Source of the DNA: Escherichia coli
Lineage (GTDB): Bacteria > Pseudomonadota > Gammaproteobacteria > Enterobacterales > Enterobacteriaceae
Length of the DNA stretch: 64,000 bases
Assembly (NCBI RefSeq): GCF_016026235.1
Contig: NZ_CP065613.1
Direction: 5' to 3' (one strand)
Part shown: positions 1-64,000 of the stretch, piece after piece
Layout of the letters: each line of letters opens with the position of its first letter
Numbering within the stretch: the stretch's first letter is position 1
Notes under the pieces: generated by a model
Database searches by the model: none
Seen by the model: the letters and a program-made list of their open reading frames with translations, nothing else
What the model was told of the DNA's origin: nothing
Position numbers and translations under genes: made by a program

Positions 1-52
1 AAAACGCGCCCGGTGGGAGAATCGTCGTTATACATTTAACAAACTGCTCTGA
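1..52 (+). CDS. possible 3' end of an upstream gene running off the window edge (frame 2, ends TGA ~50-52)
   Basis: Open frame from the window edge to a stop; K-12 has lpxP upstream of ypdK/alaC but I cannot verify the C-terminal residues. Confidence 0.2.
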   Translation, partial: KRARWENRRYTFNKLL

Positions 53-394
53 CTCTTTACCTCCTCACATAAGCCATAATAACCTCATGGTTTTTATGGC
101 TTTTTTCTTAAGGTTTTTTCCTTCGCTGAATCTCTAATTATTACCGTCAGAAATTAAACTGTCGCCGATATGAGACACCTGTAAGTTACTAAAAGTAAAT
201 AAGAAAATGCCTCTTGTCTCGTTTCAGTTTTAGGCGTACATTAGCGCCGTCTCGAGCAGTTTAGCTCAGAATTCTGGGGTGATGCCCACGGTAAAATACA
301 GGACTTTTAAGGTCGTTTTGCCCGGTGTCAACTCACTGTATCAGGTGTAATGAAGTCATTCAGGCGTAACAGCAATTACGCGGAGAGATGTAAA

Positions 395-466
395 GTGAAA
401 TATTTCTTTATGGGCATTTCTTTTATGGTCATCGTTTGGGCCGGTACTTTTGCCCTGATGATCTAA
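395..466 (+). CDS. ypdK: small hydrophobic membrane protein, 23 aa (MKYFFMGISFMVIVWAGTFALMI), GTG start
   Basis: Short ORF with GGAGAG RBS 8 bp upstream; matches the K-12 small protein YpdK as I recall it; position between lpxP side and alaC. Confidence 0.5.
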   Translation: MKYFFMGISFMVIVWAGTFALMI

Positions 467-485
467 AAGCAAACTGTGCAATGAA

Positions 486-513
486 AAACAGGAGCCATCA
501 GGCTCCTGTTTGC
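486..513. terminator. bidirectional intrinsic terminator hairpin (aacaggagcc-atca-ggctcctgtt) between ypdK and convergent alaC
   Basis: Perfect 10-bp inverted repeat with 4-nt loop flanked by A/T runs. Confidence 0.6.
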
Positions 514-530
514 ATTTCTGACGACGGTGT

Positions 531-1769
531 TTATTCCGCGTTTTCGTGAATATGTTTGCTGCTGGCGGGTAGTAAACCGTCGGCACGGAACATCGCTTTA
601 ATCCCACGAATCGCCTGACGAATACGGTCGCGGTTTTCAATCAGTGCAAAGCGCACATGCGTATCACCATAGTCGCCAAAGCCAATCCCCGGAGAGACAC
701 AGACCTTCGCTTCGTTAAGCAATTTCTTGGCAAATTCCAGCGAGCCCATGGCAGCATACGGTTCCGGTATTTTCGCCCAGACATACATCGAAGCCTTCGG
801 CATTTCGACCATCCAGCCCGCTTCATGCAGCCCTTTAACCAGTACATCACGGCGGCGTTTGTACTGTTCAGCAATGTCGCGCACGCACTGTTGATCGCCC
901 TCCAGCGCCGCAATCGCCGCCACCTGCAACGGCGTAAAGGTGCCGTAATCGTGATAGCTTTTAATACGTGCCAGCGCACTGACCAGCGTTTTGTTGCCAA
1001 CCATAAAGCCGATACGCCAGCCCGCCATGTTGTAGCTTTTTGACAGCGTAAAAAACTCGACCGCCACATCGCGTGCACCCGGCACCTGCATGATTGACGG
1101 CGCTTTCCAGCCATCGTAGACGATATCGGCATAGGCCAGGTCATGGACCACCAGCACATCGTAGCGTTTCGCCAGCGCCACAACCTTTTCGAAGAACTCC
1201 AGTTCCACGCATTGCGCGGTTGGGTTCGACGGGAAGCCGAGGATCATCATCTTCGGTTTCGGATAACTTTCACGAATGGCGCGCTCTAGTTCGTTGAAGA
1301 AATCGACACCTTCCACCAGCGGCACTGAGCGTACCTGCGCCCCGGCAATCACCGCGCCATAAATATGAATGGGGTAGCTTGGATTCGGCACCAGCACCGT
1401 GTCACCATGATCCAGCGTCGCCAGCATCAGGTGTGCCAGCCCCTCTTTCGAACCAATGGTGACGATGGCTTCTGATTCCGGGTCGATTTCAACGTCGTAG
1501 CGATCCTGATACCAGCGGGAAATGGCGCGACGTAGCCGCGGAATGCCGCGTGAAGTGGAGTAACCATGCGTGTCCGGGCGCTGGGCCACAGTACATAATT
1601 TTTCGACGATATGCGGCGGAGTCGCACCGTCCGGGTTACCCATACTGAAATCGATAATATCTTCGCCGCGCCGACGCGCAGCCATTTTCAGTTCAGCGGT
1701 AATGTTAAAAACGTAGGGCGGGAGACGATCAATGCGCGTAAAGCGACGTTCAGGGCGAGTGTCAGCCAT
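531..1769 (-). CDS. alaC: glutamate-pyruvate aminotransferase, PLP-dependent class I aminotransferase
   Basis: 412-aa ORF with aminotransferase motifs ([12 protein letters not shown]); recognised as AlaC/YfdZ. Confidence 0.9.
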
Positions 1770-2145
1770 AATTTCCTCAGATTAACGTTAGCGCCCGGAC
1801 CGTCCGAGCGACGCTGCCACAATGGTGGCTGTTTTGAAAATAGCCTGATTAATTTCTGTCTGTCCAGCGTTTTAGAACATTTTTATCAATGGCTTTAAAT
1901 GAGGAACTCCACTTCAAAAACAGGAAATTTTTCTACGCTAACAAGAAAATTACCACCAATTTTATTAACATTATAATTTCAATAAATTTACCAGCCAGAA
2001 GTGCATTATCAAGAGATACATTGCTAATACACCATTTATCTATCAATCCCCTTTTAAAATTGTGGTTTTTCCTCAAAAACGGCCTGCTGGTCATCAGCCT
2101 TCAGGTTACCTATCATAGAGGTTTAATCCTTATTCAGAGTCACCC

Positions 2146-3843
2146 GTGCACGAAATATTCAACATGCTGCTGGCGGTCTTCGATCGGGCAGCGTTAATGC
2201 TTATCTGCCTGTTCTTTCTCATCCGTATCCGCCTGTTTCGCGAACTGTTGCACAAGTCGGCACACTCACCGAAAGAGTTGCTCGCCGTTACCGCCATTTT
2301 CTCGCTGTTCGCCCTGTTCAGCACCTGGTCCGGCGTTCCCGTAGAAGGCTCGCTGGTGAACGTACGTATTATCGCGGTGATGTCAGGCGGGATTCTGTTT
2401 GGCCCGTGGGTGGGCATCATTACCGGCGTGATTGCGGGTATTCACCGTTATTTAATTGATATCGGCGGCGTGACGGCGATCCCCTGCTTTATCACCAGCA
2501 TTCTGGCGGGTTGTATATCGGGCTGGATCAACCTGAAAATCCCCAAAGCACAGTGCTGGCGCGTCGGTATTCTCGGCGGCATGTTGTGTGAAACGTTGAC
2601 CATGATTCTGGTGATTGTCTGGGCACCAACTACCGAGTTGGGGATCGATATCGTCTCTAAAATCGGGATTCCAATGATCCTCGGCAGCGTCTGTATCGGC
2701 TTTATTGTGCTTCTGGTGCAAAGCGTTGAGGGCGAAAAAGAGGCCAGCGCCGCGCGGCAGGCCAAGTTGGCGCTGGATATCGCCAACAAAACGCTACCTC
2801 TGTTTCGCCATGTCAATAGCGAGTCATTACGCAAAGTTTGTGAAATTATTCGCGATGACATTCACGCCGATGCGGTGGCGATTACCAATACCGATCATGT
2901 GCTGGCCTATGTTGGCGTGGGTGAACATAACTATCAGAATGGCGATGACTTCATTAGCCCGACGACCCGTCAGGCGATGAATTACGGAAAAATCATCATT
3001 AAAAACAATGATGAAGCCCACCGCACACCAGAGATTCATTCCATGCTGGTGATCCCATTGTGGGAGAAAGGCGTTGTGACCGGAACGCTGAAAATTTACT
3101 ACTGCCACGCGCATCAGATAACCTCGTCATTACAGGAAATGGCGGTTGGTCTGTCGCAAATCATCTCCACGCAACTGGAGGTTTCACGCGCCGAGCAGCT
3201 ACGTGAAATGGCAAATAAGGCAGAGCTTCGCGCCCTGCAAAGCAAAATTAATCCCCATTTCCTGTTTAACGCTTTGAACGCTATTTCATCGTCAATCCGT
3301 CTGAATCCGGATACTGCTCGCCAGCTGATCTTTAATCTGTCGCGTTATCTGCGCTATAACATTGAATTAAAAGACGATGAGCAAATCGATATCAAAAAAG
3401 AGCTGTATCAAATTAAAGACTATATTGCCATTGAGCAGGCCCGCTTTGGCGACAAGCTGACGGTTATCTATGATATTGATGAAGAGGTGAATTGCTGCAT
3501 TCCCAGCCTGCTGATCCAGCCGTTGGTGGAGAATGCCATTGTCCACGGTATCCAGCCTTGCAAAGGTAAAGGCGTTGTCACCATCAGCGTTGCAGAGTGC
3601 GGCAATCGGGTACGCATTGCCGTGCGGGATACCGGGCACGGCATCGATCCAAAGGTGATTGAGCGGGTCGAAGCGAATGAAATGCCGGGCAATAAAATTG
3701 GCCTGCTGAATGTTCATCATCGCGTGAAGTTATTGTATGGCGAGGGGCTGCATATCCGCCGCCTGGAACCAGGAACGGAAATTGCGTTTTACATTCCTAA
3801 CCAACGCACCCCAGTCGCCTCACAGGCTACGTTATTGCTTTGA
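2146..3843 (+). CDS. ypdA: sensor histidine kinase, LytS-like (5TM membrane domain, GAF, HisKA/HATPase)
   Basis: 565-aa ORF; N-terminal multi-TM region, H-box ([10 protein letters not shown]) and ATPase motifs; operon with LytTR regulator. Confidence 0.85.
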
Positions 3844-3857
3844 GCCGGAGTGATATT

Positions 3858-4592
3858 GTGAAAGTCATCATTGTTGAAGACGAATTCCTGGCACAACAGG
3901 AACTGAGCTGGCTAATTAAAGAGCACAGCCAGATGGAGATTGTCGGCACCTTTGACGACGGTCTGGACGTGTTGAAGTTTTTGCAGCATAACCGCGTCGA
4001 CGCCATTTTTCTGGATATCAATATTCCGTCGCTGGATGGTGTGTTGCTGGCGCAAAACATCAGCCAGTTCGCCCATAAACCGTTTATTGTGTTCATCACC
4101 GCGTGGAAAGAACATGCGGTAGAAGCGTTTGAACTGGAGGCGTTTGACTACATTCTCAAACCGTATCAGGAGTCACGCATTACCGGGATGCTGCAAAAAC
4201 TGGAAGCGGCCTGGCAACAACAGCAGACCAGCAGCACGCCTGCCGCGACGGTAACGCGTGAGAATGACACCATTAATCTGGTGAAAGATGAGCGAATCAT
4301 CGTCACGCCAATTAACGATATCTATTACGCCGAAGCGCACGAGAAAATGACCTTTGTCTATACGCGGCGTGAATCCTACGTAATGCCGATGAACATTACC
4401 GAATTTTGCAGCAAACTGCCGCCGTCGCATTTTTTCCGCTGCCATCGCTCATTTTGTGTCAATCTGAACAAAATCCGCGAAATCGAACCGTGGTTTAATA
4501 ACACCTATATTCTGCGGCTGAAAGATCTGGATTTTGAAGTGCCGGTCAGCCGCAGCAAAGTTAAAGAATTCCGCCAGTTAATGCATCTTTAA
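3858..4592 (+). CDS. ypdB: LytTR-family response regulator
   Basis: GTG start with GGAG RBS; receiver domain (VIIVEDE, LDINIP) plus C-terminal LytTR domain. Confidence 0.85.
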   Translation: MKVIIVEDEFLAQQELSWLIKEHSQMEIVGTFDDGLDVLKFLQHNRVDAIFLDINIPSLDGVLLAQNISQFAHKPFIVFITAWKEHAVEAFELEAFDYILKPYQESRITGMLQKLEAAWQQQQTSSTPAATVTRENDTINLVKDERIIVTPINDIYYAEAHEKMTFVYTRRESYVMPMNITEFCSKLPPSHFFRCHRSFCVNLNKIREIEPWFNNTYILRLKDLDFEVPVSRSKVKEFRQLMHL

Positions 4593-4604
4593 TCGGGAAC
4601 TTTC

Positions 4605-5462
4605 ATGAAAGCACCAGGCTTGCCCGCCGATCAACAATTTTTCGCCGATCTGTTCAGCGGCCTGGTGCTTAACCCGCAACTACTGGGGCGCGTCTGGTTT
4701 GCCAGCCAGCCTGCCTCGTTGCCGGTGGGCAGTTTATGTATTGATTTTCCCCGTCTGGATATCGTGCTGCGCGGCGAATACGGCAATCTGCTGGAAGCAA
4801 AGCAGCAACGTTTGGTGGAAGGAGAAATGCTGTTTATTCCGGCGCGCGCGGCTAATTTACCGGTCAACAACAAACCGGTGATGCTGTTAAGCCTGGTGTT
4901 CGCTCCGACCTGGCTTGGGTTATCGTTTTACGATAGCCGTACCACGTCGTTGTTGCATCCTGCTCGCCAGATCCAGCTTCCCAGCCTGCAACGCGGTGAA
5001 GGTGAAGCGATGCTTACCGCCCTCACCCATCTTAGCCGTTCGCCGCTGGAGCAAAATATCATTCAGCCGCTGGTGTTAAGTTTGCTGCATCTTTGCCGTA
5101 ACGTGGTGAATATGCCGCCGGGCAATTCGCGGCCGCGCGGCGATTTTCTCTATCACAGCATTTGTAACTGGGTTCAGGATAATTATGCCCAGCCGCTCAC
5201 CCGCGAGAGCGTGGCGCAGTTTTTTAATATCACGCCCAATCATCTGTCAAAACTGTTTGCTCAGCATGGAACGATGCGTTTTATCGAGTATGTGCGTTGG
5301 GTGCGAATGGCGAAGGCGAGGATGATTTTGCAGAAATATCATCTGTCAATTCATGAAGTGGCACAGCGTTGCGGTTTTCCGGATAGCGACTATTTTTGTC
5401 GCGTTTTCCGGCGTCAGTTTGGTCTGACGCCGGGAGAGTACAGCGCCCGTTTTCAGGGCTAA
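4605..5462 (+). CDS. ypdC: AraC/XylS-family transcriptional regulator
   Basis: 285-aa ORF with C-terminal AraC HTH (FPDSDYFCRVFRRQFGLTPGEY). Confidence 0.8.
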   Translation: MKAPGLPADQQFFADLFSGLVLNPQLLGRVWFASQPASLPVGSLCIDFPRLDIVLRGEYGNLLEAKQQRLVEGEMLFIPARAANLPVNNKPVMLLSLVFAPTWLGLSFYDSRTTSLLHPARQIQLPSLQRGEGEAMLTALTHLSRSPLEQNIIQPLVLSLLHLCRNVVNMPPGNSRPRGDFLYHSICNWVQDNYAQPLTRESVAQFFNITPNHLSKLFAQHGTMRFIEYVRWVRMAKARMILQKYHLSIHEVAQRCGFPDSDYFCRVFRRQFGLTPGEYSARFQG

Positions 5463-5464
5463 CG

Positions 5465-7960
5465 TCAGAAGGTTAATTCTGTTTCCAGCAGCGTCAGGAT
5501 ACTTTGTGCATCTTGCGCGGCAAACAACGACTGGCGGAAGTTTTTATTCACCAGTTTACGCGCCAGCTGCGAGAAGACTTTCACATGATTCATCCCTTCG
5601 TTAGCACCCAGCGTCAGCATGATCACCAGTTCGACTTCGCCCATTTCTGACTGCCAGTCAACCGGTTTCGCCAGCCGGGCAATGCTGATACTGGAATGAC
5701 GGATCCACTGAGATTTGGTGTGCGGGATCGCCACGCCAAAACCAACGCCAGTGGTGACAATCTCTTCCCGCTGCCAGACATCCTCTTCCAGCTCGAACGG
5801 ATGTTCAGTGCGCCCGTTAACGCCGAGGTTACCGCACAGGAACTGGATCGCCTGCTCTTTATTGCTAAAGGCCTGATCAACGAAGATATTCTCCAGCGCC
5901 AGCAGCGGGCGAACGTCTTCTTCCGGCGTAAAGGCGGTGAGTAACGCTTCAATTTCCTGCGCGCTGCGACATTCACACGCCTGACGTGCCAGTTCCCGAC
6001 ACGCCTCGCTATCCAGTTGACGAAGCTGGCTTTTCACCGCCGGAATGCGCGGGCTACTCATACTCAGCTCATCCAGGCCCAACCCAAGCAGTAGCGGCAG
6101 ATAACGGCTTTCACCGCCCAGTTCACCGCAAATGCCTACCCATTTGCCCCGCTGATGCGCAGTGGTAACTATTTGCTGCAACATGCGCAGGAACGATGGC
6201 GTAATCGGGTTATATAGCGGCGATACGCGCGGGTTATTACGATCGACCGCATACAGATACTGGGTCATATCGTTGGAGCCGATACTGAAGAAATCGACCT
6301 CATCGCAGAAGTGATCGATGATGTAGCACACCGACGGCACTTCCACCATGATACCCAGCGTAATCGTCTCTGCATGACGCAGGCCATCGCGCTTAAGCTC
6401 AACGATCGCTTTTTGGATCTCGCCCTTCACCCATAAGATCTGATCGAGGCTGTGGACCATCGGGATCATCAACTGGGCGTTGCCGAAACTGGCGGCGCGC
6501 AAAATGGCCCGCAGTTGAGTGCGGAACAGGCCAGCAAATTCCGGGTAAATACGTACCGCGCGATAGCCGAGGAACGGGTTCTCTTCCTGGGGAATATTCA
6601 GATAAGGAATGCTTTTATCGCCGCCGATGTCCATTGTGCGGAAGATAATCGGCTTGTCGCCCGCTGCCAGTAGCACCTGCTGGTAGGCTTCAAATTGCTC
6701 CTGCTCGTCCGGCGCGCTGTCGCGATCCATATAGAGCATTTCGGTACGGAACAGCCCGACGCCTTCCGCGCCGTTGGCAAACGCGCCAGGCGCTTCCAGA
6801 GCGGTGCCAATATTCGCCGCGATATCAATACGCTTGTTATCACGGGAATAAGCCAGCTGCGCGGCAGCCTGCGCCTGTTGTTTTTGGCGTTTATCCGCCA
6901 GCGTCTGCGCGACCTGATAATAACCGCTCACCGCGTCATTCGGGTTAATCGCCAGCACGCCGCACTGGGCGTCAAGCACTGCAGGTTGCCCGGCATAACG
7001 GGCAATCGCATCCAGCGGCAGGCCGCTCAGTACCGGGATCGCCGAGGCGCGGGCCAGAATCAGGGTATGCGAGGTGCGCCCGGTTTTCTCCAGAATCATG
7101 CCCGCAAGATTTTTTAAATCCAGGCTTAAAAACTGGCTTGGGGTTAAATCCTCGGCCACCAGAATAGTCGGTTTTTCCAGCACCAGATTGTTGCGCGGCT
7201 TCAGTTCCGGCCAGGTAATATGCAGCAACTGTTCGCTAATATCGCGAATGTCGCTAACACGTTCGCGCAGATAATCGCTGGCAGAAGCAGAAAGTTTGGC
7301 GCAAACCTGCTCCATATTGCTGATGATCGCCGCCCCCAGCCCCTGATGCTGTTCTGTCATCAGGCGACGGATATTGCCTGCAAATTCATCATCCTGAATC
7401 AGCGACAAATGGGCGCTGAGGATAGTTTTGCTTTCGCCGTCACGCTCACGCAATTGCTGGTTCAGTTGCTCGGCAAGCGTTGCCAGACTGTGCTCCAGCC
7501 GGGTGGAATCTTGCGCACTGGCGGGGATTGCCCGATAACTGTCGAGGCTGTCGCTTTGTAACAGGGTCAGCGTACCCACGCCGACGCCGCTTGCCAGCAC
7601 ATTGCCGTACAGTAAATCCGGGTTAAGGCGGCTTAATGAACGCGGCAGCGGATGCGCCGTCAGTTCTGCCTGCGTAGGCTGAACGCTGTCGCTGTCGATA
7701 AAGCGCACCTGGATGTACTCTTCCAGCACGCGCCGCGCCTGCTCTTCATCGCTGCCGCTAATGTTCAGGCTGCAACTGTCATTAAATAGGGTGCCGGTGC
7801 CAATCAGCGCCAGCGAGCTTTTGGCATCGGCCTTTGCGTTCTGTCGATGGTTAATAAAAGTGATTTCGCTTTGCCACTGGCTGCACTGTTCTTTAAGTTC
7901 CCACGCCGGACGAGCATGTAGACCGTTAGGCAAAGGACAGAGAAATTGAATCGTTAACAT
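5465..7960 (-). CDS. fryA: PTS multiphosphoryl transfer protein (HPr-EI-IIA fusion), fructose-like PTS
   Basis: 831-aa ORF with PEP-utilising enzyme motifs (GGRTSHTLILAR, MVEVPS) homologous to PtsI plus HPr and IIA domains. Confidence 0.85.
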   Translation of the reverse strand: MLTIQFLCPLPNGLHARPAWELKEQCSQWQSEITFINHRQNAKADAKSSLALIGTGTLFNDSCSLNISGSDEEQARRVLEEYIQVRFIDSDSVQPTQAELTAHPLPRSLSRLNPDLLYGNVLASGVGVGTLTLLQSDSLDSYRAIPASAQDSTRLEHSLATLAEQLNQQLRERDGESKTILSAHLSLIQDDEFAGNIRRLMTEQHQGLGAAIISNMEQVCAKLSASASDYLRERVSDIRDISEQLLHITWPELKPRNNLVLEKPTILVAEDLTPSQFLSLDLKNLAGMILEKTGRTSHTLILARASAIPVLSGLPLDAIARYAGQPAVLDAQCGVLAINPNDAVSGYYQVAQTLADKRQKQQAQAAAQLAYSRDNKRIDIAANIGTALEAPGAFANGAEGVGLFRTEMLYMDRDSAPDEQEQFEAYQQVLLAAGDKPIIFRTMDIGGDKSIPYLNIPQEENPFLGYRAVRIYPEFAGLFRTQLRAILRAASFGNAQLMIPMVHSLDQILWVKGEIQKAIVELKRDGLRHAETITLGIMVEVPSVCYIIDHFCDEVDFFSIGSNDMTQYLYAVDRNNPRVSPLYNPITPSFLRMLQQIVTTAHQRGKWVGICGELGGESRYLPLLLGLGLDELSMSSPRIPAVKSQLRQLDSEACRELARQACECRSAQEIEALLTAFTPEEDVRPLLALENIFVDQAFSNKEQAIQFLCGNLGVNGRTEHPFELEEDVWQREEIVTTGVGFGVAIPHTKSQWIRHSSISIARLAKPVDWQSEMGEVELVIMLTLGANEGMNHVKVFSQLARKLVNKNFRQSLFAAQDAQSILTLLETELTF

Positions 7961-7984
7961 AACCGCTCCGGGTTAATCAGGAGA

Positions 7985-9022
7985 TCATCTGAAATCCGTC
8001 AGTTGAACAACCGTCTCACGCGTAAGACGTTGAATAAGGGCAGATAAAAGTTGCTCCATCTGCAAAATGTCGCGGCAATCGGCAATCGACGCGGCGCAAT
8101 GTCCGTGGCGGGTGGCAGGCCCCATCACCACTGTGGGTACGCCAGTACCGGTTAAGTGCACCGCTCCACCGTCCGTGCCGCCGTTACTGAACATATCTGC
8201 CTGCAACGGCACGCCAATTTCTGCCGCCACGGTTTCGATCCAGGCGGTGAGTTTTGGCGGCGCAATCAGTGACTTGTCGCTTAACACCAGCATCGGGCCG
8301 TTACCAATCTGGCGATGGTTAGCCGCGCCATAATCAAAGTTTTTCGCCCAGCAGGCGGTATCAAGGACAATGGCGACGTCCGGCGACACCGCGCGGGTGG
8401 CAGTTTGCCCGCCGCGTAATCCCACCTCTTCGCTGGAACTTGCCACCAGCCACACTTCCGCAGGCAGTTCGACGTCGTGCAGCTCACGTAGTAACGTCAC
8501 CAGCAGATAGCAACCGAGGCGGTCATCAAAGGCTTTCCCCATCACTCGCTGGTGGGGGAGAACCTGAAAAGTGGTATCGAACGTGACGCGATCGCCTGGA
8601 CGAATTCCCGCCTGCATCACTTCGTCATACGAGCGCGCGCCAATATCCACGCGCATGGCGCTGACATCATTCCCCTGCCGGTCGCCGTCAAGCAGGCCTG
8701 GAATTTTGCACTCTTCACGGGTGGTGATGCGCACCGGCTGCAGCTGGCGGGCAGCCATGCGTACATTGCCAACCGGCAGCACATCAATCGCCCCTTCGCG
8801 GGAGATACTGCGCACCATAAATCCAACTTCGTCCATATGCGCACAGATCATCACTTTCGGACCTGTCGATTCATTGAGGCGGATCAGCACCGATCCCAGC
8901 CCATCAAATCGCACTTCTTTTTGCAGGCGATCCGCTTCTTCCAGCAGGATCTGCCGCACTTCCTGTTCCGAGGAGGCGATCGCATCTGCCTCGCTCAACG
9001 CTTTTAATAGCGATAAATCCAT
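7985..9022 (-). CDS. ypdE: M42-family aminopeptidase
   Basis: 345-aa ORF, FrvX/M42 peptidase-like; K-12 synteny. Confidence 0.8.
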
Positions 9023-10107
9023 TATGCCTCTCCCGTGAGCAACACTGTTTTCGGCATGGCGTAGAGCACTTCTGCGCCTTGCGGGGTGACCAGCACAACA
9101 TCCTCGATGCGCACGCCCCCTTGCCCTGGCAAATAAATCCCCGGCTCCACGGTCAGTAACATGCCTGGCTGTAGCGTCGTGGTATCCCGCGGTGAAAAGC
9201 GCGGATCTTCGTGTACTTCAATGCCAATAGCATGACCGGTGTTGTGACCAAAATAGTCGCCAAATCCTGCCTCGGTAATCACCCGACGCGCGGCTTCGTC
9301 AACCTGCTGGCAGCGCACACCGGGGCGAATTGCAGAGATTGCTGCGAGCTGTGCCTGCAAAACAATCTGATAGACGTTAAACAGCGGATGAGATTCGGCG
9401 CTCACCCCTTCGCCATTCACCAGCAAGGTGCGCGTCATATCAGAGCAGTAGCCCTGATACAGCGCACCGAAATCGAGAGTGACAAACTCGCCCGCTGCAA
9501 CAATCTTGTCGCTGGCTTTGCCGTGCGGCAGCGCCCCACGCCAGCCACTGGCAACAATGGTGTCAAAAGAGGTTTTTTCTGCGCCCTGCTGGCGCATAAA
9601 CCACTCCAGTTCAGCGGCTATCTCGCGCTCGCTCATCCCCGCCTGAATAAAGCGGCGAATATGCTCTGCACCGCGATCGGCAATCCCACAGGCAAGGCGG
9701 ATTTTCTCCACCTCCTCTGGCGTTTTGATTTGCCGCAGCACATCCGGCGTGGCGCTAACCAGTTTCGCATTGAGTTCAGACTGCCAGCGGTGCGCGGTTT
9801 CCCAACTCACCTGCTGGCCTTCAAAACCGAGCGTTTGCAACTGTTCATCGGCAATGATTTCATTGACGATGGTTGCAAGCGTGTGTGTCGCGTCAAGCAA
9901 ATGCAGCTGGTAACCTTGCGTACGAGCTTCTACATCCGCGTAATAGCGCGAGTCCACCAGAATGTGCGCACTTTCACGGCTAATCAGCACATAGCCTGAT
10001 CCGGTGGAGATCCCCAGATGCGGCTGTTTGTTCTGCCGTGAGGAGAGAAGCACTGCATCCAGTTGTTGCGCCTTAAGCCAGTCGCGCAGCGAAGCGAGTA
10101 ATGTCAT
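9022..10107 (-). CDS. ypdF: Xaa-Pro aminopeptidase (M24 family)
   Basis: 361-aa ORF with M24 metal-binding motifs ([13 protein letters not shown]). Confidence 0.85.
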
Positions 10108-10121
10108 CTGGATTTTCCTTC

Positions 10122-11123
10122 TTACAGGCTATCGATTAACAATTTGCCTTTGCGGAACATCATCAGACGCAGGAACACCACCATCAGCGCAGTTATGACT
10201 GCCCCCAGCGCGATCCCCGCCATATAGACGCCCAGGTTAGTGACCAGCGGCCATGCCCAGATAGCGGATTCCGGGAACCATTGCACTGCGCCCAGCCAGA
10301 CAGCGGCGGTTGAGCCGACAATCGCGCCGACCATATACGACGGAATGGCGGTGATGGGGCTTTCCAGCGCAAACGGAATCGCACCCTCACTAATCCCCAT
10401 AAAGGCAAGGAACATCGCGGTCTTACCCTGCGGATAAAGCTGAGCATTGAACAGGCGTTTGCCGGTTAAACGACGGTCGATAATGGTCGCCAGACCCAGA
10501 CCAATCGGCGGAATAACGATAGCGATAGAACGTGCGGTGACCGGTAATACGTGGTCAGTGGTAAAGCTGAAGGCAACAAAACCTGCGGCTTTGTTGATCG
10601 GGCCACCAAGGTCGATTGCTGTCGCCGCGGCGATCCCCATTGCGTACATCAGCGCGCCCTTCTCACCTGCAGCAGTCAGTACGGTACGGATACCGCCGTT
10701 GATCCAGCCGCCAAACGGGGTGATGACGTAGTACATCGCCAGCATGACAAAAATGGCGGAAAGAATCGGTAGCAAAAATGTGGTTTTGAACGCTAACAGG
10801 AAATCCGGTAACTGGATTTTCTGGTTCATCCATTTCACAAGGTAACCGGCAACGATAGAAATAATCAGCGCACCAATGAAGGTGGACGGCACCGGCGAAG
10901 AGGTCGCCCATTGCATAGTGCTGGGATCGAAGTTCAGCAGTTGCGTCGGCTGGGTAGACATCAAGCCGCCGATAAAACCAGCCGGGAACGCCAGTTTGCC
11001 ACCGATAGAGTTCGCCACAAAAGCAGCAAACATCGGAATGGCAAAACCAAACAACACGCCGCCGAAGGACTGCGACAGCCAGGCAAATTTCAGTAAGGAG
11101 AGGTCGAAACCGGAGAATTTCCC
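10122..11123 (-). pseudogene. fryC: PTS fructose-like EIIC, C-terminal portion (codons 83-415) cut off by IS insertion
   Basis: Frame continues from the IS junction through GKFSGFDLSLLKFAW... into the 311-aa ORF; joins in frame with the N-terminal fragment at 12416-12673 once IS and one TSD copy are removed. Confidence 0.85.
11112..11123. repeat. 12-bp target-site duplication GGAGAATTTCCC (low-coordinate copy)
   Basis: Identical 12-mer directly flanks both ends of the IS at 11124-12415. Confidence 0.85.
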
Positions 11124-23185: not shown

Positions 23186-23545
23186 ATGTTCAAGGAGAGG
23201 ATGACACCAGATGAACTTGCCAGACTGACCGGCTATAGCCGCCAGACCATTAATAAATGGGTACGCAAGGAAGGCTGGACAACGTCACCAAAACCTGGCG
23301 TCCAAGGTGGCAAAGCCCGACTGGTTCACGTCAATGAACAGGTTCGTGAATATATTCGCAATGCTGAACGTCCAGAAGGTCAGGGAGAAGCGCCTGCCCT
23401 TTCTGGTGATGCGCCGCTTGAAGTATTGCTGGTGACACTGGCGAAAGAGATGACGCCAGTTGAACAAAAACAGTTTACATCCTTGCTTCTGCGGGAAGGG
23501 ATTATCGGATTGTTACAACGCTTAGGGATTCGCGATAGCAAATAA
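23186..23545 (+). CDS. yfeC: small HTH DNA-binding protein (YfeC family)
   Basis: 119-aa ORF; paralogous to the adjacent yfeD (TGYSRQTINKWVRKEGW vs LGVAKQTVNRWIREKGW). Confidence 0.75.
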   Translation: MFKERMTPDELARLTGYSRQTINKWVRKEGWTTSPKPGVQGGKARLVHVNEQVREYIRNAERPEGQGEAPALSGDAPLEVLLVTLAKEMTPVEQKQFTSLLLREGIIGLLQRLGIRDSK

Positions 23546-23546
23546 T

Positions 23547-23939
23547 ATGAAAAGATTACGCAATAAAATGACCACCGAAGAACTGGCTGAATGCCTCGGT
23601 GTGGCTAAACAAACTGTTAACCGTTGGATCAGAGAAAAAGGCTGGAAAACGGAAAAATTTCCCGGCGTGAAAGGCGGTCGTGCCAGACTTATTCTGGTCG
23701 ATACGCAAGTTTGCGAGTTTATTCAGAACACGCCAGCCTTCCATAACACACCGATGTTGATGGAAGCTGAAGAGAGAATTGCTGAATACGCTCCTGGAGC
23801 ACGCGCCCCGGCGTATCGACAAATCATCAACGCGATAGATAATATGACAGACATTGAGCAGGAAAAAGTCGCGCAATTTTTGTCACGTGAAGGAATTCGC
23901 AATTTCCTCGCCCGTCTCGATATTGACGAATCAGCATAA
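23547..23939 (+). CDS. yfeD: small HTH DNA-binding protein (YfeD family)
   Basis: 130-aa ORF paralogous to yfeC. Confidence 0.75.
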   Translation: MKRLRNKMTTEELAECLGVAKQTVNRWIREKGWKTEKFPGVKGGRARLILVDTQVCEFIQNTPAFHNTPMLMEAEERIAEYAPGARAPAYRQIINAIDNMTDIEQEKVAQFLSREGIRNFLARLDIDESA

Positions 23940-23941
23940 AT

Positions 23942-23981
23942 AAAAAACGGCAGGATATTATCTCCTGCCGTTTATCTTTTT
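23942..23981. terminator. bidirectional intrinsic terminator between yfeD and gltX
   Basis: CGGCAGGA-TATTATC-TCCTGCCG hairpin flanked by A and T runs. Confidence 0.7.
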
Positions 23982-23990
23982 ACACGCTAA

Positions 23991-25406
23991 TTACTGCTGG
24001 TTTTCGCGTTCAGCAATAAAGGCCAGCGCTTTGTTGATACGCTCAATGCTACGTGTCTTACCGATTGCGTGAACGGTAACATCCAGTGCTGGAGACTGCC
24101 CCGCACCGGTTACGGCGACACGCAGCGGCATACCAACTTTACCCATACCCACTTCCAGCTCATCCGCCGTCGCCTGAATAGCGTGATGAACGTTTTCAGC
24201 TGTCCAGTCAGTAATCGCGGCCAGTTTGTCACGAACTACTTCCAGCGGCTGACGCGCTACCGGACGCAGATGTTTTTTCGCGGCGTCGGCATCGAACTCA
24301 GCAAAATCTTCGTAGAAATAACGGCAGCTCTGTGCCATCTCTTTCAGCGTCTTGCAGCGTTCGCCCAGCAGTTTCACCAGATCAGCCAGCTGCGGGCCGT
24401 TACGGGTATCGATATTTTCCTGCTCAATGTGCCACTGTAAGTGAGTAGCAACATACTCCGGCGGCAGCGCGTTAATGTAGTGATGGTTCAGCCACAGCAG
24501 CTTGTCGGTGTTGAACGCACTGGCAGATTTGCTGACGGCATTCAAAGTGAAGTATTTGATCATCTCTTCACGAGTGAAGATTTCCTGATCGCCGTGGGAC
24601 CAGCCCAGACGCACCAGATAGTTCAGCAGTGCTTCTGGCAAATAACCGTCATCACGATACTGCATTACGCTGACTGCCCCGTGACGTTTGGACAGTTTTT
24701 TGCCGTCATCGCCGTTGATCATAGAAACGTGCGCGTAAACCGGTACCGGCGCTTTCAGGGCTTTAAGAATGTTGATCTGGCGTGGCGTGTTGTTGATATG
24801 GTCTTCGCCACGGATAACGTGGGTGATTTCCATATCCCAGTCATCGACAACCACACAGAAGTTATAGGTTGGGGAACCATCGGTACGGCGGATAATAAGA
24901 TCGTCCAGTTCCTGGTTGCTGAACTCGATCGGACCACGGATCTGATCGTCAAAAACAACAGAACCTTCCTGCGGGTTAGCAAAACGTACGACACACGGTT
25001 CATCATCAGCGTGATGCTCATGGCTGTGGCGACAGCGACCGTCATAACGCGGCTTCTCACCTTTCGCCATTTGCTCTTCGCGCAGCGCTTCCAGGCGCTC
25101 TTTAGAGCAATAGCATTTATAAGCAGTGCCCTCTTCCAGCATCTGATCGATCACCGCGTTGTAGCGATCAAAACGTTTGGTCTGGTAGTATGGACCTTCA
25201 TCCCACTCCAGGCTCAGCCAGTTCATGCCATCCATAATGGCTTCGATAGCTTCCGGCGTGGAACGCTCAAGATCGGTGTCTTCAATACGCAGCACGAACT
25301 CACCGCCGTGGTTACGTGCAAAAAGCCAGGAGTAAAGAGCAGTACGCGCGCCGCCAACGTGCAGATAGCCTGTTGGGCTTGGCGCGAAGCGAGTTTTGAT
25401 TTTCAT
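23991..25406 (-). CDS. gltX: glutamyl-tRNA synthetase
   Basis: 471-aa ORF with class I aaRS motifs ([19 protein letters not shown]). Confidence 0.9.
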
Positions 25407-25619
25407 GAAATGGCCTTACGTTTAGAAAGATGCCGACAACCGGCAAATCCTGGAAAAATTGAGTGGGCGATATTCTATCACTCCCGCCTGATTCCTCAAT
25501 GTAGTTCGGGTTGCAACCTTACGCATTATTGTTTTCGTTGACAAATTGCGCAAAACGGTCTGTTTTGCGATCATCTTGCTTAAATTTACGACGAACGAAC
25601 AATTTCTTTAGAAAATGCG

Positions 25620-25648
25620 TTGACTCATTTTGAACTCTCCCTATAATG
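25620..25648 (+). promoter_or_regulatory. sigma70 promoter of the valU-valX-valY-lysV tRNA operon
   Basis: TTGACT-17 bp-TATAAT about 17 bp upstream of the first tRNA. Confidence 0.7.
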
Positions 25649-25664
25649 CGACTCCACACAGCGG

Positions 25665-25740
25665 GGGTGATTAGCTCAGCTGGGAGAGCACCTCCCTTAC
25701 AAGGAGGGGGTCGGCGGTTCGATCCCGTCATCACCCACCA
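25665..25740 (+). tRNA. valU: tRNA-Val (UAC)
   Basis: GGGTGATTAGCTCAGCTGGGAGAGCACCTCCCTTACAAGGAGGGGGTCGGCGGTTCGATCCCGTCATCACCCACCA. Confidence 0.9.
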
Positions 25741-25784
25741 ACTACTTTATGTAGTCTCCGCCGTGTAGCAAGAAATTGAGAAGT

Positions 25785-25860
25785 GGGTGATTAGCTCAGC
25801 TGGGAGAGCACCTCCCTTACAAGGAGGGGGTCGGCGGTTCGATCCCGTCATCACCCACCA
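25785..25860 (+). tRNA. valX: tRNA-Val (UAC)
   Basis: Identical second copy. Confidence 0.9.
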
Positions 25861-25906
25861 CTTTCTCACCAGCTAAATTTCTTGTAAAAATGTGAAGTAC
25901 CGAAGT

Positions 25907-25982
25907 GGGTGATTAGCTCAGCTGGGAGAGCACCTCCCTTACAAGGAGGGGGTCGGCGGTTCGATCCCGTCATCACCCACCA
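25907..25982 (+). tRNA. valY: tRNA-Val (UAC)
   Basis: Identical third copy. Confidence 0.9.
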
Positions 25983-25986
25983 CTTC

Positions 25987-26062
25987 GGGTCGTTAGCTCA
26001 GTTGGTAGAGCAGTTGACTTTTAATCAATTGGTCGCAGGTTCGAATCCTGCACGACCCACCA
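25987..26062 (+). tRNA. lysV: tRNA-Lys (UUU)
   Basis: GGGTCGTTAGCTCAGTTGGTAGAGCAGTTGACTTTTAATCAATTGGTCGCAGGTTCGAATCCTGCACGACCCACCA. Confidence 0.9.
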
Positions 26063-26066
26063 ATGT

Positions 26067-26094
26067 AAAAAGGCGCCCTAAAGGCGCTTTTTTG
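26067..26094 (+). terminator. intrinsic terminator after lysV
   Basis: GGCGCC-CTAAA-GGCGC hairpin followed by TTTTTT. Confidence 0.75.
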
Positions 26095-26170
26095 CTATCT
26101 GCGATTTGCGAAATTGCCTGATGCGCTTCACTTAGCAGACTACTATTTCCGGCAATTCCTGTCTCCTCAC

Positions 26171-27055
26171 CTACTGTGTCAATGCAGCCAACAGCTTAAC
26201 CATCGCGGGCGTCACCTGCTGTGTTTCATAAACAATATATAAATCTGCAGGGATGCGCTGTTTGAGCGGACGGAAAATGACACCTGGCCAGTTCATTTGT
26301 GCGTAGCTGTCCGCTATCAATGTGATACCAATGCCCATACTGACCATAGCGAGTACCGTTTGCGGTTCATTAACTTCGCGAATAACAACCGGTGAAAATC
26401 CCACCTGCTGGCAAACTCGCTGCAAAAAATCCCAGTCAGTGTAAACGGGCGGCATTGTAACAAAATACTCGTCACGTAGCGCTTCCAGCGGGACGGTGGA
26501 AAATGATGAGAGATGATGCTCTTCAGGCATCGCCACCAGAAACGCCGATTCATGCAACCGTAAGCTGGTAAAACCAGTCGGTGGTTCTGTCGCCATTCGC
26601 CAGATCCCGGCATCAAGTTCGCGGCGTTCCAGCAAGGCCATTTGCATCGCGGGCATCTTTTCGCGAAAAAGAACGTCAACGTTAGGATTTTCCCTGAGGA
26701 ATCGCCGCATAACCGGGCGCATCCGTCCCCACATTGCCGTTCCCACTACGCCGAGTTCAATCCGCCCTGCTTCTCCCCGACCTATTTGTTCAACCCGAGC
26801 CAATACATTATTAGCATTCACCAGCAATCGACGCGATTCTTCCATCAAGATTTTGCCCGCGTGTGTCAGTACGACGCTGCGCGAATGGCGAATAAAAAGC
26901 TGCGTGCCGAGTTGATTTTCCAGTTCTTTAATATGAATACTGAGCGGAGGCTGAGACATATTTAAACGCGCTGCTGCGCGGCCAAAATGCAACTCTTCCG
27001 CTACGGCAAGAAAATAACGGAGCAACTTAAGATCTGTTCTGTATACGCGTTCCAT
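26171..27055 (-). CDS. xapR: LysR-family transcriptional regulator (xanthosine operon activator)
   Basis: 294 aa from MERVYRTDLKLLRYFLAVAEELHFGRAAARLNMSQPPLS (LysR HTH). Confidence 0.85.
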   Translation of the reverse strand: MERVYRTDLKLLRYFLAVAEELHFGRAAARLNMSQPPLSIHIKELENQLGTQLFIRHSRSVVLTHAGKILMEESRRLLVNANNVLARVEQIGRGEAGRIELGVVGTAMWGRMRPVMRRFLRENPNVDVLFREKMPAMQMALLERRELDAGIWRMATEPPTGFTSLRLHESAFLVAMPEEHHLSSFSTVPLEALRDEYFVTMPPVYTDWDFLQRVCQQVGFSPVVIREVNEPQTVLAMVSMGIGITLIADSYAQMNWPGVIFRPLKQRIPADLYIVYETQQVTPAMVKLLAALTQ

Positions 27056-27158
27056 AATTAAGTGCTCCATATAATAAATACATCGTATTAAATTATCATG
27101 GCATAAAGTATTTCACCACCAGATATCCGACATACATAAACACGGTAATGACTCCAAC

Positions 27159-27662
27159 TTACTGATAGTGTTTTATGTTCAGATAATGCCCGATGACCTT
27201 GTCATGCAGCTCCACCGATTTTGAGAACGACAGTGACTTCCGTCCCAGCCTTGCCAGATGTTGTCTCAGATTCAGATTATGTCGCTCAATGCGCTGAGCG
27301 TAACGCTTGCTGATAACGTGCAGCTTTCCCTTCAGGCGTGATTCATACAGCGGCCAGCCATCCGTCATCCATACCACGACCTCAAAGGCCGACAGCAGGC
27401 TCAGAAGACGCTCCAGTGTGGCCAGAGTGCGTTCACCGAAGACGTGCGCCACAACCGTCCTCCGTATCCTGTCATACGCGTAAAACAGCCAGCGCTGACG
27501 TGATTTAGCACCGACGTAGCCCCACTGTTCGTCCATTTCAGCGCAGACAATCACATCACTGCCCGGTTGTATGCGCGAGGTTACCGACTGCGGCCTGAGT
27601 TTTTTAAGTGACGTAAAACCGTGTTGAGGCCAACGCCCATAATGCGTGCACTGGCGCGACAT
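27159..27662 (-). CDS. insB: IS1 InsB (transposase C-terminal part, made as InsAB' by -1 frameshift)
   Basis: 167-aa [19 protein letters not shown]...; A6C slippery run at the insA/insB overlap. Confidence 0.9.
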
Positions 27663-27856
27663 CCGACGCCATTCATGGCCATATCAATGATTTTCTGGTG
27701 CGTACCGGGCTGAGAGGCGGTGTAAGTGAACTGTAGTTGCCATGTTTTACGGCAATGAGAGCAGAGATAGCGCTGATGTCCGGCAGTGCTTTTGCCGTTA
27801 CGCACCACGCCTTCAGTAGCGGAGCAGGAAGGACATCTGATGGAAATGGAAGCCAC
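27581..27856 (-). CDS. insA: IS1 InsA (transposition inhibitor / transposase N-terminal part)
   Basis: 91-aa [46 protein letters not shown]. Confidence 0.9.
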
Positions 27857-28152
27857 GCAAGCACCTTAAAATCACCATCATACACTAAATCAGTAAGTTG
27901 GCAGCATTACCCTTTTTCTGTAGGGTGGAATCTAACGCCTTTTTATAGCGAGGTTGTCCCGGCTCTTACCAATACACTTTTCTCACGCATTCAATAGCGA
28001 TTCGATATCGATGGATTTATATCTTTCCTCTATTAATCCACGGTAAAAACTGTATTGGCGATATTAATTCCTTTGCATTAACAATATGTCGTTTTTAGCA
28101 AACCACTTTATTAAGCAATCTACTAATAACGATCGGCATAGGGAATTATGCT

Positions 28153-28917
28153 ATGAAAAAACATCTTTTAACTCTGACACTTTCCTCTATATTAGCGATA
28201 CCTGTTGTATCTCATGCAGAATTTAAAGGCGGTTTTGCAGATATCGGCGTGCATTATCTGGACTGGACCAGCCGGACTACCGAAAAATCGTCGACCAAAT
28301 CACACAAAGATGATTTTGGCTATCTTGAATTTGAAGGTGGCGCTAACTTTAGTTGGGGAGAAATGTACGGGTTCTTCGACTGGGAAAACTTCTATAACGG
28401 TCGCCATAATAAACCAGGTAGCGAGCAGCGTTATACCTTTAAAAATACCAACCGTATTTACCTGGGTGACACCGGATTTAATTTCTACTTGCATGCGTAT
28501 GGCACCTACGGTTCTGCGAATCGCGTGAATTTCCACGACGATATGTTCCTGTACGGTATCGGCTACAATTTCACCGGCAGCGGTTGGTGGTTCAAACCGT
28601 TCTTTGCTAAGCGTTATACAGATCAAACCTATTACACTGGCGACAACGGCTATGTCGCCGGCTGGGTTGCAGGTTACAACTTTATGCTGGGCAGCGAGAA
28701 ATTCACTCTTACCAACTGGAACGAGTACGAGTTTGACCGTGACGCTACCTATGCAGCGGGTAATGGCGGTAAAGAAGGGCTGAATGGCGCAGTTGCACTG
28801 TGGTGGAATGCAACATCACACATTACTACGGGGATTCAGTATCGATATGCGGATGACAAACTGGGCGAAGATTTTTACCAGGATGCGATAATCTACTCCA
28901 TCAAATTTAACTTCTGA
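28153..28917 (+). CDS. yfeN: putative outer-membrane beta-barrel protein (Tsx/OmpG-like)
   Basis: 254-aa ORF with signal peptide and C-terminal aromatic residue (…IKFNF). Confidence 0.75.
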   Translation: MKKHLLTLTLSSILAIPVVSHAEFKGGFADIGVHYLDWTSRTTEKSSTKSHKDDFGYLEFEGGANFSWGEMYGFFDWENFYNGRHNKPGSEQRYTFKNTNRIYLGDTGFNFYLHAYGTYGSANRVNFHDDMFLYGIGYNFTGSGWWFKPFFAKRYTDQTYYTGDNGYVAGWVAGYNFMLGSEKFTLTNWNEYEFDRDATYAAGNGGKEGLNGAVALWWNATSHITTGIQYRYADDKLGEDFYQDAIIYSIKFNF

Positions 28918-28924
28918 TTGATTA

Positions 28925-28943
28925 CTGCCGGGGCTCCCGGCAG
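28925..28943. terminator. bidirectional terminator hairpin between yfeN and yfeR
   Basis: CTGCCGGG-GCT-CCCGGCAG palindrome. Confidence 0.6.
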
Positions 28944-28955
28944 TATGAATTCACT

Positions 28956-29882
28956 CTATATCTGATACAACGGATCCCCTTCCCGACCAGCCATTAGCGC
29001 ATTGCCCTGGTCTCGTACCACGTCCCATAACGCTTCAGCGGCGGTGGAAAGTGAACGGTTCTTCCTGCGCACCAGCATCAACTGGCGTTCCACCACCGGC
29101 GTAATGCGCTTTACCACCAGCGGGCTACCTTCAGGCAATGGTAGCGCCAGTGCGGGAAGAATACTGATGCCGATGCCTGCGGCTACCATCGGGAACAGCG
29201 TCGCCGGATGTCCAATCTCCTGCACAATATTCGCCTGAATACCATTGCGCGCCAGCGCTGCGTCAATCAGCGGTCGGCTGCCTGACGCGTAATCCTGCAA
29301 CACCAATTTCGCTCCCTGTAATGCCTGCCAGGGTACATAATCTTCCACGGCCAAAGCGCTATCGCGATGGCAAAGCAGAAAGAAAGGCTCGGAAAGAATC
29401 GCTTCACATTGCAGATCGCCCACTGGGCCTGGATCGATGACGATGCCAAAGTCGACATCTCCCTGGCGAATACTTTCCATCACCCACTGCTGCGGACGAT
29501 CGTGCAGGACAAACTGAATATCTGAATAGCGGCGATGGCTTTCAGCAATGCATTGCGGAATAAGATGCGCGGAAATGGTCTGGCTGGCAGCGACCCGAAC
29601 TTTTCCGCTCAGTTGTTGCCCCATACGCCCGGTATCGCGCAACGTGCTGTTAAGTTCATCCAGCAGTCGCTCAAGACGCAAAGCCAACTGCTGCCCTGCA
29701 TCTGTAAGCACCACTTCACGCGTGGTTCTGTCCAGCAGGCGAACACCAGTATGATTTTCCAGCTCCTTCACACTGTGACTTACTGCCGACTGGCTCAGGC
29801 CGATACGCTCTCCTGCACGACTAAAACTTTTCTCCTGCGCTACTGTGACGAAAACCTTTAATTGTTTTAAAGAATAATTCAT
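28956..29882 (-). CDS. yfeR: LysR-family transcriptional regulator
   Basis: 308-aa ORF with N-terminal LysR HTH. Confidence 0.8.
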
Positions 29883-29971
29883 CTGTTTTCTTCATGAATG
29901 GATGCAATAAATCAATTTTATTTCTCAAACTGGAAGAAGCACAATAGAACCATCGATCATCTGGAGTCTTT

Positions 29972-30970
29972 ATGAAACTTTTTCGTATCCTCGATCCTTT
30001 CACCTTAACCCTGATCACGGTGGTGTTGCTGGCCTCTTTCTTTCCGGCCAGAGGCGATTTCGTCCCCTTCTTTGAAAATCTGACCACCGCAGCTATTGCC
30101 CTGCTGTTCTTTATGCACGGCGCGAAGTTGTCGCGTGAGGCGATTATTGCTGGCGGTGGTCACTGGCGACTGCATTTGTGGGTAATGTGCAGCACCTTCG
30201 TGCTGTTTCCGATTCTGGGTGTACTGTTTGCCTGGTGGAAACCGGTAAATGTCGACCCGATGCTCTACTCCGGTTTTCTCTACTTGTGCATTCTCCCGGC
30301 TACCGTGCAGTCTGCAATCGCCTTCACGTCAATGGCGGGCGGTAACGTCGCGGCGGCGGTTTGTTCTGCGTCAGCATCCAGCCTGCTGGGGATTTTCCTT
30401 TCACCATTGCTGGTTGGTCTGGTGATGAATGTTCACGGTGCAGGGGGCAGCCTTGAGCAGGTCGGTAAAATTATGCTGCAACTGCTGCTGCCGTTTGTGT
30501 TGGGGCATCTTTCCCGGCCGTGGATTGGTGACTGGGTGTCGCGCAATAAAAAATGGATTGCGAAAACTGATCAGACGTCCATTCTGTTAGTGGTTTATAC
30601 AGCGTTCAGCGAAGCCGTCGTTAATGGTATCTGGCATAAAGTTGGCTGGGGATCATTGCTGTTTATCGTGGTGGTCAGCTGCGTTCTTCTGGCTATCGTG
30701 ATTGTAGTTAACGTCTTTATGGCACGCCGACTGGGCTTCAATAAAGCAGATGAAATTACTATCGTCTTTTGTGGTTCGAAAAAGAGTCTGGCAAATGGCA
30801 TCCCGATGGCAAACATTCTGTTCCCCACATCGGTGATCGGTATGATGGTGCTGCCCCTGATGATTTTCCATCAGATCCAATTGATGGTCTGTGCGGTGCT
30901 GGCGCGTCGATACAAACGCCAGACCGAACAGTTACAGGCGCAGCAGGAAAGCAGCGCCGATAAAGCTTAA
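29972..30970 (+). CDS. yfeH: bile acid:sodium symporter-family membrane protein
   Basis: 332-aa polytopic membrane ORF. Confidence 0.8.
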   Translation: MKLFRILDPFTLTLITVVLLASFFPARGDFVPFFENLTTAAIALLFFMHGAKLSREAIIAGGGHWRLHLWVMCSTFVLFPILGVLFAWWKPVNVDPMLYSGFLYLCILPATVQSAIAFTSMAGGNVAAAVCSASASSLLGIFLSPLLVGLVMNVHGAGGSLEQVGKIMLQLLLPFVLGHLSRPWIGDWVSRNKKWIAKTDQTSILLVVYTAFSEAVVNGIWHKVGWGSLLFIVVVSCVLLAIVIVVNVFMARRLGFNKADEITIVFCGSKKSLANGIPMANILFPTSVIGMMVLPLMIFHQIQLMVCAVLARRYKRQTEQLQAQQESSADKA

Positions 30971-31185
30971 AGCGGACGCTTCAGGGGCTGGACCAGTTGC
31001 GTCAGCCCCTCGGTTTTAATCAGCAGCGTGATTTGCATTAGCTCACCGAGCTTCCCTGCCGGGAACTCATCTTTGCGGGCAAACCACAGCAGATACTCCT
31101 CCGGCAGGTCGATTAAGCGACGCCCTTTGTATTTGCCAAACGGCATTATCGTATTGGCTATTTCAATCAGCTGCTCTTTTTCCAT
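30967..31185 (-). CDS. ypeB: small conserved protein (DUF3820-like)
   Basis: 72 aa MEKEQLIEIANTIMPFGKYKGRRLIDLPEEYLLWF...; immediately downstream of ligA. Confidence 0.65.
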   Translation of the reverse strand: MEKEQLIEIANTIMPFGKYKGRRLIDLPEEYLLWFARKDEFPAGKLGELMQITLLIKTEGLTQLVQPLKRPL

Positions 31186-31186
31186 C

Positions 31187-33211
<2,025 letters not shown>

Positions 33212-33219
33212 TCAATGCT

Positions 33220-33246
33220 AAAAACCCCCGACAAGCGGGGGTTCGA
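33220..33246 (-). terminator. intrinsic terminator after zipA
   Basis: CCCCCG-ACAA-GCGGGGG hairpin followed by a U run on the minus-strand RNA. Confidence 0.6.
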
Positions 33247-33272
33247 AGAGGAGTTAATTTGCCTTAAGTGTA

Positions 33273-34259
33273 TCAGGCGTTGGCGTCTTTGACTTCGCGG
33301 ATGATGTCCTGGTACTCACGCAATTTCTGCGGAGTCATCATACGGCGCTGATCGTCAAGCACGACACCGCCCACTTCATCGGCAATATGCTGCGCAGATT
33401 GCAGCATCAGCTTGAAGTTCTGCAGCTCGTCACCGTAAGACGGTACCTGCATAAAGATAGTGACACCCGGAGTAGTGAAATCCTTCATTTCAGGATCAAA
33501 GGTTCCCGGTTTCACCATATTCGCCAGGCTGAATAACGCCGGGCCGCTGCCATCCGGGCTAAGATGACGATGGTAAATATTCATATCGCCAAAAATGAAG
33601 CCCGCTTGTTGAATGCTGTTAAGAAGCAGTTCACCGTTTAGCTCGCTACCGTGATGCGCCGCGACGTTCATGATAATCACCGCTTCTTTGCGCTTCGGTT
33701 TATCCATAACTGGAGCCGGTTCCGCTACAGGCTCAGGCTGTGGTGCCGCTACGGGTTCTGCAGGCTGGAAAGCCTGTTGTGCCGGTTGCGGTGCTGAATG
33801 CACTGGCTGCGGCGCTGACGCGACCTGTGGCGAAACTGGCTGCTGCAACGGCTGTTCAGGCTGCGGCTGATAGGCAGGCTGCTGCACGGGTTGCTGCACC
33901 GGCTGCGCTGGACGCGGAGCATGTTGCGGCGGTACCTGCGCTTCAGGCGGCTGCTGGACCGGTTGACGCGGCTGCGCAGACGCATAAGGCGGTTGGTACT
34001 GGTGTTGCGGCGACGGACGAGCAGCCTCATGCTCCTGGGCGTTAGCCGGGGCATGATTCACGCGGTGAACACGAACCTCACCAACGCCCTCATCATCTTC
34101 GACATCCTCGTCATAAGAATCGTCGTCACGTTTTGACTTCATTCGTTTTAATGGCCGATCGCGGAACATAGAAGATCGTTCTTTACGGCTGGTCCAGAAA
34201 CCATGTACCAGTAAAGCGATTATGGCGATCGCGCCAACAATGATTAATATCAGACGCAA
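33273..34259 (-). CDS. zipA: cell division protein ZipA
   Basis: 328 aa from [22 protein letters not shown]...; TM anchor, P/Q-rich linker, FtsZ-binding C-terminal domain. Confidence 0.9.
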
Positions 34260-34500
34260 ATCCTGCATCATTATATTCTCTGTTGTTCTAACACCTTGCC
34301 ACCACGGCAAACATTTACTCACTAAGAGTATTTGCCGATTACCTCAAGTGCAAGTGCACTATTAACTTTCACAGCACAAAGATAGATGAAATCGTGCTTT
34401 TTGCTGTTTTTTCGAACATATCCTAACTGTCCATTGCGCAATTACCCGGTAAAATACGCAGAATTTTCCTAGGATTGGTCAAAAGGAGCTCATCCTGATT

Positions 34501-35262
34501 ATGGTTTCATCATTCACATCTGCCCCACGCAGCGGTTTTTACTATTTTGCGCAAGGCTGGAAGCTCGTCTCGCAACCTGGGATTCGGCGTTTCGTTATTT
34601 TACCGCTGCTGGTCAATATTTTGTTGATGGGGGGCGCATTCTGGTGGCTCTTTACGCAACTCGATGTCTGGATCCCGACTCTCATGAGTTACGTTCCGGA
34701 CTGGCTACAATGGCTGAGTTATCTGTTGTGGCCTCTGGCTGTCATCTCTGTGCTGTTAGTGTTTGGCTATTTCTTCTCCACGATTGCTAACTGGATTGCC
34801 GCTCCGTTTAACGGTTTATTGGCTGAACAACTGGAAGCACGATTGACTGGCGCTACACCGCCAGATACCGGGATTTTCGGTATCATGAAAGATGTGCCGC
34901 GAATCATGAAACGCGAATGGCAAAAATTTGCTTGGTATCTTCCGCGCGCAATTGTATTACTAATTCTTTACTTCATCCCTGGTATTGGGCAAACCGTCGC
35001 GCCGGTACTGTGGTTCCTGTTTAGCGCCTGGATGTTAGCCATCCAGTATTGCGATTACCCCTTCGATAACCACAAAGTGCCGTTTAAAGAGATGCGCACC
35101 GCCCTGCGCACACGCAAAATCACCAATATGCAGTTTGGTGCTTTAACCAGCCTGTTTACGATGATCCCGCTGCTTAATCTGTTCATCATGCCCGTTGCCG
35201 TTTGTGGCGCGACGGCGATGTGGGTCGATTGCTATCGCGATAAACACGCGATGTGGCGGTAA
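34501..35262 (+). CDS. cysZ: sulfate transporter CysZ
   Basis: 253-aa membrane ORF; K-12 synteny. Confidence 0.85.
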
Positions 35263-35446
35263 CAATCTACCGGTTATTTTGTAAACCGTTTGTGTGAAAC
35301 AGGGGTGGCTTATGCCGCCCCTTATTCCATCTTGCATGTCATTATTTCCCTTCTGTATATAGATATGCTAAATCCTTACTTCCGCATATTCTCTGAGCGG
35401 GTATGCTACCTGTTGTATCCCAATTTCATACAGTTAAGGACAGGCC

Positions 35447-36418
35447 ATGAGTAAGATTTTTGAAGATAACTCGCTGACTATCGGTCACACGCCGCTGGTT
35501 CGCCTGAATCGCATCGGTAACGGACGCATTCTGGCGAAGGTGGAATCTCGTAACCCCAGCTTCAGCGTTAAGTGCCGTATCGGTGCCAACATGATTTGGG
35601 ATGCCGAAAAGCGCGGCGTGCTGAAACCAGGCGTTGAACTGGTTGAACCGACCAGCGGTAATACCGGGATTGCACTGGCCTATGTAGCTGCCGCTCGCGG
35701 TTACAAACTCACCCTGACCATGCCAGAAACCATGAGTATTGAACGCCGCAAGCTGCTGAAAGCGTTAGGTGCAAACCTGGTGCTGACGGAAGGTGCTAAA
35801 GGCATGAAAGGCGCAATCCAAAAAGCAGAAGAAATTGTCGCCAGCAATCCAGAGAAATACCTGCTGCTGCAACAATTCAGCAATCCGGCAAACCCTGAAA
35901 TTCACGAAAAAACCACCGGTCCGGAGATCTGGGAAGATACCGACGGTCAGGTTGATGTATTTATTGCTGGCGTTGGGACTGGCGGTACGCTGACTGGCGT
36001 CAGCCGCTACATTAAAGGCACCAAAGGCAAGACCGATCTTATCTCTGTCGCCGTTGAGCCAACCGATTCTCCAGTTATCGCCCAGGCGCTGGCAGGTGAA
36101 GAGATTAAACCTGGCCCGCATAAAATTCAGGGTATTGGCGCTGGTTTTATCCCGGCTAACCTCGATCTCAAGCTGGTCGATAAAGTCATTGGCATCACCA
36201 ATGAAGAAGCCATTTCTACCGCCCGTCGTCTAATGGAAGAAGAAGGTATTCTTGCAGGTATCTCTTCTGGAGCAGCTGTTGCCGCGGCGTTGAAACTACA
36301 AGAAGATGAAAGCTTTACCAACAAGAATATTGTGGTTATTCTACCATCATCGGGTGAGCGTTATTTAAGCACCGCATTGTTTGCCGATCTCTTCACTGAG
36401 AAAGAATTGCAACAGTAA
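35447..36418 (+). CDS. cysK: cysteine synthase A (O-acetylserine sulfhydrylase)
   Basis: 323-aa ORF with PLP-lysine motif (SVKCRIG) and [10 protein letters not shown]. Confidence 0.95.
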
Positions 36419-36440
36419 TGCCAGCTTGTTAAAAATGCGT

Positions 36441-36468
36441 AAAAAAGCACCTTTTTAGGTGCTTTTTT
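36441..36468 (+). terminator. intrinsic terminator after cysK
   Basis: AGCACC-TTTTT-AGGTGCT hairpin followed by a T run. Confidence 0.75.
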
Positions 36469-36469
36469 G

Positions 36470-36801
36470 TGGCCTGCTTCAAACTTTCGCCCCTCCTGGC
36501 ATTGATTCAGCCTGTCGGAACTGGTATTTAACCAGACTAATTATTTTGATGCGCGAAATTAATCGTTACAGGAAAAGCCAAAGCTGAATCGATTTTATGA
36601 TTTGGTTCAATTCTTCCTTTAGCGGCATAATGTTTAATGACGTACGAAACGTCAGCGGTCAACACCCGCCAGCAATGGACTGTATTGCGCTCTTCGTGCG
36701 TCGCGTCTGTTAAAAACTGGCGCTAACAATACAGGCTAAAGTCGAACCGCCAGGCTAGACTTTAGTTCCACAACACTAAACCTATAAGTTGGGGAAATAC
36801 A
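36470..36801 (+). promoter_or_regulatory. ptsH upstream regulatory region
   Basis: 332-bp AT-rich non-coding region before ptsH; known in K-12 to hold multiple promoters and CRP sites, but individual sites not mapped here. Confidence 0.4.
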
Positions 36802-37059
36802 ATGTTCCAGCAAGAAGTTACCATTACCGCTCCGAACGGTCTGCACACCCGCCCTGCTGCCCAGTTTGTAAAAGAAGCTAAGGGCTTCACTTCTGAAATT
36901 ACTGTGACTTCCAACGGCAAAAGCGCCAGCGCGAAAAGCCTGTTTAAACTGCAGACTCTGGGCCTGACTCAAGGTACCGTTGTGACTATCTCCGCAGAAG
37001 GCGAAGACGAGCAGAAAGCGGTTGAACATCTGGTTAAACTGATGGCGGAACTCGAGTAA
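36802..37059 (+). CDS. ptsH: phosphocarrier protein HPr
   Basis: 85 aa [29 protein letters not shown] (His15 active site). Confidence 0.97.
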
Positions 37060-37103
37060 TTTCCCGGGTTCTTTTAAAAATCAGTCACAAGTAAGGTAGG
37101 GTT

Positions 37104-38831
37104 ATGATTTCAGGCATTTTAGCATCCCCGGGTATCGCTTTCGGTAAAGCTCTGCTTCTGAAAGAAGACGAAATTGTCATTGACCGGAAAAAAATTTCTG
37201 CCGACCAGGTTGATCAGGAAGTTGAACGTTTTCTGAGCGGTCGTGCCAAGGCATCAGCCCAGCTGGAAACGATCAAAACGAAAGCTGGTGAAACGTTCGG
37301 TGAAGAAAAAGAAGCCATCTTTGAAGGGCATATTATGCTGCTCGAAGATGAGGAGCTGGAGCAGGAAATCATAGCCCTGATTAAAGATAAACACATGACA
37401 GCTGACGCAGCTGCTCATGAAGTTATCGAAGGTCAGGCTTCTGCCCTGGAAGAGCTGGATGATGAATACCTGAAAGAACGTGCGGCTGACGTACGTGATA
37501 TCGGTAAGCGCCTGCTGCGCAACATCCTGGGCCTGAAGATTATCGACCTGAGCGCCATTCAGGATGAAGTCATTCTGGTTGCCGCTGACCTGACGCCGTC
37601 CGAAACCGCACAGCTGAACCTGAAGAAGGTGCTGGGTTTCATCACCGACGCGGGTGGCCGTACTTCCCACACCTCTATCATGGCGCGTTCTCTGGAACTG
37701 CCTGCTATCGTGGGTACCGGTAGCGTCACCTCTCAGGTGAAAAATGACGACTATCTGATTCTGGATGCCGTAAATAATCAGGTTTACGTCAATCCAACCA
37801 ACGAAGTTATTGATAAAATGCGCGCTGTTCAGGAGCAAGTGGCTTCTGAAAAAGCAGAGCTTGCTAAACTGAAAGATCTGCCAGCTATTACGCTGGACGG
37901 TCACCAGGTAGAAGTATGCGCTAACATTGGTACGGTTCGTGACGTTGAAGGTGCAGAGCGTAACGGCGCTGAAGGCGTTGGTCTGTATCGTACTGAGTTC
38001 CTGTTCATGGACCGCGACGCGCTGCCCACTGAAGAAGAACAGTTTGCTGCTTACAAAGCAGTGGCTGAAGCGTGTGGCTCGCAGGCGGTTATCGTTCGTA
38101 CCATGGACATCGGCGGCGACAAAGAGCTGCCATACATGAACTTCCCGAAAGAAGAGAACCCGTTCCTCGGCTGGCGCGCTATCCGTATCGCGATGGATCG
38201 TAAAGAGATCCTGCGCGATCAGCTCCGCGCTATCCTGCGTGCCTCGGCTTTCGGTAAATTGCGCATTATGTTCCCGATGATCATCTCTGTTGAAGAAGTG
38301 CGTGCACTGCGCAAAGAGATCGAAATCTACAAACAGGAACTGCGCGACGAAGGTAAAGCGTTTGACGAGTCAATTGAAATCGGCGTAATGGTGGAAACAC
38401 CGGCTGCCGCAACAATTGCACGTCATTTAGCCAAAGAAGTTGATTTCTTTAGTATCGGCACCAATGATTTAACGCAGTACACTCTGGCAGTTGACCGTGG
38501 TAATGATATGATTTCACACCTTTACCAGCCAATGTCACCGTCCGTGCTGAACTTGATCAAGCAAGTTATTGATGCTTCTCATGCTGAAGGCAAATGGACT
38601 GGCATGTGTGGTGAGCTTGCTGGCGATGAACGTGCTACACTTCTGTTGCTGGGGATGGGTCTGGACGAATTCTCTATGAGCGCCATTTCTATCCCGCGCA
38701 TTAAGAAGATTATCCGTAACACGAACTTCGAAGATGCGAAGGTGTTAGCAGAGCAGGCTCTTGCTCAACCGACAACAGACGAGTTAATGACGCTGGTTAA
38801 CAAGTTCATTGAAGAAAAAACAATCTGCTAA
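37104..38831 (+). CDS. ptsI: PTS enzyme I
   Basis: 575-aa ORF with [13 protein letters not shown] (His189) and PEP-binding domain. Confidence 0.97.
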
Positions 38832-38871
38832 TCCACGAGATGCGGCCCAATTTACTGCTTAGGAGAAGATC

Positions 38872-39381
38872 ATGGGTTTGTTCGATAAACTGAAATCTCT
38901 GGTTTCCGACGACAAGAAGGATACCGGAACTATTGAGATCATTGCTCCGCTCTCTGGCGAGATCGTCAATATCGAAGACGTGCCGGATGTCGTTTTTGCG
39001 GAAAAAATCGTTGGTGATGGTATTGCTATCAAACCAACGGGTAACAAAATGGTCGCGCCTGTAGACGGTACCATTGGTAAAATCTTTGAAACCAACCACG
39101 CATTCTCTATCGAATCTGATAGCGGCGTTGAACTGTTCGTCCACTTCGGTATCGACACCGTTGAACTGAAAGGCGAAGGCTTCAAGCGTATTGCTGAAGA
39201 AGGTCAGCGCGTGAAAGTTGGCGATACTGTCATTGAATTTGATCTGCCGCTGCTGGAAGAGAAAGCCAAGTCTACCCTGACTCCGGTTGTTATCTCCAAC
39301 ATGGACGAAATCAAAGAACTGATCAAACTGTCCGGTAGCGTAACCGTGGGTGAAACCCCGGTTATCCGCATCAAGAAGTAA
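38872..39381 (+). CDS. crr: glucose-specific PTS EIIA (Crr)
   Basis: 169 aa [32 protein letters not shown]... Confidence 0.97.
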
Positions 39382-39403
39382 TTCTTGCCGCAGTGAAAAA
39401 TGG

Positions 39404-39415
39404 CGCCCATCGGCG
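39404..39415. repeat. 12-bp target-site duplication CGCCCATCGGCG (left copy)
   Basis: Same 12-mer at 40842-40853; removal restores the palindrome AAAAATGGCGCC-CATC-GGCGCCATTTTT. Confidence 0.85.
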
Positions 39416-40841
39416 TAATGCCAGTCAGTTAAGCAACTGACTGGCTCTTTTTCGGGGCTGTGGGGTATTTCCAGGGCCTCTCCTTTACCACTCTCGGGAA
39501 GGCCCTTCCCCTTCTCGTCGGTAATTTCACAAGTTGTCCCATACTTGCAAGATCGCGCATCAGCTCCGGTATACGTCCCGGTGAAGCGCCCTGCAATGTC
39601 ATCAGCATTCTCATCACCATTCCGCATGATTCTGAGAAACTCAGTTGATTCGGCCAGTAACCTTTCAGATGTTCCGCCATTTTAATCATCTGATATCTCA
39701 CCAGATTATAAGCCAGTAAGACACCCCACAGCTCTTGCTCCACAAGCTCCGGCTTTTTACTTCTCAGCGTCAGCCTGCTCAGTTGCATCGTCTGTTTTAT
39801 CTCCCTGTATCCCAGTTCGATTTCCCAGCGATGACTGTACAGATCCGCCATTTCTCCTCTGGGGAAGCGCATGGCGTCCGTCATCGACGTCAGCAGATGG
39901 CAGACTTTTCCTTTGCGCGTCACGGTCAGCAGGCGGGCTGTCACTTCATTTCCCAGTCCCGGCCACTTTTTTCGTGCCTGCGGGCTGGTTTTCAGCTTCA
40001 CCAGATGATCGCCTTTACCCAGTTTTCTGAGCTCTTCATATTGCGCTCCCTTTCTGAGAGGTATCATCCAGTGGCGGTGTTCTCCCGCCAGGCTCCAGGC
40101 ATTTAACAGTCCCAGTGAGTAATAACCTTTATCCATTAACGTCAGAGTGTTATCGCCGGTTTGTTCTATAAGTTGCTCAGCAAGCTCATTTTCGCTGTTC
40201 TTCATCGTGCCGAAGGCTGCAGCCGTCAGCAGATGGCTGGTCAGTTCCATCTGGCAGACCATTTTGACCTGCGGGTAGAGCGCCGGGTTCCCGGCATGTG
40301 TCTGGCGGGGGAAGGCTGCATCGTTCTCTGGTGTATCCGGTGTGCGCCAGAACACACCATCGATGGCCAACAGGGTCAGGCCGCACCAGTGCGGATGCGG
40401 CGTGGCGTTATGCCAGAGCTGCGCTGTTTTCGTGAACACGCGGCGGACAGCCTCACTTCCCAGGCGCTGGCGGGCCTGAATAACGGCACTGGGGGCAACG
40501 AAGGGGCGATTGCCCGGCAGCATGATGTCCAGGCGATTCACAATCTGGTGAAGAGGTTCTTTACGCTCAAGCGCCATGCCAACAATACACCAGACCATCA
40601 TTTCGAGGGGAAGACGGCGCTTGCGTAGCGTTACAGTACCTGATTCGGCAAGGCAACGAGAGATGAGTTCGGGGTCGAGGTAATCCCCCAGAGAAGTCAG
40701 TGGGTTACGCAGAGAATCGTAACGGGATACCAGATCAAGAGCCTGTCCAATGTGCATAAAAAAATCCGGAAACAAGTGAGCGTTTCCGGATTCTTACACA
40801 GCCACTGGATCGGTCAACTGATCCTTAACTGATCGGCATTA
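39416..40841 (-). mobile_element. IS4, 1426 bp
   Basis: Ends TAATGCCAGTCAGTTAAG... and ...CTTAACTGATCGGCATTA; 442-aa IS4-type transposase; 12-bp TSD; length equals canonical IS4. Confidence 0.9.
39429..40757 (-). CDS. insG: IS4 transposase
   Basis: 442 aa from [19 protein letters not shown]...; DDE/YREK motifs ([15 protein letters not shown]). Confidence 0.9.
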
Positions 40842-40853
40842 CGCCCATCGGCG
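40842..40853. repeat. 12-bp target-site duplication CGCCCATCGGCG (right copy)
   Basis: Matches 39404-39415. Confidence 0.85.
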
Positions 40854-40861
40854 CCATTTTT

Positions 40862-41713
40862 TTATGCTTCCGCCAGCGGCGGCAAAATCAATTCATCGCT
40901 CTCATGCTGCTGGGTGTAGCGCATCACTTCCAGTACGCGCAACCCCGCGCGGTGCACCGCATCGGTTAACGCCTTCCCTTTCAGCAAGCCACTGATGAGC
41001 TGAGCACAAAACTGGTCGCCAGTCCCTTTCAGGTCGGTTTTTACCCGTGAATGGGAAATGACATTCACGCTGTCGGCAGTGACCACCACAACCTGCATCT
41101 CCTGATTTTCTTCATTACCGGAGGCGCTGGTAATCACCACCCATTTTAGTGTGTCTGAAAGCAGACTTTTTGCGGCAGCAATGGCACTGTCGAGATCGCG
41201 GCAATTTTTACCGGTCAGGATTTCCAGCTCAAAGATATTGGGGGTAATTCCCTGCGCCAGCGGCAGTAAATATTGTCGATACGCCTCGGGAAGGTCAGGT
41301 TTGACATAAATTCCGCTATCAATATCGCCAATCACCGGATCGACCATGATCAATAGATCAGGATGGTCTTTGCGTAGCGCAGTCAGCCACTCGGCAAGGA
41401 TTTTGATTTGCGATGCCGTTCCCATATAGCCCGTGGTTACAGCACGAAGTTGGCGCAGCGCATCACGCTCCTGAAGCGCACGCAAATAGCCGCTAAACCA
41501 TTCGTCCGGAATCGCACCACCGTAGAAAGTGTCATAATGCGGCGTATTGCTCAGCAATACCGTCGGCACGGCAAAGACATTCAGGCCGTTCTGTTTGATA
41601 GCAGGCACGGCAATGCTGTTGCCTACGCTGCCGTACACTACCTGCGACTGCACGGCGACGATATCCGCCTGCAGTGCCCTGCTCTTATCGTTAAACAACA
41701 ACAAACTACTCAT
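40862..41713 (-). CDS. pdxK: pyridoxal/pyridoxine/pyridoxamine kinase
   Basis: 283-aa ribokinase-superfamily ORF ([33 protein letters not shown]). Confidence 0.9.
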
Positions 41714-41751
41714 TTAATTTTTTCTCCTTGCCGATGATCCTCATCGTATTA

Positions 41752-42186
<435 letters not shown>

Positions 42187-42188
42187 TC

Positions 42189-43100
42189 TTAAATCCCCGC
42201 CCCCTGACTAAAATGCTCTTCCCCAAACACCCCGGTGGAAAGGTAGCGATCGCCACGATCGCAGATGATCGCTACCACCACCGCACCAGGGTTAGCTTTT
42301 GCCACCCGCAGTGCTCCGGCAACCGCGCCGCCGGAGCTGACGCCACAGAATATTCCTTCCCGCACCGCCAGTTCGCGCATGGTGTTTTCCGCATCGCGCT
42401 GATGAATATCCAGCACCTCATCCACCAGCGAAGCGTTGAAAATCCCCGGCAGATATTCCGTAGGCCAGCGGCGAATGCCGGGAATGCTGCTGCCCTCTTC
42501 CGGTTGCAGGCCGACAATGGTCACCGGTTTGGATTGTTCGCGCATAAAGCGTGACACGCCGGTGATAGTGCCGGTTGTTCCCATGCTGGAGACAAAATGG
42601 GTAATGCGCCCGCCAGTTTGCTGCCAGATTTCCGGCCCGGTAGTGGTGTAATGGGCGTAAGGGTTATCGGGATTATTGAACTGATCGAGCAGCTTTCCTT
42701 CACCACGATTCGCCATCTCCAGCGCCAGATCGCGCGCACCTTCCATGCCCTGCTCTTTGGTGACAAGAATCAGTTCCGCACCATAAGCACGCATCGCCGC
42801 ACGACGTTCCTGGCTCATGTTGTCGGGCATCAGCAATTTCATGCGATAGCCTTTAAGCGCGGCAATCATTGCCAGCGCAATGCCGGTGTTACCACTGGTG
42901 GCTTCGATTAACACATCACCCGGTTTAATTTCCCCGCGCTTTTCCGCCTCGACGATCATCGAAAGCGCCGCACGATCTTTTACCGAACCTGCCGGGTTAT
43001 TGCCTTCCAGTTTTAACCACACTTCACTGCCGTTATTCGGCCCCATTCGCTGCAACTTCACCAGAGGCGTATTGCCTATTGTTTGTTCTAATGTACTCAC
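42189..43100 (-). CDS. cysM: cysteine synthase B
   Basis: 303 aa from (V)STLEQTIGNTPLVKLQRMGP..., PLP enzyme paralogous to cysK. Confidence 0.9.
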   Translation of the reverse strand: MSTLEQTIGNTPLVKLQRMGPNNGSEVWLKLEGNNPAGSVKDRAALSMIVEAEKRGEIKPGDVLIEATSGNTGIALAMIAALKGYRMKLLMPDNMSQERRAAMRAYGAELILVTKEQGMEGARDLALEMANRGEGKLLDQFNNPDNPYAHYTTTGPEIWQQTGGRITHFVSSMGTTGTITGVSRFMREQSKPVTIVGLQPEEGSSIPGIRRWPTEYLPGIFNASLVDEVLDIHQRDAENTMRELAVREGIFCGVSSGGAVAGALRVAKANPGAVVVAIICDRGDRYLSTGVFGEEHFSQGAGI

Positions 43101-43123
43101 GATCTCTATCCATACGTGGTGTT

Positions 43124-43162
43124 GCCTGATGCGACGCTTGCGCGTCTTATCAGGTCTACAGG
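43124..43162. repeat. REP element between cysA and cysM
   Basis: GCCTGATGCGACGCTTGCGCGTCTTATCAGGTCTACAGG. Confidence 0.75.
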
Positions 43163-43233
43163 TTACAAACCTTGCCATTAAAAAGCCCGGATCGCGGGAA
43201 GCGCCTCCGGGCGTTTAACATTCACTCAACCTA

Positions 43234-44331
43234 TCAGGCGCTTTGTGCGAGAGCAAGTTCCTCATCGCGGGTTTCGATACGCTCGTCGCCGTTATACAGC
43301 CGCGCATGTTGCAGACCAACGAATAAACGCTCGCCACGCTGCGGGGCATCGTCGCCATGCATCACGACCGTCAGCGGTTCGTTGTACCACCCCAGCGGCT
43401 GCACCACTAATTGGGTGTAGTGACCTTTCGGGCTGGCTTCCAGTACCTGTACCGGCAGCGGCGAATCGAGACTGGTACGGCGGCTGATATCCACTTCCCA
43501 AGGGCGCAGAAAGAGATCCACCGGCCCCTGATACGCAGGTGTGTAGCCCAGCGGCCAGCGATGCGCGCCAACATGGAACTGCCCGCCGCGAATGGTTCCC
43601 TGCAGGCGGTTCACTTCGCCCATAAATTCGAGCACAAAACGGGTCGCCGGTTCGCGCCATACCTGATCCGGCGCGTCAGCCTGTTCAATATTGCCCTGGC
43701 TCATCACAACTACACGATCAGCTACTTCGGTCGCTTCTTCCTGATCGTGGGTCACAAAAACGCTGGTGAATTTTAGTTCTTCATGGAGTTGACGCAGCCA
43801 GCGACGCAGCTCTTTACGCACCTGCGCATCCAGCGCGCCAAACGGTTCATCAAGCAGCAGAATTTGCGGTTCTACAGCAAGCGCACGCGCCAGCGCTACA
43901 CGCTGTTTCTGGCCGCCGGAAAGCTGCGCCGGATAACGATCCGCCAGATGGGCAAGCTGGACCATTTCCAGCAATTTTGTCACTTTCGCTTTGATGGCTG
44001 CGGCATTCGGGCGCTCGCGACGCGGCAGCACCGTCAGGCCAAAAGCGATATTGTCGAACACCGTCATATGGCGGAACAGCGCGTAATGCTGGAACACGAA
44101 ACCGACTTTACGATCACGTGCGTGCAGGCGGCTCACGTCGGTGCCGTGGAAGCGAATATGCCCGCTGGTTTGATGCTCCAGCCCAGCGATAATGCGCAGC
44201 AGCGTGGTTTTCCCGGAACCGGACGGCCCCAGCAACGCGACCATCTGACCTGAAGGAATATCCAGTGAGATATCGTTCAGCACCTGGGTGCGACCAAACG
44301 ACTTCTTAATATTGGCAATCTCAATGCTCAT
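43234..44331 (-). CDS. cysA: sulfate/thiosulfate ABC transporter ATPase
   Basis: 365-aa ORF with Walker A (GPSGSGKTT), ABC signature (LSGGQKQR) and Walker B. Confidence 0.95.
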
Positions 44332-45196
44332 GATGTTCCTCCTGCTGTGCGCGTTTTTCCTGATTCTCCAGGCGCCACTGCAACATACTTTTTAAAAACA
44401 GGGTGATAATCGCCATCAGCGTTAACAGCGCCGCAGCGGTAAAGGAGCCGACGGTGTTGTAGTCCTGCTCCAGCAATTCAATCTGTAACGGCAGCGACAG
44501 GGTTTCGCCGCGAATCGAGCCGGAAACCACCGACACCGCGCCAAACTCGCCAATTGCGCGGGCGTTGGTCAACACCACGCCATAAAGCAGCGCCCAGCGA
44601 ATGTTCGGCAATGTGACGCGGCGAAACATCTGCCAGCCAGACGCGCCAAGCAAAATCGCCGCTTCGTCTTCCTGGCTGCCCTGGCTTAACATCACCGGCA
44701 CCAGCTCGCGCACCACAAAAGGACACGTCACAAAGATGGTGACCAGCACCATTCCCGGCCAGGAGAACATAATTTGCAGATTATGTTCATCCAGCCAGCC
44801 GCCCAGCGGGCCGTTGGAGCCGTAGAACAGCAGATACACCAGACCGGCAACCACCGGTGACACGGCAAAAGGAATGTCCAGTAGCGTCAGCAGTAACTGG
44901 CGTCCGGGGAAGTTAAAGCGCGTCACCAGCCAGGCCAGCAGAATGCCGAACACCAGGTTCACCGGTACGGCAATCAGCGCAATCATCACCGTCAGCCAAA
45001 TCGCGTGCAACATGTCCGGATCGGCCAGATTCTGTAAAACCGGCATCAGCCCCTTGCTGAATGCCTGCACGAAGATGTAAATCATCGGCACCAGCAGGAT
45101 GAACGCCGAAACCAGCATCCCGATGCCAATTAGAAACCATTTGCCCCAGTTAATCGGGCGCGCGTCATAACGCTTCAATTGGGTAACTTCCGCCAT
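44321..45196 (-). CDS. cysW: sulfate/thiosulfate ABC transporter permease
   Basis: 291-aa permease ORF; operon position. Confidence 0.9.
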
Positions 45197-46029
45197 TAAT
45201 GACCTACCACACGCCGACCAAAGCGACTTTGCAGAGTGTTAATTGAGAACAGCAGCAGCAGAGATGCCGCGAGGATCACCGAAGCAATCGCGCTCGCCGC
45301 CGGGTAATCAAACTCCTGCAAGCGCACAAAAATCATCAGCGACGTCACTTCCGTCTTCCAGGCGATGTTCCCGGCGATAAATATCACCGCGCCAAACTCA
45401 CCAAGACTACGGGTAAACGACAACGCCACACCCGCCACCAGCGCCGGAGAAAGTTCCGGCAGCACCACTTTGCAGAAACTCTGCCAGCGCGTTGCACCAA
45501 GCGTTTCCGCCGCTTCTTCATATTCCGGGCCTAACTCTTCCAGCACCGGCTGCACGGTACGCACCACAAACGGAATGCTGGTAAAGGCCATCGCCACCGC
45601 AATCCCAAGCCAGGTGTAGGTGACTTTGATATCAAACTTCGCCAGCCATTCACCGTAAAAACCGTTCACGGAAAAGAGCGAGGCCAGCGTTAAACCGGCG
45701 ACTGCCGTTGGCAGCGCAAAGGGTAAATCCATCAGCGCATCAAGCAGCGTGCGGCCAGGGAAGCGATAACGAGTTAAGATCCACGCCATCAGCAGACCGA
45801 AAACGCCGTTAAAAATCGATGCCACAAACGCCGACAGCAGCGTCACTTTGTAGGCTGCGACCACCTGCGGGTTGGTGATCACCTCCCAGTACTGCGCCCA
45901 GCTCATCTGGGCCAGCTGCATCACCAGCGCGGAGAGTGGCAGGAGCAAAATCAGGCAAACAAACAGCAGACTGGTGCCGAGGCTTAAGGTAAAGCCCGGC
46001 AGCACGCGTCTTGATGAAACTGCAAACAT
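45196..46029 (-). CDS. cysU: sulfate/thiosulfate ABC transporter permease
   Basis: 277-aa permease ORF. Confidence 0.9.
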   Translation of the reverse strand: MFAVSSRRVLPGFTLSLGTSLLFVCLILLLPLSALVMQLAQMSWAQYWEVITNPQVVAAYKVTLLSAFVASIFNGVFGLLMAWILTRYRFPGRTLLDALMDLPFALPTAVAGLTLASLFSVNGFYGEWLAKFDIKVTYTWLGIAVAMAFTSIPFVVRTVQPVLEELGPEYEEAAETLGATRWQSFCKVVLPELSPALVAGVALSFTRSLGEFGAVIFIAGNIAWKTEVTSLMIFVRLQEFDYPAASAIASVILAASLLLLFSINTLQSRFGRRVVGH

Positions 46030-47045
46030 TAATTACGCCCCGCCGCTAACAGCTTGTCTAACTCGCCGCCGCTGGTGAAGTGGGTTTTCATCACTTCCGG
46101 CCAGGAGCCAAATTTGTCTTCCACGCGGAACAGCTCGGTCTGCGGGAATTTGTTTTTCAGTTTGTCCATGACTTCCGGGTTATTTACGCGGTAGTAATAG
46201 TCGGTGATGATGGTCTGCGCCTGCGGGCTGTAGAGCCAGTTCAGGTAGGCTTTTGCTGCTTTTTCCGTACCGTTGGCCTGCACGTTTTTATCGACCCACG
46301 CCACCGGGAATTCCGCCAGAATGTTGGTTTTCGGAATCACCACTTCAAAGCCCTGCGCTTCATACTGTTTGCGGATGTTGTTCACTTCCGACTCGAAGCT
46401 GATCAGCACATCGCCCAGGCCGCGCTCGGCAAAAGTGGTGGTCGCGCCACGACCGCCAGTATCGAACACTTCAACGTTTTTCAGGAACTGGGTCATAAAC
46501 TGTTCGGTTTTGGCTTTGTCGCCACCGTCAGCTTTATCCGCTGCGCCCCATGCCGCCAGATAGGTATAACGCGCGTTACCCGACGTTTTCGGGTTCGGGA
46601 AAATCAGCTTCACGTCGGAGCGCACCAGGTCGTTCCAGTCGTGGATATTCTTCGGGTTGCCCTTACGCACCAGGAAGCCCATGGTGGAGTAGAACGGCGA
46701 GCTATTATTCGGCAGGCGCGACTGCCAGTCCGCCGGGATAAGCTTGCCTTTATCGTGCAGAATTTGTACGTCGGTCACCTGGTTATAAGTGACAACGTCG
46801 GCTTTTAAGCCCTGCAAAATTGCCAGCGCCTGTTTTGATGACCCGGCATGAGATTGTTTTATCGTCAGTTTGTCGCCGCCGTTATCTTTGGCCCATTGCT
46901 GTTCAAACGGCGGGTTCAGGGCGGCAAACAGCTCGCGGGAGACGTCATAAGAACTGTTCAGCAGTTCCGTTGCCTGTACATGGCCCGCCAGCAGCAGAGA
47001 AGCGACCAGCGCGAGTGAGTTCTTTTTCAGTAAGTTAACGGCCAT
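46029..47045 (-). CDS. cysP: thiosulfate/sulfate periplasmic binding protein
   Basis: 338-aa ORF with signal peptide. Confidence 0.9.
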
Positions 47046-47202
47046 TGCGCACCCTTATAAATTTAATGACTTTCTAATAGCCATCATATTTATAACGGAC
47101 GTGAAAGGAGTAACGGTTTTATATACCGTTTGGTGATTTGGAAGTTGAAAAGGGAATAAGACGAAATCCTCCCCACACATGCAGGGAGGAAACAGAGGTG
47201 AA
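47046..47202 (-). promoter_or_regulatory. cysP upstream regulatory region
   Basis: AT-rich non-coding region ahead of the cysPUWAM operon; K-12 literature places CysB sites here, not mapped individually. Confidence 0.4.
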
Positions 47203-47994
47203 TCAGATACCGACGCTGACCGTCTCCGGCAGTGTGCTGCCGCCATCAATCACATTCTGTGTACCGGTTAAATAGCTGGATTCATCCGATGCGAGGAAGG
47301 CCGCCAGTTCGCCGACTTCCAGCGGATCGGCGAGGCGACGCAGCGGGATTGCTTTTGCCATTTCAGTCAGCACCGACTCTGGATCTTCCGGGTTCGACTG
47401 GCGGGCAATGCTTTCCGCCATTGGCGTGCGGACGTATCCCGGGCAGATGGCGTTAACGCGAATACCAGACTGCGCGTACTCTACCGCCAGCGATTTAGTC
47501 AGGCCAATAATCGCCGCTTTCGTTAAGGCGTACGCCGTTTCACCCGGATCGGCCACCATATCGCCAGTGACCGAAGACATCATCACAATGCGACCATCTT
47601 TGCGGGCAATCATCTCCGGCAGCACCGCCTTCGTGACGTTCCATACGCCTTTAATATTGATATCAATATGGAAATCGCGATCGTCATCGCTCATATCGAG
47701 GAAACTGCCCAGACGACAAACGCCTGCGTTATTCACCAGGATATCAATGCGCCCTTCTTTTTCCTTCGCGCGTTTGATAGCTGCGGCTACCGACGCCGGG
47801 TCACGCACATCGGCGACAACCGCCGTACAGCGATGACCACGACCACACAGTTCGTCCGCCAGCTTTTCGATCTCAGGGGAGATATCCAGCAAGATTAGGT
47901 TTGCGCCATGACGCGCAAAAGTTCTGGCAACTCCTTCGCCAATTCCCTGCAATGCGCCCGTAATCAGTGCTGTCTTGCCCGTGAGTTTACCCAT
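47203..47994 (-). CDS. ucpA: short-chain dehydrogenase/reductase
   Basis: 263 aa from MGKLTGKTALITGALQGIGEG (Rossmann TGxxxGxG). Confidence 0.85.
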   Translation of the reverse strand: MGKLTGKTALITGALQGIGEGVARTFARHGANLILLDISPEIEKLADELCGRGHRCTAVVADVRDPASVAAAIKRAKEKEGRIDILVNNAGVCRLGSFLDMSDDDRDFHIDINIKGVWNVTKAVLPEMIARKDGRIVMMSSVTGDMVADPGETAYALTKAAIIGLTKSLAVEYAQSGIRVNAICPGYVRTPMAESIARQSNPEDPESVLTEMAKAIPLRRLADPLEVGELAAFLASDESSYLTGTQNVIDGGSTLPETVSVGI

Positions 47995-48122
47995 TTTAAA
48001 GCTCTCCTTGTTAATACAGAGCGTTACACTCCATTCCCTCTGAAAATACAGGATAAACAAAATATTGCTGCGGATCAGCTCACTAATTCAGGAAAATCTC
48101 AATCCAGTCGCTGCTTTATGCA

Positions 48123-48980
48123 TCATTTCAGGCGTTGTGTTAGCTCACTGCTGCGCTGAATCATTTTCAATGACTCCACATCATTGAGTTGCACAAGACC
48201 AACAAACAGTAAATCGGTAACAGAATTTTGCGCCGTGCGGGTAGACATCGACGAGCTACGCCATTCGGTTTCACCGGAAACGGTATCGAGCGTGAAATGC
48301 GCCAGCCGCCGCAGCGGAGAGTCAGCCAGAGAAGTAATGGCAATCACCGTTGCCCCCTGCTTTCGTGCCGCTTCTGCGCACAAGACAATCTCTTTTTTAC
48401 TGCCGCTGTAAGAGATAGCGATTTGTACATCGCCTTTTTTCAACGCCTGGGAAACGGTGGCTTGTACGTGCGTGTCGGCTTCGCAGGCCACGCGATAGCC
48501 AATTTTCATCAGTTTGAACGACAGATCGCGCCCCACCAGCGCCGATCCGCCCAGGCCCGTTATCTGGATAAACGGTGCTTTACTGATGACCTCAATGATT
48601 TTTTGCAGCCGCGCGTAGTCGAACAACGCACAGGTTTGCTCCAGCGCCAGCTCTTTTTCGCGATTCAATTTGCGGGCAATCACTTCCAGCGAATCATCAC
48701 TGGTAATCGAACTGTGCAGGTGCAGCGCCGTGGCATTCGTTTTCTCCCGGCTGGCACTGTATTCGCCAATTAACGCCATACGCAATTCAGTAAATCCTTG
48801 CGCGCCGAGCTTCTGGGCAAATTTCACAATACTCGACTGGCTGATGCCGAGCTGTTTCGCCATCTTGCGCGAAGAGACGGATTTCAGCTCACTCACGTTG
48901 GCCCGCAGAAAGTCAGCAATTTTTTGCTCGTTCTCGGTAAATTCACTTTCCGCATTGCGTATTTTCGTCAGGTACAACAT
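48123..48980 (-). CDS. murR: RpiR-family repressor with SIS domain (MurNAc-6-P responsive)
   Basis: 285 aa from [14 protein letters not shown]...; HTH plus SIS domain; divergent from murQ. Confidence 0.85.
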
Positions 48981-49143
48981 CTTCCACTCTCCTGGGCTGG
49001 CAGCAAAAATTCCGCTTAAGTTCTTATGACGCTCTTCACACTCTGCGAGTGTAGACTCAATGATTCCTTTAAGTCTGTCAATTCGGGATATATGATTCCA
49101 TACATCTGCAATTATTTGATCGTAAATAGTAAGGTCACCACCG
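48981..49143. promoter_or_regulatory. murR-murQ divergent intergenic control region
   Basis: 163-bp region between divergently transcribed regulator and target operon. Confidence 0.45.

Positions 49144-64000: not shown

Follow-up and report, generated by a model that had tools for sequence, protein, structure and literature searches.

We conclude, with a probability of about 0.9, that the region around positions 395-466 of the DNA analysed here is best explained as a whole by the gene ypdK (b4680), which is transcribed from its own promoter with a structured leader, starts at a GTG and encodes a one-helix peptide. The DNA is a stretch of 64,000 nucleotides from Escherichia coli (contig NZ_CP065613.1 of RefSeq assembly GCF_016026235.1, one strand), referred to below as the window. 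The open reading frame (ORF) is already known and routinely annotated, and is not a discovery; the work of Hemm et al. in 2008 is said to show its expression. A preliminary description, made from the letters, had pointed to a hydrophobic ORF of 23 codons that begins with GTG behind a plausible ribosome binding site, and had called it 'ypdK-like'. The ORF and its GTG are as described, with a GGAG 9 nt upstream, and the ORF proved to be ypdK itself. The accompanying remark that gene callers easily miss small membrane proteins is right in general but does not apply here, ypdK being annotated in every E. coli record inspected. The features of the region are collected in Table 1.

Table 1. Features at the ypdK locus (window coordinates).
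Feature	Position	Strand	Description
lpxP 3' end	1-39	+	Last 13 codons, stop TAA 37-39; mapped from RefSeq
tpke70, right-hand end	53-103	-	EcoCyc candidate sRNA, 436 nt; runs leftwards, antisense to the lpxP terminator and 3' coding end
lpxP intrinsic terminator	71-106	+	Inverted repeat, arms 71-84/89-102; T-run 101-106
Conserved block upstream of promoter	137-213	+	Inverted repeat and A/T-rich tract; alignment of 25 Enterobacteriaceae loci
ypdK promoter (predicted)	214-248	+	-35 TTGTCT 214-219, 17-nt spacer, -10 TACATT 237-242, discriminator AGCGCC 243-248
ypdK transcription start site (TSS)	G249	+	Kim et al. 2012 (PMC3415461, supplement file 2)
Helix H1	250-270	+	5'-end stem-loop
Helix H2	276-286 with 324-334	+	Long-range; predicted to bury Shine-Dalgarno-like GGGGUGAU
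Helix H3	364-381	+	Hairpin GCGUAA/UUACGC abutting the Shine-Dalgarno sequence
Shine-Dalgarno (SD) GGAGAG	382-387	+	Core GGAG 382-385, 9 nt 5' of GTG 395
ypdK CDS	395-466	+	GTG start, 23 codons, TAA stop 464-466; RefSeq, NCBIfam NF033437, purifying selection
ypdK/alaC hairpin	486-514		Perfect 11-bp inverted repeat (arms 486-496/501-511) between convergent stop codons
alaC (alanine transaminase)	531-1769	-	412-aa ORF, RefSeq; convergent with ypdK, stop at 531

Identity of the gene was established from several sides. In a RefSeq record 100% identical to this DNA (strain FDAARGOS_943), the CDS ypdK (WP_010723117.1, 'membrane protein YpdK') covers exactly window 395-466, while the lpxP end falls on window 39 and alaC on 531-1769. 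The encoded peptide (MKYFFMGISFMVIVWAGTFALMI) is identical in all 23 residues to the product of K-12 MG1655 b4680, located at 2496921-2496992 (NC_000913.3 coordinate = window coordinate + 2,496,526). Both loci also have in common the GTG start and the position of the gene 3' of lpxP and convergent with alaC; the flanks in the window strain differ from those of K-12 at a few bases. The NCBIfam model NF033437 (YpdK equivalog) matches the peptide at 57.5 bits (cut-off 30, E = 9.4e-16) and over its full length, residues 1-23 on model positions 1-23 of 23; Pfam holds no family for the peptide. Of 5426 complete E. coli genomes, 5422 match the first 560 bases of the window, with lpxP, ypdK and alaC as the features beneath, and the 72 ypdK bases likewise occur in 5422/5426. 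In a 2010 citing paper (PMC3009722), ypdK is given as one of the 18 small ORFs of Hemm et al. and its product as a putative single-transmembrane peptide.

ORFs of this size are common, and the first 2.5 kb of the window hold 36 of at least 20 aa, so that a 23-codon ORF has no significance by its mere presence; that of 395-466 comes from its conservation and annotation. To follow this conservation we used 80 loci carrying close AlaC relatives, one per species, and sought the peptide in six frames. A ypdK ORF was found directly after alaC, on the opposite strand, in 75 of the 80. These loci span Enterobacteriaceae, Erwiniaceae and Serratia, and the carriers belong to Escherichia, Citrobacter, Salmonella, Enterobacter, Kluyvera, Cedecea, Buttiauxella, Pantoea, Erwinia, Mixta and Serratia. 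The non-carriers include the E. albertii locus (L003), which stops at a contig edge. The locus of Erwinia endophytica (L067) has only a C-terminal ypdK fragment, and no ypdK ORF was found at the alaC loci of Symbiopectobacterium (L077), Lonsdalea (L080) and a contig labelled Pseudomonas resinovorans (L079). Since the gene is absent from two Pectobacteriaceae loci (L077 and L080) and reduced to a fragment in L067, it was lost from, or never present in, some Enterobacterales. As a separate observation, the AlaC protein encoded at L079 (NZ_AUIE01000007.1, label Pseudomonas resinovorans DSM 21078), which has no adjoining ypdK, shares 91% identity with its E. coli counterpart. This is unexpectedly high for Pseudomonas and suggests horizontal transfer, contamination or mislabelling.

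The 75 relatives and the window together give 76 versions of ypdK. All 76 start with GTG, nearly all have a GGAG 7-9 nt 5' of it, and the length is 23 codons in 56 and 24 in 20. Conservation of the 23 codons across relatives, which the preliminary description had proposed as a check, was then quantified over 69 distinct nucleotide versions. Column entropy at codon positions 1/2/3 is 0.61/0.195/1.18, and summed pN/pS is 0.28 in the ypdK frame vs 1.14 and 2.22 in the shifted frames. Synonymous and nonsynonymous changes are thus clearly unequal, contrary to the outcome that the preliminary description had named as refuting it, and ypdK is therefore protein-coding and under purifying selection. 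Residues Y3, M6, G7, S9, G17, T18 and F19 are invariant, and K2, W15, L21 and M22 almost invariant. That the ORF arose by chance in intergenic DNA, as the abundance of such ORFs might have suggested, is refuted by the in-frame pN/pS and is also at odds with the annotation, with NF033437 and with the 75/80 synteny; we give this reading practically no weight. What is now on record is a YpdK peptide conserved across at least three Enterobacterales families, always with a GTG start and always adjoining alaC.

The stretch ahead of the gene had been presented as about 340 bp of AT-rich, non-coding sequence with no long ORF. The gap between the lpxP stop and the ypdK start is in fact 355 nt. It is moderately AT-rich (GC 0.375-0.45 over 1-500 vs 0.52-0.58 inside alaC) and lacks a long ORF as stated, the only ORF above 40 aa touching it being a 94-aa minus-strand one at 356-640 that overlaps the alaC end. 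It is not featureless, and not empty either, because it contains the terminator of lpxP, followed by a conserved promoter and the leader of 146 nt. The same intergenic neighbourhood houses tpke70, reportedly a candidate sRNA of Rivas et al. 2001 (EcoCyc G0-8906). It lies on the minus strand, covers neither the leader nor the ORF of ypdK, is unrelated to that gene, and has no entry among the RefSeq features of K-12. The lpxP terminator coincides with a Term-seq 3' end at K-12 2496632, i.e. window 106, which the Term-seq table marks as antisense to 'tpke70' (Adams et al. 2021, PMC7815308). The published tpke70 sequence starts with AAAGCCATAAAAACCATGAGG, the complement of this terminator (PMC6172242 supplement), and its listed 5' end therefore looks less like a mapped end than like the boundary of a prediction window. 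In vitro, tpke70 is reported to bind the mcrA, torT and glnK mRNAs (PMC6172242).

Judged by its sequence, the ypdK promoter is of sigma-70 type and conserved across three families. In an alignment of 25 Enterobacteriaceae loci, strong conservation begins at about window 137. Of the 75 relatives checked, 73 showed the promoter element, those from Pantoea, Erwinia and Serratia among them, as TTGnnn or TTTATT, a spacer of 17-18 nt, TAnATT and then a discriminator rich in GC. The two misses are L026, which stops at a contig edge, and L012, which escaped the pattern although the element is present in the alignment. Upstream, an imperfect inverted repeat TGTC-N10-GACA lies at 160-177, within 159-178, centred some 80 nt before the start site. 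It reads GTGTCG-N8-CGACAC in Citrobacter, Salmonella and Enterobacter, and its conservation follows ypdK also where another gene lies upstream. With its GC-rich GCGCC discriminator and the A/T-rich tract that precedes the -35, the ypdK promoter resembles promoters repressed by ppGpp/DksA, e.g. rrnB P1; by this analogy, which is no more than a lead, it may be controlled by growth rate or ppGpp. A CRP site upstream of the promoter was considered and is not claimed: Pantoea and Serratia carry TGTGA-N6-like sequences, whose distance from the promoter is unlike that of the Enterobacteriaceae repeat. The LexA box has the consensus CTGT-N8-ACAG, and no such box was seen on reading the ypdK promoter region. 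A weak promoter-like site is present on the minus strand at 165-137. We also observed a 10-nt perfect complementarity between 145-154 and 514-523 (CGUCAGAAAU/AUUUCUGACG), i.e. between the region preceding the promoter and the bases just past the terminator. Chance alone would give about 0.15 such 10-nt matches in 560 nt; the arm at 145-154 is outside the transcript.

Published transcript maps fit the ends deduced from the sequence. The promoter predicts a start at G249, in exact agreement with the TSS of Kim et al. 2012 (PMC3415461), given as NC_000913.2 2494797 and assigned to ypdK with a 5' UTR of 146 nt. The sequence printed upstream of this TSS ends ...GGCGTACATTAGCGCCG, which places it at window 249; its read count is low (18). 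The same work lists a second, weaker plus-strand start (12 reads, NC_000913.2 2494578, ypdK with a 365-nt UTR). This second start corresponds to window 30, within the last lpxP codons, and a transcript from there must read through the lpxP terminator. A tiling-array study found a plus-strand transcript at 2494795-2494997 (window 247-449), increased by log2 +1.06, about 2-fold, after UV. At the other extremity, Term-seq reports a 3' end at K-12 2497040, 'primary' for ypdK and equal to window 514 (Adams et al. 2021, PMC7815308). Nothing is listed at the ypdK coordinates in the Cappable-seq supplement. From the TSS at 249 and the 3' end at 514, the ypdK transcript is therefore 266 nt and monocistronic, composed of the 146-nt leader, the 72-nt ORF and a 48-nt tail ending in a hairpin.

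The 266-nt RNA is strongly structured, with a folding energy of -90.6 kcal/mol vs -68.8±5.2 in shuffles (z = -4.2). An RNA that is so short and so folded, that has a long conserved leader and that stems from a region once flagged as the sRNA candidate tpke70 might be read as a non-coding small RNA whose ORF is incidental and untranslated. We consider this extremely unlikely. The codon-position pattern and the low pN/pS are found solely in the ORF frame, and the SD and GTG are conserved in the 76 versions (GGAG in nearly all). Within E. coli the ORF (72 nt) is better conserved than the leader: it reaches 99% identity or more in 4771 of 5423 records, a 72-nt leader segment in only 1071 of 5414. 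Finally, the annotated tpke70 is on the other strand, over lpxP.

For the ypdK mRNA, comparison of related leaders supports three helices through compensatory changes. Cells were paired in 79% of cases for H1 in Enterobacteriaceae (31-39% in slid controls), in 93.5% for H2 (39-57%) and in 88.6% for H3 (7-58%). H1 has a counterpart in Erwiniaceae, at the same position with another sequence, where 92.6% of cells are paired (33-52%). Counts of double-change cells, which derive from related sequences and may be inflated by a shared ancestry that the shuffles keep, were 12 for H1 in Enterobacteriaceae (7.9±2.1 in shuffles, 18/500), 21 for the Erwiniaceae counterpart (5.5±2.1, 0/500), 28 for H2 (13.5±3.5, 0/500) and 30 for H3 (10.0±2.5, 0/500). 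Slid controls provide the fairer yardstick, and for every helix they lie far below the observed pairing. Erwiniaceae leaders likewise end in a helix whose 3' strand reaches the SD. Two further stretches are conserved and unpaired, GAAUUCU at 269-275 and CUGUAUCAGG at 336-345, the latter being UAUAAUCAG in other genera.

H2 encloses a variable insert (288-322). In locus L002 (the GTDB representative E. coli, SCPM-O-B-8794; 5369-5487) the leader is 33 nt shorter than in the window. Some 30 nt of the variable stem-loop inside H2 are missing from it, and H1, H2, H3 and the ORF are intact. H2 also accounts for two conserved blocks of the leader that had at first resembled an SD-like motif (GAGGUGAUGC) and a second promoter. 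Several candidates were discarded. A conserved upstream ORF starting at GUGAUG (279/282) varies in length and sequence and is missing in Enterobacter, the motif being an H2 strand; no conserved upstream ORF was found in the ypdK leaders compared. A second promoter at the TATAAT-like block around 335-345 has a left part that is the H2 3' strand, has a poor hexamer in E. coli and has no TSS listed. A pairing of GCUCAG with the downstream CUGAGG is not kept in genera with a different H1 sequence.

In the window itself, a 23-codon ORF is open at 279-350 (GTG 279 / ATG 282), with its start region paired in H2 and its TAA overlapping an ATG at 350. This ATG is in frame with ypdK, and ORF 350-466 is open in both the window and E. 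coli locus L002. Together with the overlap of stop and start, this could mean that the real product in E. coli is a 38-residue protein. Most genera outside Escherichia, however, have an in-frame stop 1-3 codons before the GTG, and the 38-codon ORF is therefore not conserved; neither are its 15 extra residues, nor is ORF 279-350 conserved in other genera. The extension must moreover be translated through helix H3, and RefSeq and NCBIfam both use 23 residues. We regard the longer form as very improbable and retain the 23-residue YpdK.

A search of the leader against Rfam 15 returned no family match near a gathering score, only two chance-level matches to a plastid 3' UTR family and a snoRNA family (E = 0.14 and 0.88), both far below theirs. 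Of the whole locus, the conserved three-helix leader alone may be undescribed. It is conceivable, although rather doubtful, that it is an undescribed cis-regulatory RNA responding to a signal, a protein or an sRNA, that the 266-nt mRNA has a dual function, or that a link between YpdK and alanine/pyruvate metabolism lies behind the pairing with alaC. In any case the 'empty' spacer contains a conserved promoter and a three-helix leader with ends agreeing with the published transcript maps, and the leader helices, together with the invariant residues of the peptide, are concrete targets for mutagenesis.

On the 3' side, the preliminary description had placed the ORF upstream of alaC and had given it a terminator shared with that gene. 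The first statement does not stand in the transcriptional sense: ypdK lies beyond the alaC 3' end and is convergent with it. The second stands in part. A hairpin does follow ypdK and the mapped ypdK 3' end falls at its edge, at 514; that alaC also uses the 486-511 hairpin as terminator is what the sequence suggests, the minus strand reading the T-run UUUUUCAUU past the hairpin. The excerpt of the Term-seq supplement consulted (PMC7815308) gives no minus-strand 3' end at the hairpin. A hairpin is found between ypdK and alaC in every relative, with stem sequences that differ by genus, e.g. ACAGGAGCC/GGCUCCUGU, GGGGCGAC/GUCGCCCC and GGGUCAGG/CCUGACCC. Which gene precedes ypdK varies (Escherichia, Salmonella and Enterobacter have lpxP there, the remaining genera other genes), and the ypdK-alaC pairing is almost invariant. 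This near-invariance may reflect function. It may equally reflect the little room left for a neutral breakpoint by a gap of only about 60 nt that consists mostly of a terminator hairpin. Beyond alaC, no part of the first 2.2 kb is richer in AT than the divergent alaC-ypdA region (1770-2145; GC 0.335-0.35), which carries several promoter-like hexamer pairs on both strands.

The peptide itself fits one transmembrane helix, as had been predicted for it: mean Kyte-Doolittle hydropathy over residues 4-23 is 2.15, and K2 is the sole charged residue. Conserved residues fall into two clusters, MKYxxMGxS and WxGTFxLM. A conserved helical face was sought and was not significant (conservation moment 0.13 vs 0.12 in shuffles); as the conserved residues do not cluster on one face, this analysis does not speak for a single binding surface. 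The literature searched yielded no functional data on YpdK.

From these elements the following course of events can be proposed. Transcription from the promoter at 214-248 yields an RNA from G249 to 514 that carries ypdK alone. At its 5' end, H1 may shield the mRNA from 5'-end-dependent decay, in analogy to 5'-terminal hairpins known to act as such guards, e.g. in the ompA leader. H2 would bury the SD-like sequence, and H3, ending where the SD begins, would keep the true SD single-stranded. Translation from GTG 395 via GGAG is predicted to give a 23-residue hydrophobic peptide, nearly all of it helix; the GTG start in 76/76 versions suggests a tuned initiation strength. By the positive-inside rule, the peptide would insert in the inner membrane with its N-terminus and K2 cytoplasmic. 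As its most likely mode of action we tentatively propose, by analogy with other small membrane proteins and at somewhat less than even odds, that YpdK acts within the bilayer by binding a larger membrane protein.

Some of the same features are those of the type I toxins TisB, ShoB, ZorO and DinQ, and YpdK might thus be a toxin whose translation is limited by its leader and by a nearby antisense RNA. In favour of this are the small size and hydrophobicity of the peptide, the length and structure of the leader, and the rise after UV, which recalls the SOS-induced tisB and dinQ; the weak minus-strand promoter-like site could be placed on the same side. We nevertheless find this reading very unlikely. 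Positions 1-560 are without a complementary segment beyond the two terminator hairpins and the one chance-size 10-nt match, so that an antisense partner is lacking; no LexA box match was seen in the promoter region; and the conserved H3 leaves the SD unpaired. Type I toxins are usually patchy in distribution and often multi-copy, whereas ypdK is single-copy, vertically inherited and in fixed synteny, under purifying selection across three families.

The reading of ypdK as the gene of a small membrane protein brings it closer to another group. MgrB, AcrZ, MgtS and CydX are small single-pass regulators of the inner membrane that bind larger membrane proteins. YpdK is without sequence similarity to them and without a Pfam family; like them, it has fewer than 50 residues, one hydrophobic helix and a short transcript of its own. 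YohP, from the same discovery set as ypdK (Hemm et al. 2008), has, in contrast to YpdK, reportedly been studied for its membrane insertion and for its effects on membrane and nucleoid.

Follow-up and report, generated by a model that had tools for sequence, protein, structure and literature searches.

The xap locus in the window

The window, by which is meant the whole 64,000-nucleotide stretch of Escherichia coli DNA analysed here, carries an intact xapR and an intact yfeN with a single copy of IS1 between them, and the xanthosine genes xapB and xapA are missing from that interval. XapA is a xanthosine phosphorylase and XapB a xanthosine permease. The features of the locus, in window positions, are as follows.

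26171-27055, minus strand: xapR, intact, 294 aa (NF007439 at 532 bits)
27096-27143, minus strand: remnant of xapX, the last 15 codons and the stop, by translation
27135-27143: left 9-bp flank of IS1, CATAAACAC (K-12 2,522,557-2,522,565), with no repeat on the right
27144-27166: IRR, the inverted repeat at the left end of IS1, identical to the other end at 20 of 23 positions
27159-27662, minus strand: insB frame, 167 aa, linked to insA by a -1 frameshift
27581-27856, minus strand: insA, 91 aa, GTG start
27599-27605, minus strand: A6C slippery motif in the overlap of the insA and insB frames, read from the sequence
27889-27911: IRL, the inverted repeat at the right end of IS1, identical to the other end at 20 of 23 positions
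27904-27877, minus strand: promoter-like site, mostly inside IRL
27912-27920: right 9-bp flank of IS1, CTTTTTCTG (K-12 2,524,886-2,524,894)
27912-28152: retained xapA-yfeN intergenic DNA, 241 of 248 bp, aligning to K-12 from 2,524,886
28153-28917, plus strand: yfeN, a Tsx-family channel, intact (NF008574 at 454 bits)

Alignment of the window to the K-12 chromosome (NC_000913.3) placed both end-points to the base. The left flank ends at K-12 position 2,522,565 and the right flank restarts at 2,524,886, leaving exactly 2,320 bp (2,522,566-2,524,885) unaccounted for. Both flanks are collinear and co-oriented with K-12 at 99.5-99.6% identity and IS1 sits exactly at the joint; alignment to the related strain FDAARGOS_943 likewise finds the interval gone and IS1 at the joint. 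The lost interval comprises xapB and xapA in full, the first 37 codons of xapX and 7 bp of the xapA leader, and the xapA/xapB sequence of K-12 2,522,566-2,524,885 has no alignment anywhere in the 64-kb window. An earlier, sequence-only reading of this DNA had held that xapB-xapA were missing between xapR and yfeN and that alignment to a genome carrying xapABR would map the ends of a deletion. The K-12 alignment maps precisely that interval and supplies the two ends.

The left break lies inside xapX, which encodes 52 aa and is located between xapB and xapR; the gene was overlooked by the sequence-only reading and is annotated in many strains, not in K-12. Intact XapX matches TIGR03510 at 64 bits. 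On the right, read on the xapA strand, the joint falls inside the motif AAGGA directly upstream of the xapA start codon, which we read as the xapA ribosome-binding site. The two end-points fall within the AT-rich intergenic stretches that bracket xapB-xapA, with G+C contents of 35.5% and 35.9%.

What is left of the xapABR regulon is an intact XapR activator with neither xapA nor xapB beside it. The xapR gene is 99.6% identical to that of K-12 at the DNA level and its exact protein is a widespread allele. The distance from IS1 to xapR had been given as 72 bp. This holds to within a base for the in-frame ATG at 27070 that was used for it (73 bp), but not for the K-12-annotated ATG at 27055, which is 88 bp away.

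The IS1 copy

The element is a complete, 768-bp IS1 on the minus strand at 27144-27911, an IS1F-like variant whose transposase is read from right to left. Its outermost letters are GGTAATGACTCC, starting at 27144, and GGCAGCATTACC, finishing at 27911. Its length of ~768 bp, imperfect repeats of ~23 bp, insA and insB joined through A6C and match to NF033558 place it in the IS1 family. The InsB part scores 145 bits against this profile (IS1 family transposase; cut-off 100), and InsA matches the N-terminal part of the same profile at 89 bits as well as the zinc-binding domain NF050000. The anatomy as re-read here and the profile match agree with the earlier description of a full-length IS1 with both inverted repeats, insA/insB and the A6C site.

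The window copy shares ~91% identity with the IS1A-type copies in the comparison, and an IS1 of E. coli LHM10-1 matches it at all but 2 of 768 positions. When the window copy is set against the copies in loci L003, L004, L028, L031 and L040 the differences are grouped in blocks, and the IS1 of strain 5392 is near-identical to it over the first 480 bp and divergent over the remainder. Block-wise differences of this sort indicate probable mosaics, formed by recombination or conversion between variants.

Flanks without a target duplication

Simple insertion of IS1 typically leaves a direct duplication of 8-9 bp. The flanks CATAAACAC (27135-27143) and CTTTTTCTG (27912-27920) are unlike, as had already been noticed from the sequence, so this copy lacks it. 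The other IS copies in the window serve as an internal control, and all three retain their direct duplications:

11123-12416: ISEc60, with a 10-bp duplication
19054-20347: ISEc60, with a 10-bp duplication
39416-40841: IS4, 1,426 bp (NF033592 at 305 bits), with the 12-bp duplication CGCCCATCGGCG

The joint was also inspected for short repeats. A 4-bp overlap at the right joint, produced by BLAST extension, proved to be TACC versus TATC, so there is no real microhomology. A 10-nt word, GACATACATA, occurs close to each deletion end-point, a few bases inside it: at window positions 27129-27138 and again at K-12 2,524,872-2,524,881, in the deleted DNA next to the right end-point. Random pairs of 40-mers from the locus share 10 nt in ~0.16% of cases, a comparison made post hoc. 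Read outward, the flanks of IS1 agree at 12 of 18 positions. Neither the GACATACATA pair nor this likeness is in register with the joints, and both may reflect IS1 target preference or chance. A deletion between the GACATACATA repeats was considered and rejected, as it would give another joint and would keep the IS1 duplication; the presence of the word at both end-points is kept as an unexplained coincidence.

Several other features of the window differ from K-12 or from its relatives. The two ISEc60 copies (IS4 family) are in mutually inverted orientation; one splits fryC and the other occupies the nupC-pdeA spacer, where K-12 has IS186C. The transposase frame of the first is apparently split into ORFs of 145 and 289 aa. 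In FDAARGOS_943 the ~6.6-kb segment between the ISEc60 copies is inverted. IS4 lies in the crr-pdxK spacer, its duplication inside a palindromic, terminator-like sequence. Near 42181 the window lacks 961 bp of K-12 (2,537,705-2,538,665), and with them yfeS; no IS sits at that joint. The eut operon is free of cryptic prophage CPZ-55, by which it is interrupted in K-12, and eutB and eutA are contiguous at ~61880-61902. At 26000-26105, downstream of lysV, the window has one copy fewer than K-12 of the RtT repeat, which is annotated elsewhere as an sRNA; a ~95-bp block (3373-3467 of the K-12 locus) is missing there, as in several other strains.

Relatives, assembly and the order of loss and insertion

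The closest relative found, FDAARGOS_943, has an intact xapA-xapB-xapX-xapR locus and no IS1. Mismatches to the window number 2 in 5,649 bp of the left flank and 5 in 9,036 bp of the right (7 in 14.7 kb), which corresponds to flank identities of 99.95-99.97%. The window and FDAARGOS_943 have both ISEc60 insertions in common, in fryC and downstream of nupC, and therefore share a recent ancestor. By these sequence comparisons the deletion is recent and lineage-specific.

As IS1 is a multicopy repeat, collapse of its copies during assembly could in principle have dropped xapAB. We regard such an artefact as highly improbable. The same structure is found on a 3.45-Mb contig of GCA_031665325.1 that has a single mismatch over 12.9 kb; an independent draft contig, taken from a sample and sharing the rare YfeR allele, runs through the right junction seen here and ends inside IS1; and analogous structures are present in eleven other complete genomes.

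Loss of xapAB is also part of the natural variation of the species. In ~1,345 of 5,426 complete E. coli genomes, about a quarter and including O157:H7, the whole xapR-xapX-xapB-xapA-yfeN block is absent and a flxA-like gene beside tRNA-Lys lies between lysV and yfeR. This block-wide absence at tRNA-Lys makes the xap module an accessory segment at a tRNA locus. The allele resembles the window in its want of xapA and xapB, but it also lacks xapR, xapX and yfeN and involves no IS; it is an alternative locus content.

The frequency of genomes without xapAB raises the question of whether the two genes had already gone at this joint before IS1 arrived. Such an order of events deserves almost no credence. 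The xapAB-less genomes have a different structure, with the flxA-like gene in place of the block from xapR to yfeN, and the nearest relative is intact. An artificial IS1-less junction, made of 150 bp from each flank, was compared with the 5,426 complete E. coli genomes and none (0 of 5,426) matches across the joint. A later insertion would moreover leave a 9-bp duplication, and it is contradicted because the window IS1 has none. The sequence-only reading had recognized that related genomes with the same joint and no IS1 would overturn its deletion; with FDAARGOS_943 intact and no such joint found in this set, the deletion stands.

IS1 at the xap locus in other strains

A query of xapR joined to yfeN-yfeR, which detects genomes with these genes no more than 1.9 kb apart, picked out 11 of the 5,426 complete E. 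coli genomes, each with a single IS1 joining xapR to yfeN; a duplication is present in 0 of the 11. A twelfth genome with xapR near yfeN has an IS5-like element between them. Placed on the coordinates of the K-12 locus (L001), the deletion end-points of the window and the 11 genomes fall on few positions:

4429/4430: four genomes
4566/4570: the window and PEC408
6887: the window and PK6, with the same right junction
6911-6913: three genomes
7359/7360, 7396/7397 and 7464/7465: further end-points

One junction is often common and the other variable: 4430 occurs with 7359, 7396 and 7397, and 6887 with 4566 and 4861. Combinations of this kind, as read from the junction sequences, are typical of an IS that stays anchored while the deletions beside it vary. 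Most of the xap deletions are likely to be independent, because the IS1 variants of the deletion strains differ by 4-9% and their genomic backgrounds differ.

Three of the end-point clusters coincide with simple IS1 insertions elsewhere, in which 8-9 bp are duplicated and xapAB are intact:

4422-4430: NCTC11023
4562-4570: 600055
6888-6895: ST131 strain 5392, with the 8-bp duplication TTTTTTTG, at the same site as CTTTTTCTG

The end-points in the window are thus at, or no more than 4 bp from, sites used by other IS1 copies. Simple insertions at the xap locus are known from ST131-5392, 600055, NCTC11023, B19695 and a group of ~53 genomes that includes strain ST361. They resemble the window in element, mostly in orientation, and in the use of the same or neighbouring targets, and differ in that the 8-9 bp duplications and xapAB are kept; they represent the state before a deletion.

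Two further strains are of note. F467 (L042, NZ_OY754409.1) has two IS1 in inverted orientation around xapX-xapB-xapA. The first is a simple insertion in the 5' end of xapR with a 9-bp duplication, and the second has no duplication and is associated with a 419-bp deletion into yfeN; in addition, xapB carries a frameshift. In LHM10-1 (L043, NZ_CP037903.1, 466082-467970) the near-identical IS1 has the same end flanked by CTTTTTCTG, at a position between gspA and an N-terminally truncated gspK. It looks like another IS1-linked deletion. This flank suggests that the CTTTTTCTG 9-mer may be a favoured IS1 target. The series across strains amounts to a small, teaching-quality data set on IS1 target preference and adjacent deletion.

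Mechanism of the deletion

The structure in the window was probably produced by IS1-mediated adjacent deletion, in which a simple insertion is followed by intramolecular transposition and xapB-xapA are removed. IS1 would first have inserted at one of the two recurrent target sites that bracket xapB-xapA. The transposase would then have joined the other end of IS1 to the second site, 2.3 kb away on the same molecule, and the interval would have been lost together with one copy of the original duplication, leaving a single IS1 with unrelated flanks. We infer that the second joint was made by transposase rather than by homologous recombination, and the order of events likewise.

The supposed earlier state, with IS1 at one site, a duplication and intact xapAB, occurs in other lineages, at identical or nearby sites, and was found in none of the isolates of this lineage that were searched. 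Exact-protein contexts (XapR, the FDAARGOS_943 XapA allele and the window alleles of YfeN and YfeR) were searched for lineage intermediates and none was found; the loci recovered were still intact, already carried the complete deletion, or lay on draft contigs that break off within IS1. The two-step history proposed for this lineage is therefore drawn from analogues from other lineages, because no lineage isolate with IS1 at either site and xapAB present was found.

The right site (CTTTTTCTG, K-12 2,524,886-2,524,894) is slightly more likely to have been the starting anchor, because an independent simple insertion and an independent deletion use exactly that site. An IS1 there would already uncouple xapAB from their promoter, and their later loss would therefore be neutral. 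Against this, a site that IS1 prefers could just as readily have served as target in the second step. An IS1 anchored on the left with xapAB still present would show its right end beside CATAAACACAATGG.

Deletions of this sort have a long history. Classical IS1 deletions of the gal region of E. coli K-12 are reportedly described in the literature of the 1970s-80s and explained by a model of intramolecular transposition. As in the reading favoured here, IS1 and one flank were kept, neighbouring DNA was removed up to a new site chosen by the transposase, and no duplication was left; there is no difference in kind, the gal deletions being laboratory-selected and the present one natural. Read as an adjacent deletion, the event in the window is a textbook case in an IS-rich E. 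coli lineage, of a kind long known. In the literature library that was searched, we found no publication linking IS1 to an xapAB deletion; in PMC3446313 xapA is merely among the genes mutated in parallel chemostat populations.

Adjacent deletion and recombination between IS copies are both named as common causes of lost duplications among E. coli IS elements (PMC11708052), and the second of these would yield a product identical, base for base, to that of the first. IS1 would have inserted twice in the same orientation, in xapX and at the xapA ribosome-binding site, before RecA-dependent recombination between the copies excised xapB-xapA and left one IS1. This is possible, if doubtful. The lineage is rich in IS1, with at least 40 IS1 pieces in FDAARGOS_943, each end-point coincides with a simple insertion site of another strain or is no more than 4 bp away from one, and F467 holds two IS1 at the locus at once, though inverted. 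The route nevertheless requires two insertions in the same orientation within 2.3 kb, and none of the loci examined has two direct IS1 flanking xapAB. The window IS1 is also a standard variant, its 2 differences in 768 from the LHM10-1 copy giving no sign of a chimera, an argument that is powerless if the parental copies were identical.

A third route, in which a new IS1 arrived together with the deletion in one step, with no resident IS1 and no duplication, is very unlikely. Events of this type have been proposed for some IS5 and IS481 cases (PMC11708052) and would fit the want of an intermediate in this lineage. The same study found that 14 of 14 IS150-linked deletions in an evolution experiment were insertions followed by adjacent deletion, and simple-insertion parents exist for three recurrent xap-locus sites, both of which speak against a single step. 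The IS150 adjacent deletions of that long-term experiment are like the window in having an IS without a duplication at the deletion joint. They are unlike it in that IS150 belongs to the IS3 family and the intermediates were caught in a time series, whereas those relevant to the window come from unrelated strains only.

Predicted consequences and possible selection

With the phosphorylase XapA and the permease XapB gone, the strain is predicted to be unable to use xanthosine by this route and hence not to grow on it, and XapR is predicted to be an orphan activator without its target genes. The predicted phenotype is a minor one, and xapAB are in any case absent from a quarter of E. coli genomes.

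In published work xapR is constitutively expressed and the xapAB promoter has two XapR sites; the promoter is still responsive to xanthosine when xapAB are deleted and xapR is kept (PMC7205307). By inference from that study, the 241 bp retained in the window would hold the putative xapA promoter and its XapR sites, pointing into IS1. This region points towards IS1 with the orientation of insA/insB and xapR, and read-through induced by xanthosine into IS1 and xapR is therefore plausible. Machida et al. (1983), a paper cited in PMC12428005, reportedly found that read-through from flanking DNA represses IS1 cointegration. There is also a weak promoter-like match at 27099-27071, directly upstream of xapR and within the retained 88 bp, so xapR may keep a promoter of its own.

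The putative xapA promoter is retained, facing IS1 insA/insB and then xapR, in 5 of the 12 deletion structures (the window and the 11 genomes). It is unlikely that the loss of xapAB, or the new promoter-IS1-xapR fusion, is under selection at the xap locus. Were it so, xanthosine could control the expression of the IS1 transposase or of xapR or, alternatively, the loss of XapA and XapB could be advantageous in IS-rich gut lineages, and selection would explain why about ten independent IS1 deletions have removed the same two genes.

The importance of the finding is limited. It is transposon-driven gene loss of an ordinary kind that recurs at the xap locus. An absent target duplication proves a reliable flag for such loss. 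The window offers a natural case, resolved to the base, of an expanding IS1 population that prunes an accessory catabolic operon and leaves behind an orphan regulator and an equally orphan promoter.

Follow-up and report, generated by a model that had tools for sequence, protein, structure and literature searches.

The stretch of Escherichia coli DNA analysed here (64,000 nucleotides of contig NZ_CP065613.1, hereafter the window) carries an insertion sequence between the convergent genes crr and pdxK. This raises two questions, namely why the element came to lie there and where the transcripts of the two genes now end. Both genes are intact: crr (38872–39381, plus strand) specifies 169 amino acids and pdxK (40862–41713, minus strand) 283 amino acids, the reading frames being taken from the ORF list and the names from homologous E. 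coli regions. Since the stop codons lie at 39379–39381 (TAA) and 40862–40864, positions 39382–40861 are exactly the crr-pdxK intergenic region, which without the element would be a spacer of 42 bp. No known RNA family was found between 38500 and 41900, the sole Rfam match (E ≤ 1) being at chance level.

Identity of the inserted element

The element occupies 39416–40841, is 1426 bp in length and has its transposase gene on the minus strand. A repeat search located the two copies of its 12-bp target-site duplication, CGCCCATCGGCG, at 39404–39415 and 40842–40853; length and repeats agree with those of the original prediction. The 18-bp terminal inverted repeats, TAATGCCAGTCAGTTAAG on the transposase 3' side (39416–39433, no mismatches to the search pattern) and TAATGCCGATCAGTTAAG, as reverse complement, on the 5' side (40824–40841), agree at 16 of 18 positions and are the only two matches in the window, where none is expected by chance. 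Both begin TAATGCC, which fits the end signature of the IS4 subgroup (-AATR; PMC2266710). Compared with the common E. coli allele of IS4, 8 of the 1426 positions differ (99.4% identity). A copy of that allele lies at a yjhB/yjhC-type site (L007), which we take to be the resident site of K-12.

The InsG-type transposase ORF (39429–40757, minus strand) starts with ATG at 40757 and encodes 442 amino acids; the RefSeq annotation (PGAP) of E. coli relatives begins the protein at a TTG at 40775, giving 448 amino acids. The 442-residue product matches the IS4 family transposase model NF033592 of NCBIfam (E = 5.9e-91) over profile positions 3–332 of 332, and a 448-residue E. coli relative contains the Pfam domains Nterm_IS4 and DDE_Tnp_1. 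No record was found for the window's own transposase as an exact sequence, in either the 442- or the 448-residue form, and the survey of insertion sites described below used the common E. coli transposase alleles in its place. A candidate transposase promoter (TTGACC-16-AAGAAT, with TG upstream of the -10; 40790–40817, minus strand) matches 9 of 12 positions in a consensus scan, which returned this one site in the region against 2.0 expected; its -10 overlaps the 5' arm of the pdxK-facing hairpin considered below.

By its length, its ends, the NF033592 match and its closeness to the common allele, the element is to all appearances an ordinary, intact copy of IS4, as had been predicted. It has the 1426 bp, the 18-bp inverted repeats with two mismatches, the 12-bp duplication and the single DDE transposase ORF of 442 amino acids of classical IS4, from which it differs in location alone. 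At other IS4 copies the duplication measures 11–14 bp, the expectation for the subgroup being 10–13 bp. The classical insertions, in galT and in the pheST attenuator, were reportedly described by Klaer et al. in 1981, Habermann et al. in 1979 and Mayaux et al. in 1984, and the pheST case is said to have been an insertion into a terminator hairpin; our literature search found no paper on IS4 together with the pheS attenuator.

The terminator before and after insertion

Deletion of IS4 and one repeat gives the sequence AAAAATGGCGCCCATCGGCGCCATTTTT, in which the hairpin AAAAATGGCGCC-CATC-GGCGCCATTTTT separates the stop codons of the two genes. The perfect palindrome that excision had been predicted to restore is thus seen in the sequence, in its folds, and in the empty site that E. 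coli FDAARGOS_943, a relative with identical site flanks, carries at 100% identity. For the reconstructed site the folding energies are −24.8 kcal/mol (crr strand, z = −5.6) and −23.4 kcal/mol (pdxK strand, z = −4.9), and none of 200 shuffled sequences folded as well. It consists of a GC-rich stem-loop between an A-tract and a T-tract, and each strand reads as a hairpin followed by a U-tract. On these sequence features the site before insertion is a strong predicted two-way (bidirectional) intrinsic terminator. The window's crr-pdxK hairpin is absent from a curated list of dominant 3' ends that holds about 1000 ends per condition, and the K-12 hairpin sequence may differ (PMC7815308).

In the window the two halves of this terminator are separated by the element, the left half (A5, TGG and the left duplication copy) at 39396–39415 and the right half (duplication, CCA and T5) at 40842–40861. 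Each side retains four G:C pairs and one possible G.U pair, and the U-tract is absent. The left residual hairpin folds at −7.7 kcal/mol, and the residual stem energies on both sides are no better than those of shuffled sequence. The original prediction had placed IS4 on the dyad of a two-way terminator common to convergent crr and pdxK, with the hairpin destroyed on both sides, and this is what we find; its residual stem of 4 bp per gene becomes 4–5 bp here.

Target preference of IS4

The consensus over 50 clusters of IS4 sites reads A-tract, 3–4 nt, CNCC-N4-GGNG, 3–4 nt, T-tract. Position 1 of the duplication is C in 74% of the 50 sites, C prevails at positions 3 and 4 and G at 9, 10 and 12, and positions 16–21 are T, with a peak of 86% at position 18. 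A T-run at +13 to +22 was present at 33 of the 50 sites versus 4.7% of random positions, and the combination of such a run with a 4-bp mini-palindrome in the duplication at 15 of 50 versus 0.09%. Eleven of the 15 targets that could be fully reconstructed were terminator-like (6.5% of random 44-mers). The consensus agrees with the AAA-N20-TTT rule reportedly proposed for IS4 in 1984, and most IS4 sites are terminators. The crr-pdxK target with its arms, AAAAATGG[CGCCCATCGGCG]CCATTTTT, fits the same rule. It had been suggested that these elements favour hairpin-forming targets between convergent genes; the preference for terminator-like targets stands, but convergence does not, since convergent pairs account for only about 3 of the 11 IS4 sites whose neighbouring genes were called.

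A weight matrix trained without the crr-pdxK site was run over some 60,000 window positions, each at three duplication lengths, and ranked crr-pdxK second in the window (score 29.4; background mean −20.1, sd 9.1). The highest score fell on the lysV/xapR terminator at 26074, which terminates the valU-lysV tRNA operon and was joined to either IS4 end in none of 5426 genomes. Sequence score alone was rejected as a predictor of IS4 occupancy, and because the best-scoring site is never occupied, something beyond that score would seem to act. Selection against disruptive insertions would also add to the terminator enrichment, since the sample consists of insertions that have survived.

The window holds a second insertion of this geometry. 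An ISEc60-like member of the IS4 family lies at the dyad of the nupC terminator (19043–20358 with its duplications, plus strand; 19055–20346, or 1292 bp, without them), flanked by 12-bp duplications GGGGATAATTCC, and its excision restores AAAAAAGCCGGGGA-TAAT-TCCCCGGTTTTTTT. Identification of this 1292-bp element as IS186 or IS4 was rejected. Its duplications follow a sequence of the GGGGA..TCCCC type, and of 8 distinct ISEc60-like sites at which a 12-bp duplication could be identified, only about 3 are terminator hairpins; an IS4-like terminator preference was accordingly rejected for it as well. IS186-type elements target GC-rich pseudo-palindromes (GGGG-N6/7-CCCC), which the duplications of the nupC element resemble, and some terminator stems happen to fit. 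IS4 has an additional requirement, for A and T tracts on either side, and its sites are consequently terminators much more frequently than are targets of the GGGG/CCCC type. The insertion downstream of nupC therefore shows the same dyad geometry, as had been noted, but it is a different element, for which terminators make up a minority of the sites.

Recurrence at the crr-pdxK site

Of 5426 complete E. coli genomes, 5369 have the site uninterrupted, 15, such as VR50, carry IS4 in the window's orientation, and 39, such as FDAARGOS_1249 and SMS-3-5, carry it the other way round. Whichever way the element points, the same 12-bp duplication flanks it, except in strain GF130, where the duplication is an 11-bp variant. 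From one carrier to another, IS4 at the site varies in allele, by 7 to 17 or more positions. Sequence comparison thus shows at least four apparently independent hits on the crr-pdxK terminator, in both orientations. Our literature search found no paper joining IS4, crr and pdxK, or crr, pdxK and a terminator; the insertion nevertheless occurs, with annotation, in 54 complete E. coli genomes that are publicly available.

That these 54 genomes and the window all trace back, through descent or recombination, to one ancient insertion is very improbable. Most carriers do share the same 12-bp duplication and some are clonal relatives, such as three CUVET dog isolates, but orientation, duplication length and allele differences, together with the empty site in FDAARGOS_943, count against a common origin, and on the first three we rejected it. 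We give no more credence to the view that changes in crr or pdxK expression were positively selected and that this, not target preference, drives the recurrence: crr encodes EIIA-Glc, a central regulator for which changes in the 3' UTR could matter, and the vacancy at 26074 would suit such an account, yet the insertion occurs in only about 1% of genomes, is tolerated in both orientations, and insertion centred on the dyad is likewise seen at many unrelated terminators. A target preference might in turn rest on structure, with IS4 sensing an extruded DNA hairpin or cruciform and not the base sequence. Stem sequences vary among sites while complementarity is kept, and the loop always forms the centre of the duplication, both of which would follow from such sensing. 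We nonetheless consider it unlikely in view of the base preferences at individual positions (C at 1, 3 and 4; G at 9, 10 and 12; T at 16–21) and of sites such as L008, L031 and the commonest one, L007 (−0.8 kcal/mol), which have A/T arms and no usable stem. Sites with and without a stem are both explained if a transposase dimer reads symmetric sequence.

Probable termination within IS4

A terminator scan detected an intrinsic-terminator-like hairpin facing crr, GCCAGTCAGTT-AAGC-AACTGACTGGC followed by TCTTTTT (39420–39452, plus strand). With its 11-bp stem and UCUUUUU tract it lies 4 nt inside the IS4 end, and it folds at −17.5 kcal/mol. Inverted-repeat searching and folding revealed a further hairpin, facing pdxK (40758–40796, minus strand), whose stem (40764–40773 / 40782–40791) can be extended to 40796. 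It is followed by U7 (40764–40758), directly before the transposase ATG, and the first of these residues, 40764, can also close the stem. This hairpin folds at −14.9 to −18.5 kcal/mol and was not called by the simple terminator scan, probably because the stem runs into the U-tract. The two IS4-borne hairpins, at −17.5 and −18.5 kcal/mol, compare with −12.9 kcal/mol for the stem that they replace.

The ptsHI-crr operon is very highly expressed, and untranslated antisense RNA within a coding sequence is a typical substrate of Rho. In the Term-seq data for K-12 a 3' end designated 'antisense insG' was mapped at 4502127(+) in all three growth conditions, with three entries in a file that gives each condition a tab (PMC7815308), and the sequence around it is identical to window positions 39416–39463. 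A Rho termination region (Rho score 4.75) lies at 4502176, about 50 nt further into IS4 (PMC7815308). 3' ends are therefore formed in vivo at the crr-facing hairpin sequence in K-12; Term-seq reports 3' ends and not termination efficiency, and this end comes from K-12 and not from a carrier of IS4 between crr and pdxK. For the pdxK-facing hairpin no 3' end is listed in the same K-12 dataset, and we regard it as a predicted terminator on the basis of its sequence.

The original prediction held that termination is weakened, with read-through into IS4 and crr antisense RNA across insG. Carried to its end, this would mean that the insertion abolishes effective termination and that ptsHI-crr transcripts run through IS4 as antisense RNA that covers the transposase gene and enters pdxK. 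It is true that the original hairpin is split, that its residual stems of 4–5 bp lack a U-tract and that every terminator leaks somewhat; with transcription as strong as that of ptsHI-crr even a good one may do so. A canonical hairpin and U-tract stand 4 nt inside the crr-facing end, however, with a more favourable folding energy than the replaced stem, and the 3' end mapped in K-12 has a Rho termination region just downstream, in what would be antisense RNA. Such wholesale read-through is therefore improbable. The hairpins inside both IS4 ends, the K-12 3' end and the Rho region run counter to the predicted weakening, and long read-through across the transposase gene is unlikely given the crr-facing hairpin and its K-12 3' end. 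Probably the stop signals of IS4 take over from the split terminator, and the strong ptsHI-crr transcript would be terminated efficiently at the IS4 hairpin.

Proposed course of events

The observed identity of the element, the insertion geometry, the recurrence at the site and the target consensus are, overall, best explained by IS4 having jumped into the crr-pdxK terminator as a preferred target and having brought replacement terminators with it, and we are fairly confident of this reading. The near-perfect match of the terminator to the symmetric target consensus is the reason to place the transposition there. The transposase would have made staggered cuts 12 bp apart, symmetric about the hairpin dyad, by which the loop, with the four stem pairs next to it, would be duplicated and the hairpin split, so that neither crr nor pdxK would retain a functional old terminator. 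In its place each gene would meet an inward-facing, intrinsic-terminator-like hairpin just inside the nearer IS4 end. Transcripts of crr would then end about 37 nt inside IS4, near 39453, and those of pdxK after some 85 nt of IS4, immediately ahead of the transposase start codon. With such inward terminators the flanking 3' ends would be slightly longer, the transposase gene would be shielded from outside transcription and the insertion would be close to neutral.

Related elements and significance

A precedent for terminators within IS ends has been published for IS200, whose left-end rho-independent terminator protects against impinging transcription (PMC4513863). Its hairpin is placed only a few nucleotides from the end, like the predicted ones of IS4, and halts transcripts from flanking genes. 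IS200 belongs to another family, with a Y1 transposase, whereas IS4 appears to have a hairpin at both ends; the protective role in IS4 is suggested by sequence and by the K-12 3' end at one end only. Choice of gene-end palindromes is known from IS1397, ISKpn1 and several IS families, which target REP sequences (PMC1525189). Elements that home to terminators or REP sequences resemble IS4 in that their insertion does little harm, and differ from it in enzymes and recognition, IS4 being a DDE cut-and-paste element with a dyad-centred stagger of 11–14 bp. Group II introns, which insert after intrinsic terminators, and Tn7, which inserts downstream of glmS, belong with these elements; one of the IS4 sites (L009) is the glmS terminator region.

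The target specificity of IS4 has been known for decades, and the present finding is real but ordinary; its significance is modest and it leaves current understanding unchanged. For IS biology the 50 sites give a more extensive and more up-to-date sampling of the unusually strict symmetric target of IS4, for which the convergent-gene context is incidental. The replacement terminators come with the element, and one of the two has experimental backing. In annotation, IS4 between crr and pdxK should not be assumed to be disruptive for either gene or to be a source of long antisense RNA.

Perhaps IS4 is a self-insulating, terminator-homing element, which picks two-way terminators, cuts at the dyad and substitutes its own inward terminators; we put the chances of this at about even. 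If it is so, its insertions would be nearly neutral, and the terminators of crr-pdxK, tdk-adhE, opgH-yceK, eno, glmS and nupC, among others, would have been hit repeatedly in independent lineages of E. coli and Shigella. The 1984 consensus would then describe a functional strategy, and IS4 occupancy would be a natural marker of bidirectional terminators.

The IS4 copy and its site of insertion

The element between crr and pdxK is IS4 itself. It occupies 1426 bp (39416-40841) between the stop codons of crr (TAA, 39379-39381) and pdxK (40862-40864, minus strand), and is flanked on both sides by CGCCCATCGGCG, a 12-bp direct repeat without mismatches (39404-39415 and 40842-40853). Its 18-bp ends agree with each other at 16 of 18 positions, and the end pattern has only two matches in the 64 kb, with none expected by chance. 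Over its full profile length, the NCBIfam IS4 transposase model matches the 442 amino acid ORF (E = 5.9e-91); the DNA and the commonest IS4 allele of E. coli differ at 8 of the 1426 positions, and RefSeq labels homologous E. coli regions as crr, 'IS4-like element IS4 family transposase' and pdxK. The identity, length and 12-bp duplications put forward in the original prediction are thus borne out. The copy is apparently intact, and crr and pdxK are both intact beside it.

Removal of IS4 and one repeat in silico gives AAAAATGGCGCC-CATC-GGCGCCATTTTT. As RNA, either strand of this sequence forms a hairpin of 12-13 pairs; in context the energies are -24.8 and -23.4 kcal/mol, with z-scores of -5.6 and -4.9, equalled by no shuffle. 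By this modelling, the pre-insertion site is built like a bidirectional intrinsic terminator. The expected restoration of the palindrome corresponds to a real empty site: the 613-bp empty-site sequence is present at 100% identity in E. coli FDAARGOS_943, and 5369 of 5426 complete E. coli genomes have the site without interruption. After insertion each gene keeps, as was also foreseen, only a short residual stem of four G:C pairs and one possible G.U, followed by UAAUGCC with no U-tract; shuffled sequence folds just as well as these remnants. The original terminator is lost through the insertion.

Transcription at the occupied site

It had been predicted that this loss would probably weaken termination and make read-through into the IS likely. 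IS4, however, has terminator-like hairpins of its own. The hairpin GCCAGTCAGTT-AAGC-AACTGACTGGC followed by TCTTTTT (39420-39452, plus strand) starts four nucleotides inside the end facing crr, the 3' side of the transposase gene, and was detected by the terminator scan; its 11-pair stem has an energy of -17.5 kcal/mol versus -12.9 for the destroyed crr-pdxK stem. A 3' end at 4502127(+), of the class 'antisense insG', is recorded in the curated Term-seq list of E. coli K-12 MG1655 (Adams et al. 2021, PMC7815308, Supplementary file 1), with the printed flank CATCTTGGTTCTG-TAATGCCAGTCAGTTAAGCAACTGACTGGCTCTTTTT-CGGGG... This flank is the end of the IS4 copy resident in K-12, and window 39416-39463 matches it exactly. 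The entry appears three times in a file with one tab per growth condition. If the 61 nt given there comprise 50 upstream, the end itself and 10 downstream, the 3' end lies 8 nt past the stem, where the U-tract finishes. A Rho termination region is located 49 nt further in, at 4502176(+) (Rho score 4.75, significance 1.6e-15; PMC7815308, Supplementary file 2). It follows that transcripts entering IS4 from this side are halted in vivo, and that Rho adds a second layer. In the window, the new crr 3' end would lie near 39453, approximately 70 nt past the stop codon as compared with approximately 45 nt before insertion.

Facing pdxK, on the minus strand, is the hairpin AUCCGGAAAC-N8-GUUUCCGGAU; next come U7 and, immediately behind it, the transposase AUG at 40757. 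Its energy is -14.9 to -18.5 kcal/mol, according to the amount of A/U extension counted, and it was not called by the simple terminator scan, likely because the stem is able to extend into the U-tract. The K-12 Term-seq list (PMC7815308) has no 3' end at this hairpin, and its function in termination is putative. The left end of IS200 (PMC4513863) is a published precedent for the general arrangement of a terminator at an IS end. A promoter-like match, TTGACC-16-AAGAAT, overlaps the 5' arm of the hairpin; this is a consensus match only, one being found versus 2.0 expected. If this candidate promoter is real, one might speculate that the IS4 transcript starts within the hairpin and so avoids being terminated, whereas transcripts arriving from outside would be halted. 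Three GATC sites and two direct copies of GATCAGTT at 40808-40836, in the transposase-proximal end, overlap the candidate -35 element, a cluster reminiscent of the Dam-methylation control known from IS10 and IS50.

Termination of crr and pdxK has probably been moved by tens of nucleotides rather than abolished, and a long antisense RNA over the transposase gene is unlikely. Of the original proposal the loss of the terminator stands; the consequence is better described as relocation, probably not removal, of termination, and the crr-facing hairpin is backed by published 3'-end data.

Recurrence of the insertion

The crr-pdxK junction is occupied in the window orientation in 15 complete E. coli genomes, and in the opposite orientation in 39. 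Site details were taken from the sequences of four carriers (VR50, FDAARGOS_1249, SMS-3-5 and GF130). The 12-bp duplication is identical in both orientations (VR50; FDAARGOS_1249 and SMS-3-5), while that of GF130 is 11 bp, GCCCATCGGCG. The IS4 alleles vary among strains, with eight positions separating the window and VR50 copies. The two orientations, the 11-bp variant and the allele differences together make four the minimum number of independent insertions. IS4 has hit the crr-pdxK terminator recurrently, and about 1% of complete E. coli genomes carry it there; the case pairs a textbook element with a textbook type of target.

The identical occupied site is absent from the complete E. coli genome collection, the best match being 99.4%. 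The window flanks share approximately 98.7% identity with typical E. coli and are broken by several ISs; for the ISEc60 copies at the nupC and fryC-like sites, the match to assembly GCA_031665325.1 is 99.98%. Together with the empty-site match to FDAARGOS_943, this places the window in an IS-rich Escherichia or Shigella-type lineage, in which the IS4 insertion is probably fairly recent.

The element downstream of nupC

The IS after nupC (19055-20346), which had been cited as the same pattern, does lie at the dyad of a palindrome, AAAAAAGCCGGGGA-TAAT-TCCCCGGTTTTTTT, with a 12-bp duplication. It is nevertheless a different element, its 1292 bp and ISEc60 family annotation ruling out IS4. The duplications of ISEc60-like copies (GGGGATAATTCC, GGGAAATTCTCC, GGAGACTGCTCC, GGGGAATTCTCC, GGCGAGTTCCCC and others) form a GC-rich pseudo-palindrome, resembling the pattern of IS186. 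A 12-bp duplication can be identified at eight distinct sites, of which only three (nupC, deoD and dnaJ) are terminator hairpins.

A second ISEc60-like copy (11124-12415), with 12-bp duplications GGAGAATTTCCC at 11112-11123 and 12416-12427, interrupts a PTS EIIC (fryC-like) gene adjoining glk, a site that is not a terminator. Both copies carry the same A-to-T change (window 19851 and 11619), AGA to TGA, which truncates the 396 amino acid transposase at about residue 238; at the same two chromosomal sites in GCA_031665325.1 the copies are intact and otherwise identical. Because the same nonsense change is present in two separate copies, gene conversion between them is suggested. At another site in GCA_031665325.1 (L119) the duplication GGCGAGTTCCCC is followed by GCGCCAGCGGGGATAAACC, which resembles the E. 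coli type I-E CRISPR repeat, so that this ISEc60 copy appears to lie inside such a repeat.

Target preference of IS4

Twenty IS4 copies were collected by exact look-ups of two common transposase alleles, and 87 further loci by scanning metagenomes for a 27-mer of the IS end; their flanks, 63 of them unique, fell into 50 site clusters. Counting outward from the IS4 end, 74% of sites have C at position 1; C also predominates at positions 3-4 and G at positions 9, 10 and 12, while positions 16-21 are T, with a peak of 86% at position 18. The resulting consensus, A-tract, N3-4, CNCC-N4-GGNG, N3-4, T-tract, agrees with the AAA-N20-TTT reportedly described by Mayaux et al. in 1984. A T-run at +13 to +22 occurs in 33/50 sites versus 4.7% of random window positions, a 4-bp mini-palindrome inside the duplication in 21/50 (2.7%), and both together in 15/50 (0.09%). 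Among 15 fully reconstructed sites, 11 are terminator-like on at least one strand (random, 6.5%) and four on both.

Recognisable terminators carrying IS4 include those of tdk-adhE, mukB-ldtD, opgH-yceK, aroA-ycaL, eno, glmS and a phage tail operon, several of them occupied in both orientations in different strains. One metagenome contig (L085) has IS4 in the nupC terminator (flank GGGGATAATTCCCCGGTTTTTT), the hairpin that holds the ISEc60-like element in the window, so that one terminator is used by two different ISs. In one genome the flanks of two IS4 copies are swapped (L011 and L012 versus L006 and L024), joining mukB to aroA and ldtD to ycaL, which fits an inversion in which IS4 copies in the terminators of mukB and aroA recombined. 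The suggested preference for convergent genes did not hold: only about three of some 11 IS4 sites with gene calls (crr/pdxK, tdk/adhE and eno) are convergent, the remainder lying downstream of a gene whose neighbour has the same direction. The convergent context is incidental, and what counts is that the terminator has an A-tract as well as a T-tract.

With crr-pdxK and nupC left out, the remaining 48 site clusters served to train a weight matrix, which was run over approximately 60,000 positions of the IS-free window at three duplication lengths each. The crr-pdxK site ranked second (score 29.4; background mean -20.1, sd 9.1), behind the terminator after the valU-valX-valY-lysV tRNA cluster at 26074 (26062-26100), AAAAAGGCGCCCTAAAGGCGCTTTTTT. 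A search in either orientation found IS4 at the latter in 0 of 5426 E. coli genomes; that the top-scoring site is empty indicates that selection or some local factor matters besides sequence. IS4 copies beside a cold-shock protein gene have approximately 29 nt of flank similar to this lysV terminator.

Because only insertions that survived were sampled, survivorship may account for some of the terminator enrichment; it cannot explain the exact centring on the dyad or the position-specific bases. As to what is recognised, genuine sites with A/T arms but essentially without a stem exist: L007 (-0.8 kcal/mol), the commonest site, which we take to be the K-12 resident one, L008 and L031. The last, on a metagenome contig corresponding to about window 19790-19830, places IS4 within the coding sequence of the ISEc60 transposase at AAAAATGCA[CAACATGAAGGG]CATTTTTAT. 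Because of such stemless sites, we favour a transposase that reads symmetric sequence over recognition of an extruded hairpin. The old IS4 consensus amounts, in practice, to the targeting of symmetric intrinsic terminators.
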